In this document: positions 1 through 64,000 of the stretch, in pieces
Layout: every line of letters starts with the position of its first letter
Numbering within the stretch: the stretch's first letter is position 1
Source of the DNA: an uncultured bacterium
Lineage (GTDB): Bacteria > Bacillota_I > Bacilli_A > RFN20 > CAG-826
Assembly (NCBI GenBank): GCA_949299165.1
Contig: CASFZJ010000002.1
Location: forward strand, 4,924 to 68,923
Direction: 5' to 3'
Length of the DNA stretch: 64,000 nucleotides
The notes under the pieces: model-generated
Told to the model about the DNA's origin: nothing
Databases searched by the model: none
The model's input: the letters and a program-made list of their open reading frames with translations, nothing else
Program-made: the position numbers and the translations under genes

Positions 1-470
1 TTGAGTGTGTCTTTTTCACCATTTGGTAAATCGACATTAATTGTGTCGAGTTTGCCAGAATTGCTTCCATCATAACTTGCAAGAAAACTAGAGACATTTC
101 CTAAATAATTCGGCATTAATTCTCTATCAATTGCATCATGAAAAGAAGTTACTAAACCTTCGCGTGCCAAACGCTGAATCATATAATCACTACAACAAAT
201 TAAATCATAAGTTTGTTTACCAGTTTTTAAAGTGTTGTACATGGTTTCGTTGGTATCGTAAGTTTCATAAACTACTTTTACTCTTTTGCCATCTCTTTCA
301 TAGATCATATCTTCAAAAGAAGTTAAGAGTTCTTCATCGATATAATCTTCAGCATTTAATGCATAAATATAATAATCGTAGTCTCCTCCGCTTGAACAAG
401 ATGTCAAAATTGGAGAAAGAATTCCTAAAAAAGATGCGCAAACTAAAGCTTTTTTCATTAATTTAGACAT
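1..470 (-). CDS. potD: Spermidine/putrescine ABC transporter substrate-binding lipoprotein PotD (5' portion of gene; C-terminus runs off window start)
   Basis: Minus-strand translation from ATG at 470 gives a signal peptide plus lipobox (LTSCSS) and a PotD-like periplasmic binding domain. It is the last gene of a potA-potB-potC-potD arrangement. ORF-track +strand ORF 131-466 is the antisense artefact. Confidence 0.75.
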   Translation of the reverse strand, partial: MSKLMKKALVCASFLGILSPILTSCSSGGDYDYYIYALNAEDYIDEELLTSFEDMIYERDGKRVKVVYETYDTNETMYNTLKTGKQTYDLICCSDYMIQRLAREGLVTSFHDAIDRELMPNYLGNVSSFLASYDGSNSGKLDTINVDLPNGEKDTL

Positions 471-472
471 TT

Positions 473-1333
473 TTAATCCATCCTTTCTCTCATTCTTTTT
501 CTTAAAGCACTCTTGTAACGTGTGCCTTTATTACGGTAAATTGAAATACCAATAACAACAAGTAACACTATTATAAAGATAATAGTTGTCAAGGCCCTCA
601 TTTCAGGTGGAATTGGACCTTTTTTAATTTTAGCTTGAACAAGAGTTGAAATCGTTTCGATGTTGTTTGCTCCACTTAAAAGCCCAGAACCTCTTGTAAA
701 AGCAGTAACAATAAAATCATCAAGTGATAAAGTTATTGCAAGCATAAAGCCACTAAAAATTCCTGGGAGAATTTCAGGGAAAACAACTTTATAAAGTGCT
801 TGACGAGGCGCACAACCTAAGTCAAGTGCAGCTTCATATAAAGAAGGATCCATTTGTTGAAGTTTAGGTTTAACATTTAAATAAACAAATGGGGCACTAA
901 TTACGATGTGACCTGCAAGAAGTGTCCAAAATGAGAATAAATTTTGTCCACCAAAAATCATGTTGCCAATAAACACAAACATGACTACAAGAGAAAGCGC
1001 CATAACAATTTCAGCATTTACTACTGGAATTTGGTTGATGTTTTCAAGTGCGGCTCTACTTTTCTTTTTTAAATAGTGACCACCGACTGCACCAAGTGTG
1101 CCTAAAATAGTTGAACACACAGCACTAATTACAGCAATAATTAAAGTATTGCCAATTGCAACCATAATTTCTTCACTTTCGAATAAAGAAACATATAAAT
1201 CGAAAGAGAAGCCATTCCATGTTCCAATGTAAGTTGCGTTTGTAAAAGAGAATAAAATGAGGACTAAAATTGGAACATACATTAAGAGTAAAATTAAATA
1301 AACATAGCTATAAGCTAAAACTTTTTTTACCAT
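473..1333 (-). CDS. potC: Spermidine/putrescine ABC transporter permease PotC
   Basis: 286 aa, multi-TM, ABC permease EAA-like motif (EAALDLGCAPRQALYKV). Confidence 0.85.
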   Translation of the reverse strand: MVKKVLAYSYVYLILLLMYVPILVLILFSFTNATYIGTWNGFSFDLYVSLFESEEIMVAIGNTLIIAVISAVCSTILGTLGAVGGHYLKKKSRAALENINQIPVVNAEIVMALSLVVMFVFIGNMIFGGQNLFSFWTLLAGHIVISAPFVYLNVKPKLQQMDPSLYEAALDLGCAPRQALYKVVFPEILPGIFSGFMLAITLSLDDFIVTAFTRGSGLLSGANNIETISTLVQAKIKKGPIPPEMRALTTIIFIIVLLVVIGISIYRNKGTRYKSALRKRMRERMD

Positions 1334-2124
1334 CTTGTTTCCTCCTTTCCTTCATCTTTTTCTGTAAAATTACGCGTGATTAGCATGGAAATTCCAATAA
1401 TTATAAGCATAATTACCGCCATAAATGATGATGAATTCCATTGGTTATTAGCAAATCCCAAATAAATTGAGTTACCAAATAAGACAATTTTTCCTTCAGA
1501 TAAAGTTTCAGGGATGACATAGCTTGACATCGTTGGCATGAAAACCATTTGTGCTGCTGCTACGACTCCCGGAATTGATTGAGGAATGATTGATTTTGTA
1601 AAAACTTGAACGCGATTACACCCAAGATCAATTGCAGCTTCAATTTGTGATTTATCAAGTTTAAGCATTGTTGTATACAAAGGAAGGATTACAAATGGAA
1701 GATAGTTATAAACTAGTCCAATCATCGTTGCAACATAAGGACTTGTGCCTCCATTTATACCAAGCCAAGTTAAAACATCACGAGTTGCGCCGGTTCTTAA
1801 AACAAAGTTAATCCACATTGGCATAACGAATAAAAGCACAATTACATAATTAGAATTTAATTTTTTATTCGATAAAATGTAAGCAATTGGATAACCAATT
1901 ATTAAACAAATAATGGTGTTTAGCGTGGAAAATAATAAAGATTGCACTAAAACATTAATTTTATTAGTGGTTGTAAAAAACTCAACAACTGAATCAAAAG
2001 AAAAATTTCCTGTGCCATCTGTAAAGGCATAATAAACAATAAAGAAAATAGGAATAATGACAAATAAAATTAAGAAAAGAAAATAAGGAATACAGAGATA
2101 TTTTCTTTGAAATCTAAATCTCAT
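1327..2124 (-). CDS. potB: Spermidine/putrescine ABC transporter permease PotB
   Basis: 265 aa, multi-TM, EAA motif (EAAIDLGCNRVQVFTK). Overlaps potC and potA starts, typical operon coupling. Confidence 0.85.
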   Translation of the reverse strand: MRFRFQRKYLCIPYFLFLILFVIIPIFFIVYYAFTDGTGNFSFDSVVEFFTTTNKINVLVQSLLFSTLNTIICLIIGYPIAYILSNKKLNSNYVIVLLFVMPMWINFVLRTGATRDVLTWLGINGGTSPYVATMIGLVYNYLPFVILPLYTTMLKLDKSQIEAAIDLGCNRVQVFTKSIIPQSIPGVVAAAQMVFMPTMSSYVIPETLSEGKIVLFGNSIYLGFANNQWNSSSFMAVIMLIIIGISMLITRNFTEKDEGKEETRW

Positions 2125-3787
2125 AGGCGTTTACCTCTTTTTTAAGACGTAACTTGATATCTTCTTTCTTAACTTGAAGTCCTACTTTATCGTTTAAGTT
2201 ATATGTATATGGAGAAACGAAGACAAAATCTTCTTCATTTTCAGTTCTCACGATGTAACGATAATGATCACCAACATAAATTGAGTCAACAATTTCACCA
2301 ACTACTTCACAATCTTCACTTTCAATATCGTCAATAACATCGATTTTATCGAGTGGGATTTCGGCAACTACATCAGCATCATTGAAGTTATATTTATGTT
2401 TGCCATCTTTTGAGACAACATTTCCTTCTTCATCTAAATGACCACCACTTACAAGTTGCTCAACATTACATGCAAATGGTCTATCATCAATCATAACTTC
2501 ATTATTTTTGTTAATCCAAGCATCGGTATAAACATTAGTTGCAAAATCTTTTTTCATGATGTGGATTCCATCTGGATCAATTGAAAGATAAGCAAGAGAA
2601 TTTACTTCGTAACTTGATGTGCTTTTTACCATTAATTCGTTTTTACCAATCATGATGGTGTATTGATAGTTCATACCTTTAAAGATTTTGTTAACGATTG
2701 TGCCTTTAATCATTGCTTTTTCTTCTTTGACAAAGTGAACGTCTTCTGGACGTACAACAACGTCAACTTTTTCATTTAATGGGTAATCATCGAGGCAAAC
2801 AAAGTTATAATCAAGGAATCTTACTTTCTTTGTTCCAATCATTGTTCCATTATAAATATTAGATTCACCAATAAAATCAGCGACAAAAGCATTTTTTGGT
2901 TCGTCATAAATCATTTTTGGTGTGCCAATTTGTTGAATAACACCATCTTTCATAACAACGATTGTGTCACTCATTGTTAAAGCTTCTTCTTGATCATGAG
3001 TAACATAAATGAATGTGATTCCAAGTTTTTGATGCATCTCTTTTAACTCAAGTTGCATATCTTTTCTCATTTTTAAATCGAGCGCACCTAAAGGCTCATC
3101 TAAAAGAAGAATTTCTGGCTCATTAACAATAGCACGAGCAATCGCAACTCTTTGTTGTTGTCCACCACTTAAAGTTGAAATATCTCTATCTTCTAGAGCT
3201 TCAAGATCAACAATTTTTAAAGCTTTAGCAACTTTTTGATCAATTTCTTTATTAGAAAGTTTTACATACGAATAACTTTGAGTTGGAGTTGTTTTAAGTT
3301 TGTTGATTTTTTCTTCTAAATCTTCAAGTTTAGCTTTTTTGACTTCTTCTTCAAGATGTCTATTTCTCTTTATTAAAGAATATTCTCTTTTAAGTTCTCT
3401 AATTTTTTTGTGGTCCACTTTTAAAACTGGATTACCATCTTTGTCTTTTTTAAGAACAGGAATACGTTTTAAACGTAAACCGAAAGCGATGTTATCATAA
3501 ACATCTAAATGAGGAAAAAGAGCATATCTTTGAAATACCATATTAATAGGTCTTTTATTAGGAGGTAAATTTGAAATATCTTTACCATTTAATAAAATTT
3601 CACCTTTTGATGGAAATTCAAATCCAGCAATCATTCTAAGCGTAGTGGATTTACCACATCCAGAAGGACCTAAAAAAGTAATAAATTCTCCCTTCCTTAC
3701 ATAAAGGTTAAAATTGTCTACAGCTATAGTATCATCATCGAAGATTTTACTAACATTTTTTAGATCAATAATATAGTTGTTTTTCAT
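2114..3787 (-). CDS. potA: Spermidine/putrescine ABC transporter ATP-binding protein PotA with an approximately 90-aa low-complexity insertion
   Basis: Walker A GPSGCGKST, signature LSGGQQQRVAIARA, Walker B LLLDEP, C-terminal TOBE-like domain. Probable true start is ATG at 3787, preceded by a GGGGG Shine-Dalgarno; the ORF track extends to 3871. Confidence 0.85.
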   Translation of the reverse strand: MKNNYIIDLKNVSKIFDDDTIAVDNFNLYVRKGEFITFLGPSGCGKSTTLRMIAGFEFPSKGEILLNGKDISNLPPNKRPINMVFQRYALFPHLDVYDNIAFGLRLKRIPVLKKDKDGNPVLKVDHKKIRELKREYSLIKRNRHLEEEVKKAKLEDLEEKINKLKTTPTQSYSYVKLSNKEIDQKVAKALKIVDLEALEDRDISTLSGGQQQRVAIARAIVNEPEILLLDEPLGALDLKMRKDMQLELKEMHQKLGITFIYVTHDQEEALTMSDTIVVMKDGVIQQIGTPKMIYDEPKNAFVADFIGESNIYNGTMIGTKKVRFLDYNFVCLDDYPLNEKVDVVVRPEDVHFVKEEKAMIKGTIVNKIFKGMNYQYTIMIGKNELMVKSTSSYEVNSLAYLSIDPDGIHIMKKDFATNVYTDAWINKNNEVMIDDRPFACNVEQLVSGGHLDEEGNVVSKDGKHKYNFNDADVVAEIPLDKIDVIDDIESEDCEVVGEIVDSIYVGDHYRYIVRTENEEDFVFVSPYTYNLNDKVGLQVKKEDIKLRLKKEVNAYEI

Positions 3788-3923
3788 AATCAAACCCCCA
3801 TTTATTGAAAGTAAAGTTCTTTCAATGCTTTTAAACGATAAAAATATATTCTTTAATTTTAAAAAATACAATAAAAATTTTTCAGATATTGATATTTTGT
3901 GAAAACTTTATTTACGAAACAAT

Positions 3924-3953
3924 AAAAAAATGCGAATTTAATCGCATTTTTTC
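3924..3953. terminator. Bidirectional rho-independent terminator between glyA and potA
   Basis: Hairpin TGCGA-ATTTAA-TCGCA flanked by an A-run and a T-run. Confidence 0.6.
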
Positions 3954-4012
3954 TTTAATTTAAAATTGTAATTTTTTTGCTAAATTTCCGTGAAAACTTT
4001 TTACTTTTTTGA

Positions 4013-5239
4013 CTAAATTTCGTCAATTTGTTTCCACGATTTTGTTAAAGTTTTCACGCGAGAAATTGCATCTTCTTTTTTGATATTATTTTTTAAATAT
4101 CCATCAATAATTCTAGCAATTTCAATGGCATCTTCTTTAATTGCGCCTCGCGTTGTAACAGCTGCAAATCCAATTCTTACTCCACTTGTTACACTTGGTT
4201 TTTCATCATCATTTGGAAGCATATTTTTATTAAGTGTAATTCCAATTTCTTCAAGTTTTTCTTGAGCATCTTTTCCAGTTACACCAAAACTCTTTTTTGT
4301 ATTTAAAAGGAATAAATGATTTTCTGTGCCACTATTTATATCACCAAGTCTAGTAAGTTCATCAGAGCAAGCTTTAGTATTAATTTTGACTTGTTTAATA
4401 TATTCTTTATATTCAGGTTGAAGAGCTTCGTAGAAACATTCAGCTTTTGCACCAATTATATTTTCTAGTGGCCCTCCTTGAAGTGCTGGGAAACAAGCTT
4501 TATTAACTTTCTTAATAATTTCTTCGTTATTTGTTAAAACAATTCCGCCTCTTGGTCCTCTTAAAGTTTTGTGGGTGGTTGAAGTAACAATATCAGCATA
4601 TTTTAACGGATTATCAAGTTCACCTGCTGCAATAAGACCTGCAATGTGAGCCATATCAACCATAAAATAGGCGCCAACTTCTTTAGCTACATCTTTTATC
4701 TTTTGATAATCTATTTCAAAAGGGTAGGCGCTAAATCCAGCAAGAATTAAATTCGGGCGATATTCAAGAGCTTTTTCTCTTAAAGCTTCATAATCAATTC
4801 TTCCATTTTTATTTAAGTGATAAAAATCAACATTATAGTAACGAGAAGAAAAACTGACTTTTGAACCATGAGATAAATGTCCACCTTCATCAAGAGATAA
4901 AGAAAGAATTTTGTCTCCAGTATTTAAAAGAGCATAATAGGCAATCATATTAGCTTGTGTGCCTGAATGAGGTTGAACACAAGCATATTTTGCGCCAAAT
5001 AATTTAGTTACAAGTTCAATTGCGCGATTTTCAATTTCATCAATATGAACGCATCCGCCATAATATCTTTTCCCAGGAAATCCTTCAGCATATTTATTAG
5101 TTAAAATCGAACCACAAAGAGCACGAACATTTTTACTAGCAAAATTTTCACTTGCAATTAGTTCAATTCCTCCATTTTGTCTTTTTGTTTCACTTTCTAA
5201 ATAAGAAAATAATAATTCATCTCTATTCAATATTATCAC
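4013..5239 (-). CDS. glyA: Serine hydroxymethyltransferase
   Basis: 408 aa with a PLP-lysine motif context (TTHKTLRGPRGG). Likely TTG start at about 5230, 6 nt after a GGAGGTGA Shine-Dalgarno. Confidence 0.9.
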   Translation of the reverse strand: MIILNRDELLFSYLESETKRQNGGIELIASENFASKNVRALCGSILTNKYAEGFPGKRYYGGCVHIDEIENRAIELVTKLFGAKYACVQPHSGTQANMIAYYALLNTGDKILSLSLDEGGHLSHGSKVSFSSRYYNVDFYHLNKNGRIDYEALREKALEYRPNLILAGFSAYPFEIDYQKIKDVAKEVGAYFMVDMAHIAGLIAAGELDNPLKYADIVTSTTHKTLRGPRGGIVLTNNEEIIKKVNKACFPALQGGPLENIIGAKAECFYEALQPEYKEYIKQVKINTKACSDELTRLGDINSGTENHLFLLNTKKSFGVTGKDAQEKLEEIGITLNKNMLPNDDEKPSVTSGVRIGFAAVTTRGAIKEDAIEIARIIDGYLKNNIKKEDAISRVKTLTKSWKQIDEI

Positions 5240-5242
5240 CTC

Positions 5243-6523
5243 CTAGAAAATATCTTCTTTAATAATTGTTTCATTATGATCTGGACCTACAGAAATTAAG
5301 CAAGCATGTGCATCAATTTCTTTTTCAATAAATTTAACATAATTTTGAGCATTTATTGGTAAATCCTCAAATTTTCTAACTTTAGAAATATCTTCTTTCC
5401 AACCAGGTAAAGTTACATAAACTGGTTTGCATCTATAAGTTTCTTTTAAACTTGCTGGAACATAATCAATAATTTTTCCATCAAGTTCATAGCTTGTACA
5501 AACTTTAATTTCATCAATTCCAGATAAAATATCTAAAAGCATTAAAGCAAAATAATCAAATCCATTAACATTACGAGAATAGCGAAGTTGATTTAAATCA
5601 AGGTAGCCAATTCTTCTTGGACGATGAGTAACAACGCCATATTCATGAGCTTTTTCACGAATATTATCAGCTAAATCGTTAAATAATTCAGTGACAAATG
5701 GACCTTCACCAACTCTTGTTGTATAAGCTTTTACAATTCCTACTACGCCTTCAATATAGCCAATTCCAATTCCACTTCCAGTGATTGCGCCTCCTGCTGA
5801 AGAATTAGAACTTGAAACATAAGGATAAGTTCCAAAATCAATGTCGAGCATTGTGCCTTGAGCACCTTCAAATAAGATTTTTTTACTAGCTTTTTTAGCT
5901 TTTGCAAGAATAGAAACCGTTTCTTTTACATAAGGTTTGAAAAATTCTGAAAGTTTTTCATACTCTTTCAATGATTTTTCAAGATCAATAGGTGTTCCAC
6001 CATATCGAGCGATTTCTTCATTTTTTTCTTTTAAATGTTCAGCATAAATTTTTGGAAAATCTTCATCGATAAAATCAGCAAAACGGATTCCATCACGTGA
6101 AATTTTATCAGTATAGCAAGGCCCAATACCTTTTTTAGTTGTGCCTATCTTTTTATCTTTTAAATGTGCTTCTTTTAAACCATCAAGTTCAAGATGATAA
6201 TTTAAATCAACATTTGCTCTTGAAGAAATTACCATGTTATTTAATTTAAAACCAGCATCAAGTAATGTTTTCATTTCAGAATAAAGGCTAATTGGATTAA
6301 TAACCATGCCATTCCCAAGTATATTTAAAGTTTTTTCATTAAAAATTCCACTTGGAATTGTTTGAAGATGGAATTCTTGACCATCAAATTTTACTGTGTG
6401 GCCGGCATTATTTCCGCCTTGATAACGAACAACAATATCAGCTTTTGCAGAATAGTAATTTGTTACTTTTCCTTTTCCTTCATCTCCCCATTGACTTCCA
6501 ACAACAACAATTGATCTCATCAT
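5243..6523 (-). CDS. purA: Adenylosuccinate synthetase
   Basis: N-terminal GSQWGDEGKGK P-loop, 426 aa. Confidence 0.9.
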   Translation of the reverse strand: MMRSIVVVGSQWGDEGKGKVTNYYSAKADIVVRYQGGNNAGHTVKFDGQEFHLQTIPSGIFNEKTLNILGNGMVINPISLYSEMKTLLDAGFKLNNMVISSRANVDLNYHLELDGLKEAHLKDKKIGTTKKGIGPCYTDKISRDGIRFADFIDEDFPKIYAEHLKEKNEEIARYGGTPIDLEKSLKEYEKLSEFFKPYVKETVSILAKAKKASKKILFEGAQGTMLDIDFGTYPYVSSSNSSAGGAITGSGIGIGYIEGVVGIVKAYTTRVGEGPFVTELFNDLADNIREKAHEYGVVTHRPRRIGYLDLNQLRYSRNVNGFDYFALMLLDILSGIDEIKVCTSYELDGKIIDYVPASLKETYRCKPVYVTLPGWKEDISKVRKFEDLPINAQNYVKFIEKEIDAHACLISVGPDHNETIIKEDIF

Positions 6524-7818
6524 TTAACACCTACCTTCTTATATATTTTATCAACGTTTTTGAATACATATTGATAAGAAAAGAGTTCATCAAGCTCTTC
6601 TTTTGTAACTAGTTTCATAAAATAAGAATCTTTTAAAATTAAGTCTTTTAATTGAGTTTTAGTTTCCATCGCTTTAAACGCTAAAAGCTGGATTTTATCG
6701 TATATTTCTTCTCTACTAACTTCATTTTTTTCAATGATATAATTCATTACGCGTCCTGAAAAAATTACACCAAAAGTTGAAAAAATATCTTCTTTCATTT
6801 TCTCTTCGTGAACAACGAGATTTTTTAAAATATTATTAAGTCTATTTGCTGTATAAATTATTAAAGATATATCATCTGGCAAATAAATTCTTTCATTTGA
6901 TGAATGAGAAATGTCTCTTTCGTGCCATAAAATATTGTTATCTAAAGCTATAGAAATTGATGATTTTACAATACGAGATAATCCACAGATATTTTCGCAA
7001 CCAATTGGATTTCTTTTATGTGGCATTGCACTACTTCCTTTTTGATTTTTTGAAAAATATTCATTAACTTCATTTACTTCAGTTCTAGATAAATGTCTGA
7101 TTTCTGTGGCGATTTTTTCAAAAAGAGAAGCAATCAAAGCAAGCGAAGCAACATATCCAGCAAGTCGATCGCGGCTTAAAACTTGGGTTGAAATTGCTGG
7201 TCGATTGAGTGATAAATCTTGAGCGACAAGCTCTTCGACTTCATATGGTAAATTTGAAAAATTTCCGACTGTGCCGCTAATTTTTGCAACTTCAACAAAA
7301 CTTCTTTCGAAATTAAATCGATCAATATCTCGGTTTAACTCATCAAGAAAAAGCGCCCATTTTAAGCCAAAGGAAGTAACTTCACCATGAATTCCATGAG
7401 TTCTTCCAATAATTGGAGTATATTTATACTTTTTAGCAAGGTCATTTAATGTATTTTTAAGTTCACTTAAACGTTTAAGTATAATTTCATTTGCTTCTTT
7501 TAAGTTTAAGCTTAAAGCGGTATCAACTACATCAGTTGAAGTTAAATTATAGTGAATCCACTTTTTTTCTTCACCAAGTTCAAGAGAGAGTGAACGAGTA
7601 AATGCAATTACATCGTGTTTGGTTTCCTTTTCAAGTTCATTAATTTTATCAAGGTCAACTTTAGCGTATTTTAAAATTTTTAAGTAATCTTCTTCAGGAA
7701 CAATGCCTAATTTAACGTAAGCTTTTAAAACACTAAGTTCAACTTTCAGAAAAGTTTCATAACGATTTTCTAGAGAAAAAATATTTTCTATTTCTTTAAT
7801 TGCATATCGTTCAATCAT
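6520..7818 (-). CDS. purB: Adenylosuccinate lyase
   Basis: 432 aa; fumarate-lyase signature region (SSAMPHKRNP). Overlaps purA by 4 nt. Confidence 0.9.
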   Translation of the reverse strand: MIERYAIKEIENIFSLENRYETFLKVELSVLKAYVKLGIVPEEDYLKILKYAKVDLDKINELEKETKHDVIAFTRSLSLELGEEKKWIHYNLTSTDVVDTALSLNLKEANEIILKRLSELKNTLNDLAKKYKYTPIIGRTHGIHGEVTSFGLKWALFLDELNRDIDRFNFERSFVEVAKISGTVGNFSNLPYEVEELVAQDLSLNRPAISTQVLSRDRLAGYVASLALIASLFEKIATEIRHLSRTEVNEVNEYFSKNQKGSSAMPHKRNPIGCENICGLSRIVKSSISIALDNNILWHERDISHSSNERIYLPDDISLIIYTANRLNNILKNLVVHEEKMKEDIFSTFGVIFSGRVMNYIIEKNEVSREEIYDKIQLLAFKAMETKTQLKDLILKDSYFMKLVTKEELDELFSYQYVFKNVDKIYKKVGVK

Positions 7819-7821
7819 ATT

Positions 7822-9462
7822 TTACATTAACTCCTTTGCCTCGCATCCGAGTAAATTTAAAACAGTTTTTAGAACAATTCCACAAGATTTAATCAATGCT
7901 AGTCTTTCTTTTGTTAACTCTTCGCTATTTTCATCAATAACTTTTACATTGTTATAATATGAATGGAATAATTGCGCTAGTTTATAGGCGTAATTACATA
8001 AAATGTTAACTTCTTTAACTTTAGCAATATCGATTAAGACATTTTTAAGTTCACCTAAATGTTTAATAAGTTCGATTTCTTTTGAATCAACAAGTAATGG
8101 ATAACTTTCTTTAACTTCGTAATCATTTCTTTTTCTTAAAATCGAAGCCATTCTAGCATAGGCATATTGGATGTAATAAACTGGATTTTCGTTTGATTGA
8201 TTACGTGCTAGATTTAAATCAAAGTCGAGGTGAGAAATAATTGGTTTTGATATAAAGAAATAACGTGCCACATCAACACCAACATCTTCACATAGTTCAC
8301 GAATTGTTACGGCATTACCGGTTCTTTTTGACATCTTTACTTCTTCACCATTTTCCATAAGTCTAACAATTTGAATCATTTTGACTTCAAGATTATCAGG
8401 ATTATAGCCCATGATTTTGATGCCAGCTTTTAATCTTGCAATATATCCATAGTGGTCTGCGCCTAAAATATCAACAAGTTTAGTGTAGCCTCTATCAAAT
8501 TTATCTTTGTGATATGCAATATCTGGTGTGAAATAGGTATAAGTTCCATCACTTTTTATTAAAACACGATCTTTATCATCTTTAAATGCAGTAGTTTCGA
8601 GCCAAGTTGCACCATCTTTTTCATAACAATAAGGACTATTTTTAATAACTTCGAGTGCTTTTTTAACTTTTCCTTCTTTATATAAACTTCTTTCGCTTTG
8701 ATAGTGATCGAAATGAACGCGATATAAATCTAAATCTTTTTTAATCTTATCTAGTTCAAGTTTAATTCCGATATCTTTAAAATATTCTTTTCTATTTTCT
8801 GAATCATCATTTACCCATTTATCTTTATCATCTTTGGCAATTTGTTTAGCAAGTTTAATGACATCTTTTCCTTGATAGCCAATTTTATCTAAATCAAAAG
8901 GTAGTCCAAGAGCTTCTTTATATCTTTCATAAAGCGAATTTCCTAAAACTTCAATTTGATTTCCTGCATCGTTTACATAATATTCACGCAAAACATCATA
9001 TCCAACGAAAGATAAAATTCGTGTGAGTGTATCTCCATATGCTGCCCCACGAGCGTGCCCAAGATGAAGATCTCCAGTTGGATTTGCGCTAACATATTCG
9101 ACCATAATCTTCTCATTTTTTCCAAAGTCTGAAGAACCAAATTTATCGCTTTCTGTTAAAATAGTGTGCAAAAGTCCAGTTAAATTTTCTTTTTTAACAT
9201 AAAAATTTAAGAAACCTGGGCCGGCAATTTCAACTTTTTCAACAAAGTTTCCTTCTTCAAGGAGAGGCAATAAAGTTTTAGCAATTTCAATAGGTGCTTT
9301 ATGTAAAACTTTAGCAAGACGCATTGCTACGCTACTTGCATAATCGCCATGACTTTTATCTTTTGGAATTTCAACAACAATTTCATTTGTTGCGTCATGG
9401 TTAAATGCTTTCTCAATTGAATCTTTAAGTAAATTTTTAATTTCTACATTTAAGTCTTTCAT
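7822..9462 (-). CDS. argS: Arginine--tRNA ligase
   Basis: 546 aa; class I HIGH-like motif (PTGDLHLGHARGA), KMSK motif (KMSKRTG), C-terminal anticodon-binding domain. Confidence 0.9.
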   Translation of the reverse strand: MKDLNVEIKNLLKDSIEKAFNHDATNEIVVEIPKDKSHGDYASSVAMRLAKVLHKAPIEIAKTLLPLLEEGNFVEKVEIAGPGFLNFYVKKENLTGLLHTILTESDKFGSSDFGKNEKIMVEYVSANPTGDLHLGHARGAAYGDTLTRILSFVGYDVLREYYVNDAGNQIEVLGNSLYERYKEALGLPFDLDKIGYQGKDVIKLAKQIAKDDKDKWVNDDSENRKEYFKDIGIKLELDKIKKDLDLYRVHFDHYQSERSLYKEGKVKKALEVIKNSPYCYEKDGATWLETTAFKDDKDRVLIKSDGTYTYFTPDIAYHKDKFDRGYTKLVDILGADHYGYIARLKAGIKIMGYNPDNLEVKMIQIVRLMENGEEVKMSKRTGNAVTIRELCEDVGVDVARYFFISKPIISHLDFDLNLARNQSNENPVYYIQYAYARMASILRKRNDYEVKESYPLLVDSKEIELIKHLGELKNVLIDIAKVKEVNILCNYAYKLAQLFHSYYNNVKVIDENSEELTKERLALIKSCGIVLKTVLNLLGCEAKELM

Positions 9463-9471
9463 AAAACCCTC

Positions 9472-12400
9472 CTATGACAATAAGAATTTAATATCTTCAT
9501 CGCTTAGTGAAACAACGCCCTTTTCACCTTCACCAATAAATTTATCCATCAAATCTTTCTTGGCTTCCTGAAGTTTAATGACTTTTTCTTCAATGGTGTC
9601 TTTGCAAATCATTTTGATGACATTTACAGTTCGTGTTTGACCGATTCTGTGCGCTCTGTCACTGGCTTGATTTTCAGCTGCAACGTTCCACCAAGGATCA
9701 AGATGAATAATAATATCTGCGCCGATTAAGTTTAAACCAGTTCCGCCAGCTTTTAAAGATATTAAAAACACTTTTGTGTCATCTTTTTTGTTAAACTCTT
9801 CACACATCTTTAAACGGTCACTTGCTTTTGTTTGTCCATATATATAATAAGTTTTTATTTCCTCTTCCTTAAGCATTTCGAGTAAATGTTCTAAGGATTT
9901 TGTAAAACTTGAGAAAATAAGCACTTTGTGCCCATCGTTTATGGCATCTTTTATTAAAGAAATGGCTGCTTCAAGTTTTTCGCTTACATCATCATAATTT
10001 TCTAGAAACATCGATGGATCAAGACAAATTTGTCTTAAACGAGTTAAGGCACGCAAAATTAAGAACTTATTTTTATCATTATCTTCATCTTCAAATGTCT
10101 TTTTAGCATCTAACAAATATGAGTCATAAAGTTCGGATTGTTTTTCATTCATTTTAACAACATAACTTGTTTCAATTTTTGGTGGTAAGTCTTTTAAAAC
10201 GTCTTTTTTCACTCTTCGCAAAATAAATGGAGCGATACGACCTTGAAGACGTTTTTCAGTTAATTCATCTTTATCTAAAATTGCGTTTTCAAATTCTTCT
10301 TTAAAATGAGAGTAACTATATAAATAACCTGGCATTAAAAAATCAAATATAGACCATAAATCAGCTAAAGAATTTTCAATTGGTGTGCCAGTAAGGACGA
10401 ATTTAGTTTTTGCAACAAGTTGTTTTGTAGCCATTGTTTTTTGAGCGTGTGAATTTTTAATATATTGTGCTTCGTCTAAAACAAGTAAATTGTAAGCAAC
10501 TTGTGAATAAATATCTAAATCATTTCTTAATGAATCATAAGTTGTGATGAAAACAGCTTTTTTATTGTTTTTTAAATTTTTAAGAATTTCTAAACGTGCT
10601 TCTTTATTTCCACTTACAACATAAGTTTTTATTGAATCATCCCACATTTTAAATTCATGTTCCCGGTTAAAAATTAAACTTTTTGGGGAGATGATTAAAA
10701 TTGGTTCTTCTTCTTTAAGTGAGGTGATAAAACTAATCATTTCAAGAGTTTTACCTAGTCCCATATCATCAGCTAAAATTCCAGAAAGATTGTATTTTCT
10801 TAAAATTGACATCCATTTAAAAGCGTCAATTTGATAATTTCTTAAGATGTTTTTATAGCGTGAATCAGGTAAAAACCCTGCAGTTCTAAACTCTTTTACT
10901 TCATTTAAAATGTTTTTAATCTTTTCATCCATATTAATATCTAAAGAATCTTTATAAGAATTTACTTTAAATATTTCATAAAGAGGGACTTCTATTTCAT
11001 CATTATCGATTGAAAAATCATCACTTAAAGAGTTAAGTAAAGCGACGTCTTCATCACTAAGTGTGACAATTGAATTGTCTTTTAAACGAATGAATTTCTT
11101 TTTTCTTTTGTATTTTGCTAAAATTTCTTTAATTTGTTCGTCACTTAATTCATTTGAATGAAGTTTTAAAGCGAGCCAATCTTGTTTTAAAACTGAAGTT
11201 AAATTAAATTTAATTTTCTTACGATTTTTAATGCGCGTTAATTCATCACTTAAATAAATTTCATAGTAATTTTTGATGTCGCTAATATCATCAGTTAAAA
11301 AATCAACGATGATATTTTCATCTTCAATTTTTCCTTCTTCAATTAAGTTATGGTCTTTTAAAGTTCTTTCAGCGTCAAGTAAATATTTTTGATAATCTTC
11401 GTTTTCAAAAAGATCAACTTTAGTAACTTCTTCATCTTTTAAGTAATATCTAGTTTTGACTAGAAGATCGTTGTCTCTAGTAAGTTCAGCAAAATATTTA
11501 AATTTTAAATTTGAATCGAATAATTTTGATAAAAGTCTTGGCGAAACTTTGGCTTGATTCTTAACGCGTGGTGCCAAATTATTTTTAATTAAATCTTTCA
11601 CCATTTCAAAAGGATAATTTGGATTTTGAACTGTAAATAGGAAGAGTCTTCTTGTAAATTCGTTCACAAATTTTAAATAACTAACGTGATATTCAACTTC
11701 ATCTATTTTTTCAATTATGAGAAGAGCATTACCATCAAGATATAATCTTGTTGATTCATTGAGTTTTAAATCGGGTTGAAAAGTGAGCTCTCCATTTTCG
11801 CTAATTTCGTAATATCCATCTTCAAATTTTTGATATTGAATTATGGCTGGCTTATAAAAACTTGCGCTATAATCGGATTTATTCCGTGCCACCTCTTGTT
11901 TTGCAATAGTTATGTCGTTTGTTAAACAAAAATCTAATAAAGAAATAATTTGTTCAAGATTTAGAGCTTCATAGTAAAATGAATCGCTAGTAAGGACAGT
12001 AAATGAATTTATTAAGTGAATAAGTTTTTGACTTACTTCGTCAAAATTTTCTTCAGAAAAATCAATGTTTTTCTTTTCGCTTACATATTTTCTTGAAACT
12101 TTTTCAGAAAGCTTATAATATTCTAAATTTTTCGCAACAACTTTATTTGTTTGTAAATCTAAAATATCAAAACTAGCATGAAAATTTAAAGAATAATAAT
12201 ATAAGCCGGCACCAATTGAAATATTAAGTTTAATCTTATATGAGTGCTTAGTTTCGGAAGTCGTTTTACTTTCTTTAGGTAAGTTATTTAAAAACTCTAA
12301 AAATTTATTTCGTTTTTCATAAATTTGTCTAGCTTTTAAATTATCGCCTTCAAAATAAACGATATTTTCATTAATATCCTTGTAAAACTTAACTTTTTCT

Positions 12401-12690
12401 TCAGAATTTAAGTTTTGATATTTAGAAACAATATAGGCTAATAAAGCATTTGCTTTTGTAGGCGCGCTTCTTTCTTTCAATCCAGAAAATGGTGAAATTG
12501 AGAAATATACCACTACATCATCATCAAGATATGTAAAATAATAATTTAAGTTCTTTTTTATTGCGTAACAATAAATATCACTGCTTAATTCATCATATCT
12601 AAAATAAATGTCATATAGATTAGATTCTAAATCACATAATAATTTATTATCGCATGAATAGCTTGAAACAAAGGCAAAGTCAAAATACAT
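9472..12690 (-). CDS. SNF2-family helicase (YwqA/RapA-like) with an approximately 560-aa N-terminal domain of unknown function
   Basis: C-terminal half has the SNF2 N-domain (ILADDMGLGKT, DEAQYIKN) and helicase-C (motif VI-like QASDRAHRIGQ). The N-terminal half has no recognisable motifs. Confidence 0.8.
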   Translation of the reverse strand: MYFDFAFVSSYSCDNKLLCDLESNLYDIYFRYDELSSDIYCYAIKKNLNYYFTYLDDDVVVYFSISPFSGLKERSAPTKANALLAYIVSKYQNLNSEEKVKFYKDINENIVYFEGDNLKARQIYEKRNKFLEFLNNLPKESKTTSETKHSYKIKLNISIGAGLYYYSLNFHASFDILDLQTNKVVAKNLEYYKLSEKVSRKYVSEKKNIDFSEENFDEVSQKLIHLINSFTVLTSDSFYYEALNLEQIISLLDFCLTNDITIAKQEVARNKSDYSASFYKPAIIQYQKFEDGYYEISENGELTFQPDLKLNESTRLYLDGNALLIIEKIDEVEYHVSYLKFVNEFTRRLFLFTVQNPNYPFEMVKDLIKNNLAPRVKNQAKVSPRLLSKLFDSNLKFKYFAELTRDNDLLVKTRYYLKDEEVTKVDLFENEDYQKYLLDAERTLKDHNLIEEGKIEDENIIVDFLTDDISDIKNYYEIYLSDELTRIKNRKKIKFNLTSVLKQDWLALKLHSNELSDEQIKEILAKYKRKKKFIRLKDNSIVTLSDEDVALLNSLSDDFSIDNDEIEVPLYEIFKVNSYKDSLDINMDEKIKNILNEVKEFRTAGFLPDSRYKNILRNYQIDAFKWMSILRKYNLSGILADDMGLGKTLEMISFITSLKEEEPILIISPKSLIFNREHEFKMWDDSIKTYVVSGNKEARLEILKNLKNNKKAVFITTYDSLRNDLDIYSQVAYNLLVLDEAQYIKNSHAQKTMATKQLVAKTKFVLTGTPIENSLADLWSIFDFLMPGYLYSYSHFKEEFENAILDKDELTEKRLQGRIAPFILRRVKKDVLKDLPPKIETSYVVKMNEKQSELYDSYLLDAKKTFEDEDNDKNKFLILRALTRLRQICLDPSMFLENYDDVSEKLEAAISLIKDAINDGHKVLIFSSFTKSLEHLLEMLKEEEIKTYYIYGQTKASDRLKMCEEFNKKDDTKVFLISLKAGGTGLNLIGADIIIHLDPWWNVAAENQASDRAHRIGQTRTVNVIKMICKDTIEEKVIKLQEAKKDLMDKFIGEGEKGVVSLSDEDIKFLLS

Positions 12691-12691
12691 A

Positions 12692-13513
12692 TTATTGGTA
12701 CCTCACAAAGCCTTTCTTGGCGATATTTTCATTGTTACCACTTATAAGTAAGAAAACCTCATTCAATTTTCGATAATCAATGTATTTTTTAACGTTTTCT
12801 TCTTTTATTAACATTTCGTATTGAATTCTATCATCTACATAAAGCGAAAGAAGTAAACCATCAATAAAATCTGAAGTAACTGTTTTGCCACATTTTCTTT
12901 TAATAATTTTTACAAGTGCACCAATATAATATTCTGGATAAAGCTTTTTAATAACATATCTAGAATTTAAGAAATAAAAATCATCAATCTTTGTAGATAA
13001 ACTTGTAATACTTTTTTTAGCGCTAGAAAAAATAAAATTATAAGGGCTCTCTGAAGATTTAAATAAATGTTCTAAGTGTACAAATGGAGCATCTATTACA
13101 CCATTATCAGCTAAATTAATAGATTCTGAATAAATCATCATCGCTAGATCATGACTAATGTCGCTCATCAATAATTCTTTAAAGAATTTCAATTTATCTT
13201 CATTAAAAAATGATGATGAATAATAGTACTTAATGTAGTCCGAATCACAATAAGGAGCAAAAAATGTATAAAATCTCATATCAAGTGTAAAACCCCTCTT
13301 GATATATGTTTCCACAAAAGATACTTTATCTTTTAAAAAATACGATTTTGCAACAAAGGTACAATAAAAAAACTCATCGGCATTACTGACGATTCTTTTG
13401 TTTAAAACCTCGTGTTCGAACCATTCAAAACGAAATCGATAATAAGAATCTGCAAAACCATTGACGGCTTTTTCTATTCTTTGTTTTCTTTCGGGAGATA
13501 CATTAATTTGCAT
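12692..13513 (-). CDS. Hypothetical protein, likely co-transcribed with the SNF2 helicase
   Basis: 273-aa ORF ending 1 nt before the helicase start; no motifs recognised. Confidence 0.4.
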   Translation of the reverse strand: MQINVSPERKQRIEKAVNGFADSYYRFRFEWFEHEVLNKRIVSNADEFFYCTFVAKSYFLKDKVSFVETYIKRGFTLDMRFYTFFAPYCDSDYIKYYYSSSFFNEDKLKFFKELLMSDISHDLAMMIYSESINLADNGVIDAPFVHLEHLFKSSESPYNFIFSSAKKSITSLSTKIDDFYFLNSRYVIKKLYPEYYIGALVKIIKRKCGKTVTSDFIDGLLLSLYVDDRIQYEMLIKEENVKKYIDYRKLNEVFLLISGNNENIAKKGFVRYQ

Positions 13514-13664
13514 AAAAAACTCAACACATTATTTTAATAAAAAAACACTTTTTGAACAACAACTACTATCGAAGTTATAGACCATCATCAACAAGGCCAA
13601 GCAAAAATTTATTTTGTCTTTTTATTGTTCAAATTTTATATATTTTTAAAAGTTTATAAAAAAA

Positions 13665-13697
13665 TGTTGCTCAGTTTGATTGAGCAACAGCCTTAGT
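13665..13697 (-). terminator. Rho-independent terminator downstream of tRNA-Arg
   Basis: Perfect 9-bp stem TGTTGCTCA/TGAGCAACA with a 7-nt loop, followed by a T-run on the minus strand. Confidence 0.65.
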
Positions 13698-13705
13698 TTG
13701 GTAGT

Positions 13706-13782
13706 TGGTGACCTTGAGGCGACTCGAACGCCTGACCCACAGCTTAGAAGGCTGTTGCTCTATCCAACTGAGCTACAAGGCC
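13706..13782 (-). tRNA. tRNA-Arg (anticodon TCT)
   Basis: 77-nt cloverleaf on the minus strand: acceptor GGCCTTG, D-loop AGCTCAGTTGGATAGAGC, anticodon stem ACAGC/GCTGT with loop CTTCTAA, T-arm GGTTCGAGTCC, 3' CCA encoded. Confidence 0.85.
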
Positions 13783-13797
13783 AACTCGTGCCCTAAT

Positions 13798-13826
13798 ATT
13801 ATCTCAAACCAAAACCTAAATGTAAA
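13798..13826 (-). promoter_or_regulatory. Sigma-A-type promoter for tRNA-Arg (-35 TTTACA, 17-bp spacer, -10 GATAAT)
   Basis: Read on the minus strand immediately upstream of the tRNA 5' end. Confidence 0.45.
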
Positions 13827-13891
13827 TAACAAATTTAAAGAAATTTTAAAGGATTTTTAAAGTGGTTTTTCAGAGAAAAACCCAGCAAAAC

Positions 13892-14677
13892 TTAACTATT
13901 TTCAAATTTTTCAGAAAAAATTACTTCATTTTTCTTTTTTAAATTAAAGAAATTAATAGCTAAAATTACAAAAATAAGTACTATTGGGATCAATAAAATT
14001 AAATTAGGTAATATTGAAAATAGATAGTTTGATTCCTTTTGAAAAACAGGATTTAAGAAATAATAATAAGAAAAGCTTGCACATACTCCTGCTGAGAACG
14101 AAAGAATTAAAAACAAGTAATCGATACCATTTACAAGCTCTTTTTTATCATGTTTTTCTTCAGCGTTAACTAAAGAATGGACCATTCTTTGAAGATTAGC
14201 AGTCATCATTGTAGATGTAAAATTAATGGAGTTCATCTTCCTAAAACTTTCAAGCAAAAAAGCGCCAATTAAAGAAAGGAGTACGTTACCAAAAACATTA
14301 GAAAAACTAAAATCTTTAGCCTCTAATATTGTGCCTACTTGATCAAATTCAACAGGGACAAAAATAATAAATAAAAGAAGAAAAGCGCTTATAAATAGCT
14401 CAATAGGATGATAATCTTTTTGATGTTTAGTACAAAAATATTCAATTAAATTCGCAATCACGAGACCAATAATAAAAGATAATACTGCTATTAAAGAGAT
14501 TCCTAAGCTACTCCGATCTAGTCTAATTAAGTTTGTGAAAATACTGATTAAATTTCCGGTTTGCATTAAAGCAAAATAGCCACGATTAAATAATGAATAA
14601 GTTTCTAAAACTCCACCAATAAAGCCCAAAGTAAGAGCTAACACCAAGCTATATGTTAAATTTTTACTTTTTCTCAT
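13892..14677 (-). CDS. DUF1275 (YoaK-like) family membrane protein
   Basis: 261 aa, about 6 TM segments. N-terminal motif GGVLETYSLFNRGYFALMQTGN resembles the DUF1275 signature. Confidence 0.55.
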   Translation of the reverse strand: MRKSKNLTYSLVLALTLGFIGGVLETYSLFNRGYFALMQTGNLISIFTNLIRLDRSSLGISLIAVLSFIIGLVIANLIEYFCTKHQKDYHPIELFISAFLLLFIIFVPVEFDQVGTILEAKDFSFSNVFGNVLLSLIGAFLLESFRKMNSINFTSTMMTANLQRMVHSLVNAEEKHDKKELVNGIDYLFLILSFSAGVCASFSYYYFLNPVFQKESNYLFSILPNLILLIPIVLIFVILAINFFNLKKKNEVIFSEKFENS

Positions 14678-15323
14678 TTAAAAATTCATTAATTTTTTCT
14701 TTTAATTCTTTAACATCTTTGCATACACTATTTGGATTTAACTTTTCAAGTTCATTACTGATTGATGGATCGTTATAGGTAACACTAATGATATCCACAC
14801 CAATTACCTTACATTGTTCAACATCACTAATTGTGTCGCCAACATAAATCAATTCTTCAGGTTTAAAATTATGGTTATCGCAAATTTCTTTTAAACGCTT
14901 TGTTTTTACTGCTCCTTCTAATCCACCAGTGTAAACACATTTAAAGTATTTGAACGCGTCAAGTTTAACCAAGGAAATCATAGTTGTTTCTTTTGAACGG
15001 CCGGTTAATAGATAAACAGGTATATTTTTCTTATTTAACTCTTCCAAAATTTCTCTAATGCCAGGAATAAAGTCTTTTAACATTTCATCATGAAATTCAT
15101 AATATTTTTCTAGATAACGATAAAAACATTTCTTCGCATCACCTTTATTAGAAATAATTTTGTTAATTATTCCTTCTTCAGTTGGCCCCATAATACTTTT
15201 TTGTTCTTCTTCGGTTAAAGGCACATTTCTGAATTCTTGAATTGCTTCAACAATTTTACTAACTACTAGTGGAAACGATAAACATAGCGTTCCATCAAAA
15301 TCAAAAATAACTGCTTTTTTCAT
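14664..15323 (-). CDS. HAD-superfamily hydrolase (phosphatase)
   Basis: N-terminal DFDGTL motif I, later GRSKE and C-terminal VGDTISD motifs. Confidence 0.75.
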   Translation of the reverse strand: MKKAVIFDFDGTLCLSFPLVVSKIVEAIQEFRNVPLTEEEQKSIMGPTEEGIINKIISNKGDAKKCFYRYLEKYYEFHDEMLKDFIPGIREILEELNKKNIPVYLLTGRSKETTMISLVKLDAFKYFKCVYTGGLEGAVKTKRLKEICDNHNFKPEELIYVGDTISDVEQCKVIGVDIISVTYNDPSISNELEKLNPNSVCKDVKELKEKINEFLNEKK

Positions 15324-15506
15324 AAAAATCTCACTTACTCAATAATTATAATGATTCACGAGTTTATGCTCTATAAAATTTTCAAAAATTAATAATTAAA
15401 TAAACAATGAAACTTAAAATAATTTAGACTCAATTTTTTTGACAAACTATCTTGTAAATTTATTTAACTCGAATACAATAATTATTGTATTTAAAGGAGA
15501 TTTTTT

Positions 15507-15941
15507 ATGTTTATATCAAAGAAAAGACTTATCGCTCTATCTTCCATAATAATCTCTGTAATAATTTTCGCCTTCCTTGGTACGGCCTGCTATCGCTATA
15601 CTGGTTTTATCACTAAAGGTGATTTTTATTCAAGTTACGATTTTGGATTTGGCGGTAATGTTATTATTGAATCATTCAATATTATTTTAGTTGTTGTTTG
15701 TGCCATTTTACTTGCATTAAACCTTTTAGCTTTTTTTGTTGAAAAAGTAAATGAAAAACCACTTGCAATAACCAACTTAGTGTTATGGGTAATCGTTTTA
15801 GCTTTTGCGATTTGCGCAATGTGCTCCAAATATGTGAACGAAAGCTATAACCCAACAATTTCAATTACATTTGTAATGCTCCTTTCTCTTATTGGTTTAA
15901 TTTCAAGTTTTGCTCCATTATTTATTCAAGATAAAGATTAA
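15507..15941 (+). CDS. Small integral membrane protein (4 predicted TM)
   Basis: 144 aa, four hydrophobic segments; the antisense ORFs at 15635-15864 are artefacts. Confidence 0.5.
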   Translation: MFISKKRLIALSSIIISVIIFAFLGTACYRYTGFITKGDFYSSYDFGFGGNVIIESFNIILVVVCAILLALNLLAFFVEKVNEKPLAITNLVLWVIVLAFAICAMCSKYVNESYNPTISITFVMLLSLIGLISSFAPLFIQDKD

Positions 15942-15966
15942 AATGTTTTATTAAAAAACTAAAAAA

Positions 15967-15991
15967 CTCGAGGCAAATCCTCGAGTTTTTT
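15967..15991. terminator. Bidirectional terminator (downstream of both the membrane protein gene and rplT)
   Basis: Perfect hairpin CTCGAGG-CAAAT-CCTCGAG flanked by A6 and T6. Confidence 0.7.
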
Positions 15992-16010
15992 GATGTCAAT
16001 TTAATTTAGC

Positions 16011-16361
16011 TTATTTAGCGTTTTTAGCAAGTGTAACGAGTTCGCTGAATCCTTTTGGATCATGAATTGCGATTTCACTTAACATTTTTCTGTTAAGATC
16101 GATTTTAGCGACTTTTAAACCATGCATAAACTTTGAATAGGAGATGTCGTTTAATCTGCAAGCAGCATTAATTCTTTTAATCCAAAGTTTTCTGAAGTCT
16201 CTCTTAATATTTCTTCTATCAATGTAAGCGTATCTTTTTGAACGCATTACTTGTTCTTTAGCTGTTTTGAAAAGAAGATGTTTGCTGCCAAAGTAACCTT
16301 TAGCTTGTTTTAAAATCTTTTTTCTTCTTAAATGTGTAACTTTACCACCTTTTACTCTCAT
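16011..16361 (-). CDS. rplT: 50S ribosomal protein L20
   Basis: 116-aa basic protein with a conserved L20 sequence, last gene of infC-rpmI-rplT. Confidence 0.95.
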
Positions 16362-16376
16362 GACGATTACCTCCTA

Positions 16377-16571
16377 CTATTGTTGAATGAGATATTTAAT
16401 TCTCTTCATATCTGCACTTGATACAGATGTTTCTTTTCTAAGATGTCTTTTTTGTTTATGTGTTTTATGAGGTGCTAAATGGCTGACATAAGCGTGGTGT
16501 CTTCTGACTTTTCCACTTCCTGTTACTTTAACTCTTTTTGTTAAAGCTTTTTTACTTTTCATTTTTGGCAT
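16377..16571 (-). CDS. rpmI: 50S ribosomal protein L35
   Basis: 64 aa, MPKMKSKKALTKRVKVTGSGK... Confidence 0.95.
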   Translation of the reverse strand: MPKMKSKKALTKRVKVTGSGKVRRHHAYVSHLAPHKTHKQKRHLRKETSVSSADMKRIKYLIQQ

Positions 16572-16597
16572 ATATAATCTCTCCTTTATAAACTAAC

Positions 16598-17164
16598 TTA
16601 TTTCTTTGGTTTACTTGCAAGAACACAAGTGAGCCATCTGCCATCTAATGTAGGTTTTTTCTCTACATTAGAATAGTCTTTCACGTATTCAAGGAACTTA
16701 TTCATCGTTTCATCGCCAATTTCGGTGTGAGACATTTGTCTTCCTTTGAAACGAACACCAACTTTTACTTTGTTTCCATCTTCAAGAAATTTAATAGCAG
16801 CTTTGACCTTTGTTTCAAGATCATGAAGTCCTATTTGTGGAGTAAGTTGAATTTCCTTAAGTTCGATAATTTTTTGATTCTTCTTAGCTTCTTTAGCTTT
16901 CTTTTGCGCCTCAAATTTGTATTTTCCATAATTAAGGATTTTACAAACTGGTGGATTTGCTTGTGGTGCAACACAAAGTAAGTCTAAATCCATACTTTCC
17001 GCTTTTTTATAAGCTTCGAAACGTGACATTTTACCGTAACTAGTGCCGTCAGGACCAATTACAAGAACTTCTGGAAATCTAATTTTTTCATTTACAAGAT
17101 CACCGTTATAACGGTCTCTTTTATTTTGTCCAAAATTTGGACGTTCATTGAAGTTTGCTATAAT
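16598..17164 (-). CDS. infC: Translation initiation factor IF-3 (probable AUU start)
   Basis: IF3 N- and C-domains are present. An ATT codon at 17164-17162 lies 6 nt downstream of a GGGAGG Shine-Dalgarno, and AUU starts are known for infC. The ORF-track GTG start at 17206 lies inside the leader hairpin and is unlikely. Confidence 0.85.
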   Translation of the reverse strand: MIANFNERPNFGQNKRDRYNGDLVNEKIRFPEVLVIGPDGTSYGKMSRFEAYKKAESMDLDLLCVAPQANPPVCKILNYGKYKFEAQKKAKEAKKNQKIIELKEIQLTPQIGLHDLETKVKAAIKFLEDGNKVKVGVRFKGRQMSHTEIGDETMNKFLEYVKDYSNVEKKPTLDGRWLTCVLASKPKK

Positions 17165-17194
17165 TCTTTCCCTCCCAAAATAGAAACTAAAATA

Positions 17195-17226
17195 AAACGG
17201 GCGCACAATATGCGTCCGTTAATAAT
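17195..17226 (-). promoter_or_regulatory. infC operon leader terminator/attenuator hairpin (candidate L20-responsive leader)
   Basis: On the minus strand, AACGGACGCA-TATT-GTGCGCCCGTT hairpin followed by a U-rich run, located 15 nt upstream of the infC Shine-Dalgarno within a 240-nt 5' leader. Confidence 0.45.
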
Positions 17227-17446
17227 CAAATTTTTCTAAATTTAATCATAGCCTTGAACCAATCGACCTAGTCAATCTGGTGAGAAGCGGACGCTCTCTT
17301 TCTACGTGCTTAATAATTCTAATCGGTCGAAATAGGTTTGTAAAGAAAAACTTACAAATTTTTGGCACATTTTTCACGATTTTTTTGAGCAAATTTATAT
17401 GAACTTAAAACTTAATATATAAAATTAAGCAAATATTTTCTAACTT

Positions 17447-18607
17447 TTAATCCTTAATAATTTTTAATTCGGCATTTTTTATTGCTTCATCAATTAGTGT
17501 TTCAAAATCAAATTTCTTTTCAATTTCGTAACATTCATCTAGCTTTGGTGATGTTTTTGGTCTAACAGGGGCAAAAATCGTACAGCAATCTTCATATGGT
17601 CTGATTGAAATATCGTATGTGCCAATCTTTTCACTTATTTTAATAATGTCTACTTTATCATAAGTACATAAAGGTCTTAAAATAGGCATATTTGTAACTT
17701 CATTGATAACATTTAATGAATCAATCGTTTGCGAGGCAACTTGTCCAATGCTTTCACCATTTGCTAAACAATTTATTCTTAATTTTCTAGCAAGTCGATC
17801 AGCAATTCTATACATCATTCTTCTCATAATTGTAATTGGATAGCCCTCAATTGATACTTCATATATTTTTTCTTGTATCTTAGTAAAAGGAATTACATAA
17901 AGTTTTATTTTTGTTTGATACTTAGTTAGTTTATGTAAAATATCTTCTAATTTATCGATAACTCCACTATTTGTATATGGAGGTGAAGCATAATGGATGC
18001 AAGTTATATCAACACCTCTTTTAAGTAATAGATATGCTGCAACTGGAGAATCAATTCCACCACTTAACATAACTAAACTTTTCCCGATTGTGCCGCTTGG
18101 ATATCCGCCAATTCCTTTAATTGTTTCAGTAAATAGATAAGCACCATCTTCTCTAATTTCAATATCAAGCAAAACGTCAGGATTATGAACATCCACTCTT
18201 TTTTCAGTATTTTTTAAAACAACTGTTGCAACTTTTCGATTGATTTCATCACTTATATAAGGATAAGATTTATCGATTCTTCTTGTTCTAATTTTAAAAG
18301 TGTTTCCTTTTTCTTTTTTTAAGATATCTAAAGCAACATCTAATATGTTATCTAAATCTTGATCAATTTTTAAAGCGAGTGAAAAAGAATACATTCCACT
18401 AATATCTTTTAACTTATCAACAATATCTGGAATTTCATTTATTAAATTTAAATAGATATGATCGTGGCGCACTACCATTTCATAGTCGTTTTCATTTTCT
18501 CTTAAATTATGTCTTATCGAACGAGCTAAAGAGTTAATAAAGTCTCTTTTATTTTTTCCTTTTGTAGACATTTCGCCAAAGCGAACAATAATTGTGTTGT
18601 ATTCCAT
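17447..18607 (-). CDS. thiI: tRNA 4-thiouridine(8) synthase ThiI
   Basis: THUMP plus PP-loop ATPase motif (LSGGIDSPVAAY). Confidence 0.9.
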   Translation of the reverse strand: MEYNTIIVRFGEMSTKGKNKRDFINSLARSIRHNLRENENDYEMVVRHDHIYLNLINEIPDIVDKLKDISGMYSFSLALKIDQDLDNILDVALDILKKEKGNTFKIRTRRIDKSYPYISDEINRKVATVVLKNTEKRVDVHNPDVLLDIEIREDGAYLFTETIKGIGGYPSGTIGKSLVMLSGGIDSPVAAYLLLKRGVDITCIHYASPPYTNSGVIDKLEDILHKLTKYQTKIKLYVIPFTKIQEKIYEVSIEGYPITIMRRMMYRIADRLARKLRINCLANGESIGQVASQTIDSLNVINEVTNMPILRPLCTYDKVDIIKISEKIGTYDISIRPYEDCCTIFAPVRPKTSPKLDECYEIEKKFDFETLIDEAIKNAELKIIKD

Positions 18608-18610
18608 ATT

Positions 18611-19738
18611 CTAACCTCTGATTGTCGATAAAATTTCTTTAAATATTTCAATAAATTTTTCACATTCTTCAAGTGTCGTATCTTTAGATAAAGATAATCT
18701 TATTGAATTGAACGCTTCTTTCATAGTTTTTCCTAGAGAAAGCAGAACATAAGATGGTTCTTCTTTTTTTGAATTACACGCTGAAACACTTGAACAATAT
18801 ATTTCATGGTTTGATAAAGCTTCAACTATAACGCTAGCTTTCTTGCTTTTTAAAGAAAAATTAATAATGTAAGGAGAACAATTTGAATTACTATTTAAAG
18901 AAACTTCCTCAATTTTACTGAGTTCATTTAACAAAAAACCTTGCAAAACCTTAATATTTTTATAATTTTTATCAAAATTAGCAATTGCATTATTTAATGA
19001 AACATTAAACGAAACAATTGAAGGATAATCAAGTGTGCCGCTTCTTAATCCGTTTTCTTGACCACCACCATAAATAATTGGATTTAGCAAAATTTTCTTT
19101 TTCTTAATTAAAGCGCCAATTCCTTTAATACCATAAATTTTATGAGCGCTGATTGTTATCAAATCAGATAATGAATAATCGAAATTTTCTTTGCCTAAAG
19201 TTTGGGCACAATCGCAATGCAAAACACATTTAGGATATTTTTTGATGATTTCTTTGATATCTTTGACATTTAAGATACATCCAATTTCGTTGTTAACTGG
19301 CATAATTGAAACCAAAATAGTTTGAGAATCAATTATTTTTTCAAATTCATTGACGTTAATCTTTCCATTTTCATCAACATTTAAATAACTAACTTGGAAA
19401 CCTTGAGTTTCTAAATATTTGAAAACATTTAATACACTCTCGTGTTCAATTTTTGTGGTGATTAATTTGTTACCTCTATTTTTATTTCTTAAGGCGTAAC
19501 CAATGATAGCTAAATTATTTGACTCACTAGCCCCACTTGTAAAAATAACTTCATAAGAAGTATCAAGTTTTAGCTTTTTAAGGAAATTGTCTTTTATTCG
19601 ATTAATTTCATTAAAAAGTTTCATGGCTGGACCATGGATGGAGTTAGGGTTATAAAATGAATTTAAGCTCGCTTCATAAAAAGCATCTAAACACTCTTTT
19701 GAAGGCTTAGTACTACTTGCGTTATCTAAATAAATCAT
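18611..19738 (-). CDS. Cysteine desulfurase (NifS/NifZ-like, class V aminotransferase)
   Basis: 375 aa, PLP-lysine context SAHKIYGIKGIGAL. Adjacent to thiI as in Bacillus nifZ-thiI. Confidence 0.85.
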   Translation of the reverse strand: MIYLDNASSTKPSKECLDAFYEASLNSFYNPNSIHGPAMKLFNEINRIKDNFLKKLKLDTSYEVIFTSGASESNNLAIIGYALRNKNRGNKLITTKIEHESVLNVFKYLETQGFQVSYLNVDENGKINVNEFEKIIDSQTILVSIMPVNNEIGCILNVKDIKEIIKKYPKCVLHCDCAQTLGKENFDYSLSDLITISAHKIYGIKGIGALIKKKKILLNPIIYGGGQENGLRSGTLDYPSIVSFNVSLNNAIANFDKNYKNIKVLQGFLLNELSKIEEVSLNSNSNCSPYIINFSLKSKKASVIVEALSNHEIYCSSVSACNSKKEEPSYVLLSLGKTMKEAFNSIRLSLSKDTTLEECEKFIEIFKEILSTIRG

Positions 19739-21474
19739 TGTTTATCTCTAAAATTAAGTTTGTTAAGAGCTTGCTCTGTCATGTCGTATGCTGATTTAAA
19801 ATCACCATTTAAATATAATGTTTCAGCTTGTGAAACTATATTGTTGATTTCAGCAAATTTCATTCTATCGCGATTAATAAGCAATATATTTTCACTAGCT
19901 AAATTACGATAGTTATTCAAATCTTGAATTTCTTTAACAAGATTATTTGTTTTATCATTAAGTTCTCTTTGATATTGATTCACTTGATTAACCTCAATTG
20001 GAACTTTGACTAAAAGTTTTGAGATATCATCAATTAAAGCATAACAATCGTCGAAACGATCTTTAAAATAATCTTGATATTTATCGACTTTTAGTTCTCT
20101 TATAATCAATTCGTGTTCTTTTAATTGATCGTATTTTGCTCTTATATTTTTATAAGCAGTTTCACTATCATTTTTTAAAGAAATTAAATAATCGTTGAAC
20201 GAGTTAATACGATTGCTGATTTCTCTTGTGCCATTTTCTAACACTTTTAATTTGTTTAAAAGCTCACTATAAGGATAAGGCTCAATATTACGCATATATT
20301 GATCAAGTTTTCTTTTATCTCTACTAACATCTTCAACTTTGTTACGAATATTCTTTAATTCTTGAGCATGGTCTTCATCAATAACATAAATTTTATTAAA
20401 TCTAGCGATATTGTTATTGATTTTGACAAGTTCTTTATCATAATTTAAGAATTCATTGATGATAATATCTTTCTTTTCATTGAATTCTTTATAAGCAACA
20501 TCTTCTTCTTTAAACTTTTCAAATAAATCATCAATAATTTTATTAATTTCGATAGTTTCTTTTTTAAGATTTGAAATAGCTAAATTCTTAATGTTGCTAC
20601 GTTCTGTTTCAAGCGCATCATTAATTTCACTAATAAGTAGTTCAACATTAAGATGATTTAAAGGTCTTCCTTCTTTAACTAATTTTTCATATTCATCATT
20701 TAAACTTTTAACTTTGGCAGGAATGTTTTCATTCACTTCTTTAGTTAAAGCTGGGATTTCATCAATTAATCTATCGAGTAAATTTAAAACTTTATCAAGT
20801 TCAGGAATAATAGCTTTGGCATCATCATAATTTGCGTTTTCGACTAAATCTTCAAAATCATTAAATTTGCGATCAATTTTTGCAAAAACTTGTTGGAAAG
20901 ATGAAGCAACAAAAACTAATTCGTTTTCATTAAAATTAAATTTAGACTTAACATCACGGAATTTTTCTTTCTCGCTTAGCATCATTTGACGTGCATCTTC
21001 TTCTGGTTTAATGACATTAACTAAATCGTTATTTAAATTATTAACCGCATCTTCATATTGCTTAATGATTGGGGTTTTTTCTTTTAAAAATAATTTAAAT
21101 TCACGGCACTTATTCTCATCTAAAAATGCTTGAAGTTGGAAAATTACATCTTGATATTTTTGGTCAATAGTTTCGCGAATTTCTTTGCTTCTTTTAAAAT
21201 AAGAAGCATGGATATCGCTATATAAAAGATTTGTTCGAGAAATAATTTCAAGTCTTTGGATATATGAATTATCTTGTCCAGTTAATAAAGCATGTAAATA
21301 TTCATATTTCGATTGTAGTGAATCAAGTTGTTTTTGACATTTCTTTCTATTTAAATAAAATTTCGATAATAAAAAGTAAGTTAAAAAACTTAATAATAAA
21401 ACTGCAATTAAAACCGATACAACAACTGCGACTATGACTTCCATAGCCAAACCATCTAAAACAAAAATATTCAT
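19735..21474 (-). CDS. ezrA: Septation ring formation regulator EzrA
   Basis: N-terminal single TM followed by about 550 aa of coiled coil; the C-terminal patch resembles Bacillus EzrA; conserved position upstream of nifZ-thiI. Confidence 0.75.
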   Translation of the reverse strand: MNIFVLDGLAMEVIVAVVVSVLIAVLLLSFLTYFLLSKFYLNRKKCQKQLDSLQSKYEYLHALLTGQDNSYIQRLEIISRTNLLYSDIHASYFKRSKEIRETIDQKYQDVIFQLQAFLDENKCREFKLFLKEKTPIIKQYEDAVNNLNNDLVNVIKPEEDARQMMLSEKEKFRDVKSKFNFNENELVFVASSFQQVFAKIDRKFNDFEDLVENANYDDAKAIIPELDKVLNLLDRLIDEIPALTKEVNENIPAKVKSLNDEYEKLVKEGRPLNHLNVELLISEINDALETERSNIKNLAISNLKKETIEINKIIDDLFEKFKEEDVAYKEFNEKKDIIINEFLNYDKELVKINNNIARFNKIYVIDEDHAQELKNIRNKVEDVSRDKRKLDQYMRNIEPYPYSELLNKLKVLENGTREISNRINSFNDYLISLKNDSETAYKNIRAKYDQLKEHELIIRELKVDKYQDYFKDRFDDCYALIDDISKLLVKVPIEVNQVNQYQRELNDKTNNLVKEIQDLNNYRNLASENILLINRDRMKFAEINNIVSQAETLYLNGDFKSAYDMTEQALNKLNFRDKQ

Positions 21475-21536
21475 AATTATTCCCTTCTAGTATTTTATAC
21501 TAGAAGTTGAGATTTTTCTATATTGACTCATTAATA

Positions 21537-21575
21537 AAAACAGCCACCAATTTTGAATTGATGACTGCTTAAACT
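21537..21575 (-). terminator. Probable terminator downstream of rpsD
   Basis: 12-bp imperfect stem with G-U pairs, followed by TTTTT on the minus strand. Confidence 0.4.
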
Positions 21576-21594
21576 TGCTACATTTAAATTACAA

Positions 21595-22221
21595 CTAGAT
21601 AATTCTGTTGTAGTATTCAACGATTAATGCTTCGTTGATATCTTTAGATAATTCACTTCTTTCAGGTAATCTAAGGAATTTACCTTCTTTCTTTTCCTTA
21701 TCAACTTCTACATAAGGAACTGTAACAGTTGTGTTGTCTAAAGAAGTTTTGATAACAGCGATGTCTTTGCTGTTTTCTTTAATTCCAATTACATCATTTA
21801 CATGGCATAAATATGATGGGATATCAATAGTTCTGCCATTAACAACGATGTGTTTGTGGTTTACGAGTTGGCGAGCTGCTCTTCTTGTTGGAGCAAAACC
21901 AAGTCTGTAAACTAAGTTGTCAAGTCTAGATTCAAGAATTGTCATGAATGCAGTACCAGTAACATCTTTTGACTTACGAGCCATTAAGAACAATCTCCTA
22001 AATTGGCGTTCGTTGACTCCGTAAAGATCTCTTAATTTTTGTTTTTCATTTAATTGTTTTCCGTACTCAGATAATTTTTTCTTTTCAGCACCGTGCATAC
22101 CTGGAGCATAATCTCTATGATCGCCTTTCTTTAAAGTATGACCATTAAATTCTTCTCCAGTTCCTAGTAATGAAAATCCTAATCTTCTAGCACGTTTCCA
22201 TTTAGGTCCTACATAACGCAT
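21595..22221 (-). CDS. rpsD: 30S ribosomal protein S4
   Basis: 208 aa, conserved S4 N-terminal sequence MRYVGPKWKRARRLG and S4 RNA-binding domain. Confidence 0.95.
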   Translation of the reverse strand: MRYVGPKWKRARRLGFSLLGTGEEFNGHTLKKGDHRDYAPGMHGAEKKKLSEYGKQLNEKQKLRDLYGVNERQFRRLFLMARKSKDVTGTAFMTILESRLDNLVYRLGFAPTRRAARQLVNHKHIVVNGRTIDIPSYLCHVNDVIGIKENSKDIAVIKTSLDNTTVTVPYVEVDKEKKEGKFLRLPERSELSKDINEALIVEYYNRII

Positions 22222-22475
22222 ATTTTAATCTCCTTTGTGTTCTAACGATGTAAAGAAAGATTCATAAATTCCTTTTCTCAGGATGAATTGACTAGAGTTT
22301 CTGTTGTGTAGCTCAACTTACTTCTTTGGAATAATCCTCAATTCATTTGACAGAAAGTATTTACATGCTGCTTTACATGCGCTGTATAAAAGTAATACAA
22401 AATGCAAGAAATGTCAAGTTTAACTTGCAGTAAAGTTCACGCGGTAGCTCCAACAGCCTTAGAAGCTTTTCTTTC

Positions 22476-22581
22476 TTAAAGCTCTTAAGTTCTTACTTCA
22501 ACGCCCCACCTATCAATTTAGGTGTTTTGTGAGCTCCATAAGCTTGAATTCCGGGTCAGACCTCCGTACTAAATTTAATCT
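22476..22581 (-). ncRNA. Candidate TnpB right-end / omega-RNA (reRNA) scaffold immediately 3' of the tnpB stop
   Basis: Non-coding 105 nt starting at the tnpB stop (minus strand ATTAAATTTAGTACGGAGGTCTGACCCGGAATTCAAGCTT...). It is about 70% identical over about 95 nt to a second copy at 48728-48820. Confidence 0.45.
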
Positions 22582-23928
22582 TTAATTATGTGGAATTGCA
22601 TCTATTCTTTTATCAAAATTTGCTTGATTAGCAAGATTTTTAAACGAATTAGATACATTTATTGGTTCAACGAAAGAATAATTAATGCCGTTTTTTATAC
22701 AATCAGTAATTATTTTATCTTTCTCCGCAATCGTTAATTTGGACGTTCCAAATCCTATTTTCTTTTTCATATACTTAAATAAATTGCACGCCGCATTAAA
22801 ATCACGATCAATGGCGACGCCGCAATTGTCACATCTATAAATTCTATCATTTAAATCCAAGTTGTTTTTAATAGCACCGCACTTAACACATCTTTTAGAA
22901 CTAGGATAAAATTTTCCTGCTTCAACAAATACTCTGTCCGCTATCGAATTGCATTTGTTTTTAATAAGCACTTTTAAATTATTAAAGCCTATATCATTAT
23001 TTTTTCGAGAAAAAAACTTCTTTTGCATTAAATTATCGATTTCCAAATCTTCCATGCAAATACCATCAAAATTTCTAACTAGAACTGAAGTAACCTTATT
23101 ATTGTAATTCTCTCGTTTATTCAAAGCTTTTAAATAAAATTTCGCTAATTTTTGTTGCATTTTCAAATAATTATTTGATTTTTTATATGTTCCATCCTCT
23201 TGCATAACTAGTGACTTTCTTTGCAATTCCTTGTTTAAATGCTTTAAACGCCTTAAATTTTTATACAAGAATAAAGGAGCATCAATTACTAGTCCGCATG
23301 AAGTAGTAAGTGTATTTTTAAGGCCCAAATCAATTCCAATTGTTTTTCCGTTTCTCAAAAATTTGTAAGAGTGAGTAGCTTCGAAATAAGACTTAGGTAT
23401 TTTGAAAAGCATAGCTACATAATATTTGCCATCTGTTCTTTTAAAAGTGCAGGAAATTAATGTTCCATGAAAACGTAATTTATCCAATATTTTTATTGGT
23501 CCGCTTAACCCACTAAAGTATATGAAGTTTTTAACGCTACTTTCTTTGGCTCTTATAGAAACACTTCCTCCCTTTAAATAGAAAGCATTTGATAAATATT
23601 TTTTCTTAAACTTTAACTTTAGTAAACCGCCTTCTTTAGTTTTTGTTTTAGCGACGCGAACTGCCTTATTAAGATTTTGAAACACTTTATTTTCAAGATT
23701 GATATCAATCCCGTTTAAAAAATCGAATTCTTTTTTCTTTTTTAAATAAATATTTCTGATTAAGTCTCCATTTAACTTTTCTTTTTCCGTTTCACTTGCG
23801 TTATTAAAGTATTCAACTCCAAAGTTATAAATAAATCTCGCTTTCCCAAATAAATTCTCCAAAACTTCAATTTGAGACTTATTAGGATCTAATCTAACTT
23901 TTTGTGCTATATAAATAAATTCTTCCAT
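22582..23928 (-). CDS. tnpB: TnpB (OrfB_IS605) RNA-guided nuclease-type transposon protein with intact RuvC triad and zinc finger
   Basis: N-terminal HTH. RuvC-I IGIDLGLKN, RuvC-II ICMEDLEID, zinc finger CVKCG...CDNCG, RuvC-III AIDRDFNAACN. Confidence 0.9.
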   Translation of the reverse strand: MEEFIYIAQKVRLDPNKSQIEVLENLFGKARFIYNFGVEYFNNASETEKEKLNGDLIRNIYLKKKKEFDFLNGIDINLENKVFQNLNKAVRVAKTKTKEGGLLKLKFKKKYLSNAFYLKGGSVSIRAKESSVKNFIYFSGLSGPIKILDKLRFHGTLISCTFKRTDGKYYVAMLFKIPKSYFEATHSYKFLRNGKTIGIDLGLKNTLTTSCGLVIDAPLFLYKNLRRLKHLNKELQRKSLVMQEDGTYKKSNNYLKMQQKLAKFYLKALNKRENYNNKVTSVLVRNFDGICMEDLEIDNLMQKKFFSRKNNDIGFNNLKVLIKNKCNSIADRVFVEAGKFYPSSKRCVKCGAIKNNLDLNDRIYRCDNCGVAIDRDFNAACNLFKYMKKKIGFGTSKLTIAEKDKIITDCIKNGINYSFVEPINVSNSFKNLANQANFDKRIDAIPHN

Positions 23929-24181
23929 AATAATTTCACTCCTTTCTAATCAACTAATTTTTTGTTTTTCCTTTCTAAGTCATAATTTCATCCTTTCTAG
24001 TGGTTTAAGTTATTTGGAATTTGATTCTTTTTTCAAAATAACTTTTTACCCCTTTACTAATACAACGGGGATGAAAATCAATTTTGTTAAAAAAATTTTA
24101 AAATTTTTCAAAAAAAGTTTTTTCAGTGTTAAAAAAGGCACAAAATTTCAAAGATTTTTAAGGATATGATAAAATCTTCTT

Positions 24182-25279
24182 ATGGAAAAATTATATTTAA
24201 GCAAAGATAAATCTTTAGTAAATTTAGGAAATTCAATTTTAAAAGCATTTGGAGTTAAACCATTTCACGAAACTTATAATACAGTCGATGAGATTATCAA
24301 AAAATCTAGTAAAGAAAAGATAGCTCTAGTTTTATTTGATGGATTTGGTGTAAACATAGCTGAACACTATAAAGAAAATATCCCTTATATTTATTCACAC
24401 AAAGTTGAAGCATTTAATAGTGTTTATCCTCCAACCACAGTAGCCGCAACCACCGCCTTAACTACCGGCACTTATCCTATTGAAAACGGACACATTGGTT
24501 GGACTCAACATTTTAACGAATATAACGCTGATATATGTGTTTTTTTATCAACTGATAAATTTGATAATAAGAAAATTTATCCAAATGTTTCAAATATATT
24601 AAAACCAAAATTTATTCGGGAATACATCAATGAAACACAAAAATTTAACGCCGCTTCTATCAGTTGTTTTCATTTTAAGAACAAAGATAAAACAGATGAT
24701 TTTGAAACTTTCTTTGAAGAAGCTGATAAAACTATCAAAAATCACGATTTTACTTATGTTTATTCTTCAAACCCAGATCATTTACTTCATGAACTTGGTT
24801 GTTATAACGATACTGTAAAAGAAAATTTGATTTACTTAGAAGGAAAACTTAAAACTTTAATCGAAAACAATAAAGATACGCTCTTTTTGCTTGTTGCTGA
24901 TCATGGATTTAGGGATATTGAAGAAATACCTCTAAACGAGCGCCCTGATTTTTTAGAGACTTTATCCAGAAAATATGTAACCTATGAGCCATCTTTTTCC
25001 GGCTTTTATGTCAAAGATAGTCAAAAGTTTATTGAATTAGCAAACAAGTATTACTCTGATAAGTTTTTTATTTATTCAAAAGAAGAAATTTTAAAAGATC
25101 ATATTCTCGGGTATGGTAAGATGTCTCAATACGTAAAAGAAACTTTACCAGATTTCTTCTTAATTGCTAAAGATAAATATAGTTTTTATGATGGCGAAAA
25201 GCCTGTTGGATTTAAAGGTCACCATGCAGGTGGCACCAAAGAGGAACGCGAAATTTATCTTTACGCTTTTAATAATTAA
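24182..25279 (+). CDS. Alkaline-phosphatase-superfamily protein (type I phosphodiesterase / nucleotide pyrophosphatase-like)
   Basis: Metal-ligand motifs VLFDGFG (N-terminal) and LVADHGF (C-terminal). 365 aa, too short for PglZ. Confidence 0.55.
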   Translation: MEKLYLSKDKSLVNLGNSILKAFGVKPFHETYNTVDEIIKKSSKEKIALVLFDGFGVNIAEHYKENIPYIYSHKVEAFNSVYPPTTVAATTALTTGTYPIENGHIGWTQHFNEYNADICVFLSTDKFDNKKIYPNVSNILKPKFIREYINETQKFNAASISCFHFKNKDKTDDFETFFEEADKTIKNHDFTYVYSSNPDHLLHELGCYNDTVKENLIYLEGKLKTLIENNKDTLFLLVADHGFRDIEEIPLNERPDFLETLSRKYVTYEPSFSGFYVKDSQKFIELANKYYSDKFFIYSKEEILKDHILGYGKMSQYVKETLPDFFLIAKDKYSFYDGEKPVGFKGHHAGGTKEEREIYLYAFNN

Positions 25280-26385
25280 GCTTCCTTATTTTCTATATTT
25301 TCAATTTTATTATTTTGAGCGTTTTCGCTCTCTTTTCTTTTACGCATATAACGAACTAAGAAATAAGCAGCTAATGCACAAATCACAAATAATGGAATAC
25401 CTACTCCTAAATCAATAGCCATTTTTGTTGAATCAGTAGGCCAAACATTTAAATACACATTGTTGACATCGGAATTGTAGAAAACAGAAACAACCGAACC
25501 AAATGTTAAACCAGTCATCAAGAAATACATATTCTTGTACCACTTCTTAAAACAAAGTGACATTAACTTACTTAAAAAGAAGAATCCAACAACAAAACCT
25601 AAAACAAATACAAAGAAGAATAAAATCCAAAGTGGTTGATCAATTAAAACACTAAAATGAACAGCGTTCATCATTGGTTTAAAGAAACCAATAGACATAA
25701 GTAATACAGTTGCTGATAATCCAGGTAAAATTTGAGTCAAGGAAACAAGGGCACCAACTAAAAATCCTACAATATGAATCCACCAAGGAAATGTATCAAA
25801 AGTTCCACTAACATCAATTTCTGTAACATTTGCAAATACTGAACTCAAAACAATTGGAAATGCAAAACCAATAATAACTAAAGAGATTCTAATTGGTGTT
25901 AACTTTTCTTTTTTGATAACCTGATAAATTTCCGGCGCAGCGCCTAACATCAATCCACCAAATATACAAACAACAATAAATGTGAATTGTTCAATTACAC
26001 TTTGAACAGCAAAGAAACCCAAAACAAATCCCAATAATCCACCAATTAAAATTGGTAATAAAAACAAGAAGCAGATTTTAAATTTCTTAAAAATATTGCT
26101 GACCGCATAAAGTAATTTATCGTAAAGCTTAAATAAAATCGCAATTGTAGATCCACTAATTCCTGGCAAAATTACAGCTAATCCAATTAAAAACCCTGCA
26201 AAAGCTGACTTAAACCAAGATTTCTTGTTGTGTTTTTCTAACGTCACTTCTTCTTTTTCTTCGATTAGTTCTTTCTCTTCCATAAGTCTCTCCAAACACG
26301 ACTTAATATATACTGAGCCCATAAAAAAGTAAATATATATAATTTTTAAACTTTTGATATAATAGATGTGCTGCCGCTTTTGCAT
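25276..26385 (-). CDS. DUF368-family polytopic membrane protein
   Basis: About 8 TM segments with the ILPGISGS motif typical of DUF368. Confidence 0.65.
   Translation of the reverse strand: MQKRQHIYYIKSLKIIYIYFFMGSVYIKSCLERLMEEKELIEEKEEVTLEKHNKKSWFKSAFAGFLIGLAVILPGISGSTIAILFKLYDKLLYAVSNIFKKFKICFLFLLPILIGGLLGFVLGFFAVQSVIEQFTFIVVCIFGGLMLGAAPEIYQVIKKEKLTPIRISLVIIGFAFPIVLSSVFANVTEIDVSGTFDTFPWWIHIVGFLVGALVSLTQILPGLSATVLLMSIGFFKPMMNAVHFSVLIDQPLWILFFFVFVLGFVVGFFFLSKLMSLCFKKWYKNMYFLMTGLTFGSVVSVFYNSDVNNVYLNVWPTDSTKMAIDLGVGIPLFVICALAAYFLVRYMRKRKESENAQNNKIENIENKEA
26354..26362 (+). promoter_or_regulatory. Extended -10 element (TGATATAAT) 10 nt upstream of tRNA-Thr
   Basis: TGnTATAAT match positioned correctly relative to the tRNA 5' end. 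Confidence 0.4.
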
Positions 26386-26448
26386 AGTTGGTAGTGCAGT
26401 TCATTCGTAATGAAAAGGTCATAGGTTCGAGTCCTATAAGCGGCACCA
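26373..26448 (+). tRNA. tRNA-Thr (anticodon CGT)
   Basis: 76-nt cloverleaf: acceptor GCCGCTT/AAGCGGC, D-stem TGCA/TGCA, anticodon loop TTCGTAA (CGT at positions 34-36), T-arm ATAGGTTCGAGTCCTAT, encoded CCA. Confidence 0.85.
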
Positions 26449-26501
26449 GCTTATAACTAACATTTTGATACAAAGTAAGGGTCTCAAAATGAACGATATT
26501 T

Positions 26502-26523
26502 GCTCGAGGAATCGAGCTTTTTT
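26502..26523 (+). terminator. Rho-independent terminator after tRNA-Thr
   Basis: GCTCGA-GGAA-TCGAGC hairpin followed by T6. Confidence 0.7.
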
Positions 26524-26535
26524 ACATTTCAAGCG

Positions 26536-26641
26536 TTTTGCTAGTAGAGAAAAATTGATTTGAATCTACGGATTTTAGAATTTTAGTTCTACTAGAAAAA
26601 TGAAAGCCTACTAGCAAAACGTATCTCTACTAGAAAAATGA
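26536..26641. repeat. Cluster of four CTAGTAG/CTACTAG-AAAAATGA-type direct and inverted repeats next to the tRNA
   Basis: Exact 16-mer TCTACTAGAAAAATGA at 26588-26603 and 26626-26641. Perfect 12-bp inverted pair TTTTGCTAGTAG (26536-26547) / CTACTAGCAAAA (26608-26619). Confidence 0.5.
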
Positions 26642-26726
26642 TACCTGTGTTATGAAAAATAATGTTTGTACAAGTTCAATTTGATTTATTACCAACTATT
26701 TGAGAAAATTACATTGGTAATAAAAG

Positions 26727-28142
26727 TTGGTAATAAATATGAATATTAAAGAGTTATTGTCTGAATTATTACAATTTTCAAAAGAAAGAGAATGGTTTGA
26801 ATTTAAAGAAAATTGGTTTGAACCAATTGCACTTGGTGAATATGTTTCTGCACTTTCAAATGCTGCAGCGTTGGTAGGAAAAGAATTTGCTTATTTCGTT
26901 TGGGGTGTTTCCGACAAAGAACATGCCTTGGTAGGTACTGAATTCGACCAATACCAAGATTATAAGAATGAACCATATATCAATTTTCTAAACAGGAATT
27001 TAAACCCAAGAGTCAAAATCGATTTTTTCGAAGATAATATCAATGGCAAGAGAATAGTTGTTTTAAGAATTGAATCTGCCAAAGATATTCCAACAGCATT
27101 TAATAGAGTCAGATATATTCGTATCGGTTCTTCGAAAGACACAATGGAAAAAAATCCAAGAATTGAGAAAGAATTATTTAGAATTTTAGAACATGGATAT
27201 CCAACGATAGTAAATACAAAATCTCAGTATAATGATTTAACTTTTAATAAGCTTTTTATGTATTATGGTTCAAAGGGAATATCGCTGAGAAAAGAAACAT
27301 TCAAGAAAAATTTATGTTTATTAACAAAAGACGGTTCTTATAATATTCTTGCTCAACTCCTTTCTGATAACTCGCACTTACCTCTTAGAGTCTCTATTTT
27401 TGAAGGCACAACCAAGGGATCGAATCTTTATTCGATTAAAGAATTTGGGTTTGACTGTATTCTCTATTCTTTAAAAAACCTTCTCGATTATGGTGATGTT
27501 TTAAATGTCATCCAATCTGATGAAACAAATAGAAAAGAAGAAAGAAAAGAAATCCCTTTGTTCGACATTAAATCTTACAATGAGGCGACAGTGAACGCTG
27601 TCCTTCATAACAAGTGGGTTGAAGGCAATGAACCTATGATTACTGTTTTTTCTGATCGAATTGAAATATTATCGAGAGGAACTATTGCTCCAGCTCAAAC
27701 GCTTGAAGGGTTTTATTTAGGAGAATCAGTACCAGTAAACGAAAAACTTTCCGAGATTTTTGCCCAGTTGAGGATAAGCGATAAATCTGGTAGAGGTGTG
27801 CCAAAAATCGTTGAAACATACAGTAGAAATGCTTTTCAGTTTAGAGATAATTCGATTGTAGTAACAATTCCTTTCAATTCGATTAAAAAAGTTGGTGATA
27901 AAATTGGTAATAACATTGGTGATAAACCTGTTATTACAAGAAAGCATGGATTAAATTTGACTAGAGAAAGAATACTTTCTGAAATGAGACATAATCCTAA
28001 CATTACCAAGTCTGAACTGGTCATTTTAATTGGAATCAGTGATACAGCAATCGATAACAACATTAGATATTTAAGAAATAACGGATATATAAAGCGTATT
28101 GGTGAAAATAAAAATGGTTATTGGGAGGTTATTAAACAATAA
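26727..28142 (+). CDS. AlbA_2 (Schlafen-like) domain protein with C-terminal histidine-kinase-like ATPase (HATPase_c_4-type) and wHTH
   Basis: The N-terminal FAYFVWGVSDKEH...ALVGT block matches the AlbA_2 divergent-AAA/Schlafen core. The C-terminal half is paralogous to ORF 49752-51080 (NAVLHNKW...SRG...GRGVPKI versus NAIVHNDW...SHG...GHGIPTI). Confidence 0.65.
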   Translation: MVINMNIKELLSELLQFSKEREWFEFKENWFEPIALGEYVSALSNAAALVGKEFAYFVWGVSDKEHALVGTEFDQYQDYKNEPYINFLNRNLNPRVKIDFFEDNINGKRIVVLRIESAKDIPTAFNRVRYIRIGSSKDTMEKNPRIEKELFRILEHGYPTIVNTKSQYNDLTFNKLFMYYGSKGISLRKETFKKNLCLLTKDGSYNILAQLLSDNSHLPLRVSIFEGTTKGSNLYSIKEFGFDCILYSLKNLLDYGDVLNVIQSDETNRKEERKEIPLFDIKSYNEATVNAVLHNKWVEGNEPMITVFSDRIEILSRGTIAPAQTLEGFYLGESVPVNEKLSEIFAQLRISDKSGRGVPKIVETYSRNAFQFRDNSIVVTIPFNSIKKVGDKIGNNIGDKPVITRKHGLNLTRERILSEMRHNPNITKSELVILIGISDTAIDNNIRYLRNNGYIKRIGENKNGYWEVIKQ

Positions 28143-28465
28143 TGTCCAAAATGATTGCATATTGTGGTATAGATTGCAGCAAATGTGATGCTTATATCGC
28201 TACAATTACGAATGATAGTGAGTTAAAGACAAAAACAGCAAAAGATTGGTCTAAACTAAACAGCGCAACAATTCTTTCTAACCACATTAATTGTAACGGA
28301 TGCAGAAAAGACGGTGCAAAAACAATATTTTGTTCAAATTTATGTCCTATAAGAAAATGTGCTATAAAGCATTCTGTTGACAATTGCACTCAATGTAAGA
28401 AATACAATGATTGCGACACTATCCAAACATTTTTAAAAACAAACCATTCTATAATTAATCATTAA
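28142..28465 (+). CDS. Cys-rich zinc-ribbon-like small protein (DUF3795-like), translationally coupled to the upstream gene
   Basis: 107 aa with CGxDCxxC, CNGC and CxxC clusters. Its ATG overlaps the upstream TAA (TAATG). Confidence 0.5.
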   Translation: MSKMIAYCGIDCSKCDAYIATITNDSELKTKTAKDWSKLNSATILSNHINCNGCRKDGAKTIFCSNLCPIRKCAIKHSVDNCTQCKKYNDCDTIQTFLKTNHSIINH

Positions 28466-28611
28466 ATGTTTACTAATACTTTCATCGGTATCGTTTTTCT
28501 AGTAAGCGTATCATTTTGCTTTAGGGGTATCGTTTTTTATTAAAGCGATAGCACAAAGACACATCTATTATTGATGCGCTTACTCCCGGCACATTTATTC
28601 AAAAGTTAAAA

Positions 28612-29391
28612 TTAATCTTTATTTTTAATTAAACTATGAAGCTCAATATATGTATGAGCTTTTTTTAATACATTTCTATCGCTATCATAAGTAATTTTAA
28701 AAAGTGCTTCTTCGTATTCACACCACTCAAATGAATTAACTTCTTCATCGTGTAAATCTTGCGGAGCTGCTTTTTGATCAATTGGTGTAGCTAGATAAAA
28801 ATACACATCTTTAATGGCAAGTTCATTAGGTTGATAAGTAATCTTAACTTTAAAGTCAGTATTTAAACTTACATAAAGATTAGTTTCTTCTTTAATTTCC
28901 CTAATAGCTGTTTCTTGATCGGTTTCACCTTCTTCTTGATGACCTTTGCATAAAGAAGTGTGTCCATAATTCATTTTTAAAAGAAGGTAATATGTTTTAT
29001 TGTTTTCCCTTTTATAAATTACTGCACCGCAACTTTTTTCTTTTACTAATCGAGTAAAATAAAATCCATTAGTTATATAGAAAACATTAACAATGATTAA
29101 AGCTAAAACACATAAAATCGCAAATATTATGAACGAATAATATAAAAGATCATAAAATTTAGAATCTTTTCCATTCACGAGTAAACAATAAAATGCGTTA
29201 AAGTTATCACTACTTGTCTCACATACATCAGCAGGTATTTCACTATTAGTTAAACCTGCAAGATAAGAAAATCCAAAACAAGCTATAACACAAAAGAAAA
29301 TCAAAAATATTGATATAAAGACATAAAAAGCAATGCGTGAATAAAAAGTTCTTGCAATGACGTATTTATATTTTCTCTTCTTTTGATTCAT
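28612..29391 (-). CDS. Membrane-anchored NUDIX hydrolase
   Basis: Two N-terminal TM segments followed by a Nudix box GHQEEGETDQETAIREIKEETNL. Confidence 0.75.
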   Translation of the reverse strand: MNQKKRKYKYVIARTFYSRIAFYVFISIFLIFFCVIACFGFSYLAGLTNSEIPADVCETSSDNFNAFYCLLVNGKDSKFYDLLYYSFIIFAILCVLALIIVNVFYITNGFYFTRLVKEKSCGAVIYKRENNKTYYLLLKMNYGHTSLCKGHQEEGETDQETAIREIKEETNLYVSLNTDFKVKITYQPNELAIKDVYFYLATPIDQKAAPQDLHDEEVNSFEWCEYEEALFKITYDSDRNVLKKAHTYIELHSLIKNKD

Positions 29392-30193
29392 CTATACCAT
29401 CTTCCTTTTTCTTATAAACATAATAATTATAAGTAGAATATTTTTCACAAGTTTCTACCATCCACTTATAACATTCATTTCTCAAATATTCTTTATTTTC
29501 ATTTACTGACAATTCTTTTTTAGGATAAATTGCCTCGCCAATATAAATTGTAATTTTAGGTTTATCAGAAAATTTCTTTTTGGTAAAACATGAAACTACT
29601 GGCACAATTGGTGCATTTAATTTAGCTGGATATTTAAATGAAGTTGAAATAAATGGTCTAATTTTAGTGTAATAAGGCCAAACGTGAGCTTCAGGGAAAA
29701 TAACTATAAATCTTTTTTTCTTTTGATAATAATCTAATGCTTCGGAAAATTTACGATAATCACTTAGAGAAGTTGGAAGAGCAATAAAACCAAGTCCTTC
29801 AACAATTAACTTAATTGGTTTTGGTAAAGTTAAGGCATCAGTATAGCCAATAATGTTGCATCTTTTCCATGTCACAACACTAACTTGATTAATTACCATA
29901 TCCCAAAACGAAGTGTGATTCATATAAATAAAGGCACCGTCGCCAGCTTTCTTAACCTTTTTGATGTTTTCTCTACCCTTAATTTTAATTCCAGCAAAGA
30001 AACAAATAATATGCAGCACTGGTTTTGCAACTAACCAATAAATCCAAAAAGAGAATGCTTTAAAAAATGGGTTAGTATGAATGTATTTATAATCTTTTGG
30101 AAGGTCAATTCTTTTTAAAGTTTTGGTCTTTTCAAAATCATCGTTTAATTCATCTTGATAATAAAATACATGTCCTCTATCTTCTTTTGCCAT
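29366..30193 (-). CDS. Lysophospholipid/glycerol-3-phosphate acyltransferase family protein (LPLAT)
   Basis: HxxxxD motif (NHTSFWDM), membrane-associated N-terminus, overlapping gene boundaries with neighbours. Confidence 0.65.
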   Translation of the reverse strand: MAKEDRGHVFYYQDELNDDFEKTKTLKRIDLPKDYKYIHTNPFFKAFSFWIYWLVAKPVLHIICFFAGIKIKGRENIKKVKKAGDGAFIYMNHTSFWDMVINQVSVVTWKRCNIIGYTDALTLPKPIKLIVEGLGFIALPTSLSDYRKFSEALDYYQKKKRFIVIFPEAHVWPYYTKIRPFISTSFKYPAKLNAPIVPVVSCFTKKKFSDKPKITIYIGEAIYPKKELSVNENKEYLRNECYKWMVETCEKYSTYNYYVYKKKEDGIDESKEEKI

Positions 30194-31499
30194 CTTCCTC
30201 GCTCCTTAGCGCTTGTTCATCAATGATATTTCCAGTGTGTTCAATTGTTTTCCAATCAGTTCTTTTCTCTTTATGAAATAAACCATTAAATAAGGCCATT
30301 ACGAAACTTGAAAAGAAAATAATATAGGTTAAACAAATAACAATACATTGTGAAGTTGTGAACTTTAAATTTTTATTATCAATTGCAATTGTAAACGCAC
30401 TTATGAAAATAAATATCAAATAAAGAATTGTAAATTGAAATAAGAAATGAACAAAAAGCCATCCAGATTGAGCTGAATTATCGATAAGACTAGCTATAAA
30501 TAAGCCAAATGAAGCAAATGAAGTCAAAGTAGCGACAACCGCAAAAGCAATAAATGGATAAATCGAAGAGTTATACTCAATTAAAGAAAATCTTCTTTTT
30601 AATTTGTTATCACATGGATAAACATTAGTTTGCTCTTTAAAACGTTTCCTTGAAGCAAAAAATCCCCATAACCAACGCACATGTTGCTTATTTAAAATAG
30701 AAAATTTTTCAGGTTGTTCATCGAAATAACGAGCGAATGGATAATAGTGCATTTTGATATTGTGATAATAACAATAAGTTGTGAGTTGAACATCTTCAGT
30801 CATACCATTCCATATCCAACCACCTTCATTATCAACAATTTCTCTCTTGATAAAATATCCAGTACCAGTCAAAGTAGCTTTTTCAAAAAACTTACTTCTT
30901 CCTCTTGAAGTGAATTGATTCATAAAGCTGAATAAAGTTGCACTACATCCACAAACCCAGTTTTTTGTTGCGTTTGTAAAGCTTCTATATCCAACACCAA
31001 CTTGATATCCTGCTTGATAAACGTCATTCATCAATTTTAAATAATCTGAGTTCATAACGTTATCCGCGTCAAAAATCATAAATGCATCGTAAACTATTCC
31101 ACTCTTCTTAATTTCTTGATATGCATCATCCAAAGCAAAACCTTTTGTTCTTCGGTTTGTTAAATCGCCTCTAACTACTACTTTAAATCCATATTCTTCA
31201 ACAATATTACAAGTCGGATCATCAATTGACTCAACAATTACGTAAACTTCAAATTTGTCACGAGGATAATTTAGTTTTGAGCAGGCATTTAAAATATTTC
31301 TAATGACTTTCGATTCATTTCTTGCAGGGATTAGCAATGCAAATTTTGCATAATTAAACGACCTTGGCAAACGTTTTGGTCTTTTTGCAGCGACTGCAAA
31401 ATATAAAAAGTAATACCAAAGGAACAATGAGAAAAAAAGGAATGCAAGAACAAGAGCAACATCTAACCAGTTAACTATCGCTTGGTAATCCATATACAT
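30177..31499 (-). CDS. Processive family-2 glycosyltransferase (membrane-embedded, cellulose/chitin/glucolipid synthase-like)
   Basis: DxD (FDADN), QxxRW motif (QHVRWLWG), N-terminal TMs and four C-terminal TMs. Confidence 0.8.
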   Translation of the reverse strand: MYMDYQAIVNWLDVALVLAFLFFSLFLWYYFLYFAVAAKRPKRLPRSFNYAKFALLIPARNESKVIRNILNACSKLNYPRDKFEVYVIVESIDDPTCNIVEEYGFKVVVRGDLTNRRTKGFALDDAYQEIKKSGIVYDAFMIFDADNVMNSDYLKLMNDVYQAGYQVGVGYRSFTNATKNWVCGCSATLFSFMNQFTSRGRSKFFEKATLTGTGYFIKREIVDNEGGWIWNGMTEDVQLTTYCYYHNIKMHYYPFARYFDEQPEKFSILNKQHVRWLWGFFASRKRFKEQTNVYPCDNKLKRRFSLIEYNSSIYPFIAFAVVATLTSFASFGLFIASLIDNSAQSGWLFVHFLFQFTILYLIFIFISAFTIAIDNKNLKFTTSQCIVICLTYIIFFSSFVMALFNGLFHKEKRTDWKTIEHTGNIIDEQALRSEEDGKRR

Positions 31500-31651
31500 A
31501 AATTATAATTTTTTAAAATTATAATTCAATTGCTAAAAGTCAATATCTAGGCATAAGCTTAATTTTCAGTCATTTTTTTTGATATTAAAAATTATGTCAA
31601 AGAACAATTTTCTGATTTAACGTTAATTTTGCAGTCTTTTTTTCTAAAAAC

Positions 31652-32623
31652 TTAGATCAAAGCGCTAAAATCAGAATCAGAAATAAGTTGATACATTTTG
31701 TTTTTATAAGAAAAGATTTTCTCCGAATAAATAGAAATCTTGTCAATAAATGGCGAAGTAAGATAACCTAAATCATCTTCAACTTCTCCTTCATAAGGAA
31801 TAAATTCAAGATATGAAAGACTATCGAACTCTTTTGTGGTTTCTTCATATGTTCCTATTGATGTTTTCACATAATAAGCGAAAACATTATTCCCTTTAAA
31901 GAGGTTATTAAATGTGAACGAGCTCAACTTCACATCATTAAAATCAAACAAACCTCTTACGTTATTGACGAATTCAAATAAATTATTTCGTCCAAAATCA
32001 CCATCACTTATTCTGTTATTAGTAATTTGATAAGTCTGTTCATAATCATACTCATCGTTAGGAAAATAAGTGATTAACATATAATTTCCTCCTGAAGGTT
32101 GTCCATCACTTCTTTCTAACTTTTCTTCAAATAACGATAATGCTTTTTCTAAGTCATCTTCATTATCGCTATAATAAACTTGATTTAATGATCCCGGCGC
32201 TACACCAACATAACCAAATTCAGCTCTTACTTCTTTTACTTCTCCGTTTTTAATGAAGTCATCTACCATTAAGAAATCATCAAGTATAAAAGTATCTTTT
32301 AGATAGTATGGATCAGCACTAATAACAAGAGTTGAATCATAACTTGGCATTTCAAATTCAAATATCCAATGGTTATCAGCTTCTCTGCTTGTTATGGATT
32401 TATCATTCAAGTAGACATAAATACCAGCATCCATTAATTTGTGAGTTACTACTTGTAAAACTTCGCCTTCTTTATAATCGCCAGTACGTGGTGAAGTTAC
32501 AATAACGTCCGAATTAAAATAATCTAAAACTTCCAAGTGATAGCTTTTTCCAGAATCACAAGATGATAAGGAAGTGCATAATAACCCCAAAAGTAATATT
32601 GTTTTAAGAATTTTGTGTTCCAT
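31652..32623 (-). CDS. Hypothetical lipoprotein
   Basis: Signal peptide with lipobox LSSC; 323 aa, acidic, no recognised domain. Confidence 0.5.
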   Translation of the reverse strand: MEHKILKTILLLGLLCTSLSSCDSGKSYHLEVLDYFNSDVIVTSPRTGDYKEGEVLQVVTHKLMDAGIYVYLNDKSITSREADNHWIFEFEMPSYDSTLVISADPYYLKDTFILDDFLMVDDFIKNGEVKEVRAEFGYVGVAPGSLNQVYYSDNEDDLEKALSLFEEKLERSDGQPSGGNYMLITYFPNDEYDYEQTYQITNNRISDGDFGRNNLFEFVNNVRGLFDFNDVKLSSFTFNNLFKGNNVFAYYVKTSIGTYEETTKEFDSLSYLEFIPYEGEVEDDLGYLTSPFIDKISIYSEKIFSYKNKMYQLISDSDFSALI

Positions 32624-32757
32624 ATCTATATTTTAAACCAAAAAACAAAATGTATCACAAATAAAATATTTAAAACATTTATAGGCACAAATCCAGAAAA
32701 AACATCTAATTTTGCAGGTTTTTTAAATGTTTTAACTGCTTTTTTTCGTAGCAGAAA

Positions 32758-35349
32758 CTATTCTTTTGAACGAATAATTTCAATTGGTTTATTTGTCTTT
32801 ATTACAAGCAAAGGAATAATAAGAGCTATTAAAACAAAGATAATTAAAACTATAAATAGAACAATTGTTGAAACTAGATTGTAATTTAAGAAAACTAATC
32901 CTGGAATTGAAACCAGCTCATAATGTCTTGTAAAACTTTCAATTAATATTGAAGAAACTAACTTGTTACCTAACTCAGTTCCAATGAATAGAAAGATAGA
33001 AGAGAAGACCAAGATCGACAATAAAACTTCAATATATAAAAGATTTATTTCTTTAACTTTTAAACCAAGCGCTCGGAATATACCAATATTTTTCTTATCT
33101 TTTTTAAGAATCAAAACAACTATCAAGAGCACAAATACGAAAGATAATACACTCATTACAATAAGCAAAGTTATGAAAACATCTTTGAAGAGTAAGACGG
33201 TTTCTTCTATTGCATCAAAAGTTAATTCGTATACACTAGTTAACGAAATTCCAGTTGCTTCAAGAGCAGCAAATAAAGTTGTAAGTTCATCAGAGTTATC
33301 AAAATATACTCTTACTGGCACAATTGTTTCTTTAGCAATGTTTCGATATACATTTTTAGAAAAACGAACTCGTTTATTCTCATTTATTGGTCTTACTTCT
33401 TTAACTTTTAAACTTTTAAGAGCAACCTTTTCTTGATCACTTTTATAAGATGTAAAGAAAGAAACATCAATTACCATGTTTTCTAGTTCTTCTTCAGTGA
33501 CTTGATCAGGTTGTAAATAATCTTTTCCAGTTAATTCATTAAAAACCTGCAAAGTGATTGAAACCTCATCATCTTTTAATTCGTCTAAATAAGATATATA
33601 TGTGTCATCGAAAAATAAATCTAAATTTTTACCATTATATGTGATTCTTTCTTTATTCACATAAGTTGAAGAATAAAGATTTTCAATATTAAGTTGATGC
33701 TCAATAAAGTCATCTATGTAGTTCTCATTAAACGTGTATAAAGAAGCAAGATTTAAATAAGCATAGTCATTAAAATCTAAGAGTTCAGTTCTATTAACAC
33801 CTTTTTCGATGTTCGATAACAAGTCGGCATAATTTTCCTTATAATGAGAATTAATAATGGCACCAATTTTTAATGTGTCAAATTCGTGCCCCATTAAATC
33901 GTCATAATTTTTTGGCAAAAAATTGCTGTAAGTATTGTGCATTAACGAATCAGCTAGAAAATCAGTAATAATTACATCAGTCGGACCACAATTAAGGGAA
34001 CCTGCTAAAACTTCTAATTCTCCGTTTTTTCCACCATAAAGTTCTTTTAAATAAGATTCTTCAGTAACAATTAATCCATTAGTTTGATCATAGATATATG
34101 GTGGTACCAAGTAAGATATATTACCTGTTGTTCTTTGTCGAATCATATAGTAAAAAAGCGAAATAGGATACATCTTATAGTATTTGCCATCATAATTATC
34201 ATCGATAATTTTTAAGTCACTTTCTGTAATTTCTTCTAAAGAGTCGCCATTTTTATTTTCTGTTTGAAATTCAACAGTTTTTGAAACTAATCTATTTTCA
34301 CAATAATTGTTATAGAAGTTTTCTTTAGATTCGGCGACAGAATAGTCGGACAAGTTATAAGAAACATTCCCAACAACAAGGAGGAAAGCGACGATAAAAG
34401 ACATCAAACAAATCGTAATTAATCTTTTTGATAGGAGTTTAAAACCATATTTAAACAAATGTTTAGGTTTCCTATCATCGATAACTTCTTTTTCTCTATT
34501 TACGTTTACGTATCTAGTTTGTCCAAAATCAAATCGAGATTGATAAATTCTTGTATATGGATTTTTTGAAAGAGAATTTAAAGTTTGAACCTCTCTTTCG
34601 TTTAATGGTTTAGCGTAAGGTAAATAGATATTTCGGTTGATTACTTTAAACGAATTGTCAGTCGAACCATTCTTTGTTAAATCTTCGATGATTTTGCCAT
34701 CTTGTAAACGGATGATTCGATCTGCATATTCTAATGCATTATCTTGGTTATGAGTTACCATGCCGATTAATAGTTCATGAGAATGTCTTTTTAAAAAATC
34801 TAAGATTAATTTAGCTGTTTTATGATCTACATTTCCTGTTGGTTCATCAGCAAACAAAACTTTTGGTTTTTTAATGATCGCTCTTAATAAACTAACTCTG
34901 GCACGCTCTCCGGCTGATAGTTCACTTGGATACTTCTTTAAATAATCCTTCTTAAGACCAATTTCTTCTAAATAATTTTCGTAAAATTTAGAATTAGTTA
35001 TTTTACTCTCACCATAAGAATCAATAACAAGCGACAAGTTATCTTTAACTGTAAATTCTTCAATCAATGAATCATTTTGAAAAGCAAATCCAAACGAATG
35101 ATTTCTTAAGATTGTTTTCTCTTTATCAGTTAGATTATCAAAATCATTTTGATTATAAATAATCTTGCCACTACTTTTTTCATCTAAAGTCGATAAAAGA
35201 TTTAAAAGAGTAGATTTACCACTACCAGATTTACCAAGGATACAAGTAAGTCCAGTTTCTCCTAAAGTGAATGAAATATTATCAACTGCTTTAGTTTCAA
35301 CTTTCTTATTCTTTGAATAAATCTTAGTAAGGTTCTTAACTTCAAACAT
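32758..35349 (-). CDS. Fused ABC transporter ATP-binding protein / FtsX-MacB-type permease
   Basis: N-terminal Walker A GKSGSGKST, signature LSAGERARVSLLRA, Walker B LFADEP. About 560-aa extracytoplasmic region; C-terminal 4-TM FtsX-like bundle. The antisense ORFs 32615-32884 and 32963-33436 are artefacts. Confidence 0.8.
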   Translation of the reverse strand: MFEVKNLTKIYSKNKKVETKAVDNISFTLGETGLTCILGKSGSGKSTLLNLLSTLDEKSSGKIIYNQNDFDNLTDKEKTILRNHSFGFAFQNDSLIEEFTVKDNLSLVIDSYGESKITNSKFYENYLEEIGLKKDYLKKYPSELSAGERARVSLLRAIIKKPKVLFADEPTGNVDHKTAKLILDFLKRHSHELLIGMVTHNQDNALEYADRIIRLQDGKIIEDLTKNGSTDNSFKVINRNIYLPYAKPLNEREVQTLNSLSKNPYTRIYQSRFDFGQTRYVNVNREKEVIDDRKPKHLFKYGFKLLSKRLITICLMSFIVAFLLVVGNVSYNLSDYSVAESKENFYNNYCENRLVSKTVEFQTENKNGDSLEEITESDLKIIDDNYDGKYYKMYPISLFYYMIRQRTTGNISYLVPPYIYDQTNGLIVTEESYLKELYGGKNGELEVLAGSLNCGPTDVIITDFLADSLMHNTYSNFLPKNYDDLMGHEFDTLKIGAIINSHYKENYADLLSNIEKGVNRTELLDFNDYAYLNLASLYTFNENYIDDFIEHQLNIENLYSSTYVNKERITYNGKNLDLFFDDTYISYLDELKDDEVSITLQVFNELTGKDYLQPDQVTEEELENMVIDVSFFTSYKSDQEKVALKSLKVKEVRPINENKRVRFSKNVYRNIAKETIVPVRVYFDNSDELTTLFAALEATGISLTSVYELTFDAIEETVLLFKDVFITLLIVMSVLSFVFVLLIVVLILKKDKKNIGIFRALGLKVKEINLLYIEVLLSILVFSSIFLFIGTELGNKLVSSILIESFTRHYELVSIPGLVFLNYNLVSTIVLFIVLIIFVLIALIIPLLVIKTNKPIEIIRSKE

Positions 35350-35971
35350 ACTTTAATTATAAACATTAGGTATTACTATTTTAAGAAGTAAACTTCTTTT
35401 ATCTTTTAATTAAATTTCCTATAAAACAATTGATAAACCTGCAAATCTCAATCATTTTCTGAAAATTTAATTAAACAAAAGCAATATTATTCTTAAAATT
35501 AAACCAATTTAAATTAAAGAAGTGGTCTTTCGAAGTATGTCTTGCCTTCAAAATTAGCATTTTTTTACAAATCCAGTTAAATTCTTTAAATATTTAGCTA
35601 AAAAGGTGATAAAAACTGCTCCCTTAAGGTTTAAACCAGCCAAGTCTCTAACTATCATTAAAGCATTTTCTGCCTAGTCAAAAAGTATGTCTAAAATTGA
35701 ATTGTCTATAATCTAAAATAAAACCTTGCAAATGTCAAACATTTTTTTGAAATTTTTTTGAGAATATTTTTCTCATCTTAAAATGTGCGAATAATATGCT
35801 TTTTTTCCTTTGAAATTCTTTTGATAAAATTTAGCCTTCTTCAATAAATAATTGCTGTTCCGGCACATCTACCCTAAACTGCGAACTTAAACAATTCACA
35901 AAATCAAATATAAGTTCACTCATAAATGAACTAAAATAATAGTTAGATTAGAACAATAGGGAGGAAATTTC

Positions 35972-38059
35972 ATGAAACATAAAAAGTTGGCTAGCCTATT
36001 GCTTTTTAGCACATTAACTTTTTCAGTTGTTGGATGTACAAATGTAGATAATGATCCAAATAAAATAATAAAATCAATTAATCTAACTTCAACTAGTGGT
36101 GATGAAGAAAGTGGCTTGACTTCTACTTACACTATTACTTTTTTAGATGGAACTACATATGAATTCACTGTTAAAAACGGAAAAGATGGGGAGCCAGGAA
36201 TTGAAGGAAAACCAGGACAAGATGGCCACACTCCTAAAATTGAAATAGGGGAAAACGGTAACTGGATAATAGATGATAAGGACACTGGAATAAAAGCGAC
36301 CGGAACGGATGGAAAAGATGGCATTTCGATTATATCTATTACAAAAACTTCGACTGAAGGTTTAATCGATACTTACACTATTACTTATAGTGATGGATCA
36401 ACTTCTACCTTTAATGTTGTTAATGGAAAAGATGGAGAACAAGGTATTGCTGGCACTCCTGGCAAAGATGGCCATACACCAGAAATTAAAATAGGAGAGA
36501 ACGGTAATTGGATAATTGATAATGAAGATACCGGGATAAAAGCTGTTGGCACTAACGGTAATGATGGAAAAGATGGCGCTAATGGAGAGGATGGTTTATC
36601 CGCTTATGAAATCTATATTAAATATCATCCAGAATATGAAGGTAGCGAAGAAGATTGGATTAATGATTTAATTAACAATCGCTTAAATGATGATTATAAA
36701 GAATATTGCACTGTCACTTTAAATCCAAATGGTGGCACGATTGAAACGCCACTTACATTTAAAGTAAAACACGGTAGTTATATTGGCGAACTTCCTACTC
36801 CAATAAAAGGGAATAGATATTTTATGGGATGGTATGCTGGCACTTCAGAATATGATAATCCAGTTAATTCATTGTTCGTCGTTGAAAACGATGTAACATT
36901 AACTGCAAAGTGGGATTCAGCTGTCATTACTCTTTTAGATCATAACAACAACCCTATAAAAGAAGTTCTTTATTACGGACGTCAAAAAATTGAAAACCTA
37001 AATATTCCCATTGAAAATCTTACTTATAATGGTTACCAATATTTTTACGACTTTTATCCTTATATTACCCCTCAAATTGTGCCTGATTTAACACTTAAAC
37101 CAACTTATGCGTTTGATTTAGCCAAAACAAGAGCTGATTTTGGGATTGTGAACGATGAAGAGTTTACTATCCGAGTCAGAAGATATAGTTTTGACCCAAC
37201 CGAACTTATTATCGAAATCATTTTAGATTCCTATTCGAAAGACACATTAACTTTCCCGAATGAATATGAAGGTTTAAAAATCGGTTCCTTAATATTAAAT
37301 TATTGTTCATTTAAAAATTTAACACTTCCTAATGAGATGAATTTTTTACATTTTAATAATTTTGAAAATCAATCTCTAAAAATTAAAACAAAAATATTAA
37401 ATGAATTAGGCGTATCATTTTCAAATACCTTAGAAAATTTGGATTTAAGTGAATGTGAATTTGACCAAAATAATCCTTCAATTTCTTTTAATGATTTAAA
37501 CGCTTTAAAAACTCTAGTCTTTCCTCCATATAACGAAAACAACGAGCAAAAAATGCTTACAATTAATATGAACAGAGTAGCATATTACGACAATCTCGAT
37601 TATGTTAATTTTAAAGACTTATCGAATTATATTCTAGAAATTAACATAATTAACACTGATGGATTAAATATAAATAATACCGAAATATACAATGCTAGAC
37701 TTACAATGAATTCGGATACGCTTTATTTCGACGATCAGGGCGAAAGTTTTATTCTTAACAATTGTCGCTTTTATGGAAACCTCGAAATTTATGGACAATA
37801 TTTAAAGCAAATTGATTTAACTGGTACTACTTCAATACAAAATCTTAAACTTACTACACCAAACTTGGAAGTATTAGATTTAAGTAATATCACTTATATT
37901 TCTCTGCCTGATGTTATGTTTACGGATGAATTAACTCCAAATCTAACCGATATTTATTTTGGTGGAAGCGAACAATATCGGAACTCACTCCATATAGATA
38001 GCGGTAACACTAAACTATTTGATGGTTCAGTTAATATTCACTTCAATTCAATAAAATAA
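35972..38059 (+). CDS. Surface lipoprotein with collagen-like G-x-x stretches, Flg_new (Listeria-Bacteroides) repeat and C-terminal leucine-rich repeats
   Basis: Lipobox VVGC. Duplicated 82-aa modules containing GKDGEPGIEGKPGQDG / GKDGEQGIAGTPGKDG. Flg_new-like block CTVTLNPNGG...YFMGWYAG...VTLTAKW. LRR-like LxxLxLxxN repeats in the last approximately 300 aa. Confidence 0.65.
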   Translation: MKHKKLASLLLFSTLTFSVVGCTNVDNDPNKIIKSINLTSTSGDEESGLTSTYTITFLDGTTYEFTVKNGKDGEPGIEGKPGQDGHTPKIEIGENGNWIIDDKDTGIKATGTDGKDGISIISITKTSTEGLIDTYTITYSDGSTSTFNVVNGKDGEQGIAGTPGKDGHTPEIKIGENGNWIIDNEDTGIKAVGTNGNDGKDGANGEDGLSAYEIYIKYHPEYEGSEEDWINDLINNRLNDDYKEYCTVTLNPNGGTIETPLTFKVKHGSYIGELPTPIKGNRYFMGWYAGTSEYDNPVNSLFVVENDVTLTAKWDSAVITLLDHNNNPIKEVLYYGRQKIENLNIPIENLTYNGYQYFYDFYPYITPQIVPDLTLKPTYAFDLAKTRADFGIVNDEEFTIRVRRYSFDPTELIIEIILDSYSKDTLTFPNEYEGLKIGSLILNYCSFKNLTLPNEMNFLHFNNFENQSLKIKTKILNELGVSFSNTLENLDLSECEFDQNNPSISFNDLNALKTLVFPPYNENNEQKMLTINMNRVAYYDNLDYVNFKDLSNYILEINIINTDGLNINNTEIYNARLTMNSDTLYFDDQGESFILNNCRFYGNLEIYGQYLKQIDLTGTTSIQNLKLTTPNLEVLDLSNITYISLPDVMFTDELTPNLTDIYFGGSEQYRNSLHIDSGNTKLFDGSVNIHFNSIK
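36116..36590 (+). repeat. Internal 246-bp (82-aa) tandem duplication within the surface lipoprotein gene
   Basis: Unit 1 at 36116-36361 and unit 2 at 36362-36590, about 75% identical at the protein level (LTSTYTITFLDGTTYEFTVKNGKDG... versus LIDTYTITYSDGSTSTFNVVNGKDG...). Confidence 0.7.
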
Positions 38060-38084
38060 GTTGCAAAACCTCAATTAATTTTGA

Positions 38085-38116
38085 AAAACTTCACTCGCTT
38101 AAGGGTGAAGTTTTTG
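38085..38116 (+). terminator. Rho-independent terminator after the surface lipoprotein gene (also serves the convergent operon)
   Basis: AACTTCACTC-GCTTAA-GGGTGAAGTT hairpin followed by a T-run. Confidence 0.6.
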
Positions 38117-38154
38117 TTTAGACATTTTTTATGGATAATATAAATAAACACAAG

Positions 38155-41130
38155 TTAAGGCTGAATAGGATTTCCTATATACAAAACATAATTCTTTAAA
38201 ATCATGAATAAGTCAACTGGATTATTGCCATCAGTTGAACCAGAAGCATTAAATATTCTTCCAGTTGTGCTACTACCACTATATTCATAATAAGCAATAG
38301 TTTGCCCAGTAACTGCATCAATAATTGGATAAGTTCTGGCAATCTTGTTGTCTGTGGTTAAATTAAAATAGTCATTTAAAGCTTTTAAGAAAGTAACATT
38401 CGGATTTTTGACATCATTTTCATTTGTAGTAAGCATCTCACCAAGATAAGTTTGGCCTTCCCAGATTAATGTCTTTTTTGTATAACTTCCTTGTGGTTCA
38501 CCAGTAATCAAGTCGTCCCCGGTTTGTTTATGGCTTACAAATGTTTTGCTTTCTTCGTCGCTAACTTTGAATTCAAAAGTACCAGGATTTTCATCAAATA
38601 GTTTAATAAAACTATTTGTGTGACGATTGATGTACATGTTGTAAACTCTAACAGTATTGCCATTAGGGCGTTGATAACTACCATTTGATACAAGCATAAT
38701 GTCATAAACTCCACGAGAGTAGAAATCTTTAAGTTTAAAGCCTTGTCTTTCTATAGTAGTTGTTGATCCATCGCTATTTTTAATAGTTCCAGTAGCATTC
38801 GCATTTTGAATAAACATGTCTTCTGATTTATCAACAATCGTGTTTTGGGAATAAAGCTCTATAGTTACTCCATCAGCTACTTCGTAAGATACATAATTAT
38901 TTGGAATAGAAAGACCACCTAAGTTCTTATCATTCCCATAATCATCAAAATTAGTTACAACATGCAATGAATCGTTAATGTATTGATTCGAGAATCTAAT
39001 TTGGAAATAAAGATGATTAACATATCTAAAGTCTGCGTTTTGAATGATATAAACATATGGGGAAGTAATTGTACGTTTGGTTGATTCTATTTGATTTCCA
39101 TTATCATCTTTATTATATGTTTCCACTCCACTGGCTATAACAAAGTTATCAGCGTTAATCATACCATTATGAATGCTTTCATCAATTGCGTTCCAATCTT
39201 GATCGGCTGTAGGAACGCCTTTTTCATCTTCTTTAATATCAATATTAGAAACAAGTCTCATGTTGGTGACTTTTTCGAGGTAGAGAGCAATAGGACGTTC
39301 TTGATAAGATGATTTTAAATCTAAACTATTGCACATATCTTTATAGTAATCGCCACTACCTATATTAGAATAAGTTAAAAGATTTTTCTCTCGAAGTTGG
39401 GTAAAAGCGCTATCCGCACTAACAGCATAATTGCCAATAGCACTTAAATTTTGCCATTCTTGTGTTTTTTCCTTAGGGAAATCTCTAGTATTATAATCGC
39501 TATTGTTACCTATAAAGAAATAGAACGTGTATAAGCCTTCACCATATCCATCAATAAAATCGTCAATTTGAGCAGAAGTTATTGTAAATTGTTGATACCA
39601 AGTTCCGCTAAATTCTCTATCATATGATGGACAAATATAAAAAGTTATAGATTCATAGTAATTTTTCTTTAACTCGAGATTTTTTAAAACAGCATAATTT
39701 ACATCATAATGAGCGGTTCTCCAATCTTCAATAACCGGCCCCGGCCAGGCATCATATTGAAAGGAATACTTATCAGAACAAGTATCACTAGAATAAGTTA
39801 ATTTTGTATTAATTGTAGCTTTTTCAACAGTAGGCACATTATTTTTATAAACATATTCAGCTTTAATCGCATCTCTGGCGCCTTCATTTAAATTTTTTGT
39901 AGTTGTATTTTTTCCATTACTAAAAACAGGATAAAGTCTTATAACACCATTTTCATCATATGAATCAGGATTTTGCATAATATCGAAAATGTTATCGACG
40001 TCTTTTGCGGTAAATCCATTTACAGCTGTTGTATAAGTCGATGCACTATTCAAATTATAAGTCCAAACATTAGATGTGAAATCAAAATAACCGTTATTAT
40101 CAAAACTAGCATTTAATAAGGTTGGCAAAATCTCACTTAAAGTGTCGGGAGTTAAATTGCCATTAACGGTAATTTTAATTGGTAAATATCTACTCCCACC
40201 AGTAAAATCACTAGGGATAAGATTCATATTATTTGAGTCTTCCCTATCATAAAAACTAGTCCAAAAGCCAAAACGATCGTTACGATATTGTCTTCTTTTT
40301 TGGAATTGTTCTTCATATCTTGTCTTATAACCATAATTGTCATTTTCTTCAGCAGAAAATAAATCTGATTGCGAACCATTAATAAATTTTTTTACTTGAC
40401 TATTTAATGGATCAGTCATACGAGCAATATGAAATTCATCAGTCGGAAAATTTAAATCAATTGAATAAGTATCGTTACCATAAATAGGCGAAAAAAATTC
40501 TTGTTTTTTATTAAGACCAGAATAATTCCCCTGAGAAGCACTATTAAAACTAGGATGATTAATAACGTATGGGTCGTTGCGATGATAAGACTGATTTTCT
40601 ACACCAGTATCTCTATTGAGAGTACCATCAGGCGCCAAATAATAAATACGATTATAATTCAAACTACTCGCTAAAAGACCGTTATATGTCTCATATTGAT
40701 TAGAACCATTTTGTGAACTAAAACTATTTCCGTTAAAACTAACCCCACGTCTCCCATCTGTAACAATATCATACATTACATCCCCATTTTGATCTGTTCT
40801 AGGAATACCAAAATCATCAAGTACTACTTCGTTATAACCAAAAACATTTTCCGGATCAGTAATTCCATCATGATAAAATTCGTTATATAAAGTAGATGGG
40901 AAGAAAATATAGGTATAGGTTCTATTTAGATTGCGTTTGGCACCAAATTCATAGTTTTCCAATATGTTATCAGCAAAGACTTCATCATCACTTCCCGTAG
41001 TTGTTGAGTTTTCGATAATGACTTCGTCTTTTGCTCCTTTGCCAAGATAAAACATTGAAAAACCAGTTGCAATAGCTGCAACAAATGTAATACCAATTAA
41101 AGAAAATAATAATTTAAATTTGTTAAACAT
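38155..41130 (-). CDS. Large secreted/cell-surface protein (991 aa) of unknown function, last gene of the SipW/TasA-like operon
   Basis: The N-terminal hydrophobic segment with ATGFSMFYLG resembles the SipW-cognate signal class. N/S/T/Y-rich, no known domain recognised. Confidence 0.45.
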   Translation of the reverse strand: MFNKFKLLFSLIGITFVAAIATGFSMFYLGKGAKDEVIIENSTTTGSDDEVFADNILENYEFGAKRNLNRTYTYIFFPSTLYNEFYHDGITDPENVFGYNEVVLDDFGIPRTDQNGDVMYDIVTDGRRGVSFNGNSFSSQNGSNQYETYNGLLASSLNYNRIYYLAPDGTLNRDTGVENQSYHRNDPYVINHPSFNSASQGNYSGLNKKQEFFSPIYGNDTYSIDLNFPTDEFHIARMTDPLNSQVKKFINGSQSDLFSAEENDNYGYKTRYEEQFQKRRQYRNDRFGFWTSFYDREDSNNMNLIPSDFTGGSRYLPIKITVNGNLTPDTLSEILPTLLNASFDNNGYFDFTSNVWTYNLNSASTYTTAVNGFTAKDVDNIFDIMQNPDSYDENGVIRLYPVFSNGKNTTTKNLNEGARDAIKAEYVYKNNVPTVEKATINTKLTYSSDTCSDKYSFQYDAWPGPVIEDWRTAHYDVNYAVLKNLELKKNYYESITFYICPSYDREFSGTWYQQFTITSAQIDDFIDGYGEGLYTFYFFIGNNSDYNTRDFPKEKTQEWQNLSAIGNYAVSADSAFTQLREKNLLTYSNIGSGDYYKDMCNSLDLKSSYQERPIALYLEKVTNMRLVSNIDIKEDEKGVPTADQDWNAIDESIHNGMINADNFVIASGVETYNKDDNGNQIESTKRTITSPYVYIIQNADFRYVNHLYFQIRFSNQYINDSLHVVTNFDDYGNDKNLGGLSIPNNYVSYEVADGVTIELYSQNTIVDKSEDMFIQNANATGTIKNSDGSTTTIERQGFKLKDFYSRGVYDIMLVSNGSYQRPNGNTVRVYNMYINRHTNSFIKLFDENPGTFEFKVSDEESKTFVSHKQTGDDLITGEPQGSYTKKTLIWEGQTYLGEMLTTNENDVKNPNVTFLKALNDYFNLTTDNKIARTYPIIDAVTGQTIAYYEYSGSSTTGRIFNASGSTDGNNPVDLFMILKNYVLYIGNPIQP

Positions 41131-41145
41131 TTAATCATTACTCCT

Positions 41146-41928
41146 TTATATATAAGAGAAATAGCTAACTAAACGAATTCTAAATTCCCATTTGCCTTCA
41201 CTAGATGCATGAGATAAAGCATAAAACTTATCAAAATCTAATGGTTTCTTATCAGTGTTTTCATAACGTAAGAATTGATTTAAAGCAACTGAGTATTGAA
41301 TGTATTTTGTCTCATATGGTGTTTCACCACTAGAAACAGGAAACTGATCATTTCCTTCAGTGATTTCAAAATTAAGAGTAGTTTCAGCATATGATTCATT
41401 ATCAGTAATAAAGAAATAATAATCACCTTGGTTATTAATTTGTCGATAACCATAATTTGGATTTCTTAAGTTACTAGATATTTCTAGATAATCTTCCATT
41501 GGTTGACTTTGATCACCATTAGTAAGTAAATCAAACGCAATCCCAACATGTAATTTTAAACCAGTAACATTTTCATCAACTAAATCAGGATCTTCATAAT
41601 AATATCTAAAGATAAATGTTGAATCGGTGTCGGTTGTTGTTAAATCGTTTTGTTCATCGACAACTTTATTTGTATAAAAAGTGATTCCATCAAATAAACT
41701 AGATTCTCCAAGTGTTCCTTCTGAAAATACTAAAAGAGATGGGGATTGAACAATAACAAATGTGCCATCTTCAACTAAATTTGTAACTTTAACTTCGTTG
41801 CTAACTTTGTCGTTGGCTTTAGGAAGATCGCCATTAAAAGCCCATAAAGCAAAACCAGTTCCAATTATTGTCGCAACTCCAAGCGGCGCTACAACTAGCC
41901 CTATTAATTTATAAGGAGAAAACATCAT
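41146..41928 (-). CDS. TasA/camelysin-like secreted protein (SipW-cognate signal peptide)
   Basis: N-terminus LIGLVVAPLGVATIIGTGFALWAFN matches the TasA-type signal pattern (hydrophobic core, GxG, AxF); 260 aa. Confidence 0.5.
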   Translation of the reverse strand: MMFSPYKLIGLVVAPLGVATIIGTGFALWAFNGDLPKANDKVSNEVKVTNLVEDGTFVIVQSPSLLVFSEGTLGESSLFDGITFYTNKVVDEQNDLTTTDTDSTFIFRYYYEDPDLVDENVTGLKLHVGIAFDLLTNGDQSQPMEDYLEISSNLRNPNYGYRQINNQGDYYFFITDNESYAETTLNFEITEGNDQFPVSSGETPYETKYIQYSVALNQFLRYENTDKKPLDFDKFYALSHASSEGKWEFRIRLVSYFSYI

Positions 41929-42983
41929 ATTTTCTCCACCACCCTTTTCATTTTCTTGCTTCTGATATCAAGAATAACTTTTTTCGCATCAATCTCTTTA
42001 GCGATTTCTTGAATACGTTTGTCGTAAGCTTTTTCGATGCAGCTTTCAGTTATTTGATAAGATAATAAGAATAAGAATGCAGCAAGTATTGCGATTAAAC
42101 CAATATTGCTTTGAACATATATAATTAAGACACCAAGTCCATAGTTTTCAAATCCATTAAATTCACCAACAATTTGATCAAAATCAACGACAAGTTCATA
42201 ACCTAGTGATTCAGTGTTGGCATCACCTCTAAACATATAAGTTGTAATGCCAGTTTCTGGATTAGTATAAATTCTAATTAATCTATGAATGATTAAAACA
42301 CCATCGTTATTTTTGAAACCATAAATGTTATAGAGTTTCATTTCGCTTTGTTCGTGAACTCTGTTTAATCCAATTAAGGAATATTGAGTAATTTGATCTT
42401 CAGGATCAGTTAAGCCTTCATCAAATAAATAATCATTTTCTTCATTTGCCGTTTCCATTGATCCTGTTAAAACTGTAACAAGCGTTGTATCACCAATATA
42501 AACTTCTTGATTGTTCAAGCGGAAAGTTAAAGCGACTGCAAAGAAACAAAGGAAAATAACATAAAAAATAGCGAAGAAGACATTAGACATAACTTTATAT
42601 TTCTTTGATTTTCTTTTTTCTTCAAAGATTGCTTCTAGAACAGTTGTTGGTTCGCTAGGTTGCTCAACTTGTTTTTCACCAACAAGGACGAACGTTTTTA
42701 CGTTTTCCATATCTTGAAGCATTACATAATCAGGTTCATTAGCATTTTTAAAATGTTCAACATCTGAAATTTTTAAATCTTCTTCAGCTCTTTTCTTTAT
42801 AATATCTTTATATTTTTTTCTTAAACTATCTTCTAATTTCTTGTCTTCATGACCATATGAAATATGTTTGACTTTGTAAAATCCATAAATAGCAAAAAGA
42901 ATAGCAAACATTAAAGCTAATCCAATAATGACTGCTATTGATACATAAAAAGCTACATTACCTAATATTTCTTGGCCAGACAT
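41925..42983 (-). CDS. SipW-like type I signal peptidase (archaeal/ER-type S26B) with an approximately 150-aa N-terminal extension
   Basis: Catalytic boxes VLTGSMET (SGSMEP-like), IIHRLI (box D, THRV-like) and FRGDANTE (box E). TM anchors at both ends; overlaps the downstream gene start (ATGA). Confidence 0.65.
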   Translation of the reverse strand: MSGQEILGNVAFYVSIAVIIGLALMFAILFAIYGFYKVKHISYGHEDKKLEDSLRKKYKDIIKKRAEEDLKISDVEHFKNANEPDYVMLQDMENVKTFVLVGEKQVEQPSEPTTVLEAIFEEKRKSKKYKVMSNVFFAIFYVIFLCFFAVALTFRLNNQEVYIGDTTLVTVLTGSMETANEENDYLFDEGLTDPEDQITQYSLIGLNRVHEQSEMKLYNIYGFKNNDGVLIIHRLIRIYTNPETGITTYMFRGDANTESLGYELVVDFDQIVGEFNGFENYGLGVLIIYVQSNIGLIAILAAFLFLLSYQITESCIEKAYDKRIQEIAKEIDAKKVILDIRSKKMKRVVEKI

Positions 42984-43067
42984 CTAATAAATCCTTTAAT
43001 AGATATTGAAATGTATGGGACATGGAGTCCCATACATAAGTTAGTTAAATAAAGTTAATGAGAATAA

Positions 43068-43919
43068 TTAAGCACCTGGTGTCAAATCTGCAACTAAACC
43101 AATTGAATAGTTGATAACAAAATGTTCACCCACAGGTTTATTCACAGTTAAATCGTGAACCATTGCATTATATTCATAAGTTGTTGTTGGTTTACCGCCA
43201 GTTAAATAACCGCCCTCGTCTGTTGTTTTTTCTTTATATGTAAGATAAGAATTTACTAAACCACCATTTTCTTCTGCTTCTTTTGTAGCGACATCCATTG
43301 TTAAAGTCCAAGTATCACTAGTTTCTGTAGTGTAATATTCTAAACTTGGATAGTATACGTAAGAATAGGTAGTATAAACATCGCCTTTTGTTTCATCTGT
43401 AATGCCGAATTTCACATCAGTTCCGAAACCTTCTACAATTCTTGTAACGCTAAATTCAGCATCTTGATTAACTTCAACATACTTTAATAAAGGATTTGAA
43501 ATTTGAATATCAACTCTAATTTCAATCTTTAATTCGTTTGCTTTTAATCTTGCTAAATTTAATGTTGCATCATCATAAGTAGCATCAATTTTTAAATCAA
43601 AGGCAGTTTGTGCTGTGGCATCAGTTGCGTCAGCATAATTTGTAAAGAAAATACCTCTATCTGTGTAATTACCTGCATTAACATCTGCACCGCCTTGATC
43701 TAAGACTAATTTAGTGCCTTCTTTAACATCACTTGCATCATTGAGAACAATTTCTAAATTACTTGTTGTAATTGTATCGCCGAAATCAACAGCGATGCCG
43801 TTTTTTCCATCATCGCCAATGACTGTATCACTAAAATACCATGCACTAAAACCACTACCGACGAGTGTTGCGCATCCAACGATAGGTAAAACTACTGCTA
43901 AAAATTTTCTTTTCATCAT
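43068..43919 (-). CDS. TasA/camelysin-like secreted protein (SipW-cognate signal peptide), first gene of the operon
   Basis: N-terminus MMKRKFLAVVLPIVGCATLVGSGFSAWYFSDTV closely follows the TasA/CalY signal consensus (...LVGGGTxAxFxD); 283 aa, T/D/Y-rich. Confidence 0.55.
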   Translation of the reverse strand: MMKRKFLAVVLPIVGCATLVGSGFSAWYFSDTVIGDDGKNGIAVDFGDTITTSNLEIVLNDASDVKEGTKLVLDQGGADVNAGNYTDRGIFFTNYADATDATAQTAFDLKIDATYDDATLNLARLKANELKIEIRVDIQISNPLLKYVEVNQDAEFSVTRIVEGFGTDVKFGITDETKGDVYTTYSYVYYPSLEYYTTETSDTWTLTMDVATKEAEENGGLVNSYLTYKEKTTDEGGYLTGGKPTTTYEYNAMVHDLTVNKPVGEHFVINYSIGLVADLTPGA

Positions 43920-43994
43920 AAATTTTCCTCATTTCTATTTCTGCTAATAATTTTAATGAAATTAAAAACTTTCAAAAATATTAAAAAGTAAAGA

Positions 43995-44002
43995 GGGGGG
44001 GG
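43995..44002. repeat. G8/C8 homopolymer tract in the promoter region of the SipW/TasA-like operon
   Basis: Eight consecutive G's 76-83 bp upstream of the operon start. This is exceptional in a 28% GC genome and a typical slipped-strand phase-variation substrate. Confidence 0.7.
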
Positions 44003-44010
44003 CACTTCTT

Positions 44011-44050
44011 ATTGCAAAGTTTTTGCAATTATTATGAATAAGTTTGCAAT
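44011..44050. promoter_or_regulatory. Putative operator: ATTGCAA-N5-TTGCAAT inverted repeat plus a third TTTGCAAT copy in the divergent promoter region
   Basis: Perfect 7-bp inverted repeat at 44011-44029 and a direct copy at 44043-44050, between the divergent operon start (43919) and gene start (44275). Confidence 0.4.
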
Positions 44051-44274
44051 TTTCATATTTTTCAAAATTTACTCCCTTTAATCTTTTAAATTTCTTTACA
44101 ATTTGAGGTCAAAATTAATTAATTTTTTAGAATTTAATTCGACAAGTGTTGACCTAGATTTTCTCTTTTCTTCTTAGAAGAAAAAATAACACTATTCTAA
44201 TATTAAATTTACTACCATATATCCATAATAAATTGACAGATCACTTTTTTTGATACACTTTTTTAAAGCAAGAT

Positions 44275-44910
44275 ATGGCACACTATTTCAAACACTTTCA
44301 CACAATTATGAAACATAAATGGTTAGTAATGGTTCATTCATTTAAATGTGGTATTCCTCTAAGAGGAATACTTCATGATTTAAGTAAGTTTTCACCAAGT
44401 GAATTTATTCCTAGCGCTAAATACTACAATGGCCATTACTCTCCAATAGTTAACGAAAGAAGAAATAAAGGATTATATTCAAGTGTTTTTACTCACCACA
44501 CCAATCATAATAAACACCATTTTGAATATTGGATTTCTGAATATAAAGGCGATTTTGTTTTAAAAGCGATGCCATATAAATATGCACTTGAATATGTTTG
44601 TGACATGATTGCTGCAAGTAAAACCTATCTTGGTAAAGAATATAAAAAAGATGAACCTCTTAAATTCTTCTTGTCTCGTTATGACCACTATTTAATGCAT
44701 TCAGCAACCAAGGAATTTGTCAATACTTTGTTAACTAAATATGCCGAAAAAGGATTTAAATCCATCAAGAAAAAGGAAACTAAGAAAATATACGAAAATA
44801 TTTCCAAAAAATTTCCAAATAATGAATATATTCGTTGCTATTCGTTAAATAATGAATTTATAAAGGAAGAAATAAACCAAGAATTTATAAAGAAACAGAA
44901 TGAAAGGTAA
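44275..44910 (+). CDS. His-rich conserved hypothetical protein (possible metal-binding, DUF5662-like)
   Basis: 211 aa with H-clusters (HFH, ILHDLSKF, THHTNHNKHH). Family assignment is from memory only. Confidence 0.35.
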   Translation: MAHYFKHFHTIMKHKWLVMVHSFKCGIPLRGILHDLSKFSPSEFIPSAKYYNGHYSPIVNERRNKGLYSSVFTHHTNHNKHHFEYWISEYKGDFVLKAMPYKYALEYVCDMIAASKTYLGKEYKKDEPLKFFLSRYDHYLMHSATKEFVNTLLTKYAEKGFKSIKKKETKKIYENISKKFPNNEYIRCYSLNNEFIKEEINQEFIKKQNER

Positions 44911-44918
44911 GTATAAAT

Positions 44919-45680
44919 ATGGATAAGAAAACAAGAAAATTTAATGAGTTGAAGCTTTTAAGAATTTTTAAAAATAATCGCTCATATGCACTAAATTTTA
45001 TAAGACGCAGCCTTGCTCATCTTTCAGAAGAAAAAATAAAAGATGAACTTGATATACATGGAAATATTCCTGACATAAAAGAGCCAAAATTTACTTTTGA
45101 TGAACTTATCAATAAATTAGATTCACTTGGCACAATAAAAGCTAAGAAAACAATTCACTACGAATATTATGATTCAGGCGATGAAATCTTAACTACTATT
45201 GATTTTAAAAATAAAAAGGATGAAAAGTTAATTTACGGCGCCTTAGATTATATTAAATATGCATATAAAATCTCAGAATATAAAAATGTGATTATATTAT
45301 TTAAAAAACTTAAATCACTATCATTAGATGCTAATGTTTATCAAGAATTTAGCAAAAAATTATATTCTCAAGAGCTTACCAATTTAATCGATTTAGATAT
45401 TTTAGATTTAGACATATATCTTCCTTTGCTTTTAATAAGTATCATAAGATCAAAAGATGTTGATTCAATTAAAATGTTATTTCGCCTTGATTTAAACAAC
45501 AATACTTTTTCTTTATTAGAAGAAGATGATAAAGTTGTTTTAAATGAACTTATTGAAAAATACTTTGAGATCGCTCTAAATAACAAAGTAACTAATCGCG
45601 CAAAATATACATATTACTTGATTCAAGAATATCTTAAAAATGGTTATCTTGAAGATGAAGAATTAATATTTGCCAATTAA
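44919..45680 (+). CDS. Hypothetical protein
   Basis: 253-aa ORF, acidic C-terminus, no motif recognised. Confidence 0.35.
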   Translation: MDKKTRKFNELKLLRIFKNNRSYALNFIRRSLAHLSEEKIKDELDIHGNIPDIKEPKFTFDELINKLDSLGTIKAKKTIHYEYYDSGDEILTTIDFKNKKDEKLIYGALDYIKYAYKISEYKNVIILFKKLKSLSLDANVYQEFSKKLYSQELTNLIDLDILDLDIYLPLLLISIIRSKDVDSIKMLFRLDLNNNTFSLLEEDDKVVLNELIEKYFEIALNNKVTNRAKYTYYLIQEYLKNGYLEDEELIFAN

Positions 45681-45704
45681 TTTAACTTAATAAAAAGCTA
45701 CAAG

Positions 45705-45736
45705 TCTACCACTTAAGTAAAACTTGTAGCCAATTA
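45705..45736. terminator. Bidirectional terminator-like hairpin between convergent genes
   Basis: Perfect 8-bp stem CTACAAGT/ACTTGTAG with a 16-nt loop and flanking A/T runs. Confidence 0.4.
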
Positions 45737-45754
45737 TAGAAATAAATAATTTAA

Positions 45755-46801
45755 TTAGAGAGTTTTAACAACCTTTTTCTCTTCTTTTTCCTTTTGTCTC
45801 TCTAATTCGGCTTTTTGGAAATTATATCCATCTAAGCAAGCATCTTTAATGTCGTAAAGACATTTAAAACCAAGTTCATTTTCTGCTTTTTCAGTTGCAG
45901 CGTAGTTAATTGGTACATCTCCTGCTCTACGAGGAGCAAATTTATAAGGAATTTTGACTCCTGTTGCTTCTTCATAAGCGTGGATAACTTCAAGAACGCT
46001 TGTCCCTTTTCCTGTGCCTAAGTTATAAATAACTAAACCAGGATTTGTTTCAAGTTTTCTCAAAGCTAATACGTGACCTCTTGCAAGATCTACAACGTGA
46101 ATATAATCTCTAACGCCAGTTCCATCAACTGTTTCATAATCATTACCATAGACACTTAATTCCTTTAAAACACCAACGGCGACTTTGTTGATATATGGTA
46201 ATAAATTATTTGGAATACCATTTGGATCTTCACCAAGTAAACCAGATTTATGTGCACCAATTGGGTTAAAGTATCTAAGTATAGCAATGTTCCGCTCTTT
46301 ATGGATGAAAGCCATATCTTTTAAGATTCTTTCAATCATGACTTTAGTTTCGCCATATGGAGAAGTTGCATCTTTTACAGGTGAATCTTCAGTTAATGGG
46401 ACTCTATCTGGTAAGCCATAAACTGTGGCGCTTGATGAAAAAACAAAATTTCTAACATCATATTTTTCCATCGCTCTAAATAAAGCAAAACAGATATCAA
46501 GATTATTTTGGTAATAATTTAAAGGTAATTTAACGCTTTCACCAACTGCTTTATATCCTGCAAAATTGATGATTGCATCAAAATGTTCATTTTTAAATAA
46601 TTCATCCATGTCACTAACACTTGTACAATCAAGTTTATAAAATTTAGGTCTTGTGCCTGTTATTTTTTCAATTCCATCGAGTGCGTCCATTTTTGAGTTA
46701 TAAAGATTATCAACAATCACTACTTCGTATCCATTTTCAAGTAAAGAGACGACAGTGTGAGAACCAATAAATCCAAGTCCGCCAGTAACTAAAACTTTCA
46801 T
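45755..46801 (-). CDS. galE: UDP-glucose 4-epimerase
   Basis: 348 aa, N-terminal GGLGFIGSH Rossmann motif, YxxxK catalytic pair; full-length GalE-like. Confidence 0.85.
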   Translation of the reverse strand: MKVLVTGGLGFIGSHTVVSLLENGYEVVIVDNLYNSKMDALDGIEKITGTRPKFYKLDCTSVSDMDELFKNEHFDAIINFAGYKAVGESVKLPLNYYQNNLDICFALFRAMEKYDVRNFVFSSSATVYGLPDRVPLTEDSPVKDATSPYGETKVMIERILKDMAFIHKERNIAILRYFNPIGAHKSGLLGEDPNGIPNNLLPYINKVAVGVLKELSVYGNDYETVDGTGVRDYIHVVDLARGHVLALRKLETNPGLVIYNLGTGKGTSVLEVIHAYEEATGVKIPYKFAPRRAGDVPINYAATEKAENELGFKCLYDIKDACLDGYNFQKAELERQKEKEEKKVVKTL

Positions 46802-46816
46802 AAATTCCTCCTTTAA

Positions 46817-47461
46817 CTATCTATTACTAAGTTTTTTTGCTTCCTTATCTAATATTTTCTTTTCAAGAAGTTTTTCCTTCTTGTCTTCTTTTAAGGCAGA
46901 AGAAGGTAAAACAGTTTCGCTAAGATAATTCATAATTGAATCAGCGATGATCTTTTTAGTTGAACTTTCAATATAAAGTCTTAAAGCTTTGTTTGCTAAT
47001 TTTTTTGAAAAGTCTTCTTCGCTAAGTGATTCATGAAGATTTTTAATCTCTTCTTTTAAAGGAGAGCTAGTTCTCATTACGGACTCTTCTTCAAGCTCTT
47101 TACAAAAAGTGTATAACTCTTCTTTATTTCCAGAATAAGCTTTATCAAAAGAAAATAAAGAAGCGATGTTTTTTAGTGAAGTTATGTTTTTAAGTAGACT
47201 AATAAATAAAATGTAGCCAATTTGTTCATTTGTATAATGTTTATCAATTGGTGAAGAAACAATTTTTGCCTTAACATAATTATTAATCATATAATTAGTG
47301 ACTAAATTGTTATCGTCATTATAAAAAGGAGCCAAAATTTCATTTAAATAGTTAATTGTTTCTTCCATTTTGATATTATTTGGAATTTCTAAATAATTTG
47401 GAAGTTTATATCCATTTAAAGTATCAAGATAATCGATTAAATCTTCAAGTTTTTGCTTCAT
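46817..47461 (-). CDS. Hypothetical protein
   Basis: 214-aa ORF directly upstream of galE; no motif recognised. Confidence 0.35.
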   Translation of the reverse strand: MKQKLEDLIDYLDTLNGYKLPNYLEIPNNIKMEETINYLNEILAPFYNDDNNLVTNYMINNYVKAKIVSSPIDKHYTNEQIGYILFISLLKNITSLKNIASLFSFDKAYSGNKEELYTFCKELEEESVMRTSSPLKEEIKNLHESLSEEDFSKKLANKALRLYIESSTKKIIADSIMNYLSETVLPSSALKEDKKEKLLEKKILDKEAKKLSNR

Positions 47462-47749
47462 CTTTTTATTCTACTACATTTGGGTAAAGAATATAAGGTA
47501 GCGAAATTAATCACGAGGTGCTTTTCTTGAAGACTATTCCGAGTAAGAAGTAGCAAATAATGAATTAAAGTCACTTATACTTTTGGTCTCTGAATTTCTT
47601 TGCTTTTTGAACAAATAATTAGAAAATAATTCGAGATTTGCATGGTTTTTGCTTTAAATTAAGCAATTATTGAAACGAAAATAGGAAAAATAAAATGAAA
47701 ATTTATCTTGAGCCAAACTGCTCTTAACAAGAATTCATTTTGTGAAAAA

Positions 47750-48226
47750 TTAATGTCCATAATATCTTTTAACAACTTCGATAAGTTCTTTATCTGTAAT
47801 TTTTTTCGTAATAGTTTTATTAGATTTTTTCAAAATCGAAAACATTTTAATATTGTTTTTTTCAAAAATTTCAAATTCTAAATAAAAATCACCAATTTTT
47901 TCATATTCTAATTGAATGCTATTTCTCGCCGTAGGAAAAATATCTGGCTGTGAATCTAATTTATCAATAATTGTTCTTGCATATTCAACTAATTCTTTTG
48001 AAAATCGTTTGGCTCCATATTGATTCCAATTATCACTTAAACTAGCAATCCTATTTAGCGTTTCATAACTTTGAATCTTACATAAATCAATATTTCTTGT
48101 ATCAAAATTTTGTTTTGGACTATTATCGGTGCCAACAGAATTAGGAATAATATCAATATTATTAAATGAATAAGAAAAGTTGCGATTATTTTTTGAATAA
48201 TCTGATGCTGATAGAATTAGATTCAT
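47750..48226 (-). CDS. Cassette gene B1 (unknown function; paralog of 54648-55130)
   Basis: 158 aa. Shares a conserved block with B2 (NWNQYGAKRFSKELVEYARTIIDKLDSQPDIFPTARNSIQLEYEK...LEFEIFEKN versus NRNGYGAHSFDKKTIQRFLSIINFLEIQPKISPTGRKTLVLAYEK...LSFEIFENK). Its start overlaps the A1 stop (ATGA). Confidence 0.5.
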   Translation of the reverse strand: MNLILSASDYSKNNRNFSYSFNNIDIIPNSVGTDNSPKQNFDTRNIDLCKIQSYETLNRIASLSDNWNQYGAKRFSKELVEYARTIIDKLDSQPDIFPTARNSIQLEYEKIGDFYLEFEIFEKNNIKMFSILKKSNKTITKKITDKELIEVVKRYYGH

Positions 48227-48645
48227 ATCCTTTTTCCTCCTTCAACTGTTATTAATCTTTCGCCAAGTAATTCATCATTAAGATAAATCTTGGTTGAATA
48301 TAAACCACTTTCTTTAAAAAGAATATTTTTAAACTCAAATCTTAAGTTTATGCTAGTTAAGTTTTTATCGTTAATTTCTTCTTTTTTAACTTTAGGAATA
48401 GTAATTTCGCCAGAATTAAATAAAATTTCTTTTGTCCCGAAATCTTGTTGAAAAACAAGTTTTATTTTGTTTTCTTTTTCATTATCAACACCTAAAAGCG
48501 AAAATACGACTGAAAAAGTAATGGCTCCAGGTAAACAATCTGATTTTAAAGCGCACAAAACATTCAATGCATTAATTGCATTAAGGTCACTAGATATTTG
48601 GCTATCTGCACAATAAACAAAGTTTGTTAAAGTTACCATAATCAC
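48223..48645 (-). CDS. Cassette gene A1 (unknown function; paralog of 54218-54664)
   Basis: 140 aa. Shares TLTNFVYCADSQ / TVTNFIFCENSK and NILFKESGLYSTKIYLNDELLGERLI / NILFKKEGECIAKIFFDDELIGEKHI blocks with A2. Confidence 0.5.
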   Translation of the reverse strand: MIMVTLTNFVYCADSQISSDLNAINALNVLCALKSDCLPGAITFSVVFSLLGVDNEKENKIKLVFQQDFGTKEILFNSGEITIPKVKKEEINDKNLTSINLRFEFKNILFKESGLYSTKIYLNDELLGERLITVEGGKRI

Positions 48646-48727
48646 CTCTTGTTTTTATTATAATTTAAAATTAGGTGAACGACTATTGGAGAAAGAGCTG
48701 TCGTTCGTGATCGTTTGTTCATATTCT

Positions 48728-48820
48728 CTAAAGAGCTTCTTGCTTCATAGATGCCACTATTTCAGGTATTTCATCTCCACAAGCTTGAATTCCGGGCATG
48801 ACTTCCGTACTGAATTTAAT
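48728..48820 (-). ncRNA. Orphan IS605 right-end / omega-RNA-like element without an adjacent tnpB
   Basis: About 70% identity over 93 nt to the element abutting the tnpB stop codon at 22476-22579. It includes the shared core AAGCTTGAATTCCGGG...GAC-TCCGTACT-AATTTAAT, has the same relative orientation, and lies directly upstream of cassette gene A1. The ORF-track ORF 48686-48901 overlapping it is probably non-coding. Confidence 0.45.
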
Positions 48821-49057
48821 AGCTGGTTATTTTTGTTATTTTGCTATGTGTATACATACACTTCTTCCGTTTTGTCTCATATAGCTATCATTAATGAGTA
48901 GAAGCAATATTTCGGTGTAGCAGACCTACTTTCCTTAAAATTTAAACTTTAAGTTAAGTCATTTGAAAATACCTCCTCACTTATTACAAAGGAGATTAAA
49001 ATCAAAAACGTTAAAAATATTTTTCAAAAATTAAATTTTCTTCAAATTTCTATGAAA

Positions 49058-49225
49058 TGAAAAACCTAACTTTTTGCAAATTTCTTTATTTTATAAACAT
49101 AGAATTTTGCAAATTTTGCTATTTTGAAAACCTAGAATTTTGCAAATTTTGGTGTTTTAGAAACATAGAATTTTGTAAATTTTCATATTTTTAGAAACTA
49201 AGTTTTTACAAATTTCGAGATTATA
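49058..49225. repeat. Approximately 34-bp tandem repeat array (about 5 units) with a palindromic TTTGCAAA core in each unit (iteron-like)
   Basis: Units such as AAACATAGAATTTTGCAAATTTTGCTATTTTG repeated head-to-tail with progressive degeneration; non-coding, AT-rich. Confidence 0.6.
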
Positions 49226-49652
49226 AATATCATTTTTATGTAAACACTTATTAAATTTATTTTTTTTGCGGATAAGATTAATTAATCACAATTTTTTTAA
49301 ACTTTCTTTCGTTGTATAAAGTAAATCAAACTTTTTAATAAAATATGATCTAGTATAAACGAATTTAAGAATTCAGTAGCAAAAATATAAAGAAATTTTC
49401 TAAAAGAGTTTATCAGTTAATATATGCTTCTTCGTGTGTCAAGAATACAACTAATTTAATTAATATTTTTTTATTTCTAGACTCAGCGTATTGAAGCTTC
49501 AAAAAATATTATTCAAAAAAATAGGAATTTTTTAAAATTAGCGACAAAATTTGAAAAATAATAAAATATGGTATTTCTGCGATGTTTTTTAACTTAAATA
49601 TTAGTTTTTTTATTAATTTTCAAAAAAATTAAATCTTAAATTTCCGGCACTT

Positions 49653-49720
49653 TGTCGCTTTCGTGTCGCTTTCGTGTCGTTTTCGTGTCGTTTTCGTGTC
49701 GCTTTCGTGTCGTTTTCGTT
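49653..49720. repeat. 11-bp tandem repeat array TCGTGTCG(C/T)TT, about 6 units, abutting a promoter -10 element
   Basis: TGTCGCTT then five full units TCGTGTCGCTT/TCGTGTCGTTT, then TCGTT, immediately followed by TGATATAAT. Confidence 0.75.
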
Positions 49721-49728
49721 GATATAAT
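49720..49728 (+). promoter_or_regulatory. Extended -10 promoter element (TGATATAAT) for the downstream Schlafen-like gene
   Basis: TGnTATAAT 33 nt upstream of ATG 49761, the same 9-mer as upstream of tRNA-Thr. Confidence 0.4.
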
Positions 49729-49751
49729 TTCTTTTTTATGCTAAATTAACT

Positions 49752-51080
49752 TTGTGTTTTATGGATTTATTTGAGTCAAACAGAATAGAATTTAAAGCAA
49801 AAATTACTGATCAACTTGTACGTGAGATAGTCGCGTTTTTGAACACTGATGGCGGAAAAATATATATAGGTATTAGCGATGATGGCAAAGTTATTGGTAC
49901 AAAAAATATTGATGAATCGCTTAGAATCATATCTGATATTGTTTGCTCTCAAATTGAACCATCTCCAATAGAATTAGTAAAAAGTGATATTCATTTTTTA
50001 GAGAACCAACCAGTTATTGTGGTTAATGTTGATAAAGGGACTGAATCAATTTATTGTATTAAAAAATATGGTTTTTCAAGTGTAGGCTGCCCAATAAGAG
50101 TTGGATCTACTTGCCGAGAAATGAGTCAAGAGCAAGTTCAATACAGATATAAAATGCGCTATTCTGATGATGATTTGTTAGTTTCATCACCGACAAACTT
50201 ACCTGAACTTTCGTTTGTTACTTTAAAAAATTATTATTCAAATATTGGCCTTAAATTAAATGACGAAAATTTCAAAAACAACCTCAATCTCCTGAACAAA
50301 AAAGGCCAATATAATAAATTAGCAGAATTAGTTTCGGATAATAGTCGCTATTCATTTATCTTTGTTAAGTTTGAAGGAGCAAATAAGGCTTCACTTTCAC
50401 AAAGAAGCAACTATGGAAACAAATCTATATTATTTGCTTATGAACAAATGAAAAATCGAATTGAAGCTGAAAACATCTGCATCTCTGATACAACCACAAG
50501 ACCAAGAATCGATAAATTTCTATATAACATCGAATCTGTTGATGAAGCCATTATCAATGCAATAGTCCACAATGATTGGAGTGTTGGAGAACCACAAGTT
50601 GCTTTTTTTAACAATAGAATTGAGATTATCTCTCATGGTGGTTTACCACATAATTTAACTAAGGAAGAATACTTTGCTGGAATTACAAAACCTAGAAATG
50701 CCGCTTTAATGAAAATATTTTCTGATTTAGATATCGCAGATAATACTGGACATGGCATTCCAACTATTATTGAACATTATGGTAAAGATGTTTTTGATAT
50801 TGAACCAAATCACATTATAATAAGCATTCCGTTTGATAAAGATATACTAGAAAGATTCAAAAGAGAGCATACCGATATAATCAATTTTGATTTGAATGAA
50901 CCAGAAAAGTTGATATTAGAACAACTTTCACTTGACCCAACAACTACTGCACAAAAAATCGCATTAAAACTCAAAAAAAGTCGAAGAACTATCGAGCGTT
51001 ATTTAAAATCCTTACAAGCAAAAGATTATATTGAACGAGTTGGAACCATACGAAATGGTTATTGGAAAATAATAAAGTAA
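49752..51080 (+). CDS. AlbA_2 (Schlafen-like) domain protein with C-terminal histidine-kinase-like ATPase and wHTH (paralog of 26727-28142)
   Basis: N-terminal AFLNTDGGKIYIGISDDGKVIGT AlbA_2 core; C-terminal block paralogous to the first copy. Likely ATG start at 49761. Confidence 0.65.
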   Translation: MCFMDLFESNRIEFKAKITDQLVREIVAFLNTDGGKIYIGISDDGKVIGTKNIDESLRIISDIVCSQIEPSPIELVKSDIHFLENQPVIVVNVDKGTESIYCIKKYGFSSVGCPIRVGSTCREMSQEQVQYRYKMRYSDDDLLVSSPTNLPELSFVTLKNYYSNIGLKLNDENFKNNLNLLNKKGQYNKLAELVSDNSRYSFIFVKFEGANKASLSQRSNYGNKSILFAYEQMKNRIEAENICISDTTTRPRIDKFLYNIESVDEAIINAIVHNDWSVGEPQVAFFNNRIEIISHGGLPHNLTKEEYFAGITKPRNAALMKIFSDLDIADNTGHGIPTIIEHYGKDVFDIEPNHIIISIPFDKDILERFKREHTDIINFDLNEPEKLILEQLSLDPTTTAQKIALKLKKSRRTIERYLKSLQAKDYIERVGTIRNGYWKIIK

Positions 51081-51643
51081 CTAATTATTTAAAAACAAAT
51101 ATCTCTAATATTTAAAACCAATCCAAAATAAATATTAAGTGCCGGCACTTGTTCTTTTTACTTGTTCGCATTAGATTGGTCAAATTCTTCGACATTCTGA
51201 CGCTTCTATATTTTATTTCAGAAATTAGATCAGAGAATAAACAATAAATTCATTCAAAATGTAGCAAGCTATTTTTAAAACAAAATTAATTTGAACAGTT
51301 TAACCGTTTTATATTGCTTTTATCTTTTTGCGATTATAGTCTTTTTTTAACTTCAATTACTTCATCAATTGAAAATAAAATAAATAACTTCGTGCGAAGT
51401 TCGTGCGAACTAATCGTTCTCTTACCTCTTTTGTCATTATCATTTGAAAAATGATATAAAATCACTTGAATATTGAATAATAATAAGCAACAATACGCGA
51501 AAAAAATTGAGTTTTGCAGGGTTTTTACTTTAAATGTAACTAAAAACTTTTACGTCAATATATAAAATTACTTTAATAAAACTTTTCCTTTCTAGTTAAA
51601 ATACTAAGTGCCGGCACAACTTCTCCATCATTTTTCACATCAA

Positions 51644-52933
51644 CTATTTAGACTGGTCATCGTTATTCTTTTCTTCGCCAATCAATCTTACAAGGTCACT
51701 CCTTTTAAGTATTTTATTTTTAACTACTTCATCTGCGATTATACTTAGTACCTTTTTATATTTTCTAAGTCTTCTTTTTACAATGTGATAGGTTTTCATC
51801 ATGAATTTATTTACTCTTTTTGCGTAAGTCTTTTTCTCATATTCACTTATTGACTCACCACGATATCTTAAAGATTTAGGTGCGTGGAAATCGATTGCGT
51901 TTATGTTTACTCCGTTCAGTAAATTAAATGAAGAAGTGTAGGCTTTTTCTAAATCATTAGAACATCCTATATCGTGTTTTTTATAGAAAAGTTCTTCAGC
52001 GACTAATCCTGCAAGTGCTATTTGAATGTCTTCAATCTGATTTTCTCGATTATCCTCAAAAAGATCAGTTGAATAGGTATATCCTCTTTGCTCATAACAT
52101 CTAATTCTAAAAAACTTTTTGCTTCTAGAAAATTTATAAATATATAAGGCGTGTCCTGCTTCATGAAGTGCGATGACTCTAGGCACAACATAGTCTTCTT
52201 TACTTTCAACACATCCCGTATCTAAAAAAGTTAATTCATTAATAAAATCATCAAGTTCTGCCTCTTTACCCTTTTTAAAATAAACCATATTAAAAAGTGT
52301 TTTGATTTTGCTAATTGATGAGCCAGATAAATGTTGTCTTAATTCTTCAATTTCGTCGTCCACTCTTTCAATATTAAAACCTCTATCTTTTAATAAATGC
52401 TTGATGATCTCTTTTAATTCTTTATTATTAAAAACTTTAATTTCATATTTTCGATCAAAACGACCTTCTCTTACTAAAGAATCTGGTAAGTCGTAATAAA
52501 AATTGGCACTAGCGAGTGTTAAAACATTCCCTTCTTTTTTAAATCCATCAAGTTCAGTTTGTAAAACTCTTTCAAGTTTTGTATCGCGCTCTACAAGACG
52601 ATCTACCTCATCAATTATTATAATTGCGCCTTTTTCTTCTTTTTTAGCTTCTTTATAAGTCGAAACTAAAACTTCATCTAAATTTTCTTTATCTCCTTCG
52701 ATAACAAAAATTTTATAGTCAAAAGTTTTAGCGAATTCTCTCATGAGCAAAGTTTTCCCTTGCCCTGGATCGCCATAAAACAAAATTCCATGAGGTAAAA
52801 ATTCTCTTTTATCTTCTTCTAATTCATTATTTAAATACCATCCTAAAATCTCATATAACTCATCTTTAACGCCTTGATATCCATAAACTTTTGATAAAAA
52901 CTCATTTCTTGAATTCATAATTTTTAGCCTCAC
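51644..52933 (-). CDS. Soluble FtsH-like AAA+ ATPase with C-terminal M41-type zinc metalloprotease domain (no transmembrane region)
   Basis: Walker A GDPGQGKT, Walker B IIIIDEVD. HEAGHAL zinc motif and downstream GCSNDLEKAY matching the FtsH peptidase region (HEAGHA... / GASNDIERAT). 429 aa, lacking the FtsH N-terminal TM and periplasmic part. Confidence 0.65.
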   Translation of the reverse strand: MRLKIMNSRNEFLSKVYGYQGVKDELYEILGWYLNNELEEDKREFLPHGILFYGDPGQGKTLLMREFAKTFDYKIFVIEGDKENLDEVLVSTYKEAKKEEKGAIIIIDEVDRLVERDTKLERVLQTELDGFKKEGNVLTLASANFYYDLPDSLVREGRFDRKYEIKVFNNKELKEIIKHLLKDRGFNIERVDDEIEELRQHLSGSSISKIKTLFNMVYFKKGKEAELDDFINELTFLDTGCVESKEDYVVPRVIALHEAGHALYIYKFSRSKKFFRIRCYEQRGYTYSTDLFEDNRENQIEDIQIALAGLVAEELFYKKHDIGCSNDLEKAYTSSFNLLNGVNINAIDFHAPKSLRYRGESISEYEKKTYAKRVNKFMMKTYHIVKRRLRKYKKVLSIIADEVVKNKILKRSDLVRLIGEEKNNDDQSK

Positions 52934-53015
52934 TTTCTAAGTGAGTTCATTATAAAAAGAAAAATGTCCTAAAAAAGGGACATCAAATAATAAATTGATA
53001 AAGATAGCGCCAACA

Positions 53016-54020
53016 CTAACCTTTTAAATAATCTAACAAGATATTTTTAATTTTATCTTTTAAGAAAGATGGAGAAATTACTTTTACTACTTGAAGATAT
53101 TGTAAACACCAAAATAAAATTGCATTTTCATTACCTTTAATATAGGCAAAAATTTCATCATTTTCATTTACGATATAAGAGTTTTCATTAAACCAATCTT
53201 TAACAAATAAAACTGCGTGTTCGTTTTTGAGTTTAATTTTAGCTTCAATTATTTCTCCACCATAAAAATAAATATGGTTATTAATATATTCAGTGATTTC
53301 AAAATCTTTATATTTAGAATCTAGATCTTTTAATGCAGTGTAATATTTATCGCTTTCAATTATTTCAACATCCTTTAAATAATCAATTCGAAAAGTGTTA
53401 AGCGTTTTATAATCAGCTCGATAATTACATAAAAGATAGTATCGTCCTGAATTATTTACGAGGAAATAAGGCGAAACTTTATAAATAAATCCATTCAAGC
53501 GATAAACTTCTTTTCCATATTTATCATAATCAATTACTTTAAAAGCTACTCGCTTTTTGTTTTTAATCGCTTCAAGAAGAAGCGAAATAGTATACATTAT
53601 TTCATTATTTTTAGTTCTAGCAACTTCGCTAGTTTTATAGAGATATGAAGAGTTAAAATTAAAAAGTTCTTTTTCTTTATTTTGTGAAAATGTCGAAGAT
53701 ATCTTTTTAATTAAATTTTTAGCTTCTTTAGCGTTAATACTCCTACTAGAAAATATTGAATCAATTAAATAATTCGCTTCTGTTTCATCAAAAAGACGAG
53801 AAAATAAAGCAACTCCACCTTTTTCTTTCCTAACTAAGTCATAACCTAATTCTTCAAGTAAATTTAAAGAATAAGCGATAGATTTTCTTTCTAACTCAAC
53901 GCCATATAATTCATATATCTTATTAATAATATCTTGTTGAGTTAAAAAATGTTCTTCATCACTATATTTTTCTAAAACTTTAAGAACTAATAATATTGAT
54001 GCTTTTTTGTTTTCGATCAT
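53016..54020 (-). CDS. HTH-WYL-domain transcriptional regulator (BrxR/CapW-like)
   Basis: N-terminal wHTH region, central WYL-like block RYYLLCNYRADYKTLNTFRIDYLKDVEII, about 330 aa as in BrxR-type regulators. Confidence 0.6.
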   Translation of the reverse strand: MIENKKASILLVLKVLEKYSDEEHFLTQQDIINKIYELYGVELERKSIAYSLNLLEELGYDLVRKEKGGVALFSRLFDETEANYLIDSIFSSRSINAKEAKNLIKKISSTFSQNKEKELFNFNSSYLYKTSEVARTKNNEIMYTISLLLEAIKNKKRVAFKVIDYDKYGKEVYRLNGFIYKVSPYFLVNNSGRYYLLCNYRADYKTLNTFRIDYLKDVEIIESDKYYTALKDLDSKYKDFEITEYINNHIYFYGGEIIEAKIKLKNEHAVLFVKDWFNENSYIVNENDEIFAYIKGNENAILFWCLQYLQVVKVISPSFLKDKIKNILLDYLKG

Positions 54021-54217
54021 AAGTTTTCTCTTGATTATATTATAGAGGAATTATCGTTAAGAAAGAGTTAAAATGTTCATTAATCTAATTAAATTGTGTT
54101 TTTATATATAAAATTCTGAAAAATATTAAGGTTTTGCAAGGATTTTCAATAATATAGACAATATATACGGAAAAATAATTAAAGTCCTGTCACTTCACCT
54201 TTTGCCTTCACTAAGCA

Positions 54218-54664
54218 TTGAAAATATGGCCAAAAACAAATAAAATAATTACTAAGGAGACAAAGAAGATTATGGCAACTGTTACAAACTTTATTTTTTG
54301 TGAAAATTCTAAAATCGACGAAAACGGAAATACTTCTGTCGTTAATATTTTAAACTATTTTTCTTTATCAATATTGCCAACTCAATTTACTTTTGATCTC
54401 TATTTTACAGTAGCTAAATTTGAAACAGGCGATCACAAGATAAAATTTATTATGCTTGATAGTGACAATAATATCCTCGCAGAAACTCCTGACATAAATG
54501 TTAAATTATTAAAAACATCCGACACAATTGATGATGTAAATTTTGTTAATTTCACTTTAAATCTTCGAAATATTCTTTTTAAAAAAGAAGGTGAATGCAT
54601 CGCAAAAATATTTTTTGACGATGAACTAATAGGAGAAAAACATATTTATGCGAACAAGAAATGA
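54218..54664 (+). CDS. Cassette gene A2 (unknown function; paralog of 48223-48645)
   Basis: 148 aa; see A1. Overlaps the B2 start by 17 nt. Confidence 0.5.
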   Translation: MKIWPKTNKIITKETKKIMATVTNFIFCENSKIDENGNTSVVNILNYFSLSILPTQFTFDLYFTVAKFETGDHKIKFIMLDSDNNILAETPDINVKLLKTSDTIDDVNFVNFTLNLRNILFKKEGECIAKIFFDDELIGEKHIYANKK

Positions 54665-55130
54665 AATCTTAGCATTTACTCCTCTTTACACTTTAAGTGC
54701 TACTAGTACGACAAAAAATATTAAAAAAAGTAAGCCAAACTACAATTTTAATCAAGCAAAATTTAATGACTCAACTTTAAATTTAAACCGCTTTATTAAT
54801 ATCAAGGCAATTGAGTCGCTCGAAAGCTTAAAAGAAAATCGGAATGGTTATGGGGCGCACTCCTTTGATAAAAAGACTATTCAAAGATTTTTATCTATTA
54901 TTAATTTTTTAGAAATACAACCAAAAATTTCCCCTACCGGAAGAAAAACTTTAGTTTTGGCTTATGAAAAAGATAAAGATGAAAAACTATCATTTGAAAT
55001 TTTTGAAAACAAGATTGATTGCGCCTATTTAAATATGAAAGATTTTTCAAAATCTTATATCAAACAAGTTAACGAAAGTGATCTTAATCAAGAAATAAAT
55101 AAATTTTATGGAAAAAGTTTATCTATATAG
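54648..55130 (+). CDS. Cassette gene B2 (unknown function; paralog of 47750-48226)
   Basis: 160 aa; see B1. Overlaps the next gene by 23 nt. Confidence 0.5.
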   Translation: MRTRNEILAFTPLYTLSATSTTKNIKKSKPNYNFNQAKFNDSTLNLNRFINIKAIESLESLKENRNGYGAHSFDKKTIQRFLSIINFLEIQPKISPTGRKTLVLAYEKDKDEKLSFEIFENKIDCAYLNMKDFSKSYIKQVNESDLNQEINKFYGKSLSI

Positions 55131-55482
55131 ATCTATTAGTAAAGGTGGAATGGATTATTTTTTAAGCAACTCCAGTTGGGTTGGAGCTTTTTTAGATGAT
55201 AGCAAAGATGGTTGCTCTGTCGAATATCAAGGAAAACGAACTGATTTAGATATTTCTAAAGAATTCAGTATCAGATTCGGAAAAAATAAGGGATTCTATG
55301 GTGTTGCAAAATTGATCGAAAGTCAAATCACGTCTGCTACCAATTTTAATCTTGGTGTAAAAAGCGCACCTAGTAAGAATAATTCAAACCACGCATTAAT
55401 TTACGACTTGAACATTGGTCAAATTAACGTTTTACAAGCAAGTTTTCTTGCAACTATCTGCGAAGTTTATGGATTGATTTAA
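55108..55482 (+). CDS. Hypothetical protein C2 translationally coupled to cassette A2-B2 (no counterpart in the first cassette copy)
   Basis: 124-aa ORF overlapping B2; no motif recognised. Confidence 0.35.
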   Translation: MEKVYLYRSISKGGMDYFLSNSSWVGAFLDDSKDGCSVEYQGKRTDLDISKEFSIRFGKNKGFYGVAKLIESQITSATNFNLGVKSAPSKNNSNHALIYDLNIGQINVLQASFLATICEVYGLI

Positions 55483-55633
55483 ACAAAAAATAAGTCTTAT
55501 ATCATGAGACAAGAGAGATTCAATCTAAAAATCTAAATTACATAATTGATAATCAAAATTCTTAGATATAAAAACGATTTCATAAATTTAATGCAAGTTT
55601 TGCATACTTTTCATTTGAACAAATATTTTTATT

Positions 55634-56160
55634 ATGTTTTTCAATATCCTTTGCTTGAGTGTTAATAATTCGTCTTCATTATCTTTTAGAGGCAATCTTA
55701 TGGCAGAATTTAAATGTGTAAATACAACATCTCCTAACATTAAAGAAAACATTGAAATTAATTCTCCAGATAAGTATATCGAATCATTTGACAACGCTTC
55801 AATAAAAGGCATCACCGTAACGAAAAAAGAATTATCTACATTTCAAGAAAAGTCAAAAACACCATTCTAACTTTTAAAGATAGTGTCCTAAACGAAAATC
55901 AATTTTGTCTAGCTAATTACATCAACGAACTCAGTCAACAAAATGAATGGCCAAGATTTCTTAAGAGTGCGTATTTCACTCTTACTGAATTTGAATTAAC
56001 ATAATTACTTTCCGCAATATTTTTATCGGATATTAATGTATTTACTAAGGAAATTAAAAATCTTTTAGTTGAACGCACAACAAGATATCTAAATACCGAA
56101 CTTTCTGATATTGCTAAAGGATACTTACATCTTTATGCAAGCGAATATAAAAATTAAAAG
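55634..56160 (+). pseudogene. Probable decayed gene remnants (frame-shifted fragments with in-frame stops)
   Basis: Short ORFs in different frames (55634-55870 and 55909-56158, the latter with an internal TAA). The 650-bp region has no intact gene, at the boundary between the accessory island and the polysaccharide locus. Confidence 0.25.
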
Positions 56161-56513
56161 TAAACCACTGTTTAAGATGAGTTGGTGATGATTTTTGCTT
56201 AGTATAAACCTTGCCTTTAATGACAACAAATACCATTTAAATTATTAATTCACCTTTGTGATTTTTAACATCAAAATACCAGCACTTATATTTTTTTCAC
56301 TTTATAAGTTAAATTTAAAAATATAGCGAGTTTGTTTATCAAATATGATATTATCCTCTGTATCAAAATCAAACAATTGAAACTTGTTTAAATTAATTGC
56401 AATTTTTAAAGTGCTTCAAACATTAACTGGTTTTTCTAAAGCCGCTGTAAATGTAATTTCTTCATCTCCAAGTAAAGAATGAATGTAAGTGCTTCTTATA
56501 AGCATAATAATAT

Positions 56514-56819
56514 TTACTTTTTATTTAAGTTATTGATGGCGTTTCCGGCACTTTCTAAAATGTTTTCATTTCCATTCCGAATTTCAGCCGATGTACCGGC
56601 TGCAACAAATAAGGTATAAAACAGACCAATAACTATATCAAAAGGTATAAGAGCAAAAGCCAATATATCAAATATTAGTTGAACTAATTTTAAAGTAAAA
56701 ATATCGGTTATGATATCAACAATCCCCGTGAGAATATCACCAACAATAATTCGATATAAATAAAAAAAGATCCGTAAAGGAAAAAACAGAATAATAGCTA
56801 AAAACTTATTCATAACCAA
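56514..56819 (-). CDS. Small membrane protein (2-3 TM)
   Basis: 101 aa, hydrophobic. Confidence 0.4.
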   Translation of the reverse strand: MVMNKFLAIILFFPLRIFFYLYRIIVGDILTGIVDIITDIFTLKLVQLIFDILAFALIPFDIVIGLFYTLFVAAGTSAEIRNGNENILESAGNAINNLNKK

Positions 56820-56841
56820 ACCCCCTCTACATAATTTTCAT

Positions 56842-57393
56842 TTAAAATTTAAAACTAATTTCTATAAATTTTAAATGCTTCTTATCTTTCTCCGAAAGTA
56901 TGTACTCAGAGTCAATCTCTGGCCACTCAACTCCAATATCAGGATCGTTATACATAATTCCACCTTCATCATTTGGATGATAAAAATCATCACATTTATA
57001 AGCAAATGTCGCAGTCTCAGATAAAACTAAGAATCCATGAGCAAAGCCTCTAGGGATCATAAACATCTTCTTGTTTTCTGCACTTAATCTAACACCAAAC
57101 CATTTCCCATAAGTTTCTGAATCTTTTCTTAAATCAACCGCAACATCAAAAACTTCTCCTTCTAATACTCTAACAAGTTTTGCTTGAGGATATTGTTTTT
57201 GAAAATGAAGTCCTCTTAATACTCCTTTTGTTGAATAAGATTGATTGTCTTGAACAAAGTCATAATCAAGACCTAACTCATGAAAAGCATTTTTGTTATA
57301 AGATTCATAGAAATAACCTCTAGAATCTTCAAATACTTTTGGTTCAATAATTACTAAATCTTTGATAGGTGTAAGTGTTAGTTTCATCTTCAA
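56842..57393 (-). CDS. rfbC: dTDP-4-dehydrorhamnose 3,5-epimerase
   Basis: 183 aa, cupin-fold RmlC sequence (GVLRGLHFQ..., FHPNDEGG). Confidence 0.9.
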   Translation of the reverse strand: MKMKLTLTPIKDLVIIEPKVFEDSRGYFYESYNKNAFHELGLDYDFVQDNQSYSTKGVLRGLHFQKQYPQAKLVRVLEGEVFDVAVDLRKDSETYGKWFGVRLSAENKKMFMIPRGFAHGFLVLSETATFAYKCDDFYHPNDEGGIMYNDPDIGVEWPEIDSEYILSEKDKKHLKFIEISFKF

Positions 57394-57398
57394 TACCT

Positions 57399-58283
57399 CT
57401 AATAAATAATCTTACCTTTAGCAACATTTAAAAGGTGTTGGCCGTATTCGTTCTTTGCCATTGATTCACCAATCTCAATAAGTTTTTCTTTTGATATCCA
57501 TCCATGAATATAAGCAATTTCTTCAGGACAAGAAATTTTGATTCCTTGATGTTCTTCTAAAATCTTGATGTAGCTCGATGCATCAATAAGTGATTCATGT
57601 GTTCCTGTATCAAGCCAGGAATAACCTCTACCTAAAGTTGTAACATGAAGCTTCTTTTCTTTTAGATATACATTGTTAAGAGTTGTGATTTCGAGCTCTC
57701 CTCTTGCAGATGGTTTAATAGTTTTGGCGATAGCACTGACTCCTTTTGGATAGAAATATAAACCAGTAACACAATAATTTGATTTAGGTTTTGCAGGTTT
57801 TTCTTCTATACTAATGGCATTTCTATTTTCATCAAGTTCAACAATACCAAATCTTTCTGGATCCTTGACGTAGTATCCATAAATTGTAGCAATACCTTCT
57901 TCTGCTCTTCTAACACTATTTTCTAAATGCTTTGTTAAACCTGCTCCATAGAAAATATTGTCTCCAAGTATCATGGCACAAGGCTCATCTCCAATGAAAT
58001 CTTCCCCAATTATGAAAGCTTGAGCAAGTCCATCAGGAGATGGTTGAACAGCATATGAGAGCTTAATACCAAATTTTGATCCATCACCAAGTAGTTCTTT
58101 AAATCTTGGTGTATCAGTTGGTGTAGATATAATAAGAATATCCTTAATTCCTCCAAGCATGAGAGTCGATAAAGGATAATAAATCATTGGTTTATCATAA
58201 ATTGGAAGTAATTGTTTACTTGTAACTAAAGTAAGTGGATATAGTCTAGTACCACTTCCACCAGCTAAAATAATACCTTTCAT
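57399..58283 (-). CDS. rfbA: Glucose-1-phosphate thymidylyltransferase
   Basis: N-terminal [18 protein letters not shown] signature, 294 aa. Confidence 0.9.
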
Positions 58284-58306
58284 ATCAAAATCCTCGCAAA
58301 ACTAAA

Positions 58307-59326
58307 TTATTTCTTAGAATATCTTTCCATCCATTTAAGATATTCACCACTTTCAACGTGGTTTAACCATTCTTCATTTTCAAGATTCCATTTGATTGTT
58401 TCTTTAATTCCTGTGTCAAAATTGAATTCTGGTTTCCAACCAAGTTCAGTTTCAATCTTGTGTGGATCAATTGCATATCTTAAATCGTGTCCTGGTCTAT
58501 CTTTGACGTAGTTAATTAAACTTTCAGGTTTTCCTAAAGCATTTAAGATTGTTTTTACTACTTGAAGGTTTGTTCTTTCGTTGTGTCCACCAATATTATA
58601 TACTTCGCCATCTCTTCCGTTTCTTACAACAAGGTCGATTGCTGTACAGTGGTCCCCAACATATAGCCAATCTCTAACATTAGCACCATTTCCATAAACT
58701 GGTAATGATTCATCATTTTTTGCTTTTTGAATCATAAGCGGAATGAGCTTTTCTGGGAATTGATAAGGTCCATAATTATTTGAACATCTTGAAATGGTCA
58801 CTGGAAGTTTAAATGTTCTATTGTAAGCAAGAACAAGTAAATCAGCGCTTGCTTTTGATGCTGAATATGGAGATGAAGTATGTAATGGTGTAGTTTCTGT
58901 AAAGAAAAGATCTGGTCGATCTAAAGGAAGATCGCCATACACTTCATCTGTTGAAACTTGATGGAATCTTTTAATCCCATATTTTCTACATGCATCCATG
59001 AGAACTGAAGTACCAATGATATTTGTCTCTAAGAAAATTTCTGGATTTTCAATACTTCTATCAACGTGACTTTCAGCAGCAAAGTTGATAACGTAATCAA
59101 AATGCTCTTTTTCAAAAAGCTCATAGACTGCTTTTCTGTTACAAATATTTTCGTGAACAAATTTAAAGTTTGTTTTTTTCATGATTGGAACTAATGTTTC
59201 CATATTTCCAGCATATGTTAATGCATCAATACAAACATATTCATCATTTGGATATTTGTTTACCATGATATGGAGGAAATTTCCACCAATGAAACCTGCT
59301 CCACCTGTAACTAAGAATTTTGCCAT
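58307..59326 (-). CDS. rfbB: dTDP-glucose 4,6-dehydratase
   Basis: 339 aa, TGGAGFIG Rossmann motif, YSASK catalytic motif, RmlB-like throughout. Confidence 0.9.
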   Translation of the reverse strand: MAKFLVTGGAGFIGGNFLHIMVNKYPNDEYVCIDALTYAGNMETLVPIMKKTNFKFVHENICNRKAVYELFEKEHFDYVINFAAESHVDRSIENPEIFLETNIIGTSVLMDACRKYGIKRFHQVSTDEVYGDLPLDRPDLFFTETTPLHTSSPYSASKASADLLVLAYNRTFKLPVTISRCSNNYGPYQFPEKLIPLMIQKAKNDESLPVYGNGANVRDWLYVGDHCTAIDLVVRNGRDGEVYNIGGHNERTNLQVVKTILNALGKPESLINYVKDRPGHDLRYAIDPHKIETELGWKPEFNFDTGIKETIKWNLENEEWLNHVESGEYLKWMERYSKK

Positions 59327-59341
59327 ATTAATCCTCCCTAA

Positions 59342-60184
59342 TTATAACAAAGTTGAATTTTTAATTATTTCTAAAATTTTTGCGTTATCCCCATAAATGC
59401 ATGGTGACTCAGATTCTCTTTCTGGATAAACACCCCAGTTTAATTTTAATTTTATATTATTTTCACTTATATACATTAATATTTGTTCTTTCAACGAAAT
59501 AGGTTTTCCACTGGAAACATTAATAATGCCGTTTATTTTATTTTGAGTAATACACATTGATATCAATTTGCATAAACCATTTATATCGATAAAGTCAAAC
59601 TTATTGACTCCACTCGTTAAATTAAACTCTTTAATGCCTGCTTTATATGCTTTTTTAATTTTGCAGAAAACTGATGCTCCAAACTCATCATCACCATATA
59701 TATAAAAAGCTCTTAACCGTTTCCAAGAACAATTGTTTTGTTCGCATAAAAGTTTCGTACATTCTCTTAAACAATTTTTCGAAATCCCATAATAATTAGT
59801 TGGTTTGCATGGTGTATTTTCGTCAACCGCTCCTTCCCGGTAACCTACTTCATGCATTGTCCCCATAATTGCTAAATTTTTAAGTCCATTTATAACAAGA
59901 TTTTCCAAAAATTTGAAGTGTGAAGACAAATCTAAAATATGTTTATTTGAATCATGTTTAAAGCCGTCGCGCCAAGCCAAATGTACACAAACATCTGGTT
60001 CGTCAAAAAAGGAAAACAAATCTTTATTTTCGAAGTTAAAAATATCAAAATTAACAAATCTAGCACGGGAATCTATATGTGAATTATAAAGATCAACCGC
60101 AATAACTTCATGACAATGTTCGCACAAATATGTACAAACCTTTGATCCTATATAACCATTTGCACCTGTTAATAAAATTTTCAT
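59342..60184 (-). CDS. NAD-dependent epimerase/dehydratase (SDR) family protein, possibly dTDP-4-dehydrorhamnose reductase (RmlD-like)
   Basis: 280 aa, TGANGYIGS Rossmann, YxxxK (YYGISK). Its operon position upstream of rmlB-A-C suggests RmlD, but the sequence is not diagnostic. Confidence 0.5.
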   Translation of the reverse strand: MKILLTGANGYIGSKVCTYLCEHCHEVIAVDLYNSHIDSRARFVNFDIFNFENKDLFSFFDEPDVCVHLAWRDGFKHDSNKHILDLSSHFKFLENLVINGLKNLAIMGTMHEVGYREGAVDENTPCKPTNYYGISKNCLRECTKLLCEQNNCSWKRLRAFYIYGDDEFGASVFCKIKKAYKAGIKEFNLTSGVNKFDFIDINGLCKLISMCITQNKINGIINVSSGKPISLKEQILMYISENNIKLKLNWGVYPERESESPCIYGDNAKILEIIKNSTLL

Positions 60185-60269
60185 TTCTTAAAATCCCTTA
60201 ATTTTTAATCTAATTATAATAGATTTGATTTAAAAATTCTCTTTGTAAAGCATAAACTTTTAAGCAAAA

Positions 60270-61763
60270 TTATGCTTTATTTTTTTGAATTTTTTTCAAA
60301 ATAAAGTTGACTATTTGTTTTGAAGTGTTGAAAACAAGAGAATCTTTTAAAATGAGTTCAAAAATATAATACACAAATACACCTTCCAAGATAATAATTA
60401 ATAAAAGAACAAAATCATTGTGAATAACAATTTTAAGAAGATATTTAGTTAAAAAAGTGCATGCAATCATAATAACACTACTAATAAGAGGTTTAAGACC
60501 TTCTTTATAACTTTCTTTAATACCAATAAACCCACGAGAAAAATAAATTAAAAGAGGTAATTGAATAAGCTCAGCACAAACTTTACCAATAGATGTGCCA
60601 ATAGATTGATAAGAAGGTATTAACAAAAGAGTAAGAATTATATTTAAAACACTCGCCCCAAAAATAATCGCGGTTTGAATCCGTATTTTATTTGATGGCC
60701 TAAAATATAGATATCCATACAAACCATTTAAAGGTCCTAAAATAATTTGCGGAGCGAGTATATAAACTAATAAAATAACTTTTTCGTAGCCAGGACCTAG
60801 GAATAAAGGAATAAAAAGTTCGCAGATTGAATATAAACCAAAAAACAACGGCAACGCAATAATCCAAAATGCCGAAAAAGTTTGTTTAATCTTTTTCTTG
60901 ATTTCTTCTTTATCGTTTATCTCCATTAAATAAGAAATTCTGGAAAACATAATTATGCTAATAGATCCGGCTAAAACAGATAATATTTGTACAATTTTAA
61001 TTGCCATACCATAATATCCATTTTCGGCATCACTTACATTCATTATGCCCAATAAAATTTGATTCAAGTAAGTAAATAACGAAACAGATAAAGAAGGTAT
61101 AAAATAAGGAAAAGATTGTTTAATATAAATTAACGGATGAATATCATTTACGCTGATTCTAGCAAATGAGTCTCTTTTAAATCCAAAGAACATAATAACA
61201 GAGGCAAAAAGTTGCCCGGCACCCAATATTAAGCAATAAACCCAGAGATCATCACTATCTTTAATCAAAACAAAAATCAGAATAAGTGTCAAAATACGCA
61301 TTAAAATATTTCTAATACAAATTCCAACAAATCTTTCTTCGCCTTGAAAAAAGAAGGTAAAGTCCAATGCTGTTGCCAAAATATAAAGGCCAAGACTTAA
61401 ATAACATACCCACGTTCTAAGATCATTGCTTGAGAAAAAAACGTAAATTAAAAAAGCACCTAAAACCAAAATTCCAAATATCAATTTACCAATCAAAATA
61501 GAGAAAAACACACTTGTTTTTCTTACTTTATCATCTCTCGCTTCAGATATCGCTTTTGTGCCTAAATCATTAAACCCAAAAGTAGCAATCAAAACAAAAT
61601 AAGAAACTATGCTGAAATACAAAGAATATTGTCCAACAGCCTCCGGACCTAAAGTTCTAGATATAAAAGGAGTTGTGATTAGAGGAACAAGAAGCGTTAA
61701 TATCTGGTAGATAGCATTAAAAATTGTATTTATTTTTAAAGACGAGATTTTACCCATAATCAA
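60270..61763 (-). CDS. Polysaccharide biosynthesis protein / Wzx-type flippase (MOP superfamily)
   Basis: 497 aa, about 12-14 TM segments, typical Wzx topology, within the glycosyltransferase cluster. Confidence 0.7.
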   Translation of the reverse strand: MIMGKISSLKINTIFNAIYQILTLLVPLITTPFISRTLGPEAVGQYSLYFSIVSYFVLIATFGFNDLGTKAISEARDDKVRKTSVFFSILIGKLIFGILVLGAFLIYVFFSSNDLRTWVCYLSLGLYILATALDFTFFFQGEERFVGICIRNILMRILTLILIFVLIKDSDDLWVYCLILGAGQLFASVIMFFGFKRDSFARISVNDIHPLIYIKQSFPYFIPSLSVSLFTYLNQILLGIMNVSDAENGYYGMAIKIVQILSVLAGSISIIMFSRISYLMEINDKEEIKKKIKQTFSAFWIIALPLFFGLYSICELFIPLFLGPGYEKVILLVYILAPQIILGPLNGLYGYLYFRPSNKIRIQTAIIFGASVLNIILTLLLIPSYQSIGTSIGKVCAELIQLPLLIYFSRGFIGIKESYKEGLKPLISSVIMIACTFLTKYLLKIVIHNDFVLLLIIILEGVFVYYIFELILKDSLVFNTSKQIVNFILKKIQKNKA

Positions 61764-62716
61764 AACACTTTTTTTAAAAAAATAATCAAGCGGTTAATTA
61801 TATTTACCATAATGAAACACTCATGCTTTAATAATACTAGTTGAAAATATCTAATATAATTAACTGCTCCTTTTTTTATTTCTAATCCATAATGAAAATT
61901 AAGATTTGTATCATATAAAACATTTTTAGCTAACTTCTTTTTTTCTGAATTTTTCAATTTAATCTCTTTGTGGAAAATTGCTTTTGGTATTACATAGTCT
62001 AGATAAAACATCAAACAAGTTTTTCTAAATTCATTATCATCGAAAAAGGGCTTCATTGCGGACAAACTATCGCTAAATTTTATATAACAATCAGGGTCAC
62101 ATTTTGTACTTGCGTTGTATTCGTTTTTACAATAAACATATAGTGATTCAGTCAAATGATAAATTTTCTTTGAAAATTTACTTGAAGTTTCCATAAATAA
62201 AAAATCTTCGCAAAAAGACAAATCTTCATTAAAAAAAATTTTGTTATCTGTGATAAATTTTTTTCTAAAAATTTTGCTCCATACAACATATTTTGAATTT
62301 ATAGAATCCTTTTTTATTTTATTTTTATAAGATATTGCATTATTGATGTATAAGATGTCCAAGTTGTCACTTAGATGTTTTTTAGACTCTTCAAGAAAGT
62401 TATCTTTAAGATAATCATCAGCATCAACAAAACTTATAAAATCGCCCCTTGCAAGCTCAATTCCCATATTTCTACTGCTAGAGACTCCGCCATTAGTCTT
62501 ATTTAAAATTTTAATTATTTCATTATTAATTCTAGATAAATAATTAATGGTTTCTTCACTATCGCTTCCATCATTGATGACAATTATTTCATACTCAAAA
62601 TCAACATTTTTTTGATTCAAAAGAGAATCCAAACATCTTGAAAGAAAGTCTTTTTTTGTATTATATACAGGAACTACAAAACTAAGAAGCATACTTTTCC
62701 CAAACCTTAAGCTCAA
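61760..62716 (-). CDS. Family-2 glycosyltransferase
   Basis: GT-A N-terminus (VVPVYNT...VINDGSDS), DxD (VDADD). Confidence 0.75.
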   Translation of the reverse strand: MSLRFGKSMLLSFVVPVYNTKKDFLSRCLDSLLNQKNVDFEYEIIVINDGSDSEETINYLSRINNEIIKILNKTNGGVSSSRNMGIELARGDFISFVDADDYLKDNFLEESKKHLSDNLDILYINNAISYKNKIKKDSINSKYVVWSKIFRKKFITDNKIFFNEDLSFCEDFLFMETSSKFSKKIYHLTESLYVYCKNEYNASTKCDPDCYIKFSDSLSAMKPFFDDNEFRKTCLMFYLDYVIPKAIFHKEIKLKNSEKKKLAKNVLYDTNLNFHYGLEIKKGAVNYIRYFQLVLLKHECFIMVNIINRLIIFLKKVF

Positions 62717-63272
62717 AATTATATTTTTTTATTGGCCTTGCGGGTATACCAACGCAAACAGTATATGATGGCAAGTCATTCATTACAATAGCATTAGCTC
62801 CAACTATAACGTTATCCCCTATTGTTACGCCCGGAAAAACTTTTGTATCCATTCCAAAAAAACAGTTATTTCCTATGATTACATCAGAGGTTTCTAAATC
62901 ATTATTCAAAATTGTTTGATTTACATTATCATATTTATGAGAAATTGTTGTAACCATCACTCTAGAAGTAAAAGTACAATTTTTGCCAATATATAATTTG
63001 CTAGCACATGTAATATGAGCATATTGTTCAAATGTTGTACCACTTCCTATAACTATTTCTGGATTAAATTTTTGCCCTCTCCGGCTGTCCAATGCTTCAA
63101 TTCTAGCATATTCACCGAACCTAACATTTTCGCCCAATGAAATGTATTTTTTCCCATAAACTCGAATAGGCTTAAAGAAAACAGCCTTTTTGCCTAATTT
63201 TTTATAAAAAGGTTTATTAACGAAGTAAATTCTTCTTAATATCCCGTTTTTAACATCGTACCAATCTTTCAT
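62682..63272 (-). CDS. Hexapeptide-repeat (left-handed beta-helix) acetyltransferase, sugar O-acetyltransferase-like
   Basis: Repeated [LIV]G-x4 hexapeptide pattern (IGNNCFFGMDTKVFPGVTIGDNVIVGANAIV). Confidence 0.7.
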   Translation of the reverse strand: MKDWYDVKNGILRRIYFVNKPFYKKLGKKAVFFKPIRVYGKKYISLGENVRFGEYARIEALDSRRGQKFNPEIVIGSGTTFEQYAHITCASKLYIGKNCTFTSRVMVTTISHKYDNVNQTILNNDLETSDVIIGNNCFFGMDTKVFPGVTIGDNVIVGANAIVMNDLPSYTVCVGIPARPIKKYNFELKVWEKYAS

Positions 63273-63382
63273 AAATCAATAACTAACCTCCGTTAATTTT
63301 TTTATAAAACAGTCACCCTCAATATATATTATGTCCTAAAGCAATGAAGAACAAATATAAATAATATTCGTGAAATAATCAA

Positions 63383-64000
63383 CTATTTATATAAATAATC
63401 AATAATTTTGGAGAATTTTTCCAACCAAAATTTTTCATTCAATTGTTGCTCATATAAAATACGTGAATTTCTAGAATATCTGGCAATTTCATTCGAGAGA
63501 ATTGAGTTAATAATCTTTTCTGATAAAACAACGTTTTGAGTATAATTGACTTCGGTTTTCCAGCCATTATAGTCATCAATCACATAATCACCTATCCCAC
63601 CAGTATTGCTTGTAAAAATAGGCAAAGAAAACATACAAGCCTCTGAAAATACAATAGCAGAACATTCTGCTTTGGTAGGGAGAAGAAAAAAATCAGCAGA
63701 CGTATACAACTCAACCAGTTTATTAAGTTGGTCTTCATTATTTTTGTTTAACCTACCAAAAAATTTAACGTTATCGCTCAATGATTTCGATAGTTGATTT
63801 ACACCAACAATATTCAGGTTAAATTTCAAATTATATTTATTATTATTAAGCAAATTAATAGTATCAATAGCTGTATCTATCCCTTTTCTTTTATAATCTA
63901 CACCAACTAATAAAGCATTAAATTCTTTCTTTTTATAATTTTTAGGCTCTAATAACGGATTACAATCTTTAACGTATGAAGGGAACGGAATTACAGAACA
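63383..64000 (-). CDS. Family-1 (GT4-type) glycosyltransferase, C-terminal part; N-terminus beyond window end
   Basis: GT-B C-terminal motif region (LLPTKAECSAIVFSEACMFSLPIFTSNTGGIGDYV). The minus-strand frame remains open upstream of the M at 63853 to the window edge. Confidence 0.55.
   Translation of the reverse strand, partial: CSVIPFPSYVKDCNPLLEPKNYKKKEFNALLVGVDYKRKGIDTAIDTINLLNNNKYNLKFNLNIVGVNQLSKSLSDNVKFFGRLNKNNEDQLNKLVELYTSADFFLLPTKAECSAIVFSEACMFSLPIFTSNTGGIGDYVIDDYNGWKTEVNYTQNVVLSEKIINSILSNEIARYSRNSRILYEQQLNEKFWLEKFSKIIDYLYK

Follow-up and report, generated by a model that had tools for sequence, protein, structure and literature searches.

Four co-directional genes lie on the minus strand at positions 38155-43919 of the window (the whole 64-kb stretch of DNA that was analysed). 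They encode, in order, a small protein predicted to be exported (P1), a signal peptidase, a second small protein (P3) and a large protein (P4). The genes and the putative regulatory features are as follows.

43068..43919, minus strand: P1, 283 aa, gene 1 of the operon
41925..42983, minus strand: peptidase, 352 aa, gene 2 of the operon
41146..41928, minus strand: P3, 260 aa, gene 3 of the operon
38155..41130, minus strand: P4, 991 aa, gene 4 of the operon
43947..43975, minus strand: weak promoter-like sequence 5' of P1, TTGAAA-17-AATTAT (consensus scan only, 9/12 matches)
43011..43037, minus strand: hairpin with a perfect 11-bp stem, within the 84 nt between P1 and the peptidase gene, and a weak U-rich tract after it (folding)

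The tight packing of these genes described in the initial annotation agrees with the ORF coordinates. P1 and the peptidase gene are separated by an 84-nt gap, the peptidase and P3 genes share a 4-nt ATGA overlap and P3 and P4 are separated by 15 nt. Because the P3 start overlaps the peptidase stop, translation of P3 may be coupled to that of the peptidase. The operon is flanked by a divergent gene from 44275 (plus strand) and a convergent gene up to 38059 (plus strand), and so the unit consists of exactly four genes. A GAGGA ribosome-binding site can be read 8 nt ahead of the P1 ATG. The hairpin region of the P1-peptidase spacer has a folding energy of -26.5 kcal/mol (z = -4.1; equally stable shuffles: 0/200), and strong hairpins with different stem sequences are found at the same spot in the related loci L001-L003, L031 and L042. 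This structure is a candidate attenuator or mRNA stabiliser, which would raise P1 output above that of the downstream genes.

Judged by its sequence, gene 2 encodes a divergent S26B (Sec11/SipW-type) signal peptidase, whose activity is predicted from conserved residues. It matches the SipW equivalog NF046067 (E-value: 4.8e-12; 45.8 bits, below the curated cut-off of 190) and TIGR02228 (sigpep_I_arch; E-value: 6.6e-6; 26.1 bits, below the cut-off of 51.85), and no Pfam peptidase (S24/S26) match is found at E <= 1. Among its homologues, none carries the expected precomputed peptidase family and four carry PF03239 alone. With matches that are significant by E-value only and under all curated family cut-offs, the protein is classified here in a divergent clade. 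Its best relative of solved structure is the eukaryotic/archaeal signal peptidase catalytic subunit Sec11 (PDB 7P2P, 7P2Q): the peptidase family profile matches human SEC11C (E-value: 1e-6) and SEC11A (E-value: 5e-5). The His and GDxN boxes are inside the scoring stretch of the SEC11C alignment. The GSME box is paired only in a separate, non-significant stretch (0.6 bits), and because of this the assignment of the TGSMET box rests on the conserved motif. In the bacterial P-type signal peptidases, a Lys replaces the His in the general-base position. The peptidase features are as follows.

42450..42467, minus strand: TGSMET box, residues 173-178, with predicted nucleophile Ser175 (T173, S175 and M176 invariant)
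42276..42293, minus strand: IIHRLI box, residues 231-236, with predicted general base His233 (H233 and R234 invariant; aligns with VHR of SEC11A/C)
42210..42233, minus strand: FRGDANTE box, residues 251-258, with Asp254 (G253, D254 and N256 invariant; aligns with GDNN of SEC11)
42600..42983, minus strand: N-terminal extension, residues 1-128, with an extra transmembrane (TM) helix and a K/E-rich loop (29 homologues)

All 29 homologues, with identities down to 26%, share S175, H233, R234, G253, D254 and N256, and E263 as well. The archaeal/ER-type S26B boxes that had been read from the sequence are confirmed at residues 173, 231 and 251: the Ser is in a G-S-M-E-type box, the general-base position has His and not Lys, the Asp is in G-D-x-N, and the Ser/His(/Asp) set is intact. 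Hydropathy predicts three TM segments (residues ~4-38, 129-158 and 281-316). The unusual N-terminal extension claimed for this protein is also borne out, at ~128 residues standing ahead of the SipW-equivalent membrane helix; it includes the extra hydrophobic segment (~4-38) and a probably cytoplasmic loop rich in K and E. In the 29 homologues V18 is invariant, F26, K39 and I41 are at least 90% conserved, and a Y-K-x-K-x-I-x-x-G-x-E-D motif is conserved downstream of the extra helix. As the extension is kept in homologues, it is not a start-codon artefact. While Sec11 is a general enzyme in a multi-subunit complex, this peptidase is encoded with three putative substrates of its own, and its Ser and His boxes are further apart by ~18 residues, among which are the invariant N183, Y185, Q200 and S202.

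P1, P3 and P4 have in common a K/R-rich start, a long, conserved hydrophobic stretch (~19-23 residues) and the sequence G-x-G-F-S-x-W-x-F.

43833..43919, minus strand: P1 signal region, residues 1-29, MMKRKFLAVVLPIVGCATLVGSGFSAWYF (predicted cleavage between S25 and A26)

The N-terminus of P4 (MFNKFKLLFSLIGITFVAAIATGFSMFYL) is of the same signal class. In profile-profile comparison (hhalign), P1 matches P3 (E-value: 6.7e-11; 97% probability, 87 columns) and P4 (E-value: 1.2e-10), so that the common N-terminus, already noticed in the initial annotation, is a similarity in sequence far beyond chance. The P1 signal is nearly invariant in 86 homologues averaging 32% identity, although this is partly ascertainment from word-based homologue retrieval. 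Among 90 small paralogues, the conserved positions are G(-3) (96%), G(-1) (97%), F (93%), W(+3) (87%) and F(+5) (95%), frequencies that are conditioned by the motif regular expression itself. Within the window, the motif is present in 3 of 56 ORFs, which are exactly P1, P3 and P4. In 44 related loci it is present in 103 of 466 ORFs, every one of these 103 belonging to the operon.

The P1 N-terminus was initially described as a SipW-cognate signal of the TasA/CalY kind. The sequence quoted for it is exact and the resemblance to TasA/CalY holds at the level of the motif: by eye and in a non-significant alignment, it has a basic n-region, a G-rich turn ending the hydrophobic region, a small residue before the cut, aromatic residues at cleavage positions P2 and P2', and a gene adjoining that of an S26B peptidase. 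The corresponding profile, TIGR04088 (NCBIfam), matches neither P1, P3 and P4 at E <= 1 nor 86 P1 relatives at E <= 10, a search in which very short, weak matches may be lost to the HMMER filters. In the register of the non-significant hhalign alignment, S25/A26 of P1 falls on A27/A28 of TasA, and P1 would be cleaved after S25. The core of the junction is G-F-S/A-W here and T-W-A/A-F in TasA (more widely, G-x-G-F-S/A-W versus G-G-T-W-A/A-F; slash = cut). LepB is hindered at the TasA site by the W at P2 and the F at P2', and TasA has a dedicated enzyme in SipW (PMC10269814).

The operon is conserved. Relatives were found at 50 loci in species-representative MAGs of uncultured RFN20-type gut Mollicutes/Bacilli; the named taxa among the carriers, Ca. 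Enterosoma and Ca. Caccosoma, belong to the order RFN20. The order small-peptidase-small-large is seen in ~30 of the 50 loci, and the others are permutations, have 3-5 small paralogues (L032, L034, L035 and L040) or are cut by contig ends. The linkage of signal and peptidase survives these rearrangements of gene order. Contig CASGAD010000014.1 has two paralogous peptidases, L007 and L050, and beside each of them a separate large protein whose N-terminal motif is related. The suggestion of a distinct system in a non-Bacillus lineage agrees with this conserved, lineage-specific unit. The host lineage has small genomes with mycoplasma-like reduction; all of its members are without sortases and part of them are predicted to be without peptidoglycan (PMC10868615).

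P1 is hypervariable between strains. Near-conspecific strains share 89-99% identity in the peptidase and in the flanking genes, against 41-45% in mature P1, whose signal is unchanged. At this level of P1 identity, the peptidase is 98% identical, GalE 97-99%, P3 82-87% and P4 77-78%. Over the first 30 residues of P1, 28 are identical in L053, and L054 is the same minus one leading Met.

The AlphaFold models of P1 and P4 are confident. P1 is all-beta with residues 1-38 disordered; in P4, residues 2-28 form a single helix (AF2) and residues 27-52 are disordered. Neither model has a close PDB relative, and TasA is missing from the hit lists; as modelled, the folds of P1 and P4 are novel. P1 is a putative major exposed subunit with an all-beta mature domain of no recognised family. 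Strain variation, the strong hairpin right after the gene and disordered N-termini are the points listed for P1 as an exposed major subunit. P3 is a P1 paralogue, the similarity running from the signal through ~60 residues of the mature N-terminus (with LDQGG..GI.F versus FSEG..GI.F). Family profile searches give no match for P3, which has only 26 homologues. P4 is rich in N, S, T and Y, as first noted (34% N+S+T+Y), and has no recognisable domain. It is putatively a large exported protein serving as an adhesin, tip or anchor component.

The principle of a dedicated peptidase is already known from the Bacillus TasA biofilm-fibre operon; the exported proteins encoded here have no known family or fold. 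SipW has ~190 aa and two TM helices, whereas the present peptidase has 352 aa and three predicted TM segments. As in B. subtilis tapA-sipW-tasA and B. cereus sipW-tasA-calY, a dedicated Ser/His peptidase is encoded between or beside its likely substrates, and the order substrate-peptidase-substrate is that of tapA-sipW-tasA. Unlike in the Bacillus systems, the substrates lack detectable sequence or fold similarity to TasA, TapA and CalY, there is an additional substrate of 991 aa (P4), and the host lineage has no sortases and is in part predicted to lack peptidoglycan. The sipW-bsaA-bsaB-bsaC operon of C. perfringens likewise combines an ER-type peptidase with two small secreted proteins that are paralogues and a single large secreted protein (PMC11580942). 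In both operons the signals are putatively cleaved off by the peptidase encoded there, and the N-terminal segment of a small subunit is disordered. The differences are that BsaA and BsaB are detectable TasA-family proteins and P1 and P3 are not, that BsaC has a von Willebrand A domain and P4 does not, that the peptidase gene is first in C. perfringens and second here, and that the peptidase here has the extra TM helix and loop; a conserved Asn/Lys/Glu isopeptide triad was not identified in this operon. By analogy only, the arrangement also recalls type IV pilins and their prepilin peptidase: a single membrane peptidase is dedicated to several paralogous substrates, which combine an N-terminal hydrophobic segment frozen in sequence with variable globular domains, and the major subunit varies antigenically. 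Type IV pilins have their cleavage motif ahead of the hydrophobic segment and are cut by an aspartic protease, whereas here the motif is past that segment and the enzyme is of the Ser/His S26B type; assembly ATPase or platform genes were not found in this operon.

The model that we favour, and consider probable, is a self-contained surface-protein assembly system around a dedicated ER/archaeal-type signal peptidase, with P1 as the major subunit. It is as follows. P1, P3 and P4 would be exported by Sec and kept in the membrane by their long N-terminal hydrophobic segments. The three-TM S26B peptidase (Ser175/His233/Asp254) would recognise G-x-G-F-[S/A]/x-[W/F]-x-F, with aromatics at P2 and P2', and cut after the small residue of the junction. 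The freed mature proteins would begin with the conserved x-W-Y-F, followed by ~10 disordered residues, and would assemble on the cell surface. P1 would be the abundant, exposed and antigenically variable major subunit, P3 a minor or initiating subunit and P4 a large adhesin or anchor. The subunits might then polymerise into a filament by donating an N-terminal strand to one another as in TasA/BsaA; this step is possible, if short of an even chance. The disordered P1 residues 26-38 past the predicted cleavage site and the conserved x-W-Y-F point in this direction; as the P1 fold is not recognisably TasA-like, the donor-strand analogy rests on the conserved N-terminal segment only.

Instead of a fibre, the products could make up a surface coat that is not filamentous, or P1, P3 and P4 could join in a defined adhesin complex; the tether would be P4 or a subunit left uncleaved. 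We regard this as the most serious alternative, albeit a doubtful one. The large genes are one per operon, and membrane-tethered coats are plausible in a lineage that lacks sortases throughout and in part is predicted to lack peptidoglycan. However, the loci with 3-5 small paralogues recall sets of major and minor pilins, as does the x-W-Y-F mature N-terminus conserved in all components.

It is unlikely that the peptidase is the housekeeping enzyme of a reduced genome, with ordinary abundant secreted proteins as neighbours and no dedicated system. The small, mycoplasma-like genomes of the lineage (PMC10868615) would suit such a role. In addition, the other exported proteins of the window are lipoproteins, which need Lsp and not SPase I, and a LepB-type enzyme is not seen within the 64 kb. 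Against this are the confinement of the motif to genes by the peptidase, the persistence of that linkage through rearrangement and the two peptidases of CASGAD010000014.1 with a large protein each, and the signal's extreme conservation speaks for its being specifically recognised.

A true TasA/camelysin biofilm-fibre operon, in which P1 and P3 would be remote jelly-roll homologues of TasA forming amyloid-like or donor-strand fibres, is quite improbable. Great divergence and a wide distribution are reported for the BsaA/TasA family (PMC11580942), the signal resembles that of TasA/CalY, the small-peptidase-small order mirrors tapA-sipW-tasA, and P1 is all-beta with a disordered N-terminal extension. 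However, P1, P3 and P4 (at E <= 1) and 86 P1 relatives (at E <= 10) all lack a match to Peptidase_M73/TasA and to TIGR04088, and TasA is not among the PDB sequences matched by the P1 profile at E <= 10. When P1 and TasA are compared directly (hhalign), only the signal is aligned (E-value: 0.04; 1.3% probability). The TasA-type jelly-roll fold was not recovered for P1 and P3, and the initial label of 'TasA-like subunits' is not upheld. A fibre is plausible; amyloid-like or fibre formation is suggested by analogy.

In Streptococcus pyogenes pilus loci, the signal-peptidase homologue SipA/LepA acts as a non-catalytic assembly chaperone. A mainly non-catalytic chaperone of this kind, with substrate N-termini as permanent membrane anchors, is very unlikely here: the otherwise unexplained conservation of the extra TM helix and cytoplasmic loop, the TM-like length and conservation of the substrate hydrophobic segments and the single N-terminal helix of P4 would fit it, but the family-wide invariance of Ser175, His233, Asp254 and their boxes is unexpected for a purely non-catalytic homologue.

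Beyond the favoured assembly system, we tentatively propose, as a rather uncertain extension, that the operon represents an unrecognised class of sortase- and cell-wall-independent surface filaments of RFN20 gut Bacilli, with P1 as the major subunit, P3 as a minor subunit and P4 as the tip or anchor; these subunits of novel fold would be freed from their signal-anchors by the three-TM S26B peptidase and polymerise via x-W-Y-F. If this is true, P1 would undergo antigenic variation at the strain level, and the filament would be a functional 'pilus' of mycoplasma-like gut commensals with an evolutionary origin separate from that of TasA.

The operon is encoded on the minus strand and comprises four tightly packed ORFs, all of which are present as the initial annotation proposed:

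43919..43068, minus strand: P1, exported protein with the common N-terminal signal (283 aa)
42983..41925, minus strand: peptidase (352 aa)
41928..41146, minus strand: P3, exported protein with the same signal (260 aa)
41130..38155, minus strand: P4, large exported protein with the same signal (991 aa)

P1 and the peptidase gene are separated by 84 nt, the peptidase and P3 genes overlap by 4 nt (ATGA) and P3 and P4 are 15 nt apart. The unit is flanked by a divergent DUF5662 gene (start 44275, plus strand) and a convergent lipoprotein gene (end 38059, plus strand), and therefore contains exactly four genes. P1 is preceded by a ribosome-binding site (GAGGA) and by a weak promoter-like sequence. 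The G+C content of the window is approximately 29% and its other genes are a Bacillota chromosomal housekeeping set, including EzrA, RmlA/B, GalE and an ABC-FtsX transporter. A mobile-element or phage origin was rejected because the same chromosomal neighbours (DUF1836, GalE and DUF5662) are present in independent samples.

Several other genes in the window encode proteins with recognizable domains. The convergent neighbour (35972-38059, plus strand) encodes a 695-aa lipoprotein (signal ..FSVVGC). PF19079 (collagen-flanked surface repeats) and PF09479 (a Listeria-Bacteroides repeat) are both present in it, LRRs match weakly, and it is probably another surface adhesin. A 448-aa IS605 OrfB/TnpB-type protein (22582-23928, minus strand) has OrfB_IS605 and Cas12f1-like TNB domains. 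Two paralogous Schlafen AlbA_2 and HATPase_c_4 proteins are encoded at 26727-28142 and 49752-51080 (both plus strand), the latter with an additional winged-helix domain.

The peptidase has no match among Pfam models. In NCBIfam, it matches NF046067 (SipW; E-value: 4.8e-12, 45.8 bits), below the cut-off of 190, and, sub-threshold, TIGR02228 (archaeal-type signal peptidase I; E-value: 6.6e-6). A profile of 29 homologues is most similar among PDB sequences to human SEC11C (E-value: 1e-6) and SEC11A (E-value: 5e-5); the His and GDxN boxes lie inside the scoring stretch of the SEC11 alignment, with the GSME box paired only in a separate non-significant stretch. Residues T173, S175, M176, H233, R234, G253, D254 and N256 are invariant in the 29 homologues (identity down to 26%). 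By sequence, the catalytic residues are in the ER/archaeal-type (S26B) Ser/His(/Asp) arrangement claimed for this protein, which is intact, and not of the LepB type, which has a Ser/Lys dyad. None of the 106 homologous clusters from a database search with the peptidase is named or carries the expected peptidase domain, and four carry only a precomputed PF03239. This unrelated family, on those four relatives, is the only Pfam annotation among the operon's components, none of which is named.

Three hydrophobic segments are found in the peptidase (residues ~4-38, ~129-158 and ~281-316). The first (in which V18 is invariant) is kept across the family, as is the K/E-rich loop after it, and the motif Y-K-x-K-x-I-x-x-G-x-E-D comes after the first helix. 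This conservation shows that the unusual N-terminal extension noted initially, counted here as ~128 residues, is genuine and does not come from a mis-called start. The interval between the Ser and His boxes contains ~18 extra residues, including invariant N183, Y185, Q200 and S202. The three hydrophobic segments, the extension and the insert distinguish this enzyme from SipW. Some homologues have long C-terminal extensions: P0047, P0086 (528 aa), P0093-P0103 (~444 aa) and L046:7677-10031 (784 aa). P0047 carries the cognate signal a second time within its extension (..LVGAGFCSWRF..), which would fit a fusion with the downstream substrate gene or read-through into it.

The N-termini of P1, P3 and P4 all consist of a basic n-region, then ~19 hydrophobic residues and then the motif G-x-G-F-[S/A]-x-[W/F]-x-F. 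In profile-profile comparison, P1 and P3 match over 87 columns (probability 97%, E-value: 6.7e-11); because this match covers the signal and ~60 mature residues, the two proteins are paralogues. P1 and P4 match over the first 32 residues only (E-value: 1.2e-10). Among 90 small paralogues, the columns, which the pattern itself partly constrains, are G(-3) 96%, G(-1) 97%, F(0) 93%, W(+3) 87% and F(+5) 95%. TasA is cleaved between the alanines of G-G-T-W-A-A-F, a site confirmed by A28 being the first residue of the 8AUR chain. In an hhalign alignment that is not significant, S25 and A26 of P1 fall on this site, with F24 at P2 and W27 at P2'. It is the W at P2 and the F at P2' that hinder LepB in TasA; SipW, the dedicated enzyme, can handle both (PMC10269814). 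Cleavage is predicted between S25 and A26 (P1), A27 and L28 (P3) and S25 and M26 (P4).

Other readings of this signal were considered. P1 residues 11-16 (window 43872-43889) form a lipobox-like L-P-I-V-G-C inside the signal, and all 86 retrieved relatives have G15 and C16; orthologues from other genera have different residues at both positions, with A, T, G or L in place of Cys16. A lipoprotein was rejected as the main reading because of this replacement, the lack of Cys at this position in P3 and P4 and the conserved motif downstream; dual processing of P1 by Lsp and the S26B enzyme seems unlikely. A type IV pilin-like signal was rejected because the motif follows the hydrophobic segment rather than preceding it and pilus assembly genes are absent from the operon. 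Matches of 63 of the 86 P1 relatives to TIGR02973 (NapE; best E-value: 0.031) are read as hydrophobic-segment similarity rather than homology.

One genome per species was scanned with a peptidase alignment narrower than the 29-sequence set, which gave 50 loci in gut samples. These are labelled as uncultured Mollicutes or Bacilli, Ca. Onthovivens, Ca. Enterosoma, Ca. Caccosoma and Anaeroplasmataceae; of these, Ca. Enterosoma and Ca. Caccosoma are members of order RFN20. Several "cleanbin" records with the operon bear implausible names (Bacteroides uniformis, Faecalibacterium prausnitzii, Alistipes or Hallerella; e.g. L010, L011, L018 and L021), which are probably taxonomic mislabels of bins in public records. 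The order small-peptidase-small-large occurs in ~30 loci. The large gene precedes the peptidase gene in eight, as small-large-peptidase-small (L023, L024, L028, L030, L033 and L047) or as small-large-peptidase without a motif-bearing downstream small gene (L041 and L043). Three to five small paralogues are present in L032, L034, L035 and L040. P4 relatives are scarce (63 representatives among 1.84 billion). On contig CASGAD010000014.1 there are two paralogues of the peptidase (L007 and L050), and next to each is a large protein of its own that has a related motif. One of the two, the more distant (312 aa; see also L049), neighbours a ~1020-1040-aa protein (start ...GALVGTGYA[MT]WHISGG) and a large lipoprotein, which suggests several peptidase-substrate systems per genome.

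The same syntenic locus is present in two near-conspecific contigs from other samples (L053 and L054).

Protein identity between the window and L053/L054
GalE: 97-99%
DUF1836: 95-98%
Peptidase: 98%
DUF5662: 89-92%
P3: 82-87%
P4: 77-78%
P1: 41-45% (43068-43919 versus L053:7001-7852 and L054:7001-7819)

Residues 1-30 of P1 are nearly unchanged (28/30 identical in L053; in L054 the only difference is that one leading Met is missing). The contrast points to diversifying selection, or to replacement of alleles, within the mature part of this single gene. Such a pattern is that of a major subunit which is exposed, immunodominant or targeted by phages and whose signal is frozen. Across species (L001-L003), the peptidase is best conserved (60-63%) and P1 is at 28-37%. 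A perfect 11-bp hairpin (43011-43037, minus strand; region z = -4.1) lies 3' of P1, and equally strong stems of other sequence occupy the same place in L001, L002, L003, L031 and L042. The hairpin is absent at loci with short P1-peptidase spacers. It may be an attenuator or mRNA stabiliser, and its recurrence at this place would agree with a higher output of P1 than of the genes downstream.

The proposed model, the best supported of those considered, is as follows. A dedicated S26B peptidase would serve three cognate exported substrates that assemble at the cell surface, with P1 as the major variable subunit, P3 as a minor paralogue and P4 as a large adhesin or anchor. We regard the proposal as a whole as moderately likely, and its core, a dedicated peptidase with cognate substrates, as very likely. 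Assembly into filaments is put forward tentatively. Bacillus subtilis tapA-sipW-tasA is an analogue of the operon; sipW-bsaA-bsaB-bsaC of C. perfringens is a closer one, likewise combining a peptidase with two small paralogues and one large protein. There, the small subunit, while anchored to the membrane, polymerises by donating its N-terminal strand (PMC11580942). The mature proteins have a conserved x-W-Y-F start and a disordered stretch of ~10 residues, which fit a donor-strand model; a non-filamentous coat or complex is the strongest alternative and is itself rather unlikely. The signal motif is found in 3 of 56 ORFs in the window and in 103 of 466 ORFs from 44 related loci, all 103 within the operon and none outside it. 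That the enzyme is a housekeeping peptidase with unrelated neighbours is improbable.

The small proteins had been proposed to be TasA-like subunits. P1, P3 and P4 have nothing above noise in Pfam and NCBIfam, the 86 P1 relatives have no matches to Peptidase_M73/TasA or TIGR04088 at E-values up to 10, and a P1 profile does not find TasA among PDB sequences. The P1 model (pLDDT 82, pTM 0.79) has an all-beta domain and one helix, with residues 1-38 disordered. Foldseek finds only PDB matches with TM 0.2-0.3, TasA being absent among the 60 listed; influenza haemagglutinin heads, Fbs1 and CBMs in this range were taken as generic beta-sandwich noise. The P4 model is of similar quality (pLDDT 80.8, pTM 0.80). 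From these models, the substrate folds appear new at the level that the tools can resolve. With neither a family match nor, in P1, a recognisably TasA-like fold, this part of the first reading is not supported; the operon and the peptidase with a shared signal stand. A true remote TasA family is very doubtful, and a non-catalytic chaperone with permanent anchors is the least probable reading, the catalytic set being intact.

RFN20 and the "Mollicutes-like" Bacilli related to it are uncultured and common in human and animal guts. To our knowledge, almost nothing is known of the cell surface of RFN20-type Bacilli, and no earlier description of this system in Mollicutes or RFN20 was found in the literature. 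A SipW-type peptidase working with a cognate signal is a known principle; what is new and unannotated here is the set of substrates, the extended enzyme, the lineage that hosts them and P1's hypervariability. The operon widens the principle of a dedicated signal peptidase of the ER type with a cognate signal to new folds and an extra membrane module, and G-x-G-F-S-x-W-x-F after a hydrophobic stretch provides a search motif for further members. According to PMC10868615, RFN20 and its relatives have no sortases and some of their families no peptidoglycan, which raises the question of how adhesins are displayed in this lineage. The operon is a lineage-wide conserved candidate to fill this gap, and P1 bears the signature of a dominant exposed antigen.

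What the first reader, a model, noticed from the sequence alone, without database searches (positions are those of the whole stretch)
47750..55482. Defence-island-like block bracketed by two diverged copies of an unrecognised overlapping-gene cassette
- Cassette genes A1/B1 (minus strand, 48645-47750) and A2/B2 plus an extra gene C2 (plus strand, 54218-55482) are clear paralogs, about 35-45% identical at the protein level with conserved blocks.
- Both copies use overlapping start/stop junctions (ATGA, 17-nt and 23-nt overlaps), which implies tight translational coupling as in toxin-antitoxin or effector-immunity modules.
- The two copies point away from each other and bracket three genes typical of phage-defence neighbourhoods: a Schlafen/AlbA_2-type ATPase, a soluble FtsH-like AAA+ zinc protease and an HTH-WYL regulator.
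- Neither A nor B shows a motif I can assign; a candidate HEPN-like Rx5H in B2 is not conserved in B1.
- This is the best candidate in the window for an undescribed conflict system, or for an immunity/effector pair that diversified in place.
Basis: partly seen in the sequence, partly recalled or inferred. Interest (0 to 1): 0.8.

Follow-up and report, generated by a model that had tools for sequence, protein, structure and literature searches.

The report
Two toxin–antitoxin-like three-gene cassettes
Two diverged copies of a widespread but uncharacterised three-gene mobile cassette, probably a toxin, its neutralising partner and a swappable accessory protein, sit at the two ends of a small island of phage-defence-type genes; one copy has lost its presumed toxin.

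Summary
A1/A2 and B1/B2 are homologous (32% identity, E about 1e-17). All gene junctions overlap (4, 17 and 23 nt). The copies point outward around a Schlafen/AlbA_2 ATPase-HTH gene, a soluble FtsH-like protease gene and a WYL regulator gene.

The reading needs correcting.
- A is Pfam DUF6941.
- B and C have no Pfam family but are distant relatives of the two proteins of PDC-M32, an untested PADLOC defence candidate.
- The constant unit is B-C, not A-B. In 73 of 73 loci anchored on C with enough upstream sequence, B lies directly upstream. B also occurs without C.
- The upstream gene is interchangeable: DUF6941, DUF3467-like, TIGR04255 or others.
- C is not an extra gene. Copy 1 keeps only the first 15 codons of its C gene, which is intact in a related strain.
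- The two copies were acquired separately. Copy 2 is closer to a phage copy (44-47%) than to copy 1.
- The cassette occurs alone in phages and many phyla, with no conserved link to the bracketed genes.
- B models as a small alpha+beta fold closest to the immunity protein TriTu. C could not be modelled.

Best reading: autonomous toxin-antitoxin or abortive-infection-type modules. This is inferred, not shown.

The parts
47659..47760 (-). C1 remnant: 33-codon ORF. Its first 15 residues (MDINFSQNEFLLRAV) match the start of the intact 128-aa C gene of a related strain, then it diverges to a stop. It overlaps the B1 stop by 11 nt.
   Evidence: blastn homology with L017 ends at window 47717
47750..48226 (-). 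B1, 158 aa: disordered N-terminal tail (about 45 aa) plus a conserved alpha+beta core (motifs NWNxYGA and FPTARNSIQLEYEK...YLEFEIFE); putative antitoxin or immunity component
48223..48639 (-). A1, about 138 aa, DUF6941 (phrog_5881); accessory component; ATGA overlap with B1
49028..49729 (.). Non-coding region with two tandem arrays (5 x 33 bp at 49028-49225; about 7 x 11 bp at 49642-49729) upstream of the SLFN gene; possible operator sites
   Evidence: not followed up
49752..51080 (+). Schlafen/AlbA_2 + HATPase_c_4 + winged-HTH protein (cargo gene, not part of the cassette)
51644..52933 (-). Soluble FtsH-like AAA+ / M41 zinc protease lacking the N-terminal part of FtsH (match starts at FtsH position 161); Walker A and HEAGH motifs present (cargo gene)
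53016..54020 (-). WYL-domain regulator, transcribed divergently from A2-B2-C2 across a 251-nt gap
   Evidence: (PADLOC WYL, E=1e-20)
54272..54664 (+). A2, 130 aa, DUF6941; AAGGAG ribosome-binding site upstream
54648..55130 (+). B2, 160 aa, B family (divergent core: NRNGYGA, SPTGRKTLVLAYEK); 17-nt overlap with A2
55108..55482 (+). C2, 124 aa, member of the C family (putative toxin or enzyme). It keeps R8, G35, S37, R44, N92 and H95 but lacks four other family-wide conserved residues. 23-nt overlap with B2.

Best explanation
The block contains two separately acquired copies of one autonomous, horizontally mobile three-gene cassette with translationally coupled genes in the order A, B, C.

- B (about 110-aa alpha+beta core with a disordered N-terminal tail) and C (about 125 aa, with conserved R, S, K, D, G-x-S-V-D-R, R, N and H) are the obligate pair.
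- The most likely mechanism (inferred) is toxin-antitoxin or immunity-like. C is an enzyme that harms the cell, or an infecting phage's replication, when free. B binds and occludes it. The upstream protein is an interchangeable accessory (sensor, adaptor or chaperone) that may act on B's disordered tail. Here that protein is A, DUF6941, probably an Ig-like beta-sandwich.
- Copy 1 has lost C by deletion, leaving an orphan A1-B1.
- Copy 2 is intact and lies divergent to a WYL regulator gene.
- The cassettes bracket, and may help to stabilise, a mosaic island of defence-type cargo genes. They are not mechanistically tied to that cargo.

Shown: homology, gene order and overlaps, B-C co-occurrence, partner swapping, the C1 truncation, the B fold, occurrence in phage-like and IMG/VR viral contigs and in many phyla, and the relationship to PDC-M32.

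Inferred: toxicity of C, neutralisation by B, the role of A, and any anti-phage effect.
For: - Homology and overlaps.
- B family size: 4028 cluster representatives at E<=1e-3, with no Pfam model.
- C family: one connected family lies directly downstream of B in 31 of 38 genome loci from Firmicutes, Bacteroidota, Synergistota, Caldisericota and Calditrichota.
- C-anchored scan: B is directly upstream in 73 of 73 informative loci. B without C occurs in 7 of 38 genome loci and 4 of 15 viral loci. This asymmetry is what an antitoxin-toxin pair predicts.
- Decay pattern: the presumed toxin is lost and the presumed antitoxin kept in copy 1 and in L005.
- PADLOC: B1 matches the PDC-M32A C-terminal region (4e-7). 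12 of 29 C proteins match PDC-M32B (best 3.7e-6). PDC systems were defined by embedding in BREX, DISARM or type I RM loci and are untested (bioRxiv 10.1101/2024.01.29.577857).
- Upstream partners are unrelated families: DUF6941, DUF3467-like, TIGR04255, a 210-aa and a 222-aa family.
- An A-B-C triplet sits in a phage-like contig with a terminase gene, and cassettes occur in IMG/VR contigs.
- Mosaic, relocating island.
Against:
- The TriTu similarity is modest (Foldseek E=0.1) for a simple fold that many proteins share.
- B shows no recognisable DNA-binding domain of the kind usual in type II antitoxins.
- C2 and B2 themselves give no PADLOC hit.
- C2 lacks four residues conserved in more than 84% of the family, so the intact copy here may be catalytically altered.
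- Among the two nearest neighbours on each side, defence genes are not obviously enriched.
- The link between B's tail length and presence of an upstream partner is weak and depends on start-codon calls.
Confidence: 0.5

Rival explanations
1. The whole block (both cassettes plus the SLFN-ATPase, FtsH-like protease and WYL regulator) is one integrated multi-gene defence system. In it, the protease or the WYL protein controls the cassette proteins, for example by degrading B's disordered tail on infection.
For: - The same outward-facing arrangement around the same core genes occurs in two lineages.
- WYL is divergent to A2 with a 251-nt shared control region.
- B has a disordered tail that could act as a degron.
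Against: - phmmer with the three cargo proteins against ORFs of 146 other cassette loci (843 kb) found only one SLFN-like neighbour and no WYL or FtsH-like relative.
- The cassette stands alone in phage contigs.
- Cargo differs between lineages: L017 has an extra AAA_21/SMC_N ATPase plus a 258-aa gene.
- Divergence differs sharply along the block, from 76% to 100%, which indicates separate histories.
Confidence: 0.1
2. The cassette is a phage-derived accessory module whose job is offensive or regulatory: anti-defence, superinfection exclusion or host takeover. C modifies a host or rival-phage target and is not self-toxic, and B is a regulatory or targeting subunit.
For: - An A-B-C triplet lies between the packaging and replication modules of a phage-like contig.
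- 15 IMG/VR loci carry the cassette.
- A matches phrog_5881.
- B-fold relatives occur among viral proteins, and the structural neighbours include an anti-CRISPR and PsiB.
- L010 shows an accessory small-gene array context.
Against: - Most copies are chromosomal and next to ordinary genes.
- tblastn against deposited phage genomes found no C relative and only one B relative; plasmids gave none.
- The strict B-C linkage, with B-only remnants, fits neutralisation better than a simple two-subunit effector.
Confidence: 0.2
3. B-C is an ordinary, non-conflict two-subunit enzyme or regulator. One possibility is a link to surface polysaccharide metabolism, given the galE/rml flanks here.
For: - The window cassettes lie between galE/DUF1836 and rmlCAB.
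- L005 and L028 also have sugar-nucleotide or glycosyltransferase neighbours.
- The Pfam census shows Epimerase three times.
Against: - Distribution is patchy across distant phyla, and the cassette occurs in phage-like and IMG/VR viral contigs.
- Neighbours are heterogeneous: 148 Pfam families among 145 neighbours.
- The same island sits next to RmuC instead of rml genes in a related strain.
- Decayed copies are frequent.
- Polysaccharide loci are known hot spots for horizontal insertion (general knowledge).
Confidence: 0.05

Closest known systems
PADLOC phage defence candidate PDC-M32 (two genes, FAM_01821>>FAM_00608; Payne et al., bioRxiv 10.1101/2024.01.29.577857)
   Same: - The B core matches the C-terminal ~100 positions of PDC-M32A (B1 at 4e-7; a Bacteroidota B at 6e-5).
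- 12 of 29 C-family proteins match PDC-M32B.
- Gene order is the same: the B-domain protein comes first and the C-like protein second.
   Different: - PDC-M32A is 375 aa, with an extra ~260-aa N-terminal region that none of the upstream partners tested here matched.
- B2 and C2 themselves give no hit.
- The cassette here has a separate third gene (DUF6941).
- PDC-M32 is itself untested and has no known mechanism.
Type II toxin-antitoxin modules
   Same: - Small adjacent genes with overlapping stop and start codons, the presumed antitoxin first.
- Strict toxin-to-antitoxin linkage, with orphan antitoxins and toxin-loss decay.
- Mobility, patchy distribution and presence on prophages.
   Different: - B has no recognisable DNA-binding (HTH, RHH or AbrB) domain.
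- C matches no known toxin family.
- A third, interchangeable upstream gene is usually present.
- Toxicity has not been tested.
TreTu-TriTu (Salmonella Rhs ADP-ribosyltransferase toxin and its lid-type immunity protein; PDB 7zhm, PMC9825190)
   Same: - C is similar in size to TreTu (about 13 kDa).
- Like TreTu, C has an N-terminal strand Arg followed about 18 residues later by a conserved Ser-Ser/Ser-Ala loop. This motif resemblance is inference only.
   Different: - There is no sequence similarity.
- C is a free-standing protein, not the C-terminal domain of a secreted Rhs protein.
- B lies upstream of C, not downstream.
- The fold of C is unknown.
- TreTu's catalytic H31 and W68 have no demonstrated counterparts in C.
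Tripartite toxin-antitoxin-chaperone (TAC) systems
   Same: Three small co-transcribed genes. The presumed antitoxin carries a disordered extension. A third protein might act on that extension.
   Different: - A is not SecB-like by Pfam or NCBIfam.
- The extension is N-terminal, not C-terminal.
- The gene order differs.
- The third gene is swapped among at least five unrelated families.
WYL-regulated defence operons (BrxR/CapW type)
   Same: A WYL-domain regulator gene lies directly upstream of, and divergent from, the A2-B2-C2 operon.
   Different: The association is seen only in this lineage. Regulation has not been tested.

Membership tests
Pfam DUF6941 (PF22091), for A1 and A2 | HMM score above the gathering threshold (27 bits) over most of the model | tested here: met
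   A1 scores 34 bits (model positions 17-124 of 125). A2 scores 46.9 bits (positions 3-123 of 125). Both also match phrog_5881 at 1e-11 to 1e-12.
PADLOC PDC-M32 | Full-length match of the first protein to PDC-M32A (375 aa) | tested here: not met
   B1 matches only model positions 263-363 (E=4e-7). B2 has no hit.
PADLOC PDC-M32 | Second protein matches PDC-M32B | tested here: inconclusive
   C2 itself has no hit. 12 of 29 C-family members match, best 3.7e-6. The relationship is therefore at family level only.
Type II toxin-antitoxin | Adjacent, co-oriented, translationally coupled small genes with the antitoxin upstream | tested here: met
   Overlaps are 23 nt (B2/C2) and 11 nt (B1/C1 remnant). 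The same order holds in 31 of 38 and 73 of 73 loci.
Type II toxin-antitoxin | The toxin never occurs without its antitoxin, while orphan antitoxins are tolerated | tested here: met
   C always has B upstream (73 of 73 informative loci). B occurs without C in 7 of 38 genome loci and 4 of 15 viral loci. C1 is lost here.
Type II toxin-antitoxin | Toxin is growth-inhibitory and is neutralised by direct binding of the antitoxin | not testable with these tools
   Needs expression and pull-down experiments, or a reliable complex model.
Type II toxin-antitoxin | Antitoxin carries a DNA-binding domain for autoregulation | tested here: not met
   [not shown]
Toxin-antitoxin-chaperone (TAC) | The third gene encodes a SecB-like chaperone | tested here: not met
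   A is DUF6941. There is no SecB hit. Its weak PDB profile hits are all to Ig V-set domains (E 0.01-0.65).
Polymorphic toxin / immunity pair (TreTu-TriTu type) | Toxin is the C-terminal domain of a large secreted carrier (Rhs, CdiA, etc.) with the immunity gene downstream | tested here: not met
   C is a free-standing 124-aa ORF, and B lies upstream of it.
Polymorphic toxin / immunity pair (TreTu-TriTu type) | The immunity protein has the TriTu-like beta-lid fold | tested here: inconclusive
   [not shown]
ADP-ribosyltransferase toxins (for C) | Split beta-sheet ART fold with an R-S-E, H-Y-E or H-H-h triad | not testable with these tools
Profile searches of PDB and Pfam were negative.
   The B model is two helices, a five-stranded sheet and a helix. 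No R..H motif appears among the conserved columns.

The most novel reading that the evidence does not exclude
B-C is the core of a large, undescribed family of modular three-component conflict systems. In this reading, a toxin of new fold or chemistry (C) is held by an immunity-like lid protein (B). The pair is gated by interchangeable upstream sensor or adaptor proteins (Ig-like DUF6941, DUF3467-like, TIGR04255, and at least two more families), possibly acting through B's disordered N-terminal tail. Different sensors would tune the same effector pair to different phage cues.
Probability: 0.25. Interest if true: 0.7.

Novelty: new variant of a known kind. Interest (0 to 1): 0.5.

Why it matters
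- It would give a working definition (obligate B-C pair plus a swappable first gene) for a protein family pair that has thousands of members across gut Firmicutes, Bacteroidota and phages. Neither B nor C has a Pfam model or any literature.
- It links DUF6941, a DUF3467-like family and TIGR04255 to one genomic role.
- It offers a three-gene, testable relative of the untested PADLOC candidate PDC-M32.
- It provides a natural pair of variants for experiments: an intact divergent cassette, and a cassette that has lost its toxin here but is intact in a sister strain.
- If C is a new toxin chemistry, or if A-type proteins are phage sensors, the system would add to the catalogue of toxin-antitoxin-derived immunity.

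Tried and rejected
- HEPN, MNT or PIN ideas for A and B: no family hits, and B is alpha+beta.
- Foldseek against AFDB50 was unavailable.
- Profile searches of PDB sequences: nothing significant for B, C or the DUF3467-like family. Only weak Ig V-set hits for A.
- Pfam, PHROGs and NCBIfam gave nothing for C.
- hhalign among the A, B, C, D, E, T and F profiles found no hidden homology between partner families.
- General homology between B's N-terminal tail and A was rejected. Only one A-B fusion by deletion (P0024) was found.
- DNA-level inverted repeats between the cassettes, or at the island ends: none beyond AT-rich chance matches.
- Rfam and folding tests of the non-coding stretches were negative.
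- tblastn against deposited phage and plasmid collections found C absent and B in one uncultured phage only.
- Conserved linkage to WYL, FtsH-like or SLFN genes was not found.
- Literature searches for DUF6941, DUF3467 and TIGR04255 found nothing relevant.
- The organism could not be named. The closest B1 relative in a named genome is from an uncultured Erysipelotrichaceae MAG.

Full report
**1. What is in the sequence**

- On the minus strand: A1 (48645/48639-48223) and B1 (48226-47750).
- On the plus strand: A2 (54218/54272-54664), B2 (54648-55130) and C2 (55108-55482).

BLASTP gives A1 vs A2 at 32% identity over 132 aa (E=6e-17). B1 vs B2 is 32% over the C-terminal 117 aa (E=4e-18). The junction overlaps are 4 nt (ATGA, with GGAGG upstream), 17 nt and 23 nt. 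A2 most likely starts at the ATG at 54272, behind an AAGGAG site.

Pfam confirms the three bracketed genes:
- SLFN_AlbA_2 + HATPase_c_4 + winged HTH.
- AAA + Peptidase_M41. The match to FtsH starts at FtsH position 161 of 598, so the membrane-anchored N-terminal part is absent. The HEAGH motif is intact.
- WYL. PADLOC's WYL model scores E=1e-20.

GC content dips to 25-27% across the block, against about 30% in the flanks. No DNA-level repeat links the two cassettes. No other copy exists in the window.

**2. Identity of the cassette proteins**

- A is Pfam DUF6941, above threshold for both copies, and phrog_5881. A nine-sequence profile gives only weak PDB hits, all to immunoglobulin V-set domains aligned on the L-x-I-x-N-V...G-x-Y motif (E 0.01-0.65). 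An Ig-like beta-sandwich is therefore a reasonable but unproven guess.
- B has no Pfam or NCBIfam family. An exhaustive profile search finds 4028 cluster representatives at E<=1e-3 and 2015 at E<=1e-10. The conserved core is about 100 residues (L..NWNGYGA..FS..LI...QP.IFPTARNSIQLEYEK.NG.YLEFEIFE), preceded by a variable tail.
- AlphaFold2 gives a confident core model for B1: pLDDT >90 for residues 45-158, with residues 1-32 disordered. The model has two helices, a five-stranded antiparallel sheet and a C-terminal helix.
- B1 also matches the C-terminal 100 positions of PADLOC PDC-M32A (E=4e-7).
- C2 has just one detectable relative by word-indexed search, P0055 at 47% identity, and no Pfam hit.

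**3. The cassette is A-B-C, and B-C is the constant core**

P0055 lies in an A(131)-B(173)-C(133) triplet in phage-like contigs that carry terminase, DUF1064, DNA methylase and PAPS-reductase genes.

In a related strain (L017, L019), copy 1 is followed by an intact 128-aa gene, C1'. C1' is homologous to the gene downstream of B in an unrelated Bacteroidota-like contig (30% identity, E=2e-16). It aligns with C2 on shared motifs.

In the window, the sequence after B1 reads M-DINFSQNEFLLRAV, which matches 14 of the first 15 residues of C1'. It then diverges to a stop. blastn homology to L017 ends exactly there, at window 47717. Copy 1 has therefore lost its C gene by deletion. C is not an 'extra' gene of copy 2.

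A scan of one genome per species with the B core gave 39 loci. They come from Lachnospiraceae, Erysipelotrichaceae, Bacillaceae, Cytophagales and Sphingobacteriales, Synergistaceae, Caldisericota and Calditrichota.
- In 31 of 38 of these loci an overlapping downstream ORF belongs to a single family that includes C2, the phage C, C1' and the Bacteroidota protein.
- The upstream ORF falls into unrelated families: DUF3467-like (11 loci), DUF6941 (6 loci), a 210-aa family (7 loci), a 222-aa family and singletons. Profile-profile comparison shows no relationship among them.

A reciprocal scan of metagenome contigs anchored on C found 134 relatives, of which 80 were kept.
- Every locus with enough upstream sequence (73 of 73) has B directly upstream. 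One of these is a B-C fusion ORF.
- The partners upstream of B are DUF3467-like (26), DUF6941 (6), others (11) and none (8), with 14 cut by the contig end. The 'others' include TIGR04255-family proteins (E=9e-25).

B without C occurs in 7 of 38 genome loci and 4 of 15 viral loci. Twelve of 29 C proteins match PADLOC PDC-M32B, best 3.7e-6.

PDC-M32 is one of 145 untested 'phage defence candidates' defined by being embedded within BREX, DISARM or type I RM loci. It is the cassette FAM_01821>>FAM_00608, listed with a count of 98 (bioRxiv 10.1101/2024.01.29.577857).

**4. The C family**

Across 108 distinct sequences, the conserved positions are E-x-L-x-R (R 94%), S-A (94% and 91%), F-K-D (K 97%), G-x-S-V-D-R (G and S 97%, R 90%), a further R (91%), N (82%) and H (95%). 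The cluster of basic residues plus Ser and His suggests an enzyme acting on a phosphate-bearing substrate such as a nucleotide, NAD+ or nucleic acid.

No known family could be assigned. Pfam, PHROGs, NCBIfam and PDB profile searches were negative.

TreTu is about 13 kDa. It has an Arg on strand 1, a Ser-Ser loop about 19 residues later and a C-terminal helix. That makes a minimal ART-like fold an attractive guess for C, but it rests on analogy only.

C2 and its phage relative lack four of the family-wide residues (E to V, S to G, K to L/D, R to Y). The deleted C1 type has all of them.

**5. The island and the relationship between the two copies**

- Copy 2 is closer to the phage cassette (A 44%, B 44%, C 47%) than to copy 1 (31-32%). 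Roughly two-thirds of the other B-family members in the alignment are closer to B1 than B2 is. The copies were therefore acquired independently and did not duplicate in place.
- Against L017, identity rises from 85-92% in the FtsH-like gene to about 96% in WYL and 99-100% in A2-B2-C2. A1-B1 is only 76% identical. Homology stops at window 47717 and 55682.
- Beyond those points the window has galE/DUF1836 and rmlCAB, whereas L017 has RmuC and a 1060-aa gene. L017 also carries an extra AAA_21/SMC_N ATPase plus a 258-aa gene inside the island.
- The block is thus a mosaic, relocating island whose outward-facing cassettes are retained while the cargo varies.
- No integrase or transposase domain was found in the block's genes (Pfam).
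- Outside this lineage the cargo genes do not accompany the cassette. phmmer found only one SLFN-like neighbour in 146 loci covering 843 kb.
- A Pfam census of 145 nearest neighbours is heterogeneous: DNA methylase 4, phage integrase 4, epimerase 3. Holin, GH25 lysozyme, Rep_1, ResIII, EF-Tu, MutS and others appear twice each. This indicates an autonomous module that lands in prophages, mobile elements and variable chromosomal regions.

**6. Mechanism**

What is shown:
- a translationally coupled A-B-C operon;
- obligate B-C linkage, with tolerated orphan B;
- recurrent loss or truncation of C (this window; also L005, where an A fragment is fused to B and a 47-aa stub follows);
- a B core with an immunity-protein-like fold;
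- swapping of the first gene among at least five families;
- presence in phage-like and IMG/VR viral contigs.

What is inferred:
- C is a toxin or effector enzyme.
- B neutralises it by direct binding, perhaps as a beta-sheet lid as TriTu does.
- The first gene is a sensor, adaptor or chaperone, possibly acting on B's disordered tail. The tail is shorter on average where there is no upstream partner (median 42 aa vs 67-91 aa). That comparison depends on start-codon calls.
- In this island the cassettes may serve as addiction or abortive-infection modules. A1-B1 would be an orphan antitoxin remnant. A2-B2-C2 may be under the divergent WYL regulator.

I put about 0.5 on the toxin-antitoxin/abortive-infection reading. 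Lower weights go to a phage offensive module (0.2), a single integrated system with the cargo genes (0.1) and a housekeeping enzyme (0.05).

**7. Comparison with known systems and novelty**

The cassette works most like a type II toxin-antitoxin module with an added variable component. Its nearest catalogued relative is PADLOC PDC-M32. It fails full membership there:
- B covers only the C-terminal quarter of PDC-M32A.
- B2 and C2 give no hit.
- A third gene is present.

It is not a TAC system, because A is not SecB-like. It is not a polymorphic toxin-immunity pair, because C is free-standing and B lies upstream.

I rate it a new variant of a known kind. Interest is moderate (0.5). It is a well-defined, large, uncharacterised family pair with a modular architecture and a ready experimental design. 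However, new toxin-antitoxin-like defence candidates are common, and the key functional claims are untested.

Noticed in passing
window 49028-49225 and 49642-49729: Two tandem repeat arrays lie in the A1/SLFN intergenic region: 5 x 33 bp and about 7 x 11 bp (TGTCG[C/T]TTTCG). The second ends just upstream of the SLFN-ATPase start. They may be operator or iteron sites.
   Followed up: no
window 51139-51150 and 51608-51617: GTGCCGGCAC palindromes lie near both ends of the ~560-nt non-coding gap between the convergent SLFN and FtsH-like genes.
   Followed up: no
window 48724-49053; L017 45-373: A non-coding stretch with higher GC between A1 and the repeats is 88% identical to a segment of L017. 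In L017 that segment lies on the opposite side of cassette 1, which implies a local rearrangement. No Rfam hit and no folding signal on either strand.
   Followed up: partly
window 51702-55682 vs L017 6596-10575: Identity with the related strain rises steadily: 85-92% in the FtsH-like gene, about 96% in WYL and 99-100% in A2-B2-C2. A1-B1 is only 76% identical. This points to recombination or recent exchange of copy 2.
   Followed up: partly
L005 6001-6616 (protein P0024): A decayed cassette. The first 42 residues of a DUF6941 protein are fused in frame to a B core (E=1e-8 against the A profile), followed by a 47-aa stub where C should be.
   Followed up: partly
L129 2443-3324 and 4481-5430: A single ORF matches both the B and C profiles (a B-C fusion or a frameshift artefact). 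A second B-C pair lies 1-2 kb downstream on the same strand, so tandem cassettes occur elsewhere too.
   Followed up: no
window 45755-47461 and 56842-59326; L005; L028: The cassette repeatedly sits beside sugar-nucleotide or surface-polysaccharide genes: galE and rmlCAB here; GT2, GtrA and Polysacc_synt in L005; a galE-like gene in L028. This may simply reflect insertion into hypervariable polysaccharide loci.
   Followed up: no
window 55108-55482 (C2) vs L017 419-805 (C1'): The intact C2 belongs to a divergent branch, shared with the phage copy, that lacks four residues conserved in more than 84% of the C family. The canonical C1 type, which has all of them, is the one deleted in this window.
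   Followed up: partly
L017 4433-6350: The sister island carries an extra ABC-type ATPase (SMC_N/AAA_23/AAA_21, 382 aa) plus a 258-aa partner between the SLFN and FtsH-like genes. This is a typical two-gene defence-like insert that is absent from the window.
   Followed up: no

Follow-up and report, generated by a model that had tools for sequence, protein, structure and literature searches.

A probable tnpB-less mini-element of the IS200/IS605 type, with a predicted omega-RNA scaffold, upstream of a DUF6941 gene in an uncultured member of the Bacilli

A 64-kb stretch of DNA from an uncultured lineage of Bacilli with ~29% GC (the whole stretch is called the window here) raises the question of what becomes of a guide-RNA element that has no nuclease gene beside it. 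A non-coding element that adjoins a tnpB gene at 22.5 kb has a second copy, the orphan, some 26 kb away, in front of a small gene called A1. The preliminary description of this locus placed the second copy at 48728-48820 with ~70% identity, and regarded it as a solo right end of omega-RNA-like character. What the orphan is, how far it extends, and whether it serves the host or only itself are considered below.

The second copy is confirmed. Global alignment of 22476-22579 with 48728-48820 gives 71.7% identity (76 of 106 columns) and a score of 39, against -12.3 +/- 4.7 in 1000 shuffles, the highest of which reached 6. The best ungapped stretch, 22534-22579 with 48775-48820, is 87% identical over 46 nt (blastn E 7e-10), and AAGCTTGAATTCCGGG occurs at just two sites in the window, 22540 and 48781. 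Both copies are on the minus strand in the same orientation, and the 22.5-kb copy begins 2 nt past the stop codon of the TnpB ORF. The similarity of the orphan to the tnpB-linked copy is real and far above chance. The orphan was also said to be a copy of the element 3' of tnpB that has no tnpB of its own, and this holds: neither a clade HMM nor tblastn with 106 TnpB proteins found tnpB, or a remnant of it, beside the orphan. A decayed tnpB pseudogene adjoining the orphan is rejected, as nothing better than E 0.06 was obtained and the matches were on the wrong strand. A Pfam scan of 20 window ORFs revealed no Y1 transposase (tnpA).

The tnpB-linked element, which occupies 22.4-24.1 kb, consists of the following parts.

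22582-23928, minus strand: resident tnpB, 448 aa, candidate trans partner (Pfam OrfB_IS605, Cas12f1-like_TNB and HTH_OrfB_IS605)
22490-22570, minus strand: predicted tnpB-linked omega-RNA scaffold core (covariance model R1, 75.7 bits)
22418-22489, minus strand: predicted tnpB-linked scaffold tail with a 12-bp hairpin, CUUAAGAGCUUU..AAAGCUUCUAAG (MFE; comparison with loci L005 and L006)
24014-24142, minus strand: left end of the tnpB element, hairpin CCCC..GGGG (nhmmer E 2.5e-22, HMM from relatives only)
22659-22759, minus strand: second, weaker scaffold-core-like fold inside the tnpB ORF (R1 27.8 bits, E 6e-5)

The encoded TnpB appears to be intact. Its RuvC residues D (GIDLG), E (MEDL) and D (DRD) align with D191, E278 and D361 of ISDra2 (structure 8h1j), and dN/dS against relatives is 0.09-0.14, a sign of purifying selection. 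The right end of this element is probably ..CAAGUUAAAC at 22418, as read from the sequence; an alternative end lies after GCUGUUGGAG, at ~22448. The 22418 end abuts the -35 box of rpsD, TTGACA (22417->22412), so that the tnpB-linked guide would be the rpsD promoter sequence itself. In L006, ~28-30 nt that are found between the tail and TTGACA in the window and L005 are missing.

The setting of the resident gene has some features of its own. In three related genomes (window 19735-23928, L005 and L006), the tnpB gene occupies one and the same site, with rpsD on one side and a phosphodiesterase gene on the other. Relative to L005 and L006, its product shows 82% and 66% aa identity, with dS values of 1.15 and 1.76 and dN/dS of about 0.1. 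This is far more diverged than the flanks, where rpsD is 98% identical (dS about 0.3) and ezrA 98.8% (dS 0.63), and it suggests that alleles were replaced, or the site was homed into repeatedly, and that descent was not simply vertical. The 5' leader of rpsD (22222-22390, minus strand), presumably the S4 autoregulatory leader, is 100% identical in five loci whose TnpB proteins differ by up to 34%; it matches no Rfam family at the gathering threshold. Upstream of tnpB, the left-end (LE) module is found in tandem arrays of about four copies in L011 (684-1143; period 124 nt, 96% identity) and L014 (697-1344). L014 and L015 are the same locus, and their comparison gives no boundary.

The fold inside the tnpB ORF also recurs, in L008 (2175-2275, 36 bits), L005 (4170-4270), L006 (1478-1578) and L009 (4173-4225), and its P2 stem changes in a compensatory manner between loci (AUUG/CAAU vs UCUG/CAGA). 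It begins where homology to ISDra2 TnpB stops, at about residue 385 of 448. The right-end core seems to have been duplicated in tandem here, with the upstream copy now coding for a ~60-aa C-terminal extension of this TnpB clade.

The non-coding element can be defined from its family. The nearest TnpB relatives that were recovered together with their contigs have 42-82% aa identity, and all of them carry the same architecture just 3' of the tnpB stop codon: AGUA, a 15-nt hairpin (P1), GAAU(U/A)NANG, a P2 strand, GAG with P3, (U)AUGAAG, the 3' strand of P2 and GAA. P2 is a 4-nt strand with its partner ~45-55 nt downstream, and P3 is a 4-bp stem around a variable hairpin. Across 18 tnpB-adjacent sequences, the 13 proposed pairs are paired in 87.6% of cases vs 22-42% when the partners are slid; 11 of the 13 change on both sides, and none of 500 shuffles reaches the observed values. 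These 18 sequences, all tnpB-adjacent copies, make up the alignment behind the covariance model R1. From its position and from what is known of the IS605 family, the element would be expected to be the TnpB guide-RNA (omega-RNA) scaffold at the right end. The suggestion that it is omega-RNA-like is thereby supported, since it has the conserved covarying architecture expected of such a scaffold.

This scaffold is not restricted to loci with a nuclease gene. When JGI metagenomes were scanned for exact matches to the core motif, 56 loci came out, and these add a hairpin and a terminal (U)AGUUCAC to the core architecture. About 25 of them have TnpB directly upstream, at least 15 have none despite more than 2 kb of upstream DNA, and several retain a C-terminal tnpB stub only. 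In one metagenome family (UBJH01..., Ga0209817), eight loci were aligned and all diverge exactly past GTTCAC. At least five of the eight are full copies of ~330 bp with a common LE and right end (RE) in unrelated flanks, and the remaining three are truncated or different on the LE side. The TnpB-less loci, together with a multi-copy family in unrelated flanks, indicate that gene-less mini-elements with this scaffold are common and mobile elsewhere. Among genome contigs, the strict core pattern matched only the syntenic tnpB locus of one metagenome-assembled genome and one coding region, by chance; in viral contigs it gave no match. Six metagenome loci (L016, L024, L027, L047, L053 and L062) carry a distinct conserved element with a AGTACGGCGGG.CACGTCGGAATTCAGGCTTGGAAG start and a different downstream structure, and tblastn found no TnpB upstream of it.

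The RNA-coding part of the orphan can be divided in two.

48737-48811, minus strand: orphan omega-RNA scaffold core, as predicted by R1 (66.9 bits, E 1.3e-14, spanning all 81 model positions)
48675-48736, minus strand: predicted orphan scaffold tail, with the weak hairpin GCUCUUUAGAG, the hairpin GAACGAC..GUCGUUC and the terminal GUUCAC

A covariance-model search had been proposed for the orphan, and with our own model R1 it gives a full-length match. There are exactly two strong R1 matches in the window, the tnpB-linked core, which is a training member, and the orphan, which was left out of training. The orphan core reads AGUA, P1 (CGG/CCG), GAAUUCAAG, P2 (CUUG/CAAG), GGAG, P3 (GAUG/CAUC), UAUGAAG and GAA, with a short inner hairpin enclosed by P3. 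It therefore keeps all three covarying helices. Compared with the tnpB-linked copy, the changes in P2 (CUUG/CAAG vs CUUA/UAAG) and P3 (GAUG/CAUC vs GCUC/GGGC) are compensatory. P1 has just 3 bp in the orphan and no more in the tnpB-linked copy; the hairpin inside P3 is weak in the orphan. By its match in sequence and predicted structure, 48737-48811 is a TnpB omega-RNA scaffold core, and the resident 448-aa TnpB element has a scaffold of the same family. Folding of single sequences, on either strand, gave no useful signal (z -1.0 to +0.7), and for both loci Rfam gave no relevant family, either at the gathering threshold or at E<=10. The core-like module inside the tnpB ORF has no counterpart at the orphan; if that module belongs to the functional scaffold, the orphan RNA would be incomplete.

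The originally proposed extent of the orphan stands in part. It covers the structured core and ~9 nt of homologous sequence upstream of it, but the element runs past 48728 and probably as far as 48675. The canonical GUUCAC is found at 48680->48675 in the orphan tail. The right-end boundary is probably at 48675, judging from the point past GTTCAC where the metagenome family diverges and from GAGUUAAC at the same place in the relative L072; the other candidate end is after AAUAUGAAC, at 48717. In primary sequence the orphan tail does not resemble that of the tnpB copy, and homology of the tail and of the pre-core region to the resident copy is rejected (z -0.5 and -1.1). Because the cores are 72-87% identical while the tails are unrelated, the orphan is not a fresh deletion of the resident copy.

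Upstream of the core there is a second block of homology, separated from it by a spacer.

48929-49031, minus strand: LE-like block (nhmmer E 1.5e-5, envelope 48918-49053; alignment z 5.6)
48812-48928, minus strand: internal spacer between LE block and core, with no detectable homology to tnpB or the resident tnpB 3' end

The LE HMM was made only from the region upstream of tnpB in four relatives. It matches two sites in the window, 24142-24014 (E 2.5e-22) and 49031-48929 (E 1.5e-5). Alignment of the orphan block with the tnpB LE gives a z of 5.6, with none of 300 shuffles as high; blastn with the whole tnpB element also matches 48982-49032, and the orphan block can be aligned with the LE of all clade loci. 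The block consists of TTTTTAAC-N5-TTGATTTTAATC followed by a hairpin, CUCCU..AGGAG (48994->48973), where the tnpB copy has CCCC..GGGG and relatives have CCUUC..GAAGG. The loop of this hairpin varies in length, so that the 3' arms do not line up in the alignment. TTGAT/TTGAA is conserved ahead of (T)TTCATC in LE copies, as is the sequence upstream. On the far side of the LE, a 33-bp unit is repeated ~4.6 times at 49072-49222, adjoining the mini-element, and the contig L072 breaks there.

The LE block lies 5' of the scaffold core on the same strand, ~120 nt away, so that the unit is a miniature LE+RE element and not the solo right end that had been proposed. The upstream flank, described earlier as non-coding repeat DNA, likewise has to be revised, for the LE homologue sits within it at ~48929-49031. 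The spacer gives nothing significant by tblastn or hmmsearch (pairwise z -1.1), and the only ORF between the ends is a 71-aa ORF with a TTG start on the opposite strand, with no Pfam match. With no trace of tnpB between the blocks or nearby, the unit is not a decayed full-length copy. Both ends are homologous to those of the full-length element (the RE by R1), in the correct order and orientation, and the LE hairpin and RE hairpins are present. Probably, then, the DNA from ~49031-49053 down to 48675 on the minus strand is a selfish, non-autonomous, tnpB-less LE+RE mini-element of ~360 bp, of IS200/IS605 type and similar to PATEs or standalone omega-RNAs. It is the one such mini-element in the 64-kb window.

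One relative allows the age of the insertion to be addressed. L072 holds a homologue of A1 with 91% aa identity and carries the same mini-element at the same position upstream of it; the element thus predates that split. The core is identical at 74 of 75 positions (98.7%), the LE block at 95% and the flank at 100%, with 93-98% for neighbouring genes. Since the conservation of the core is indistinguishable from this background, selection on the mini-element, as judged from L072, cannot be claimed. The terminal motifs of the window and L072 differ by four clustered substitutions (AGUCGUUCAC vs UGAGUUAAC), and both fit the family terminus. No empty site was found; L072, the only relative recovered, is also occupied.

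The closest known systems are PATE-like minimal IS200/IS605 elements and standalone omega-RNAs (Dyall-Smith 2011; Altae-Tran 2021/2023; Meers 2023, PMC10055086; PMC10691335), and the mini-element is a further case of this known and common kind of selfish element. Like PATEs, it is short (~360 bp), has no protein-coding gene, and at both ends, LE and RE, is homologous to a tnpB element from the same genome; as with PATEs and standalone omega-RNAs, its RE encodes a predicted omega-RNA scaffold and a presumably compatible TnpB is encoded elsewhere. Unlike PATEs, it is a single copy in 64 kb, is known from sequence alone, and has a tail that differs from that of the resident tnpB copy. The likeness extends to the omega-RNA (reRNA) of IS605-family elements such as ISDra2 and ISGst, which also form a structured RNA at the right end with covarying stems and a conserved terminal motif, and in which the variable flank past the RE boundary serves as the guide. 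In contrast to these, the AT-rich clade described here has its main core wholly past the stop codon of tnpB, with another core-like fold in the ORF, and its scaffold, unlike canonical omega-RNA, matches no Rfam family. TldR systems are comparable in that they combine a TnpB-family protein with a guide RNA as a possible regulator. However, the resident TnpB keeps its D/E/D residues, and the guide is local flank for which no distant promoter target was found. A domesticated system of the TldR type is rejected, as the RuvC catalytic residues are present.

How such an element could persist may be proposed by analogy with the work of Meers et al. 2023 and Altae-Tran et al.; the steps that go beyond homology and intact structure are inferred. 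If transcribed, the scaffold and the ~16-20 nt of flank that follow the right end would be taken up in trans by the resident TnpB. Once the mini-element had been excised by a Y1 TnpA acting in trans, the loaded TnpB would direct cleavage of the 'empty' donor joint (TAM and flank), which would favour re-copying or retention of the mini-element. The element would in that case be selfish and not a host device. [quoted passage not shown] The intact resident TnpB is a plausible trans partner, and the earlier idea that the orphan could act as a guide-like RNA in trans with the 22.6-kb TnpB is, given the precedents (PMC10055086, PMC10691335), likewise plausible. That this particular copy is still active is doubtful.

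The flank past the right end and the neighbouring gene are as follows.

48655-48674, minus strand: would-be guide flank if the element ends at 48675, CUAAUUUUAAAUUAUAAUAA, as read from the sequence
48223-48639, minus strand: A1 (DUF6941, 138 aa; Pfam PF22091; homologues P0107-P0110)

A1 starts with an ATG at 48639, preceded by the SD AGAGGUG. The orphan lies directly upstream of it and in the same orientation, as had been reported. A1 itself is outside the mini-element, downstream and beyond the right end, and for that reason the suggestion that the orphan is a relic of IS-mediated delivery of the cassette is unsupported. The probable right end at 48675 is 35 nt before the A1 start codon, and the A1 promoter region therefore straddles the element end; a TATAAT is found in the flank upstream of A1, at 48662->48657. 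The exact A1 protein, with either start codon, gave no record on look-up.

A1 is part of one of two paralogous small cassettes in which the DUF6941 gene comes first, at 47750-48639 (-) and 54218-55482 (+), and the mini-element is upstream of the former only. Nearby are a WYL-domain gene (53016-54020), a gene for an IetA-like AAA/M41 protein (51644-52933) and a Schlafen-like gene. The last of these (Schlafen/AlbA_2-HATPase_c_4-wHTH, 49752-51080, +) has six copies of the 11-bp unit TGTCGCTTTCG directly upstream, at 49653-49719. The region of the DUF6941 cassettes is a possible defence island; when the neighbouring genes were scanned with padloc, only weak or partial matches came up. A 39-nt inverted repeat pair (18934-18972 and 54108-54146, 87% identical, of the form AAAACCTTGCAAAACCTTAATATTTTTATAAT) looks like a shared strong promoter, TTGCAA-N17-TATAAT.

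Several other explanations of the orphan can be weighed against a selfish mini-element. The simplest would be a chance similarity or a shared generic terminator hairpin, for which only the AT-rich background speaks. The blastn E of 7e-10, a covariance-model E of 1e-14 with three helices, the shuffle controls and the LE as another homologous block, correctly ordered and oriented, rule out a similarity confined to a terminator hairpin, and this explanation can practically be dismissed. An inert relic, of the same origin but no longer transcribed, loaded or mobilisable and now neutral intergenic DNA, is a distinct possibility. The element is single in the window, where the Pfam scan of 20 ORFs found no tnpA; a promoter scan revealed no convincing sigma-70 promoter inside the mini-element on the minus strand; P1 is short, as is the inner P3 hairpin; the tail does not resemble that of the resident tnpB copy; and conservation in L072 is no greater than background. 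Yet the three covarying helices, the single-stranded motifs and the GUUCAC terminus are all intact, which would be unexpected after long neutral decay at 29% GC.

A further explanation would be that the right end was co-opted in cis, to give part of a promoter (-35/UP) or a structured 5' leader to the DUF6941 operon. A1 is co-oriented with its ATG 35 nt from the element end, TATAAT lies in the flank with the -35 position inside the element, and the arrangement is kept in L072. However, the minus-strand promoter scan was negative, the -35 position is poor, and not the same in the window as in L072, no mini-element precedes the second DUF6941 cassette (54218-55482), and throughout the family the core is appended 3' of tnpB; such a co-option is improbable. 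Alternatively, the orphan RNA could be a domesticated trans guide that directs the resident TnpB to a target in the host or in a phage, for regulation or defence. The surroundings resemble a defence island (WYL, IetA-like AAA and Schlafen/AlbA_2 genes), an intact TnpB is encoded in the same genome, and the use of omega-RNA in trans has been shown in other systems (PMC10691335). Against this, both candidate orphan guides match only their own flank within the window. Other window matches to 48655-48674 have three mismatches and occur at the chance rate, and a guide target within the window, a search for which had been proposed, is rejected. Moreover, the guide is a plain insertion flank, as in any IS copy, the TnpB is catalytically intact and not TldR-like, and the pattern scan of viral contigs gave no matches. 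We give domestication as a trans guide very little credence. The proposal of a domesticated regulatory RNA similarly finds no positive support, the guides matching only themselves and the 54.2-kb DUF6941 cassette having no element. It is also very improbable that the mini-element has been kept because its RNA programmes TnpB for a host task, be it at the A1 promoter junction or at a genome or phage target elsewhere; if true, the locus would be a natural 'extra guide' locus, beyond selfish DNA.

With a selfish mini-element as the preferred reading, the puzzle of a conserved, GC-rich block within a long and AT-rich intergenic region is explained by a tnpB-less element of IS605 type, and the promoter region of A1 (DUF6941) is seen to straddle a transposon end. 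If its RNA loads the resident TnpB, the genome would have a natural arrangement of two guides and one nuclease, the principle of which has already been published. At the level of the family, R1 describes a widespread omega-RNA scaffold that is not in Rfam (AGUA-P1-GAAUUCAAG-P2-GAG-P3-AUGAAG-P2'-GAA-hairpin-GUUCAC), and could serve in the annotation of guide RNAs and PATEs, both in AT-rich Bacilli and in many metagenomes.

Follow-up and report, generated by a model that had tools for sequence, protein, structure and literature searches.

What role does a six-unit tandem repeat play when it abuts the promoter of a gene for a Schlafen-like protein? The repeat lies in a 64-kb stretch of DNA from an uncultured bacterium (64,000 nucleotides with a G+C content of ~29%, hereafter the window). 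An earlier note on the window had described six 11-bp units with C/T variation at a single position and had proposed that they form either a phased array of regulator-binding sites or a promoter spacer of variable copy number. We followed the array through the homologues of the gene, across strains and phyla, and weighed the regulators that could read it.

The array, its promoter and the downstream gene

Tandem Repeats Finder called the array at 49653-49719 with a period of 11 and 6.1 copies (94% matches, score 113) and again with a period of 33 (score 127). Direct reading gave the same picture, confirming the repeat at the position first described. From 5' to 3', the sequence runs CCGGCAC-TT-TGTCGC, five full TTTCGTGTCG(C/T) units, TTTCGT and then TGATATAAT. 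The sole variable position is indeed the C/T after GTCG, which follows the order C C T T C T. As in other helically phased direct repeats, a short core recurs on one strand, here 11.0 bp apart. Only one other array in the 64-kb window scores >100, and all five exact occurrences of the 9-mer TTCGTGTCG in the window fall within it. No pairs of TGTCG boxes spaced at 10-12 or 20-22 bp were found elsewhere in the 64 kb. One isolated inverted box upstream, which reads TGTCGC on the minus strand (49541-49546), stands out as a conserved island amid diverged AT-rich DNA when the window is aligned to an 85% relative (L007). Motifs resembling the CCGGCAC border recur at 51142 and 51611.

Table 1. Positions of the array and associated features in the window
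Feature	Position	Strand	Remarks
Isolated inverted box, AGCGACAAAATT on the plus strand	49540..49551	-	~107 bp upstream of the array
CCGGCAC, conserved left border of the array	49644..49650	+	Directly 5' of the first box in L007-L009 as well
Six TGTCG(C/T) boxes, period 11 bp, putative operator	49653..49719	+	Starts at 49653, 49664, 49675, 49686, 49697 and 49708
Alternative overlapping promoter-like site P2, TTGATA-17 nt-TGcTAAATT	49719..49747	+	9/12 matches; TG before the second hexamer
Extended -10 TGATATAAT of the favoured promoter P1	49720..49728	+	Perfect match; inferred start site near 49735
Gene encoding a prokaryotic Schlafen nuclease-like protein (439 aa) with HATPase_c_4 (GHKL-type) and C-terminal winged HTH	49761..51080	+	Pfam domains
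Winged-helix coding region (residues ~380-437; recognition helix 408-420, SRRTIERYLKSLQ), proposed box reader	50898..51071	+	AlphaFold2

The earlier note had also related the array to a dyad in the intergenic region at 51.4 kb. The dyad exists, as two copies of TTCGTGCGAAG at 51389-51409, but the proposed kinship was not supported. The TTCGTGCGAA dyad is probably unrelated to the array because the two have only TTCGTG in common, a lineage-specific flank missing from L007, and the dyad lacks the TGTCG core that the gene family conserves.

The array directly adjoins the extended -10 of P1, and the ATG at 49761 follows 33 nt past the last -10 base with no Shine-Dalgarno sequence ahead of it. Direct reading thus confirmed the described end of the array at the extended -10 and its placement in the -35 and upstream region. 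P1 has no -35 hexamer because a box occupies that position. Measured from the G of GTCG to the T of TATAAT, the distances of the six boxes are 14, 25, 36, 47, 58 and 69 nt. The overlapping site P2 is weaker than P1 by consensus, and P1 agrees with the register of the family described below. Another promoter-like site (49205-49233) lies upstream and is directed towards the array.

The gene downstream codes for a protein with an SLFN_AlbA_2 domain (PF04326, E = 4.7e-20), followed by HATPase_c_4 (5e-14) and a winged HTH (wHTH) that matches HTH_24 and HTH_11 (~1e-6) as well as Csa3/CasR-type DNA-binding domains. In an alignment of 20 homologues, the N-terminal E5-x4-E10-x-K12 is invariant. These residues fit the Ex4(E/D)xK catalytic motif of prokaryotic Schlafens (PMC13056530). 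With the intact motif in PF04326, a fused GHKL/HisKinase-like domain and an HTH at its C terminus, the protein has the Slfn-HisKinase-HTH architecture, the second commonest among prokaryotic Schlafens (19.2% of 5,930 proteins; PMC13056530). The experiments in that study covered other classes (Ig-like, DUF262), and the HTH was given no role (PMC13056530). According to the literature, TrlG of Photorhabdus has the same two N-terminal domains and a temperature-restriction phenotype.

The full-length AlphaFold2 model is poor (mean pLDDT 55). Confidence is confined to residues 380-437, which are predicted to fold as a canonical winged helix (pLDDT 83-92). A sequence search of the PDB with the window protein returned only an uncharacterised entry, 3LMM. 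The identical protein is present in a few metagenome assemblies only, and the closest relatives beyond these (67% identical) come from uncultured Acholeplasmatales and related Bacilli. A search of a plasmid collection gave an uninformative match to Mesomycoplasma hyorhinis.

A TGTCG box shared by the gene family

We collected 80 homologue loci, one genome per species, whose proteins are 47-67% identical. They come from Acholeplasmatales, Bacilli, Clostridia, Fusobacterium, Treponema, Bacteroides and Anaerolineae and yielded 68 non-redundant upstream regions, in which enrichment was measured against the flanks. TGTCG was present upstream at least once in 63 of the 68 loci and at least twice in 56, the background frequency being 0.09 per 115 nt; the remaining five loci had no box upstream. 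TGTCGC was enriched 63-fold, ATGTCG 48-fold and the inverted CGACAA 10.6-fold. Successive boxes are spaced 11-12 bp (59 pairs) or 21 bp (38 pairs) apart, and in nearly all loci they read aTGTCG(G/C). The spacers between them vary by lineage (for example, gtgtaaa, gtttgaa and ttttcg). The window boxes depart from this consensus. They have a G where the family has an A before TGTCG, and three of the six continue with a T, a minority base family-wide (20/183).

The boxes also hold a regular position relative to the core promoter. With the best -10 as the anchor, most boxes fall 13/14, 34/35 or 46/47 nt upstream of the T of TATAAT, and the proximal box lies 13/14 nt from the -10 in 35 of the 68 loci, as it does in the window (14 nt). 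The usual layout comprises distal tandem boxes, one box abutting a TTGAAA or TTGACA -35, one box in the 17-nt spacer and TGnTATAAT. The window array sits on this register, with an extra box filling the -35 position. Judged by this comparison of sequences, the array is an element of the whole family that has expanded locally and not an isolated oddity. As is characteristic of operators, the boxes combine a fixed position with respect to the core promoter with a phylogenetic footprint that accompanies the gene across genomes.

The same layout bears on a role at the RNA level, in which the repeats would act within a long 5' leader. The promoter-like site at 49205-49233 that points to the array would produce such a leader, and the copies that relatives carry inside the gene (see below) are necessarily transcribed. 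However, folding of both strands of the array gave no stable structure (z = 0.16 and 1.21), and Rfam returned no match for the array either at the gathering score or at E<=1. Furthermore, most boxes of the family are interleaved with the -35 and -10 and are for that reason not transcribed. We regard a function in RNA as the most improbable of the readings considered here.

Close relatives of the window differ in the number of units. Three loci encode the identical protein behind an identical array (L001-L003). Two others, with proteins 99% identical, have six units in the C/T pattern CCCCTT rather than CCTTCT (L004 and L006), and two with a ~100% identical protein (P0002; L212 and L213) have five units, all T. 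The 85% relatives (L007-L009) have a truncated ORF, a degraded -10 and four units of TCTCATGTCGC. In a sister clade of Acholeplasmataceae with 91-97% identical proteins, there are 3, 5, 6 or 8 boxes with a 12-bp unit. The strain differences comprise whole 11-bp units between almost identical flanks. In addition, the five full units of the window all read GTGTCG while L007 has ATGTCG, which points to concerted evolution of the units. Strains that differ by whole units thus form a natural series of alleles in which the effect of site number on repression could be studied.

These counts support one half of the copy-number idea in the earlier note. It was correct that the unit number varies, since near-identical strains differ (6, 6, 5 and 4 units), but the array does not serve as a variable promoter spacer because the distance from the proximal box to the -10 is fixed. 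From the aligned strains, the variable appears to be site number and not promoter spacing. This also weighs against a hypermutable or structural element that needs no binder, such as a contingency-type repeat or phased T-tracts that give curved, UP-like DNA. Copy-number differences among close strains are a trait of contingency loci, and each unit carries a T3-T4 tract in helical phase. However, contingency repeats have units of 1-7 nt that alter the reading frame or the -35/-10 spacing, whereas the unit here is 11 bp and lies upstream of the -10, where one-turn changes keep the promoter geometry. Moreover, it is the TGTCG core and the spacing between core and -10 that the family conserves, not the T-tracts. 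We consider an element without a binder to be improbable.

A candidate binder and a proposed autoregulatory circuit

No neighbour family is common to more than five of the 68 loci when ORFs down to 70 aa are counted, or to more than six of 66 when the limit is lowered to 35 aa for ORFs lying within 1.2 kb. For two 92%-identical genes from different phyla, in an Anaerolineaceae and a Christensenellales genome, the similarity of the upstream DNA begins exactly at the first box. Together, these observations suggest that boxes, promoter and gene move as one unit. As no neighbouring gene is conserved, the binder is most plausibly the protein's own wHTH, the most economical candidate.

In the window, the gene is surrounded by genes for a soluble FtsH-like AAA+/M41 protein, a WYL-domain protein (53016-54020), two DUF6941 proteins and a protein with a weak PDC-M32A match. 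This neighbourhood resembles a defence island, although no neighbour belongs to a known defence system. Regulators of the WYL type govern defence loci elsewhere, and the WYL gene lies 2 kb away. The earlier note had named both the encoded wHTH and this WYL protein as possible readers of a phased array. The first candidate gains from the way TGTCG tracks the gene family across phyla. The second loses, as genes for WYL and FtsH-like proteins occur in the window lineage alone and are missing from the other 60+ box-carrying loci, which represent unrelated contexts in several phyla. Furthermore, WYL regulators, BrxR and CapW among them, typically use inverted repeats. Binding by another regulator, be it the WYL protein or a host global factor, is slightly less probable still than an element without a binder.

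The sequence of the recognition helix is also consistent with a reader encoded by the gene itself. The motif K(S/T)KRT(I/A/V)ER is kept in homologues with TGTCG boxes. In one lineage (L080/L083), the helix has RRTVSR instead of KRTIER, and the boxes read GGCACCGAT (GRCACYGAT) in an unchanged geometry (spacing of 12 and 21 bp; 13-nt offset to the -10). This covariation of helix and box, seen in a single independent lineage, is suggestive.

We also considered replication-origin iterons and sites of recombination or mobility. Five copies of the identical unit TGTCGTTTTCG are found within a phage replisome-organiser-like gene beside DnaB, ERF and Gam (L219/L220), arrays bracket the gene in some homologue loci (L071 and L065) and ~22-bp repeats containing CCGGCAC flank the window gene. 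Against these, the neighbours of the array are Schlafen, FtsH-like, WYL and DUF6941 genes rather than an adjacent or enclosing initiator gene, and Pfam/NCBIfam scans of the neighbours revealed no Rep, DnaD or DnaB. When we looked among contigs encoding the WYL protein for an empty site that lacks the Schlafen cassette, we recovered no contigs beyond those already described. We rejected the phage link suggested by viral scans because scans with permuted units, run as controls, hit the same kind of array (L221-L223); the match is probably a coincidence. A metagenome scan with the left junction CCGGCACTTTGTCG produced 120 loci, all of them chance matches in GC-rich DNA. An origin or mobility site is thus very unlikely, although less so than a role in RNA.

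The reading that we favour, and hold to be probable, is autoregulation: the protein would bind the array as an operator through its own wHTH and repress the gene, and the number of sites expands and contracts by whole units. Points against this reading are the departure of the window boxes from the family consensus, the five loci with no box upstream and the alternative promoter-like sites. Binding, repression and the tuning of expression by unit number are what we infer from the pattern of conservation. Each TGTCG(C/T) box would dock one wHTH, with one box per helical turn on the same strand. Flexible tethering of the wHTH domains would allow the protein to use direct repeats at 11, 12 or 21 bp. 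Association or oligomerisation through the N-terminal domains, which is our conjecture, would make occupancy cooperative. Once occupied, the boxes at -26 and -37 would exclude RNA polymerase because they fill the -35/-10 spacer and the -35 position. The outcome would be negative autoregulation and a low set-point for a potentially toxic defence nuclease. Slippage or unequal exchange would add or remove 11-bp units while all boxes stay on one helix face and the proximal box remains at its fixed distance from the -10.

We next consider the sign of this regulation, which is probably repressive; our confidence is moderate because the window promoter, without a -35, also fits a PhoB-like activating arrangement. 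An own wHTH could bind for another main purpose, such as positive autoregulation, tethering or sequestration of the nuclease, or a storage or threshold array. The boxes of the window take the place of the -35 at 11-bp intervals, as they do in Pho-regulon promoters. Most homologues also carry three to four boxes within the coding sequence, which would be superfluous for simple promoter occlusion. However, most family members have a box in the 17-nt spacer between a good -35 and a good -10, a classical position for a repressor but a poor one for an activator. A main purpose other than repression is therefore unlikely in our assessment, even if it is the strongest of the competing explanations.

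The intragenic boxes were themselves unexpected. In 49 of 66 non-redundant genes, boxes of 12 bp lie within the gene's own coding sequence, ~1.1 kb from the start codon, as three to four copies of AATGTCGGTGTA or AATGTCGGTTTG. They encode an (NVGV)n or (NVGL)n linker between HATPase_c_4 and the wHTH. Codon use in these linkers stands in sharp contrast to that in the remainder of each gene. Val is encoded by GTC at 129 of 131 linker positions versus 15% elsewhere, Gly by GGT at 90% versus 31% and Asn by AAT at 98% versus 72%. This is strong evidence, from sequence comparison, that the linker repeats are constrained at the level of the nucleic acid. Furthermore, the upstream and linker 12-mers of the same locus are identical in 22 of 46 cases and differ by at most one mismatch in 36. 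The window gene has no linker repeat (KREHTDIINFDLNEPEK stands there) and no intragenic TGTCG.

Upstream boxes number 3.5 for genes without linker boxes against 2.4 for genes with them (Mann-Whitney p = 0.024, a statistic that ignores phylogeny), and the Spearman correlation between upstream and intragenic box number is not significant. We take this as no more than a hint of an inverse relation. The period differs as well. The window and L088, which have no copy in the coding sequence, have an 11-bp period, and most other arrays have 12 bp, perhaps because their repeats must remain in frame.

These patterns lead us to a more speculative extension of the autoregulatory model, which we think possible but doubtful. 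The TGTCG box would have a dual use throughout the pSlfn-HisKinase-HTH family, in which a 12-bp AATGTCGGTKTR builds the operator and, in most members, also encodes the linker, so that the protein binds its promoter and its own coding sequence. The sites ~1.1 kb downstream could then support looping, a transcriptional roadblock or the chromosomal tethering of a toxic nuclease, and selection on the DNA would dictate the linker peptide. Lineages without an intragenic array, including the window, would compensate for its loss by upstream expansion, and the number of units (4-6 among strains, 3-8 in the sister clade) would be an evolvable set-point for the defence nuclease. If true, an operator copy in the codons of a linker would show, in an unusual manner, how selection on DNA can shape a peptide.

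Relation to known systems

Prokaryotic Schlafens of the HisKinase-HTH type have the same order of Slfn, GHKL/HisKinase-like and HTH domains as the window protein, an intact Ex4(E/D)xK motif and a location in defence islands, but the study of these proteins mentions neither an operator nor the cis-element described here (PMC13056530). A role for prokaryotic Schlafen nucleases in phage defence was shown only recently. Our survey of the full-text literature, whose coverage was incomplete, retrieved no prior description of an operator for the box, the NVGL repeat, AlbA_2/HATPase_c_4 or COG2865. A TGTCG box in fixed promoter geometry offers a concrete and testable target for the HTH of this class, inherited across phyla, and suggests how a potentially self-toxic nuclease may be kept in check.

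The arrangement has parallels in several well-known systems. Pho boxes are 11-bp direct repeats bound head-to-tail by the winged helices of PhoB, ~10 bp upstream of the -10, where they replace the -35. The window matches them in its 11-bp direct repeats, in the replaced -35 and in the winged-helix reader proposed here. In contrast, PhoB activates transcription and is a response regulator that becomes phosphorylated, whereas the wHTH is fused to Schlafen and GHKL-type domains and the architecture of the family points to repression; Pho boxes number two to four and the window has six. MraZ, at the mra/dcw promoter, is an oligomeric autoregulator that acts on same-strand repeats one helical turn apart and resembles our model in its autoregulation via phased repeats at its own promoter. 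It differs in its AbrB/SpoVT-like fold and fixed repeat number, and we know of no copy-number variation or intragenic copies of MraZ sites. In ParR-parC of plasmid R1, 11-bp direct-repeat arrays flank and overlap the promoter, and their cooperative binding also brings about autoregulation. ParR is, however, a ribbon-helix-helix protein of a partition system, and the Pfam/NCBIfam scans detected neither parM/parR nor parA/parB among the neighbours of the window array, which does not resemble a parC-type centromere in this respect.

Two other systems compare with the intragenic boxes. Phage iterons of the lambda O type are ~11-20 bp repeats inside a gene whose product has an N-terminal winged helix, and the phage replisome-organiser-like genes that our scans recovered (L219-L223) contain 11-bp arrays of this sort. 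Iterons differ in belonging to a replication module, whereas the window array has no replication genes nearby. The lac O2 operator in lacZ and the gal OI operator in galE are second operators in a coding region that are thought to cooperate with the operator at the promoter. They are comparable to the linker arrays in the 49 homologues but are single dyads, whereas the linker boxes are tandem and encode a repeat peptide; the window gene itself lacks such an array. Phased direct-repeat autoregulatory operators are thus already known from PhoB, MraZ and ParR-parC. What the putative operator described here adds is a specific box and geometry for the pSlfn-HisKinase-HTH family, the turnover of operator units at the strain level and the operator copy in linker codons.

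Box units within and around homologue genes

The boxes that form the putative promoter operator of the Schlafen-like gene recur inside the coding sequence of most of its homologues. In 49 of 66, the (NVGV/NVGL)n linker between the HATPase_c_4 and wHTH domains is coded by 12-bp TGTCG box units that are the same as those of the operator. Valine is specified by GTC at 129 of 131 positions in the linker boxes versus 15% elsewhere. The Schlafen-like gene of the window is without this linker repeat. Some homologues have arrays on both sides of the gene (L071 and L065); in L071, eight boxes precede the gene, five are in its linker and about seven follow it.

Features of the window, homologue loci and viral contigs (L numbers) discussed in the text
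Feature	Location	Remark
Linker box units	L012-L091, about +1095 to +1140 from start codon	e.g., L017:4094-4140, L066:4097-4140
Extra box array	L071:4329-4400, L065:4375-4410	directly 3' of stop codon
Non-coding stretch	window 48660-48960	GC-richer
Second tandem array	window 49028-49225	five 33-bp units; larger than operator array
AAAT.TTAA...CCGGCACTT	window 49644-49650	left edge of operator array; related to GTGCCGGCAC stretches
Mini-ORF ATGCTAAATTAA	window 49738-49749	three codons, inside predicted leader of Schlafen-like gene
GC-rich palindrome GTGCCGGCAC	window 51139-51148, 51608-51617	two copies, 469 bp apart
Direct repeat TTCGTGCGAAG x2	window 51389-51409	near-palindrome TTCG..CGAA in each unit
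Island genes around Schlafen-like gene	window 51644-52933 (-), 53016-54020 (-), 48223-48645 (-), 54218-54664 (+)	
Schlafen-like gene of 85% relative	L007:2916-3888	likewise L008, L009
Viral 11-bp tandem arrays	L219:1330-1560 (-), L220:2740-2810	likewise L221-L223
(AATGTCGGTGTA)x4	L216:7095-7142	in 83-aa ORF (…NVGVNVGVNVGVNVGVN…)
3' part of homologue only	viral contig L215:3400-3600	boxes and wHTH coding

Flanks of the window gene and its 85% relative

The operator shares a 1.1-kb intergenic region with an array of 33-bp units (TRF score up to 202), each containing the palindrome TTTGCAAA, and a promoter-like site (49205-49233) follows this second array. The 85% relative L007 has three copies of the unit versus five in the window. 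The non-coding stretch in the table, in which neither an ORF nor an Rfam match was found, is almost identical in L007; it might represent the remains of a decayed gene or an unknown RNA. At about 48962-48985, the minus strand reads GGAGG-N8-ATG with a stop two codons later. The window Schlafen-like gene has no Shine-Dalgarno sequence before it (49729-49763), unlike its neighbours and most homologues, which have GGAGG.

The same gene is apparently undergoing decay in the 85% relative (L007-L009). Its -10 is degraded to TGATGTGCT, its operator has only four units, and the ORF ends after 295 aa, with loss of the HATPase_c_4 and wHTH parts.

Each GTGCCGGCAC palindrome is embedded in a 42-nt stretch, and the two stretches are 74% alike. 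Because a related element borders the operator array on its left, the Schlafen gene is bracketed by similar elements of ~22 bp. The window has 11 copies of CCGGCAC where 0.41 are expected, and all copies other than the two palindromes read on the plus strand.

Similar repeats in viral contigs

The viral 11-bp arrays (L219-L223), presumably origin iterons, sit within a replisome-organiser-like gene (N-terminal wHTH) adjoining DnaB, ERF and Gam. One contains the exact window unit TGTCGTTTTCG five times, a match that controls suggest is probably coincidental. The viral contig L216 (120 kb, 54% G+C) has, in an unrelated context, 12-bp units that are the same as the Schlafen operator and linker units; they might act as a decoy or have arisen by recombination. 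The homologue fragment in L215 is flanked by two large serine recombinase genes; an element may have inserted here at a Schlafen gene's linker repeat.

Downstream repeat and island genes

An extended -10-like sequence, TGATATAAAAT, lies ~45 nt 3' of the TTCGTGCGAAG repeat and is directed at the palindrome at 51608. This region might constitute a small transcription unit that runs antisense to the FtsH-like gene at its end. The island products are an FtsH-like AAA+/M41 protease, a WYL regulator and two DUF6941 paralogues, and the island around the Schlafen-like gene may be an undescribed defence module. The protease is soluble, without a membrane part, and has weak similarity to IetA/IteA.
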